Positions 1 to 64,000 of a DNA stretch of 64,000 nt are shown one piece after another; positions within the stretch are counted from its first letter, which is position 1; each line of letters starts with the position of its first letter. The translations under genes and the position numbers were made by a program. Source of the DNA: Sphaerodactylus townsendi (lineage: Eukaryota); NCBI RefSeq assembly GCF_021028975.2, contig NC_059433.1:96348001-96412000 (forward strand). The letters are read 5' to 3'. The notes below the pieces were generated by a model. It was not told the DNA's origin. It did not search any database and worked only from the letters and a program-made list of their open reading frames with translations.

Positions 1-36420: not shown

Positions 36421-39400
36421 CAATGACTCCACTTTGAAGCTGTAACTACAGTTTTTCAGAGCTTAGCTTTCAGTGGTTCAGATCAACCTCACTGTTCTTA
36501 AAAAATGTTACATGTGTCTTTACTCATAGATGAAAAGGTTCTGTTAGGGCTTACCTGACAGATACAGAAGCACAGCAATGCTGATAGTTACTTGTTTCTA
36601 TAGAGTGTATAATTCAACATGGGTTCCAGCAAACCTGAGCACCTTGCTTGCTACTTTATACTAATGCCTCCATTCAAATACATATTTAATTCAGTTTTGC
36701 TGAAGAGTAATGGCTGGCACATGTTCCCTGTGTTCTTTGTCAACTCCTGGTGTGTAATTAAACACTAAGCTCTTTGGGACATCCATTTACATGAAAAGGA
36801 CCCTTGAGGAGCACAATGTTGATGTTAATGATCAATTGAAGAAACAGAACATGTGTAAGATGATTCTGCTTTGGAACATCTTTCAGATCAAGCAAAAATG
36901 GCTGTTGTCTTTTGTAACCCACACAGAAATTAACACTAGATTATAAATTCATAAAGGACTGAAACATTTAGGTGTAAATGTTTAATGCAAATCCCTGAGT
37001 ATATATCAGGGATCAAATGTATATTCAGAAAATTTATTATCTGGGACCTTGTTTGGATTTTAATATGGTCTACTTGACTATTGCTGAAGGATCACTCATT
37101 GTATTAAAATTAGCCACTGTTCTGAGACTACTTTGATCATATGCAGATTTCTGGATCAAAACACATCAAAATCTTCATTTAAATTTGCACATTCTTTATA
37201 TCACATTTAGTGTCCTTTTCTCCATATGAAATAGTCCTTTTGAAGTGGTTTTGTATCTACTGGCTAAAGAGAACCAAAAAAGGCCACAAATATATATTAC
37301 GAATAGGCATTTCACAGAGTGTAGGAGACAGTTCTAGAGGGAATGCTGCTCTGAACCTGCATTATATAATAAGGCAAGATGCTGGAGTAGTGATATTCAT
37401 TGGAAAGGGATACATTTTAATAAAAAAGACTCTTGAATTATTTAAGAAAACGTTCTGCTCCACTAACAAATCCATGTATTATAGATACAAAAATTTAAGG
37501 CCAGTCCTTTGCAAAACTGGCACACAGCTGTAACAACTACATGGCCATGTGATTGAATCAATCCTTTTTTTAACTTTAAAAGAAAAAGAGAGAGTGTAGC
37601 AAACAGATTATGTGGATGTTCAACCACCCTGATTAAAGCTCAGTTAAAGCAACCAGTCATTTCTGCATTTATTCTTTGTTATTTTATCCCCAACACAAAT
37701 TAGTCCTCCATTTCCATCAAAACCCTTTTGTTCTTGGAATCAGTGCAGAAACGTGGATATTTTAAATTAGTATTTAAACAATACTGAATGTCAGCTACAT
37801 GTTTTGCTGCATTTGTGGCACCTGCAATTATAAATTCTGTATCCTGCAAATTTGAAATATGTTATTCATACTTCAAATGTTCACTCAGTACCACATGAAG
37901 GTCTTATTCCATATTTCATAGGGTCTTTCTATTGCTGTTTTCATAGGGTCTTTCTATTGCTGTTAAATATTTATTTATTGCTGGATGCAGGATAATGCCA
38001 TAGTCTCTTCCCAGAGAATCTTGAAATTAGCCTCACACAGATGATCAAGAGTAGGAAGAGAAAGAGAATTTATGATAAGGCTGACATAGGGATAAATCTG
38101 GGGCAAGTGGTGGTCTGAAATTTAGTAGAATTTAGTCCTCAATGAACATTATTACGATCAAACTAGTAAGAGTAGGATGGTTAATAAATGGTTCCGTTAA
38201 AGAATATTATGGTCCTGCAGAAGGATTTAATTTTTTTAAAGTATTAATTACACTTACACCTTTGTGATTTGTACTCTGTGGTCTCTGTTCTTCTCTGCAC
38301 TACATATACAATTAGCTCGAAGGCCATTCAGTTTAAATCTGTAAGCGCCGTCGACATTGTAAGTCTTTTTTCTCCTTGCTTGCTTATTTTTATCAATTCA
38401 AATAAATGCTTTTGTTCTTAATGTGTGTTTGTGTCTCTCTCCTCTTGACATCCCTTCTAACTACAAGTTTTCCTTAATTGGCAGGTTTGCATTTGAGCTT
38501 CCTAGGTTGCCTGATCCCTTGTTACTCGTTCTGCAGTGTCAGGAAACAGAAATGTCATTGTTGATTAGGGGCCTGAACCCTCTGGTCCTCTCTCTCATAC
38601 AGTAGGCAGTCTTGTTCTGTACATTCTTTAGCTGCAGGGTCAGCCTTAGGGGAACTCTAAACAAGTGTCCACATGGGACACCAAATGGAAGGGGCACTGG
38701 TAGGGGCAAGTGTTCTTTGAGCTCATTTGTCTCCCACAAAAAGTCACTTCTGTCCGTTTAAATGTAAAATGTCTGCTGGTGTTGCCCGTTCAGACACAGT
38801 TTTGTGCCTCTGGCTTGCTATACATGGCATATCAGTGATGTTAATAACATCACTGCCAAACATTGTGACACAGAGAGGTTCCTCTCCTAACACCTTTCCT
38901 CTGAACTGCAGTGTTAAAGCTTCATTTTTGATTTCGAAAATCTCTGTTATACCAACTCTGACTCTGTTTGGTTTGCTGTTATCTCCACTCGCTTGAGGCA
39001 TACCGAAACTATAAAGATGGCCCTGCAAAGCTGAGGTGGACCTCTTATACACTGAATGTACAGTGTCATATCTCTCACATTTGTGGGGATACCTAGACTC
39101 GCTGTCACCTGAATTTTTGGTTTAGGCCTAGAAAACAATAAACAAAAGAAGCTTTTAACAGCCATGTTACTTATGCCATTAATTAGCAGTTGTGCCAACT
39201 CTATACTAACTGATTTGCAGGTCTGCAGATTGAAGACTCTTAGATGCTGTCTGAGAAACAGGTAAAAGATTTAGGCTGGTTTACCAGCTGTGACTGTTCC
39301 TGAAAAAAAAAGGATTTGACCTTAGTTATATGGGCTTTATTAACATTGAGATTAAACTACTGTAACATCCTAAATGTTTAGGTGCCTTTGAAAATAGTTC

Positions 39401-39659
39401 TGTAACTTTAACTGATACAGAGTGAGGCAGCAAGGTTGGTAACTGGGATTTGCTGCATAGATTAACTTTATTGTCTCACACCAACCCCAGCATAGAGAAT
39501 AAATTATAGGACTTTGGTTGGTTAATGGAAGGGGATGAAGGGGAGAAAAGGGTATCTCCAAATCTTTACTCACAAATTGTACTTAAAATATTATCAAAGC
39601 GTATTTAATGAAGAGACATGAGAATCAAGGTAGGTACAGACTCAGACTTTCATGGCAGA

Positions 39660-39877
39660 TGTATTGTCGAAGGCTTTCATGGCCAGACTCAACTGGTTGT
39701 TGTGGGCTTTCCAAGCTGTGTGGCCGTGGTCTGGTAGATCAAGTTCCTAATGTTTAGCCTAACAAACTTCTCTCTGTGATACACCTCTGAAGATACCAGC
39801 CACAGATGCAGGCGAAACGTTAGGAACGAGATCTACCAGACCATGGGCACACATCCCAGAAAGCCCACAGCAACCAG
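39660..39877 (-). mobile_element. Fold-back Penelope-derived mini-element (inverted pLTR halves)
   Basis: Arms 39694-39750 and 39820-39878 are inverted. The 3' end GAAAGCCTTCGACAATACA is shared with 57092-57312. 12-bp TSD TTTCATGGCAGA at 39648-39659 and 39878-39889. Confidence 0.85.
39784..39824 (+). ncRNA. Minimal type I hammerhead ribozyme motif
   Basis: cct-CTGAAGA-taccagccacagatgcaggc-GAAACGTT-agg: CUGANGA and GAAA core, stem I cct/agg, stem II gcc/ggc, palindromic AACGTT helix III. Confidence 0.7.
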
Positions 39878-40449
39878 TTTCATGGCAGAACTGATGCTAA
39901 AACTAGAATATTCTATTTTTCACTATTAAGCTCTCCACAAGGTCATCACAGTCTTTCTTGCTGATTCGCTATCTTTATCTGATGTTATTTCTGCAGATTC
40001 CAGTAGGCTGAATGACAACAAGGCTTCCATTTGGTTGGTTTCTCCACATTTTCCCTTCCCAAATCTCATACTGCTGTGGAAAATCAGAGACAAGAGACAG
40101 TCACAGACATTGTTTCCATGGATTGATTTGCCCACATCCAGATTCAAATAAAGCTCAAGGTCAAAGTAGCTGGAGCAGGAAAGTCAGGCAATACGGGGAG
40201 CACCAGGCAGAGCTTATTTATTTGATGCCTCACTTGCTATTCAGCTTCTTACTATTCAATCTTCTTTGAACTGTCTAAAATAAATTCAGGTCTTGAAGTT
40301 CATTATTGGACTGAATAGATATGAAAATATCTTATACCTTTCTTGCATGTTATCTGGATGTAGTACCATTTTTTCTCTGGACTCATGTCTGACAGACCTG
40401 ACCCAATAGTTCATCATACTGATGTGGTTCAGGCATATCAGATTACATA

Positions 40450-40665
40450 TGTTGTAGCAGACTATGATTTGAGAGACATGGGTTCAAATCTCTGCTCTGC
40501 CATGGAAACTCCCAGGGTGCCCTTGGGCCATTCACAGCCTAACCTACCCTTACAAGGCTGTTGTAAGAATAAAATGGAAGAGACTAGAATGATATAACAA
40601 TTTTGGATTACCACTGGATAAAAGGCAAAATATAAATTAAATTAATGAATTAATAACATAAATAA
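40450..40665 (+). mobile_element. MIR/Squam3-like SINE
   Basis: GGGTTCAAATCTCTGCTCTGCCATGGAAAC head, AATAAAATGGAAGAG body, (TAAA)n tail. Confidence 0.75.
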
Positions 40666-41376
40666 ATTATTTTATTCCTAAATTGCATGGTAATTATATT
40701 GATTATATTGCTCTCTAACAAAATAGAATACTGAATAATAAATTCTAGATTGCTATTATAATGAATATAAAATAAAAGATTAGGAAATTAACAGAAGCAG
40801 CATATAGAATATATTTTAATGGCTGAAAAACTTCATATGACACTGAGTTAGTTGGGTACAAACTGTCTCAATAAAAGTCATCATAACCTTATCCCTGCAG
40901 AAAACTCAATGTATCAATCCTCTCCTGGATGAAATATATCACTAAAGACTTCTTGACAAGTTGTCATTAAAGATGGGAAGACACTCCACACAAGAGAAGA
41001 GCTATTAGCTCTGGCATTCTGGCTGAATTCCAAACTGCTGTTTGATTAGTGTTTAATCTCTAAGTAGAAAAGCAATTCTTCCACTTACCATTTATGAGCT
41101 TCTACATAATAGAACTTCTTCAGAAGTGATGGAGCCAACTTCATTGCACTGTAGTTTTTTTTTAAGTCATCTGGGTGGTAAAAGTCATTCCAAAGCAATG
41201 TGATCATTTTCAGAAAGGAGAAATGGAAAGGAAAATAGATGACGGTCAAACAAATATATATGGCCTATAGGTACAATATTTACAATTATTTGTAAATTGT
41301 TTCCCTTCACATTAAGTTCACTTCAGGCAATCTTTATTAGGGCAATCTGGAATTGTCCTTCCATGGCACACACATA

Positions 41377-41857
41377 GGCTGTTTTTGCACAGCCTCATGA
41401 GCGGAGGTGCACTGGCATAGTTGATGCCGGTGCACCTTCCAGGGCAGTTCACACAGTGTCCTGCGAACAGCCCCGGTGCTCTAGCGACCCACGGGGCTTT
41501 GTTTGCACCAGCCAGATCCCTCTTACCTTGTCTCCCAATCACCATTGCACTGGAGAGGCCAGGGGACATGCCCCCATGGCCATGGCAATGCCTCCAGGGC
41601 TAGAGGCCAGGAGACATGTCCCCTGGCCTCTCCAGAGCAACACGGCTGGGGGACAAAGAAGGATCTGCACCAGCACAGGGAAAACAGCAGCTTGCACCGG
41701 GTGCAGTTCGCTCAGCACCAAATGGAAGCTGGTGTTTTCCAAAAACATCAGGGGGGGGGGATGCTGCCACTGCTGCAAATAGCTGTGTGATCTTTCCCCC
41801 CATAATGATGTTTTTACCGCCCCCACGCCAGTTTAAATGGGCCGTGCAGAAGCAGCC
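41377..41857. mobile_element. PIF/Harbinger-like MITE
   Basis: TIRs GGCTGTTTTTGCACAGCC / GGCCGTGCAGAAGCAGCC. 3-bp ATA on both flanks. Central perfect 21-bp inverted repeat. Confidence 0.75.
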
Positions 41858-42160
41858 ATAGATTCAATGCAGATTTCAGTTGAATGGAGGAAATCAGGAG
41901 ATGGAACTAGGGTGAGACCTTGATTGTCTCCCTCCTAATGTTTCTTGAGAACATCAACCGATCTCCTTTTGGCATTCTATTGGCTGAGCTATCAGTTTGA
42001 CTTTGAATCAATCCTGGGCCATATAGCCCAGGACTAATCATCCTTATTGGTAGTGGCTCTCCAGAGCATCAGGTGGAATATTTGCCAGACCTTTTTATCG
42101 GGGAAAAAAAGAATATTAGATCCTCTGCATGTAATCTTATGCTCTTCCACTAATGTGTAT

Positions 42161-43303
42161 CATAAGAACATAAGAACATAAGAACAAGCCAGCTGGATCA
42201 GACCAAAGTCCATCTAGTCCAGCTCTCTGCTACTCGCAGTGGCCCACCAGGTGCCTTTGGGAGCTCACATGTAGGATGTGAAAGCAATGGCCTTCTGCGG
42301 CTGTTGCTCCCAATCACCTGGTCTGTTAAGGCATTTGCAATCTCAGATCAAGGAGGATCAAGATTGGTAGCCATAAATCGACTTCTCCTCCATAAATCCA
42401 TCCAAGCCCCTTTTAAAGCTATCCAGGTTAGTGGCCATCACCACCTCCTGTGGCAGCATATTCCAAACACCAATCACACGTTGCGTGAAGAAGTGTTTCC
42501 TTTTATTAGTCCTAATTCTTCCCCCCAGCATTTTCAATGAATGCCCCCTGGTTCTAGTATTGTGAGAAAGAGAGAAAAATTTCTCTCTGTCAACATTTTC
42601 TACCCCATGCATAATTTTGTAGACTTCAATCATATCCCCCCCTCAGCCGCCTCCTCTCCAAACTAAAGAGTCCCAAACGCTGCAGCCTCTCCTCATAGGG
42701 AAGGTGCTCCAGTCCCTCAATCATCCTCGTTGCCCTTCTCTGCACTTTTTCTATCTCCTCAATATCCTTTTTGAGATGCGGCGACCAGAACTGGACACAG
42801 TACTTCAAGTGCGGTCGCACCACTGCTTTATATAAGGGCATGACAATCTTTGCAGTTTTATTATCAATTCCTTTCCTAATTATCCCCAGCATAGAGTTTG
42901 CCTTTTTTACAGCTGCCATGCATTGAGTTGACATTCCCATGGAACTATCAACTAAAACGCCTAAATCCCTTTCCTGGTCTGTGACTGATAGCACTGACCC
43001 CTGTAGCGTGTATGTGAAGTTTGGATTTTTTGCCCCTATGTGCATCACTTTACATTTTGCTACATTGAACTGCATTTGCCATTTCTGAGCCCACTCACCT
43101 AATTTATCAAGGTCCGCTTGGAGCTCTTCGCAATCCTTTGTGGTTCTCACCACCCTACATAATTTGGTATCATCTGCAAACTTGGCCACCACGCTACCCG
43201 CCCCTACTTCCAGGTCATTTATGAATAGGTTAAAGAGCACTGGTCCCAAAACAGATCCTTGGGGGACACCACTCCCGACATCTCTCCATTGTGAAAACTT
43301 CCC
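42161..43303 (-). mobile_element. Young 5'-truncated CR1 LINE
   Basis: ORFs 42626-43309 and 42358-42633 give GVPQGSVLGPVLFN, KFADDTKL, RPHLKYCVQFWSP and GVWNMLP, broken only by one extra G in a G run. 3'UTR and (TTCTTATG)n tail present. Confidence 0.95.
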
Positions 43304-43759
43304 TTGCAAGTTTTTAATTTTTTAATTAATTAATTAATTTCATTTTTGTTTACATCCCACCTTTCTACCCAACAGAAAGTCAAAACAGTTTGTATCATTC
43401 TCCTATCCTGTTTTATCAAGCACTGATAGTTTAGGCTGACAACAGGGATATGTACATAAGCGTAAACACATACAAAAATGGCCTTTACCGTACAAACCAT
43501 TTACATAATTTCTAGCCTAATGAACATTTCCTCTATGAAGTTCCGCATGTTTTCCCCTCCCTGTTTAGTTCTGAAAATGTTTCCAAGCATCTTTTGCCTC
43601 GTTTCTAAAAGCACTTTTACTGCATTATTTTCACTGAAACATTTCTGAGTTAGCTTCCCTCATAATGTGAATATACTTGAAGTGATTTTTTCCATGGTTG
43701 AGTTGTTATCCATGCTCATTGTGTAATTGCCTAACCTCTTTTTTGGTGCTTGCTTCACA

Positions 43760-43811
43760 ATTTCTTTCTTCCTTTCTTCCTTTCTTCCTTTCTTCCTTTC
43801 TTCCTTCCTTA
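43760..43811. repeat. (TTCC/TTTC)n simple repeat
   Basis: Direct reading. Confidence 0.9.
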
Positions 43812-45054
43812 ACAGTTCTCCCTGGCTTCATTGCAGCTACAGGTCAGAAGTTACAGTGTGGCCTTGGACAGTCAGTAAGTCATGCCTCAGTTCTATTTTC
43901 AGTTATAAAACTTCAAAGGACCATGGTTAGAGTTTTCTCCATGAAATGCTTTTGATGTGCTGAAATTCCTGAATCCAAACATTGCATACCTAATGCTAAT
44001 CTTCATTTCCCTCCTCCCATCCATGTGTTCTCATAGCTTTACAAAGTCTCCAGTCCAGCTTCTAAGACTCTAAACCATCATTTTATGTAAATATAACAAA
44101 TCACAAAAGGAAATCTCATTGAAGGATACCACTGATTTGAAATAAAGATGTTGAAGAGCGAAAATTATGGGTGAAAGGAGTCACTGGATTGGAAAAATTG
44201 AACCTGAAAACTAAATTTATCTGAGAGAACAAAGCCAGAGAACACAGTATTGGTGGCTCGGAATAAACAATGGGGAATGGCGTCATCTGCTTAGGCCCTC
44301 TGCTGTTTTAGCATTTTGAAGCATTCAGAAGTCACCATTGTCAACGACAGGATGCTGAATGTAATGGACCATCAGTTTCACCTATTAGAACTGTTCCAAT
44401 ATTTAATTACTATCACTTCTGCTCCTCATCGCCCATAGAGTGACAATATGTGTGTCAGTATACAGATAAAATGAAAGTAACAGATTCCATCTGAAGATTC
44501 TGGAGGAAAAAAAATTAGCATCAAGAAACATTTAGCTGCTATAGGGATAAAAGTGAAAATCAGCAAAACTGAACACTATTATTCAGGAAGCAGCTGATAT
44601 CTTGCATAACAATATAACAGCAAAAGAAGTATGAAGTCTTATATCTTATGATGCATGCCATAATCCTCAGCTTACAAGACTTCCACAAAATACTGATGCT
44701 CTATAATACAGTATAGAATGGAAATAAACACTTTGCTCCTATGAGATGGGCTTATAGGTTTGCTCCATGTGTATGGAACGGTCACATAATCCACTTACCA
44801 TCAAGCCCAATTTTATCAGCTCATTCATTTGCATAGACTTTTCTTACTCTTTATGCATTTTGTGAAGAATGTGTATCCATATAACCCAACATCAATTCAC
44901 AAATAGTCTGATATATTAATATGAATAAATGGAAGACAAAAACAATCAACTTTTTACAAAGCATTATTTATTCTCTGTTAAGAGAATGGCTGCCCTATGC
45001 TTTTCCTCCCTTGAGACCTCCAAAGTAGCTAACAAGAAAATACTAATAAAAGTT

Positions 45055-45215
45055 TCTTTTTGTCATCAAGTTTCAGCCAACTTACAGTGATCCCACAGGG
45101 TTTTGAAGACAAGAGTCATTCAGAGGTGATTTGCCTTTCCTGCCTCTAAAAATGTCTAAGGGCTCTCCCATCTTAGCTTCCAAGATTAAGCTAATCTGGG
45201 CTATCCAGGTAAGAG
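45055..45215 (-). mobile_element. 5S rRNA-derived SINE (5S-Sauria-like), degenerate
   Basis: CTCCCATCTTAGCTTCCAAGAT is the reverse complement of a deleted 5S head. The tail matches 55590-55660. Confidence 0.6.
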
Positions 45216-45981
45216 CTAACAAAACACACTAATATCACAGTAATATCAAAGTGTTATGCAAAATGTTATAAACCAATCAGCTCTAATAAACAAAAAGAAT
45301 ACAGCCCAATAACACAGCAACAGCAATCTGAAATATCAATTAAAAATGGCGAGAACACACAAGAAAAGACACACAGCACAGAAGCAGTAAAAAAAAAGAA
45401 AATATTTTCATGTAATTTCAAAGGCCTCCTTAGCTTAAATTGCACTAGATGGCTAAAAGAGAAGGGGATAGCTATACTGGCACAGGAAATTACACAGGAT
45501 GGTTCACCATTGAGAAGGTTCACCATTCTCATCTGTAATAATGAAGCTTTCACAATAGGGTGCCATTGGGTGGTATCAAGTACTCAGTAGGTTCACATGA
45601 GTGAGTGCAATGTATTGGTTACTTTCATCAAAGATAATTATGACTATAAAGAACATTTGACTACCCACTCAGTGAGAAAGAATTGCCAAGGTATGTGTAT
45701 AACATGCCTTTTTTTGTCCCTTCCCCTTATGTTGCTGTTTTGGGCCTTCTTCTTTTGCTCAGTTTCATTGGTAGTATTTTATGCCATTTCCCACAATACT
45801 ACACCATTTATATCTTAACAAGAGAGGGACTAGTGAAGGCTCAGGCTCATGGGAGAAAGGAAAACCCTATCCTCACTCATTTTGTCTCTCTGTGGCTCTA
45901 TCTCCATTCCCTCTCTCAGACTTTTACTCTTTTCTTTATAACTTTTCTCCAAGTTTTCCTTTTCAATCTTCTTTCTTGGCT

Positions 45982-46575
45982 AGTAGTGAAAAGGTACACT
46001 CTGCATACCAATGAGATAACGTGAATCTTATGAATATTAATGAGGCGGATCAATTAATTTGCATATTTTCATGAATATTGAGGAACTCAGACCATACCCT
46101 CTGAGGTCACTGGTAATGACAATACCATGCCCCCAGATATCAAAGGGAGGCATGGGTCACACCTCCGAAATCACTGGAAGTGCATCATCTGAGAATGACA
46201 TCCCTTTCCCTGTGTCACAGGATGTGATATGCTTGCATATATATGTGGACCGCATCCCTGAACCACTGGAAGTCCTGTGACCAGGCCATAACTCCTTCCA
46301 TGTCACAGGAAGTAATGGGGCACCTTGAATACTAATTATGCGATTTCCATATTCAGCCAAATCCCTTCCCCATCTCAGACTCAGAAAGGACATGTCTAAT
46401 CCCACCCCTGCTATATCACCAGATGCTGTTTCTCTAGAGCCGTAGTGGCGAACCTTTGGCACTCCAGATGTTATGGACTACAATTCCCATCAGCCCCTGC
46501 CAGCATGCTACAACATTGAATTACCACCTGCACTGCCCTATCCCAGAAAGGGAACATCCACCAGAGTATGCCCAT
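45982..46575 (+). repeat. Maverick left TIR (contains a hAT MITE half at 46440-46507)
   Basis: Aligns by eye to the reverse complement of ~49095-49631 along its whole length. Confidence 0.85.
46440..46507 (+). mobile_element. Left half of a palindromic hAT (Charlie-type) MITE
   Basis: Follows the target CTCTAGAG (46432-46439) and is the inverse of 47160-47229. Absent from the right TIR. Confidence 0.8.
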
Positions 46576-47036
46576 GAGACCTTTCCAGCAGAACATCTGT
46601 AGCTGTATGTTTTGGGGCCAGCCAACGTGAACTCAGTGATATGCTTGTTTGGTGGGATCTCGCTTGTGAAGTCACCTAAACAATCCCGCAGGGGCATTCC
46701 AGTCCCCTTTCCTACTGACAAATATCACAGAATTGGTACCATGATACAAGCAGTGATCTTGAAGCTTATCTAAGGTGTTAAAAAGTTTTGGCCGGGCGTA
46801 AGCATTTGTAAAACAGGCATTGGTTTTCCCTGTCAAAGTGACTAAATCTTTTGCATGTTTCCAGGAAATGGTTGCTGTTTCGTCACCAGTTATATAAAAG
46901 CCGGAGTCCTGTTAGAGAAAAGGAATATTCTAAAAGTTTGGTTGCATCCTTCACTAAGTTGGTATTTACCAGATTTGAACATAGGATAAACTTGCCCCAC
47001 AAAGATTTAAACTCTTTAAATTGTGTAAATACTTTG
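46575..47036 (-). pseudogene. Protein-primed DNA polymerase B fragment (Maverick pPolB)
   Basis: Minus strand reads KSLWGKF (motif B), YARPKLF, CLYHGTNSVIF (degenerate YxDTDS) and LGDFTSEI..ITEFTLAGPKTYSY (KxY). Frameshifted and truncated at both ends. Confidence 0.9.
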
Positions 47037-48000
47037 CAGCTTGTCAATATGTTTCTTAAATTGCAGTGCCCAGAACTGAACACAGTACTCTAGGTGAGGT
47101 CTGACCAATGCAGAGTAGAGTGGTACAATTACTTCTCTCAGTCTAGACCCGTGCAATTGGCCATGCTGGCAGGGGCTGATGGGAATTGTAGTCCACAACA
47201 TCTGGAATGCCAAAGGTTCGCCACCACTAGTCTAGACAGTATACTCTTATTGATGCAACCCAGAATTGCACTAGCTTTCTTGGCTGCCATATCACACTGC
47301 TGGCTCAGTTTCTGTTTGTGGTCTACTAAGACTCCCAGACCCATTTTCACATGTAGTGTTGTCAAGCCAGGTTCCACGCATCTTATATCTGTGCATTTCA
47401 TTTTGTTTTGCCTAAGTATAGAATCTTTCATTTATCTCTGCTGAAATTCATTTTGTTAGTTTTGGTCCAGCTCTCTAATCTGTCCAGATCATTTTGAATC
47501 CTGCCTCTGTCCTCCAGGGTATTAGCTACCCCTCCTATTTTGGTGTCATCTGCAAATTTGATTAACATGCCCTCTATTTCATTATCCAAGTCATTGATAA
47601 AAATATTGAATAGCACTGGGCCCAGGACAGAACCCTGTGGCACTCCACTACTCTCCAGGTTGAAAACAAGGCATTGATGAGCACTCTTTGTGTTCGGCCA
47701 GTCAACCAATTACAAATCTATCTTAACAGTTGCATTGTCTAGTCCACATCTTTCCTTGTCAAAGGCCTGCAAGGTATGCTACATCCACACCATTCCCTTC
47801 ATCTACCAAGTTTGTCACTTTATCAAAAAAAGAGATAAGATCAGTCTGGCATGACCTGTTTTTGAGAAACCCATGTTGATTTTCAGTGATTGTTTTATTC
47901 CCTTCCAAGTGCTTACAGACTATCTCCTTAATGATCTGTTCTAGAATCTTTCCTGGTATTGAGGAAAGGTTGACTGGGCATAGTTTTTTGGGTCCTCTTT
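47037..48000 (-). mobile_element. CR1 LINE fragment nested in the Maverick
   Basis: PVNLSSIPGKILEQII, QHGFLKNRSCQTDL, GVPQGSVLGPVLFNIFINDLD, KFADDTK and [11 protein letters not shown]. 3' end deleted. Confidence 0.92.
47149..47229 (-). mobile_element. hAT (Charlie-type) MITE lacking most of one arm, nested in CR1
   Basis: 8-bp TSD GTCTAGAC at 47141-47148 and 47230-47237. Confidence 0.85.
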
Positions 48001-48097
48001 TTGAATGGGCAAATGAGGACAAAATGGATGGGCAAATGAGGTAACCAGCATTAAAATAGAGCTTGTGTCCATTTTGTCACAAACTTTTTGTCCATTA

Positions 48098-48700
48098 TTA
48101 TCTCAGTCCCCAGTTTACACATTCATGACTGGTTTGGCCTGGAACTTCCATGACACATCCTTCACAGGAATCCAACAGGTATTCTTTAATGCAGTGATTC
48201 AGGATGCTGTACATTGTGGTTCTTATAATAGTTTTCATAGTCTCTTCACACTTCTGTGATGGAATAAAATCCACATATGCATTGATTTTCAAGTGCAAAA
48301 GGTTTCTCACAGCCGTGAGACTTACAAAGGGACTCATTCCAAATAATACTGCAGCTCCTGGTGGTGCTTGCTCCTTTAAAAAAGATGTAAGAGTACATTT
48401 TAAGTTTTTCCAAGCAGGGAGAAATGTTTAACATACTCCTTTACCCATCCACCCCCTTAAACCCCCCTAGGGCCTTACCTGTTTGAGAATGTTCTTTGCC
48501 GGAGAAACACAAGTAAGTTTCAGAGAGAGCTAGCTTTGGCGTTACAGAGGCATTGCCTATAGGAAGCTAGAAAATAAAGAGCATGTTTTACTAAACGTTC
48601 TGTGCATAGCTTGTATTCAATACCCAGCTGTTTTTTCTGTCCCCCCTTCCCTTCCAGCTTCCAAATTACCTGTGTGTGTGACATCTCTGATGGAATCAGT
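48098..48700 (-). pseudogene. Remnant of a Maverick accessory gene, apparently spliced, with a CxxC...HxC motif
   Basis: ORF 48098-48337 ends ...LLDSCEGCVMEVPGQTSHECVNW. Upstream are a donor CAG|GTAATT (48670), an acceptor TTTATTTTCTAG| (48567) and a donor CAG|GTAAGG (48479). Confidence 0.45.
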
Positions 48701-49094
48701 TCCTGGGAATTTGAATAATCAACCAGTATCCCCTCCAAGATTTGGGAAACTATAATTTCAGGCCGTGTTTCTGGATTTGCTGCTCCATTATTGAGGCCAG
48801 TTCACACCTCATCTTCAAGCACCAGTGTGGGGAAATGGAGCCTTTTAGGCACAGATTCTTCCTCCTTCTCATTGCTCATACAAGGCCTTTTAAAGTTAAG
48901 CCTCAGTAATGGTGGCAGACTGGTGAATACCAAAGGCTGGACAGGAGTTTCAAATGTTCTTACCAAGAGCCCAAGAAGCCATGTTCTTGCCTAAGCGAGT
49001 GTTTCCTAGCAGAAATGGATTTTTTCCCTAAAACCACCTATTTGGGGGCGGGTTACAGGCTCTTTGCTATTGGGGTGGGGAGGGGGTGTTGCTG

Positions 49095-49631
49095 GAGAGG
49101 CATACTGTGGCATTACCACTGGTGGATGCTTCCTTTCTGGGGTGGGGCCATGCAGGCAGTAATTAAATGATTCAGCACTGGGTGGCTCCAGAGAAATAGC
49201 AACTTCCAGTGTTGTGGTGGGGGTGGGATTAGACACTGTCCAGATCCAGGGTGGGAAAGGGGTTTGGCCGAATATGGAAATCACTTAATTAGTGTGTGTG
49301 GTGTCCCTGTAACTTCCTGTGACATGTGAGGGGGTATGGCCTGATCACAGGACTTCTCTTGGTGTCAGGGGTGTGTTCACATATGTACGCATGCACATCA
49401 CATCCAGTATTGCAGGGAAAGGGATGTCATATCCAGATGATGCGCTTCTAGTGTTGTCAGGAGGTGTGACCAACACCTTTTCCATGACAATGTCATTTCC
49501 AGTGACATCAGGGGATGCAATCTGAGTTTGTCAATATCCACGAAAATATGCAAATTAATTGTTTCACTTCATTAATCTCCATAAATATGCAGATTACCTC
49601 ACTAGTATGCATATCATACCCTTTAACTACT
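49095..49631 (-). repeat. Maverick right TIR
   Basis: Inverted match to 45982-46575, ending in ACTACT. Confidence 0.85.
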
Positions 49632-52208
49632 CTGACTTGTTTGTGCATCTGTCCATTTGTCCACTTTCCTGCTTAATTCACTGCTCTTTTCGCATCTGGT
49701 CTTTCCTCCTTTTACATGCTTTCTACCCACCCACACGATCTCCTGTTCACTCACCTGTTCAGTCTGCTTTGCTCCTATTCTTCTACCTGTTCAGTTTTTC
49801 ATTCACTGCAAAGTGGTAGAGAAGCAAGCTACAAGGTAAGATAACCTGTGGCCTCCCCATCATATGATTAAGATGGCCATTGCCACCAAATTATCATGCA
49901 AAGATGAACTGAGGTGCACAGCTTGCTTACGCCCTTAATAAGCAAACAATGGCGAGATGTCAGTCATTTAGGTGGAATGTAATGTTTGTCCCTCCTGTTA
50001 CTGGACCTTAAAGACTGGGTACAGCTAGACATAAGAGTATTATGGTGCAAATTGAATGATTTTTGTCTCTTGGCTCACACCCTGTGGTTTGCAGCTCATG
50101 GTCTTAATAAACTGCCCAAATGGATCCAAGTCCAGCCCAGCATACGGTAGTTTTTGAAGATTGTTTGTTTTTGCTGCTTGTTTATTTACATTGTATATTG
50201 TTTATTTCAGTGGCATTGGAATTCTTGTAAACTGCTTGAGGTCCCTAAGCAGAGAAAAGTGAAATAAGAAACACCCCAGGTAAGGCCGTATGGGGTTGAC
50301 ATCAGTTAGTTTTGACTTGACAGCAAAAAAAGTAGATACTACATGGTTACATTCTAAGCAACCTCTAGTTCTTATTTCTGGACAACAAATGAGTCTTTGA
50401 ATCATGGCAAAGTGGAAACCGGAAAGAAACCTTCAATGCAAATGTAGACAGGCAAATTCAGAAGTAGAGATAAAACCAATAACAGTAAAGCCAATACTTG
50501 TCACTCAAGTGAATGAGGAGCTATGCTTTAGTCAAGCAACTTATGCCTACATCTTGGAAAGAATACTGTACATGACTCTTGGATAATTTGTGTTTCTGAT
50601 CATTCATGTTTTTCAAGAATTGGAGCTTAGCTTTTATTGATTTTCATCGCACCCTGCTATTTGCTAGTCAGATTCATAGCTGTCTCCCCATCTTCTCTCA
50701 GACATGTAAAATATCCTTTCTAATCTTTACTGATAGACCCAATTACAAAAATAAGATAACTCTGTTATTAAGAACTTTAATATAATAAATCAAGCCATAA
50801 ATAACCTTAAAGGACTCCTGTACCGAGCTGTACTTAACATATGCTTCATTAAGTAGAGTTTATAAATTATACAGCCTTTCTCTCTGATTCGCAGAATTTC
50901 TATTTCACTGAAAGAGCCCTATTTCAAACAATACTATAACGTCAAACCAATAAAAAAGCCTCTTTTAATGGAAGGTGTTATATATTTCATAAATATTGCA
51001 TTCAAATTGCTTTTGCCACTTTAAATTTTAATTGCCATGAAAATGTTCAATAACTCATCTAGTCCATGCTATATTTTCAAATTTCACATTATCTCCCCAC
51101 TAAATACTTTAAATAGTAGCTAAATATTATTTGTCTTTTTAAAGGCACAATTTATCCTTTAAAAATCTGCCAATTAAGTTTTAGGAAATGAAATGCATCT
51201 ATGAAGGCTACCTTGTATTACTTAAAATTTGATAGGCTGAAAATGTGATGGCAGCATTTGGCTAACAGTTTTGAAGCCTCTTTCTCCCTTTATCTGTGAA
51301 TCATCCTTTAAAATTGAAAATGATTTCCTTCTCTTTGGGCACTGGTGATACTGTAAGAAGGCTCATTGGAAACATTGCATTCTCCTTGAATACACTGTAG
51401 GAATGTGCTTTAGAGAGAGCAGAGTAGTGCCAGAGTGATACCGTCCCCAGTCACTTGCCTGTTCTGGATTGGGCTGTAAATGATACCACACAAAAGGCAT
51501 TTGCCTTCATGTCTTCTGACTCTGTGCTTCCCTTACCATTTTTCTGTCATCTAAGAAAAAAGCCCTATCTGCAGCTACCACCTTACATGGGGAAATAAGA
51601 TGTATCATTAAGGGAAATTTCATGCTTGCAAAAAAATAAATAAATAAGGCCTCAAAAGTGTTGCACACTTCTCCAGCTTGTTCAAAGGGACTCTCCAAGC
51701 CACACCTATCATATCAATTTCTATGCCTAAAAAGGGTTAAGTATCTAGACAGGTCTTCAGTCTTTTCAGCTGCCAAAGGAACTCCAAGTTCCTTCACCAA
51801 CCCTGCAAAGCTCACCATGAACAAAGCACATTCTCCCAAGTCACTTGGGTCAGCAAACAACACCCCCCCCATCCAAATAACACATCACATGCACTGATCC
51901 CGCATTTTCCTTAATTGTCACTTCTACCATGGTACTACAGCTCAAAAGTTGAGCATGAGATGGAACATTCCATGGGTAATGTCTTATCAAAATAAAAATG
52001 GCCTTCAAATTGAAAACCCAGTAAATCAAAGTTGTGAGGATGTGCAGGGAGAAGCCAAAATGTCACACTTTCCCAAACATGGTACCTTCCCATAGGACAG
52101 CACCATGGCAACTGCCGAATCAACAGACACTTTCCTGGACAGAGTGTAACTCCTCAGGTATCCCATCATTTACGGTTTTACCTCATGGAAATGCCAAGTA
52201 ATGAATTA

Positions 52209-52399
52209 CTGTATATACCGGTGTATAAGACGACTGGGCGTATAAGACGACCCCCCCCCCCCCACACACACTTTTCCAGTTAAACTATAGAGTTTGGGAT
52301 ATACTCGCCATATAAGAATACCCGGCGTATAAGACGACCCCACACTTTACAGATGATTTCCCGGGGTTCAAAAGTAGTCTTATACGCCAGTATATACAC
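52209..52399. mobile_element. Tc2/pogo-like MITE
   Basis: TA flanks. TIRs CTGTATATACCGGTGTATAAGACGACT / AGTAGTCTTATACGCCAGTATATACAC. Internal repeats of GCGTATAAGACGACCCC. Confidence 0.85.
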
Positions 52400-55300
52400 T
52401 ATCCTAAATTTCTCTGGGGGTTTTTTTCAGTGCATCACCAACAGAGAAATTCTTTAAAACAGGGGTCTCAAAAGTCCCTGCTAGCCCACCCTTCTATTTT
52501 TTCTTCTTCAATTTATCCCCAACTTCATGCTCCAAACTTACAACTCAAACTGTGTGCACTATAGGTCTGTCAAGGGCCCTCAGAAGGAATCTTAAAACCT
52601 AAAGTAAACACTGTTAACAAATAACCAGCACGTAACCTACTGAGGTAATGCTCTAACTAGAACGCAAGGGCATTAAGCTAAACTGAACTGGGGCCTTTAA
52701 AAGTGCCTGTCCCCAAACTTTCACCTTGGCTACCTTTCTGGCCCCTGGAGCTGTAGCTTTGTTCACACCTCAGGCAGAAAGCACTGCTATGCCCCCCCTC
52801 CAAGCACCAACCATATATATGGCAAAAGGTACATGCATTTTTAGGGCAGCCTCCTGAGCCATTAAAGTCACCACAGCTTGCTGACCGCTACTTGTGGTAC
52901 ATAACCTGACACTGAAAGATGAGACATCCATTATCAGAGGACCTCTAACCAGCACACCACAGACCAAAGACTAGAAATCATGATGAAAGAATCTAACTAT
53001 TAGGCTGCTGAAATTTGGTTAAATATGGATCAGCCCAGCCCTGTGTGTGAGTGCACTAAAAGAGCTCTTCCAAGCAAGCATATGAAAAAAGGAAAAACTT
53101 ACATTTATTACAAGTAACTTCAGATCACAAGCATCGTTCCAGGCAAAAGGTGGATAGATAGAAACCTGGCTTAGTCTAAAGAAATAACTTTCCCTATCAC
53201 AAGTGGGCATTCTAACACACCATCATGTATGTGCATACATACATGTGATATGATTCTGCGGGAAAGCTCCAGCAGGAGCAAGTAGCCATTACATTGAGCT
53301 CAGTGCAAAGGAGAAGAAGAAAAATGGCTGCAAGGGTGAAGAAGGAGGGGTTGGTGGGTGGAGCCCAGACATGGAGAGCAAACAATAGAACAGCTTAAAG
53401 ATACATAGCATCCCCACTCCATTGTCCAGGCATGCAGAAGTTGCTTATTCCAACATAGACTAGTTAAGATCCAAGGGCCTCCACTAGCACCCTACGCATA
53501 CGGTAGGATGAACTACAAATTATACAATGACTCTAACCTGTGTCTAAATGTCAAGTAGTAATTCAATTTTTTCCTTTTTGTATTTATTTAGCTTCAGTCC
53601 TACCTATAACTCAAAAACCTTAACTACAGAATAATCCATTATCTTATTAAGCTATTATTAACCTATAGTTCAAAGGCAGCTTCAACAAAAATCCTATAGC
53701 CCTCGGGATCTAACTTTGCTATACAAACACTAACACACAAACAACAACTCACCCAAACACATGCATATTCCATTAATATGCTCGCACAATTACAAACAAA
53801 TTGGCTTAAGAAACAAGCTTCAAAGATACAGAACCTCCCACTCAGCCACAGTGAGAAGTCTGAGGGTGAAGGGGAGCAGCAGGACAAACTGGCCACTTGA
53901 ACTCATCTGATTGGTTGCCTTTTCTATCACAGCTCATGCAGCCTCCCACTTCATTTGAAGCAAGCTGGGGCCTACCAAATCAACACACAACTGTAAATCT
54001 TTATTTTCCTAGGAACACTCTTAAAAAGTAAAGGAGCAGCAGGTTAAACCTGAAATGAGGGCTTATGTTACATAGGCATTTGGTGGATAGACATTTGGTG
54101 AATAGTATGAAAGGGCTACGATCCAACCAAACATTCTTCTGTCAGGCAGATTTTTCATACTGAGGTACAATTCCAAACATATAGGTGAGTTCACTCTCAG
54201 ATGGAGTCATTCAACAGGACTGGAGATAAAAATCTGCTGTACTGAATGCATACTCCCAGGGGCAGTGGCCTGCAAAATTCACATACTCTGTTTTAATATT
54301 TCTTCAGTACTCAGTACGGCCAGTGGTTCAAAGGTTAGCAACTTAAAGGAGCTTCGCTAGACATAATGAATGTGACACTTGCTTAAAATACAGTGAACAG
54401 AATACATATAAACCCACTTCGATTCACTACATATCCATTTCTGTCTCTTTGTTCTGATGCTGCATAGAGAATTGCAATGAAAAAATATTTCAGTAATTTT
54501 TTTCTCCATGAAATTTTTCTCCTTCATACATAAGAAAAGTGCAGTTTGCATGCCAGAATTTTGTGTTGATGTTAGTCTTAAAAATATAAATAAAATAAAA
54601 ATCCTTTTCATTTTAGAAAAAAAATTGAACAAGACTCCTCCTCCAAAAGGATTATTTAAAATAAAAAAGAATGTGATTGTGTTGCAATACTAGAGATGTC
54701 TATTGTAATTCACAAGTACCAGGACCTTGAGAAGCCAATTAAACTGCTCCGGATATATTTCAAACATGAAGGCAAAGTGCTGGTAAAGTGGGAAAACCAA
54801 AGTACCAATTCTGAAATTACCATAGGACTGCTGTGATTTATCTAATTCAAAAAATTGTTCAAAATAATCCTCTCAGATATTCTAGTGGCTCAAAATTATA
54901 TGTTCGATATTAGATTGTCTATATGATTACAACTTACGAAGGCAAGGGTATAAAATGAAGAATTTTTAGCCAGAGGCATTTGTCTACTGGTAGAGTTTAA
55001 TTAAATGTGTTCCCCCTTTTTTTCCTAGAATGAGCATCAAATGATCAAATACATATGATCATACTTTACTTTAGTGTTACTAACATTATGCTTCTAGAAC
55101 CCATTTTCCATTTTATGTCTGAGCAATATTACTAATTTTAAATGAAGAATCTGAGTTCATTTCATAGTGAGAAAGAGATGGTTTGTTGTAGTGAGTAAAA
55201 TGGTCCAAGAAGATTGGCTTTTACTCAGTGTCATAGCCTTACCAACAAAAAGTTTCATGATCAGTTCCTGGTTTTTCCAGTTAAAAATAGCAGGTAAGGA

Positions 55301-55464
55301 GGAATTTCTTTTTGACCTGAAACACTGGAAAGCTTCTGGCAATCACAGTAAGTAATATTGAGTCAGATACTGTTGGTATGAGACAGGGCTGAACTCTCCT
55401 TTCAACACTACACAATGTTGTGTCACTCATTACCTAGTTTATCTTTGCTATGGTAATTTGTCCG

Positions 55465-55665
55465 TGACCTGGTTAGCCCCAGACTAGCCTGATTTTGTCA
55501 GATCTCAAAAGCTAAGCAGAGTTGGCTCTGGTTAGTATTTGGATGGGCAACTTTCAAGAAATACCAGGGTCATGACATGGAGATAGCCAATGGCAAACAT
55601 AACTTGCTTGGAAAGCTCTATGGGGTTGCCCTAAATCATCTGTGTCTTGGTGGCACACACATACA
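55465..55665 (+). mobile_element. 5S rRNA-derived SINE (5S-Sauria-like)
   Basis: CCTGATTTTGTCAGATCTCAAAAGCTAAGCAGAGTTGGCTCTGGTTAGTATTTGGATGGG matches the 5S rRNA A/IE/C box region, followed by a non-5S RTE-type tail and (CA)n. Confidence 0.8.
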
Positions 55666-57091
55666 CACAAAGATAATTGTTGAGGGGCCATCTCACTAAA
55701 CCTCCTACATATCTAACTTCAATGGATCATTCATATACAATCTTTTTATAAGTGTGGGGTTTCAGGTGTCCATGTCCCAATGTCCAAAGCTTGGGCAATA
55801 AAAAGGAAGAGCTTGAGCTTCTCATGCAGATGGGGATATGATTTAGTAGATGTTACAGTGACTTGTTGGGATGAGTCCAATGACCAGAATGTAGTAGTGG
55901 ATGAATATGAGTTATTCAATAAAAAAGGACTGAAGAGGAGGAAGAGTGGCATTGCACATGAGGAGAGGATTTACTTGTCAGGAAATACTGGAAAAGGCAG
56001 GTGACAGTCCAGTGGGAAGGATCTGGGTGAGGATAAGGGAAGGAAGAACTAATAGTATTATGGTTGGACTCTGCTATGGACCACTTGACCAAGGTTAGGA
56101 AGTGGATGCTGCCCTCTTTTTGCAGCTTGACAGACTAATCAGGCAACATGACCTTATAGTTATAAGTGACTTCAATTTCCTTGATGTGAGCTGGGAGACC
56201 AACTCTGCTAAATGTTCACAGTCATGCAACTTCCTGACTGCCTGACCAACAACTTCCTTTTTTCAAATAATGGAGGAAGCTGTGAGAAGCTTGGCCATAT
56301 TCCACTTAACAATATGTAAGAATTGGTAGATGGGGGAAAGGTGCTTGGGACCCTAGAGAGAAGTGACCATGTTCTTTAGAATTTCCTTTGCAGTGGGAGA
56401 CCAAAGAAGTTCATGGCCAGATATGTATGTTAGATTTTAGTAGGGCAGACTAGTAGGGCAGAATTCAGAGCCATGATGAGAGTCATTCCATGGGCAAGAA
56501 TTCTGAAAGGAAAAGGAGGAAGTAATGAGTGGGTTCTCCCAAAACAAGAGTTCTTGCTATCAGTATTCCAACCAGATAGAAACATGGCAGGGGATCCAAG
56601 AAGCCAAAGTAGATGAACAGAGAACTACATGATAAGCTAAGGGAGAAAAAGGAAATGTTCAAGAAATGGAAGCAAGGACATACCTTTAAAGAAGAGTATC
56701 TGAGGGTTGCTATGCACTGTAGGTCAGCCATCAGAAAGACCAAAGCTCAGAATAAGCTGAAGCTGCCCAGGGAAGCTTGCTACAAGAAAAGCTTCTTCAG
56801 ATAAGTGAGGAGCAAACACAAATGAAGCAATAGGCCCACTAGTGGGTGGAAATGGATACATTCTAACAGGCAGAAAGAAAGCAGAAAGGCTCAATGTCTA
56901 TTTTGCCTCAGTTTTTTTCCCCTGAAGAGAATGACCTAATTTTGAAATGGTAGTTGGCAAATCACAGTGTCCAAGCTGCTGGTAGACATGGACAGAGAGG
57001 TTGTTAAGAAGCACCTAGATACATCAGATGGGTATGAATCTTATGGGCCAGACAGTATGCACCTGAGAGTGCTCTAAGAATTTTCTAGAAT

Positions 57092-57312
57092 TGGGTGCTG
57101 TGTGGTTTCGGGGCTGTATGGTCGAGTTCTAGCAGCATTCTCTCCTGACATTTCGTCTGCATCTGTGGCTGGCATCTTCAGAGGATCTGGTGTGATTGCC
57201 AGCCACAGATGCAGGTGAAACAGCAGGAGAGAATGCTGCTAGAACACGGCCATACAGCCCGGAAACCACACAGCACCCCAGTGATTCTGGCCGTGAAAGC
57301 CTTCAACAATAT
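57092..57312 (+). mobile_element. Fold-back Penelope-derived mini-element nested in CR1
   Basis: ~85-bp inverted arms. 13-bp TSD AATTTTCTAGAAT at 57079-57091 and 57313-57325. Confidence 0.88.
57144..57184 (-). ncRNA. Minimal hammerhead ribozyme motif (CpG-decayed)
   Basis: Minus strand reads cct-CTGAAGA-tgccagccacagatgcagac-GAAATGTC-agg. Confidence 0.6.
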
Positions 57313-60300
57313 AATTTTCTAGAATGTTTGATCATGTACAACATCTTTTTGAGGATGGAAGCTGTGCCATAAGAATGGAGGGAGACCAGTGTTATGCTAA
57401 TATTCAAAAAGGGAGGAGGAATGACCCAAAAAGGCAACAGGCAGAAAAATCTGCCTTACAGTGATAAAAAGGTGCCAAGTGGCAGGGAGGTTGCCACACT
57501 CTGTATTTGGCAACCTTTTCTTGCAAACCGAAACATTGAGCTTGTGACTTTGTGCCTTGTGGTGTTCTGTGTCCATAAGAAAAGTGTTAAGTGAGCTTGG
57601 CTAAAGTAATTGAAACCTGGCGTGGCATCTGTAAGTATATACAGTAAGTGTGTGTGTGTGTGTGCGCTCACATATTTCAATGAGCTAAGTTACCACACTT
57701 GCCTAAAAATAGTTGAAGACCATTATTATGCTCCTGTCATAATCATGCACTTGTCATTATACCCTTGTCATTATTATTCCCTGAACTCCAAGAATCAGAA
57801 AAAAGGACTGACATTATGACATTTTATTATTCACAGCACAATTTACTTTCTGGAAGAGATCCACTGGAAAAAAAATACAACCCATCATTTAGACTCTAAC
57901 AGATTCATGTTCTTCTCAGTGAGAGTAGCCTGGAGGATAAAGAGCCAAAGCAGACTGTGAATAGGCACAACCCAAGGGACTAAAGTAGAAGAGAAATGAT
58001 CACAAAACATTAATAAAAATACTGATATGCTCCTCGTCATGCAATATGGAACAACTCCAATATTTAATTTTTAAAATTACATTCAAAGAAGTTTGGCATT
58101 ATTTCATGGTCTACCAAAGGAACCTTCCTCAAAACCACTTTTACTGTGTGACAAAGCATAGTACTCTTTCAGCTATCACAATACTGTTTTTCTAACCTAC
58201 CCCCTTCTAAAGGTTTGGAGAAGGAACAATACTCAACAAAATACCACACAGTCTGCTGAACAAATAATGTATATAAAAAACTACATTATAACTAATTGTC
58301 ACACACTACTTTCTGTCTGTCGACCTTTCAATTCTGACCTGCTTTACAGCATAGATAGAAGAAATACCGTTTGAAAGCTGAGAGGGAGGGGAAGGTGATG
58401 AATTATGTTTGGAAAACCTACATCCTTTCATCTGAGAGAACAACACAGTTTTTGGAAACAGCCAAAGACAAACTAAAATGCCAGAGGCTGTTTCAATACA
58501 CTTTAGGAATAGAAACATAGGAAACCTCCTGCCTTGAAGCAGTAAATCCCATACTTAAAATGTCCCACTAGATTTCTGTCTATAACCAGTACAACCTCTA
58601 TTGATGGAAGCTTCACAGCCTTCATAGATGATATCCTCAGCTGCCTGATAACTGACACACATGAGTTCCTCCAACTTAAACTTCTATTCTGCTCTTATAC
58701 CATTCAAAAATGCTAGTGGGATAAATTAATCCACCTCTCCTTTTAGACAGATTTTCAGATAATTGAAGAATGCTACCAAGAGTCACGACCCTGCTTTTTT
58801 CCCTAGTCTGGACTAAACATATTTTATTTTTTTCATGGCATTTAACTTTAGAAATCCAAATCTCTAGCATTGTATGCATGGTTACTGAATACTTACCAAT
58901 TTTGTAAGCATGATCTCATCATAATTGACAACAAATGGAAACCACACTCATTAGAGAATTAATCAATGAATCTTCACAGTTGTTTAGCCATGGCCCATTA
59001 TCAGTTGCTTGTGAACACCTAGTCACATACACAAAACATGCAATACACGAGCCATACATATAGCAAAAGGCTAGTTTGACCAAATGAAGTTCACCACTCT
59101 CAAAATGTCTAGAGAGATCTCTGTAAAATATACATAGAATATCATAAACATTTCTATTCTTTGCATTTCCATATGCTGTGAGATGAAGTGAGCAGAGAAT
59201 AAAGAAACCATTGGAAAGGGTGGGGGTATATAGAGAACCAGCTAATTATCCAATCTCCAGACTTACTTCAAAACAATTACTATCATCAATAATTGTATAG
59301 TGTCTTCAGTGAAACTATATCAAAGTTAATCAAAGCTTTCCTGGTTTTGTGGAAGACACATAGCTTGTTCAGCTCTCACATATAAATTTCCTTGACAGTT
59401 GACATCTTTTATTTTCCAAGGCCATTTTCCAAGACCAAAAGGACATCACTATCCAAAGCCACTCTGAGATAAGGAGGCATTAAAAATAGAGTTCTGTGAC
59501 CTGTAGGTCATTAATTGATTGTTAGGCCAAAAATGAACCCATGAATAACTGCCTTGATTCCCTCTGTCATCACAAAAGCATTCTTCCTATGTAATGAGCA
59601 TACGATAGGAAAGTTTTAAAAAGATGCTTTATCGTTCCTTTTACCTCAAGCTGTACGGGGTATAGAGCTAACATGAGGTACAGTTCACTAATATACCCTG
59701 TATCAATGCACTGACCTTTAACTGTGACTTCCAGCTCCAGAAAGAACTCAGACTGACAATAAGAGTTTGAATTTGAGGGGGGTTATATTCCAGATCTCTC
59801 TTGTTGCTGTTTGGAGGTTAATTGGTTGCAGTGGGAAGAGTTAAAGGATATTTCTAATCAGGGTTAGAGAAATGTATCCTGTTAGAGGGCAATTATATTA
59901 AGAAGGAAAGTAGAGAAACATATAAAATGTAATGAAAGTTCTTCAGCGTAAAGATTTTAAAGATTTTAACTAAACATACCCTACTTCTTGACTGTTGAAA
60001 CAGCTTAACAAGCTGTGGGCTGATCTGTGAAAAATGATTTTTTTTCCAGAGGGGTTGAGATTGACAGATGGTTGGGAACGGTAACCCTGTTAACCTAAGA
60101 AGAATCTGAATTATGAAGTACACAGCAGAGATTCAGACCTCTTCATTTTCTTGGACAGAAGTCAGAAAAAAGGCTGCTCTTATTTTTTAAACAACCTTGA
60201 CCATTAACACAATCTATGAAATTGGGGCATTAGTAACATTACTGAAATCTACCCACAAGCATAAAGATCTGTGATAAGGGAAGGGGTAATGGACCGCTAT

Positions 60301-61220
60301 GAAGACCAGTAATGGAACTTACACAAGGGACACAGATACGTGCTAAAGATAGCTCAACCTCCTTTCAGAGAGGAGTTCTTTTTACTAAGATATGAGACAC
60401 AATTAGATAATAATTACAATCAATAGCTCTAAAGGGACGTGGGCCATCTTTCCTATAAGCACAGCTGATTTCCTATAAGCACAGCTGATGTATTCTGTGT
60501 TTAATTAAAAATATTTTGAGAAGTAGGAAAAAACACACGGAGAGAGAACAAAATAAACTGTTTAAATTTGTAAAACAGATTTCAAGGAAAAGTAGTATGC
60601 AGTTATGCAGTCATAAATTTCAAATGACATTCAAAAGGCTACCCACTAGAATTCAGTATCTGGTAACAAATTATTCGGCAAAAGTAGGCAATATGATACT
60701 TCTTACTGAAACAATATATGTTGATGAGAAACAAACTAAGCTTTTGGGATTCACAACATTTCATAAGTATATCTGAAAAAAGCTAACTTATCACATGTGA
60801 AATGTAACCATGTGAATGTTGCTTCATATTGGCCACCATTTGTGGAAACAGCTTTGATTTTCACCATGTTATTTTGTGTGCAGAAAAAAATAACTATTAT
60901 CACTTGACTGGCCAGAGTTTGCCACATATAGCAGACTCCATGTGGTTGAATTAAATTGGCTCTTGTATCTAAGAAATCCTTTCTCGGAGGGTCTTTCTTT
61001 CCTTTACAACCTTACATGCAACTCATACAATTGTAAGAGAATAATTAATATGTTTTAAAAATACATTTTCATCATTTAAGGGGTGATTTTTACATCAGTC
61101 AAACATCAGCCAAACAGAAATAACTTGTTGGTATTTGGAGGGTTTTTTCCTCCCCAAAAAGACAGTAATAAAAGGCAGCTGAAAAAGCAGATCCTGAAAA
61201 ATGGCATTTCCCTCACTTAC

Positions 61221-61405
61221 CTGCCAGAGGCGGCATGCACAGTTGAACACTGGATTCAGAGAGGCTGGGCCCAGCATTGAACTGTGGATGGCACGTCTGA
61301 ATTCCATGTGGAGTTTGAAGGTGGAGCATGAAGTTAAGCATTGGGCTTAGAAAGGCTGAGTCCAGTGTTGAACTTTGTACCAATGTCTCAGATCTCTGCA
61401 TGGAT
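61221..61405 (-). CDS. Internal 185-nt exon of an unidentified - strand gene
   Basis: Acceptor TGCCTGCTGTCTCCTAG| and consensus donor CAG|GTAAGT. One frame is fully open (SMQRSETLVQSSTLDSAFLSPML...SSVQLCMPPLA). Phase 0 gives IHAEI*. Confidence 0.5.
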
Positions 61406-61563
61406 CTAGGAGACAGCAGGCAACACGGGTTCAGTTCTTCACCACCTACTACCTCCCAGACCCACATGGAGTTTGGGAACAGGTGGATTTTTGAGTTCTG
61501 GTTTAACTGCCTAAACATTTGTAAAAAGAAAAACTGGAAAAGCCAATACAGAGAATCAGCTTG

Positions 61564-61565
<2 letters not shown>

Positions 61566-61612
<47 letters not shown>
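61566..61612. repeat. (TG)n microsatellite
   Basis: Direct reading. Confidence 0.98.
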
Positions 61613-61618
<6 letters not shown>

Positions 61619-62139
61619 TCTGGGTCTATTAAACCCAAATCTGAAAAATGATTATTTTTTGCCCACTAACTTTCAGATTTAGAAGGACATTGCTGTGCAC
61701 CAAGGGTGCTCATTACCAAACTGATTCTACTGTATAGTCACTGATGGTCTATTTAGAGCACAGTTTTCATCACTCTTGATTGCGCAGTTTGCCACTCATC
61801 CCTAGCTATTAGGAGCAACCTGTCCTATCCCTGCCAAACTAGTTATACCCTAAGCAGTACATGACCAGACCTAATTAATCTGTTCCCTACAGATAGGGAA
61901 AAACCCAACAATTCCTGCTCATTCTTAAGTGGCAGCATGATATTCAAGGGGGTGGGTTGACATCAGACAACAAAAGCTTGCTAGGTGCAGTTGAAGCTTA
62001 ACTATAAAGACCCTACCTTGTATCTTGCCCTTGGATAGCAACTGTTCAACTGACCAATTTACATTACCTTTTTTGCAGCGAAGACCTCATTTCTCAGTTT
62101 CACATCTGTCCATTGGAGGTTCATTCTGAGAGTTATTGG

Positions 62140-62955
62140 TCTATTCTGCACAGCACAAATAAGATGTCCTGAGGATGGGGAAAAAGACATCTCCCCATAG
62201 CTTTCCCCCCCAAGATGTCCTCAGAATGCCTTATTTCAGCTTGAACCTTTTTTTGGAAGTTGTGAAAATTTGGACTTTTTTCCTGAAGTCATCTGCAAGT
62301 CATCTCCTGCTTCCTATGTGGAGTTCAGGAGCTGAGGAGACGTCTTATTTTTTCCACCAAACGGTTAAAGCTCTCTGGTCAGTTTCGTCTGTGGCTCACA
62401 CCTGACATTTTATGCTGTTGCACAGATTCTCCATGCCTGCAGCTTTTTGCTTCAGGTTTCTCTGGGACATTTGTTCTGCAGGTTCCACTGCAAGGTGCCT
62501 TTTCTACCTGCAAAGTACATGGTTGTACTCAGTTCATCCTGCCAATTCCAGCAATATATAGTTTCCCCTTTTTTAAAGTTTTTGATGAGCTGTCTTCAAA
62601 GATACACAGACACAATTTCAGAATCCATGCTGATTTTCATATCGTGTCTTCATGCTTTCAAAGACAGCTCATCAAAAATAAAAAAGGAAAAACTATATAT
62701 TGCCAGAATCGACAGGATAAGCTGTATACAACCATGCATTTTTCAAGATGAAAAGGCACCCAGTATTGGAGTCTGCAGAGCAAACATCCGGGATAACCTT
62801 CACCAAATAGCTGCACGAATGGAGAATCCTTGCCACACAAAATGTCAAGCATGAAAGTTTTAAACTTGGGCAGGAGGAAATGGCAGGCATGGGGAAATTA
62901 GGAAGTGGCTTTTTTAAAGATGTCCCCAGGACATCTTATTTGTGCTGTGCATAAT
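62140..62955. mobile_element. Long fold-back MITE (Harbinger-like ends)
   Basis: 33-bp TIR ATTCTGCACAGCACAAATAAGATGTCCTGAGGA / TCCCCAGGACATCTTATTTGTGCTGTGCATAAT. Inner arms ~62400-62602 and ~62656-62850 are inverted. Confidence 0.8.
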
Positions 62956-63861
62956 GGATCACTGACATCTAATTACCTCTTATCTTCTACCTGTGCACTT
63001 GATGAACTCCTTAAGTAGACACGTTTTGCTGGAGCCCAAATTCCTTTTTCCATCAAATAAACTATTCATACATCTACTTCACACTTCCTAGAACAAGTTA
63101 CAACAATATTTAACATATGGAACTTAGAAACTTCTTATGAAATGGTAGTTATGCAGTATTTTTTCTTTTCGCAGGGAGAAATAGCAAAGCAATATCCCTG
63201 TGACAGATGCTTGGTTAAAAGTGATCTTCTTGAAGTTCAGAACTTTTATCTTGACATTTGTGATCCTCAGCAAGCACACCAATGTACTTCTCTAAAATGA
63301 TGGTGTGATGTCCCATCCTTCTCATGAAGTCTTTGTATCTACAAAAGGTCATGCTACAATAAACTGGCTATTCTCTGAGGTGTACTTTTTGTTGAAATAT
63401 TTCTGCAACATTAATGTAAAGTAATCTTTTTCAAAGATATACTGATAATGTGTTAGAACATGACTCTTTAAGCTCTAATGCATGGACCATCCTGTGTTGT
63501 GCCTAATACTTTTACCATGTATCATCTTTATTTCACATCCCACATCCCAATAGGTTGTCAGGAAATGTGCTTGGTGAGAAGCTTGATATTTCAGCTGCCA
63601 AGAAGGTTGTAAGGTGCCAACAATCTCTGCAGCTGAATTGATCTTTTGAGGGCTAATCTAATGTCCATTAGTTATGGAAACTGATATTTGTGTAGGAAAA
63701 TGGGTTTTAAGAGTATGAGAAGACTTGTAACCAAAAACTTGCTCAGTCTGAAGACTTTGCATTAAACTAATGGACTTGAATGAGTTGCTATGAAAAATGA
63801 AAAAATGAAAGTAAAGGATGTGAGGATGGAAGATGAAAATTTCCTTTCCTATTGGAAAGAA

Positions 63862-64000
63862 GAAGATTTGGATTTTATACCCTGCTGTTCTCTACGTGTT
63901 AGGAGTCTCAAAGGGGCTTACAATCACCTTTCCTTCCCCTCCCCACAATAGACACCTTGTTAGGTAGGTGGGCCAATAGAGTTCTGAGAGAATTGTGACT
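63862..64000 (-). mobile_element. MIR/Squam3-like SINE, cut by the window end
   Basis: TTTGGATTTTATACCCTGC...GGCTTACAATCACCTTTCCTTCCCCTCCCCACAATAGACACCTTGTTAGGTAGGTGG. Confidence 0.75.

What the first reader, a model, noticed from the sequence alone, without database searches (positions are those of the whole stretch)
45982..49631. Endogenous Maverick/Polinton virus-like element reduced to a 3.6-kb relic with both ends intact
Seen: AGTAGT/ACTACT termini, a degenerate 6-bp TSD, ~530-bp TIRs (roughly three-quarters identical by eye) and pPolB motifs joined directly to the left TIR. Known: full Mavericks are ~15-20 kb and encode integrase, ATPase, protease and capsid proteins, none of which I can detect here. 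Inference: an ancient insertion in a host intron that lost the whole morphogenesis/integrase module, either in place or as a non-autonomous derivative mobilised in trans. TIR divergence could date it.
Basis: partly seen in the sequence, partly recalled or inferred. Interest (0 to 1): 0.7.

Follow-up and report, generated by a model that had tools for sequence, protein, structure and literature searches.

The report
Decayed Maverick virus fossil in lizard
This is a broken 3.6-kb remnant of an ancient Maverick DNA virus that kept both ends and likely decayed where it landed, an ordinary fossil except that it holds part of an unnamed viral gene predicted to be spliced.

Summary
The relic is real. 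It has AGTAGT/ACTACT termini, ~600-bp TIRs (420 of 530 aligned sites identical, K2P 0.25), a 4/6 target-site duplication and a ~143-codon piece of Maverick pPolB (49% identical to an open pPolB in the same genome) abutting the left TIR. Only ~2.6 kb is Maverick. The non-autonomous-family idea fails its own test: the TIR-pPolB junction was found nowhere else, and 16 sister loci carry different deletions. Contigs of two related organisms (~1% and ~3% diverged) have the same site and junctions, with no sign of constraint. So this is a fossil that likely decayed in place, roughly 50-155 My old depending on the rate; 96% of vertebrate Mavericks are such fossils. 'Host intron' could not be verified. 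By-product: the accessory gene belongs to a Pfam-less, mostly reptile family with a Cys/His motif. A 74-105-nt GT-AG intron is predicted at the same place in 10 of 12 scored copies, although intact vertebrate Mavericks were reported as intronless.

The parts
45976..45981 (+). left target-site duplication copy (TTGGCT)
   Evidence: 4/6 match to the right copy
45982..46590 (+). left TIR (integrase-side end), starts AGTAGT; interrupted by a MITE; its inner ~60 bp were probably lost in the large deletion
   Evidence: sister copies keep TIR homology to the position equivalent to ~49030
46440..46505 (+). half of a palindromic hAT-like MITE inserted into the left TIR after an 8-bp CTCTAGAG site; absent in organism C
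   Evidence: run X6 record 8 skips 46441-46505; 'hAT-like' inferred from the 8-bp duplication
46573..46594 (.). deletion junction 1 (pPolB joined to TIR) with roughly 8-11 bp of imperfect overlap between TIR-like and pPolB-like sequence
   Evidence: unique in the genome; present in organisms B and C
46591..47005 (-). broken pPolB fragment, about aa 826-969 of 1056; frameshifted; the catalytic YxDTDS motif reads YHGTNS
   Evidence: tblastn vs C590 pPolB E 9e-26; C590 pPolB is PF03175 E 3.7e-40
47034..47997 (-). CR1-type LINE fragment (RT region), cut at its 3' side where it meets pPolB (deletion junction 2, ~47006-47033)
   Evidence: RVT_1 E 1.1e-11; alignments to other copies; the 'CR1' label rests on recalled motif similarity
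47149..47229 (-). second MITE half inside the CR1, flanked by an exact 8-bp duplication GTCTAGAC
48012..48373 (-). predicted last exon of the accessory gene, with the C-x8-C-x2-C-x9-H-x-C motif; cut off by the CR1 insert
   Evidence: 33 homologous clusters, best E 1.3e-15
48374..48478 (-). predicted 105-nt GT-AG intron; donor ranks 3 of 3196 GT sites on this strand of the window
48479..48669 (-). candidate middle exon (48566/48556-48479) and candidate first intron (48669-48567); exon phase not resolved in this decayed copy
48670..48960 (-). predicted first exon of the accessory gene (acidic, low-complexity N-terminus; one in-frame stop)
   Evidence: Gekko japonicus XP_015263967.1 aa 5-96 align to 48948-48670, E 3.6e-14
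49090..49631 (+). right TIR (pPolB-side end), ends ACTACT; true inner edge probably near 49030
49632..49637 (+). right target-site duplication copy (CTGACT)

Best explanation
This is a dead, single-copy fossil of a vertebrate Maverick (Polinton) that likely integrated at near full length in one old burst and likely decayed in place through a CR1 insertion, two large deletions and two MITE insertions. Shown: both TIRs, termini, the pPolB piece, the inserts, the unique junctions, and presence at the same site in two related organisms. Inferred order: (1) integrase-mediated insertion with a 6-bp duplication; (2) a CR1 LINE lands in the last exon of the accessory gene; (3) a deletion removes the CR1 3' end, the end of the accessory gene and ~825 pPolB codons; (4) at an unknown time a second deletion, with short microhomology, removes everything from the pPolB C-terminus to just inside the far TIR (ATPase, PM, PZ, protease, capsids, integrase); (5) after the split from organism C a MITE enters the left TIR. 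It now does nothing detectable and drifts neutrally.
For: pPolB points away from the accessory-side TIR, as in intact elements whose modules point to the centre (PMC8097293) and as in the long sister copy L046/L077. Junction 1: 3 matches in the genome, only the window itself spans it. 7 of 16 sister loci have core-gene remnants, each with other breakpoints: L039 keeps ATPase-PM-PZ in a 3.4-kb two-TIR relic, L042 keeps pPolB to aa 693, L044 to aa 365, L040 joins the accessory region to PM. TIR distances are star-like: own left vs right 0.249, to 8 TIRs at 7 other loci 0.22-0.38, among those 0.21-0.31. Orthologous filled site with the same junctions in organisms B and C; the left MITE is missing in C. 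Divergence to C inside the element (45/1236, 27/597) is not lower than in flank-rich pieces (16/750, 61/1878, 66/2601).
Against: Deletion 1 cannot be placed before or after integration. No empty site was seen in any run. Genome DNA searches give lower bounds (header), so very diverged copies of the junction could be missed. The TSD is only 4/6. At least three sister copies also lost the whole virion/integrase side, which may reflect search bias, selection against long inserts, or a tendency of the virus to make such deletions.
Confidence: 0.8

Rival explanations
1. Deletion 1 happened in the free, replicating virus: a defective genome keeping both termini was integrated once in trans by a helper's integrase, then decayed further.
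For: Both ends are kept; short microhomology at junction 1 would fit template switching; L039, L042 and L044 also lack the virion/integrase side.
Against: Microhomology equally fits host end-joining; deletion 2 cuts a host LINE, showing that kilobase deletions happened at this locus; sister loci were found by TIR search, which favours end-retaining relics.
Confidence: 0.13
2. It is one copy of an amplified non-autonomous Maverick family mobilised in trans.
For: Intact termini, a TSD-like flank, and younger Mavericks with open pPolB frames in the same genome.
Against: Junction unique; sister loci differ in content; TIRs are 21% diverged; C590 shows no blastn match to the element's Maverick-derived parts.
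Confidence: 0.04
3. The relic has been exapted by the host as a regulatory element or exon.
For: Fixed in three organisms; strong splice signals remain in the right arm; a ~100-bp stretch (48669-48567) is more alike among copies (mean 0.82) than its neighbours (0.68-0.75).
Against: Divergence to organism C inside the element is as high as in flanks; all frames are broken; the better-kept stretch lies in bins with few CpG-type changes and is better kept in all copies, which points to mutation bias or selection in the virus.
Confidence: 0.03

Closest known systems
Vertebrate Mavericks/Polintons, genomic fossils (Barreat & Katzourakis 2021, PMC8097293; read: first two of eight parts and keyword passages)
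   Same: (AGT)2//(ACT)2 termini, TIR within 46-1447 bp, 6-bp TSD, pPolB pointing inward from an accessory region, low copy number, degraded state (96% of 3,511 loci).
   Different: About 2.6 kb of Maverick sequence against a mean of 16.9 kb; seven of the eight core genes gone; both TIRs still discernible (2,166 of their loci had none); a predicted spliced accessory gene, whereas the paper saw no introns in genes of intact elements.
Anolis carolinensis Polinton (Novick et al., PMC3014272; read: keyword passages)
   Same: Lizard host, 584-bp TIR, 6-bp TSD, fewer than 10 copies, no non-autonomous copies seen.
   Different: Anolis copies are young with intact ORFs; this family is old (TIR K2P about 0.25) and every fetched copy is broken.
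Beta adintovirus 'Oncoid' genes (Starrett et al., PMC8502044; read: keyword passages)
   Same: Small gene upstream of PolB with a CxxC motif, near the terminus.
   Different: No LxCxE in any frame of this copy or four sister copies; the paper has no occurrence of 'splic'; homology to its Oncoids was not tested.
Adenovirus E1A (recalled, no call)
   Same: Terminus-proximal, spliced gene with an acidic disordered N-terminus and a zinc-binding region.
   Different: No Pfam, PDB-profile or fold match to E1A or anything else; analogy of position only.

Membership tests
Vertebrate Maverick/Polinton (fossil) | Long TIRs | tested here: met
   420/530 sites, score 486 vs shuffle maximum 49
Vertebrate Maverick/Polinton (fossil) | (AGT)2//(ACT)2 end motifs | tested here: met
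   motif defined in PMC8097293
Vertebrate Maverick/Polinton (fossil) | 6-bp target-site duplication | tested here: inconclusive
   4/6; chance 0.048, expected 0.89 if real; no empty site seen
Vertebrate Maverick/Polinton (fossil) | Maverick-type protein-primed PolB | tested here: met
   49-50% to C590 pPolB, E 9e-26, which is PF03175 and lies on a contig with an rve integrase, chromodomain and ATPase-like ORF; no tree with outgroups was built
Vertebrate Maverick/Polinton (fossil) | Family linkage to integrase/ATPase/capsid modules | tested here: met
   Sister loci sharing the TIR carry ATPase, PM, PZ and capsid/protease-like remnants (L039, L040, L046/L077); PM, PZ, capsid and protease names are my reading of synteny, not Pfam hits
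Intact (autonomous) Maverick | Eight open core genes | tested here: not met
   Only a frameshifted pPolB piece; 15 other probes gave no hit
Non-autonomous Maverick family | Several dispersed copies sharing one internal junction | tested here: not met
   1 of 3 matches spans the junction, the window itself; counts are lower bounds
Adintovirus Oncoid gene | Position upstream of PolB and CxxC motif | tested here: met
   homologues lie 4-6 kb upstream of pPolB hits, same strand, at four further loci
Adintovirus Oncoid gene | LxCxE Rb-binding motif | tested here: not met
   none in six frames of the window region or of four sister copies; the copies are decayed, so loss is possible
Adenovirus E1A family | Sequence or fold homology | tested here: inconclusive
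   no significant match in Pfam, PDB profile, Foldseek or VIA-align; absence does not exclude

The most novel reading that the evidence does not exclude
Reptile Mavericks carry a conserved, so far unnamed, intron-containing early gene between the TIR and pPolB. It encodes an acidic disordered arm plus an all-helical zinc-binding domain with no known fold match, is spliced like adenoviral early genes, and is mis-filed in databases as dozens of 'uncharacterized' host genes. The relic preserves an old copy of it.
Probability: 0.5. Interest if true: 0.5.

Novelty: new member of a known kind. Interest (0 to 1): 0.27.

Why it matters
The relic itself is one more degraded Maverick; its use is as a dated, orthologous marker for a burst of Maverick insertion in this lizard lineage and as a small record of how such inserts shrink. 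The by-product matters more: if the accessory gene is really spliced, vertebrate Mavericks use host splicing for a terminus-proximal gene, as adenoviruses do, which revises the 'intronless' description and gives a defined protein family (about 33 clusters, reptiles and a gar) whose host target can be tested.

Tried and rejected
Pfam on 12 open pieces of the element found only RVT_1; the 79-aa pPolB piece had no PDB or word-index database hit, so the pPolB call rests on same-genome comparison. The word-index search missed the accessory ORF; the HMMER library found it. Atlas look-alikes for a gecko homologue were all under 0.9 (HEAT-like, low-confidence model): no use. The AlphaFold model of that homologue (mean pLDDT 76.7; residues ~120-265 mostly above 90) had no Foldseek match at E<=0.001 in PDB or BFVD and a best VIA Z of 5.8; several TnpB/Cas12f/Fanzor chains appear at Z about 5, within the helical background. 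No RNA holder listed, so expression is untested. Organisms E and F gave no piece across a junction; an F contig aligned in patches of the left flank and not on the TIR, but at that divergence this is inconclusive. Host gene: exon scans with approximate, recalled splice-site weights and Pfam on 10 of the 32 long frames found no host coding exon. Rfam: none. No viral-contig scan was achieved for the accessory family. Earlier scan notes: nothing found in four look-ups. Literature: searches listed no paper on spliced vertebrate Maverick genes; I saw listings and keyword passages only, no supplements, and Kapitonov & Jurka 2006 was not available, so annotated genome maps in supplements (e.g. of PMC8502044) might already show this gene or its intron.

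Full report
Observation. The element runs from AGTAGT at 45982 to ACTACT ending at 49631. The two ends align as inverted repeats over 45982-46590 and 49631-49090 with 420 of 530 sites identical, K2P 0.248, score 486 against at most 49 in 200 shuffles. The flanking hexamers TTGGCT and CTGACT match at 4 of 6; that happens by chance in 4.8% of local pairs and is expected in 89% of true duplications at this divergence. End motif, TIR length and 6-bp duplication fit vertebrate Mavericks (PMC8097293).

Polymerase. The open pieces at 46521-47089 had no Pfam hit, and the PF03175 search of the genome found 14 matches, none here. One of those, on contig C590, is an open 1056-aa pPolB (PF03175 E 3.7e-40) on a contig that also has an rve integrase, a chromodomain and an ATPase-like ORF. 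It matches the relic in three frames over aa 826-979 at 49-50% (E 9e-26); the other 15 probes from C590 found nothing in the window. The catalytic motif reads YHGTNS where C590 has YYDTDS. So about 14% of a Maverick pPolB is left, and it is dead. No tree with outgroups was built.

Positions ~47034-47997 are a LINE fragment (RVT_1 E 1.1e-11; CR1 by recalled motifs) whose 3' part is cut where it meets pPolB. Two halves of a palindromic MITE sit in the left TIR and in the CR1, the latter with an exact 8-bp duplication. Positions ~48012-48960 hold a broken accessory gene. Removing the inserts leaves about 2.6 kb of Maverick against a mean of 16.9 kb for intact elements.

Family. Searches with the TIR and right arm gave 16 other loci at 63-87% identity, all fetched. 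Seven of the 16 have core-gene remnants, each with different breakpoints: L039 is a 3.4-kb two-TIR relic with ATPase-PM-PZ; L042 and L044 run pPolB (to aa 693 and 365) toward a TIR; L040 joins the accessory region to PM; L046/L077 is a long decayed copy in canonical order. The junction at ~46590 is spanned only by the window itself among 3 matches (lower bounds). Own left-right TIR distance (0.249; 0.23 without surviving CpG sites) is like the distances to and among other copies (0.21-0.38), as expected from one old burst followed by independent decay. Junction 1 shows roughly 8-11 bp of imperfect overlap between TIR and pPolB sequence, which suggests microhomology-mediated joining (inference).

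Orthology and order. Ten runs hold part of the region; seven were laid. In organism B (26 differences in 2637 bases) contigs bridge the left host junction, junction 1, the pPolB-CR1 junction and the CR1-accessory junction. In organism C (73 differences over 2433 bases in run X5) one X6 contig covers flank, left TIR, pPolB and the start of the CR1 but skips 46441-46505; other contigs bridge the CR1-accessory and right host junctions. Hence both deletions and the CR1 predate the split from C, and the left MITE is younger. Organism D gave one short piece inside the element; E and F gave none across a junction. Divergence to C inside the element (3.6%, 4.5%) is no lower than in flank-rich pieces (2.1-3.2%), so there is no sign of constraint.

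Age. The TIR distance is about eight times the distance to organism C. With 0.8e-9 per site per year (used in PMC8735750, passage seen) the insertion is about 145-155 My old; with about 2.3e-9 (my division of the anole path length 0.71 by 303 My, PMC5798147 passages) about 50-54 My. The rate for this lineage is unknown. The host was not identified; the nearest named homologues of the accessory gene are from geckos.

Setting. No host coding exon was recognised in the window, 20 kb to the left or 100 kb to the right. A GC-rich, promoter-like stretch near 900-1100 has a start codon plus donor on the minus strand and a donor on the plus strand, so a very long intron remains possible. The 'intron' claim is unverified.

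Accessory gene. The 109-aa frame at 48101-48427 hit 33 clusters at E<=0.001. Of the 20 looked up, 19 had names: mostly 'uncharacterized' or 'hypothetical' proteins of lizards and turtles plus one gar, several multi-copy (12 members in Gekko kuhli, 6 in Anolis). None of 19 scanned has a Pfam family for this domain. A Gekko model aligns in two blocks, aa 5-96 and 134-238. Four Cys and one His are 90-100% conserved. Homologues occur at 24 matches in this genome, four of them 4-6 kb upstream of a pPolB match on the same strand. Of 17 loci scanned, the motif was found in 12. Ten of these 12 have a 74-105-nt GT-AG intron candidate scoring above the 99th percentile of 290 random window sites. Nine of the ten are in phase 0, 186-207 nt before the motif; they fall by eye into about six distinct lineages. 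Against: two of the 12 score low, five of the nine phase-0 candidates have no stop in the intron, the weights are approximate, and no RNA data were available. A predicted model of a gecko homologue has a confident helical C-terminal domain and a disordered N-terminus with no fold match. PMC8097293 states that no introns were seen in genes of intact elements. PMC8502044 describes 'Oncoid' genes at this position, but LxCxE is absent here. The most likely role, by position and layout, is an early nuclear regulator like adenovirus E1A; that is inference (about 0.3).

Verdict. A genuine but ordinary Maverick fossil that likely decayed in place (0.8); integration of an already deleted genome 0.13; non-autonomous family 0.04; exaptation 0.03. 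New member of a known kind; interest 0.27, most of it from the predicted spliced accessory gene.

Noticed in passing
L039:3190-6600 (G000:C8:37581190-37584600): Second two-TIR relic of the same family, 3.4 kb, keeping ATPase-PM-PZ remnants instead of pPolB; TIR K2P 0.22; no clear TSD.
   Followed up: partly
L043:4558-5390 (G000:C4): About 0.85-kb remnant made of one TIR plus a ~70-bp inverted piece of the other.
   Followed up: partly
L069/L070 (G000:C590): Unplaced 18.9-kb contig with a younger, unrelated Maverick core: open pPolB, ATPase-like, PM/PZ-like ORFs; capsid-like and integrase genes appear split.
   Followed up: partly
L100-L113, L073, L074: Further accessory-gene homologues from several distinct Maverick lineages, some on small unplaced contigs with open frames; most share the predicted intron.
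   Followed up: partly
window 48546-48669 (minus): The frame of the first exon continues through the candidate first intron and ends at a stop shared by several sister copies, and this stretch is the best kept among copies: possibly an unspliced short product beside the spliced one.
   Followed up: partly
window 62403-62847: 445-bp imperfect palindrome (74% self-complementary), unidentified; two long frames over it have no Pfam hit.
   Followed up: partly
window 39662-39879 and 57089-57311: Two related ~200-bp palindromic MITE-like elements (69% alike).
   Followed up: no
window 900-1100: GC-rich promoter-like stretch with an NRF1-like GCGCATGCGC site (motif recalled), an ATG plus splice donor on the minus strand and a donor on the plus strand.
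   Followed up: no
window 7084-8822 and 42166-43321: Other LINE remnants (an RT-like run on the plus strand; a CR1-like piece on the minus strand), by eye.
   Followed up: no
P0016, P0024, P0029: Database gene models fuse this accessory domain to a turtle DMBT1 model and to a pPolB piece, or name it ERCC-6-like in gar: probably annotation artefacts of embedded Mavericks.
   Followed up: no
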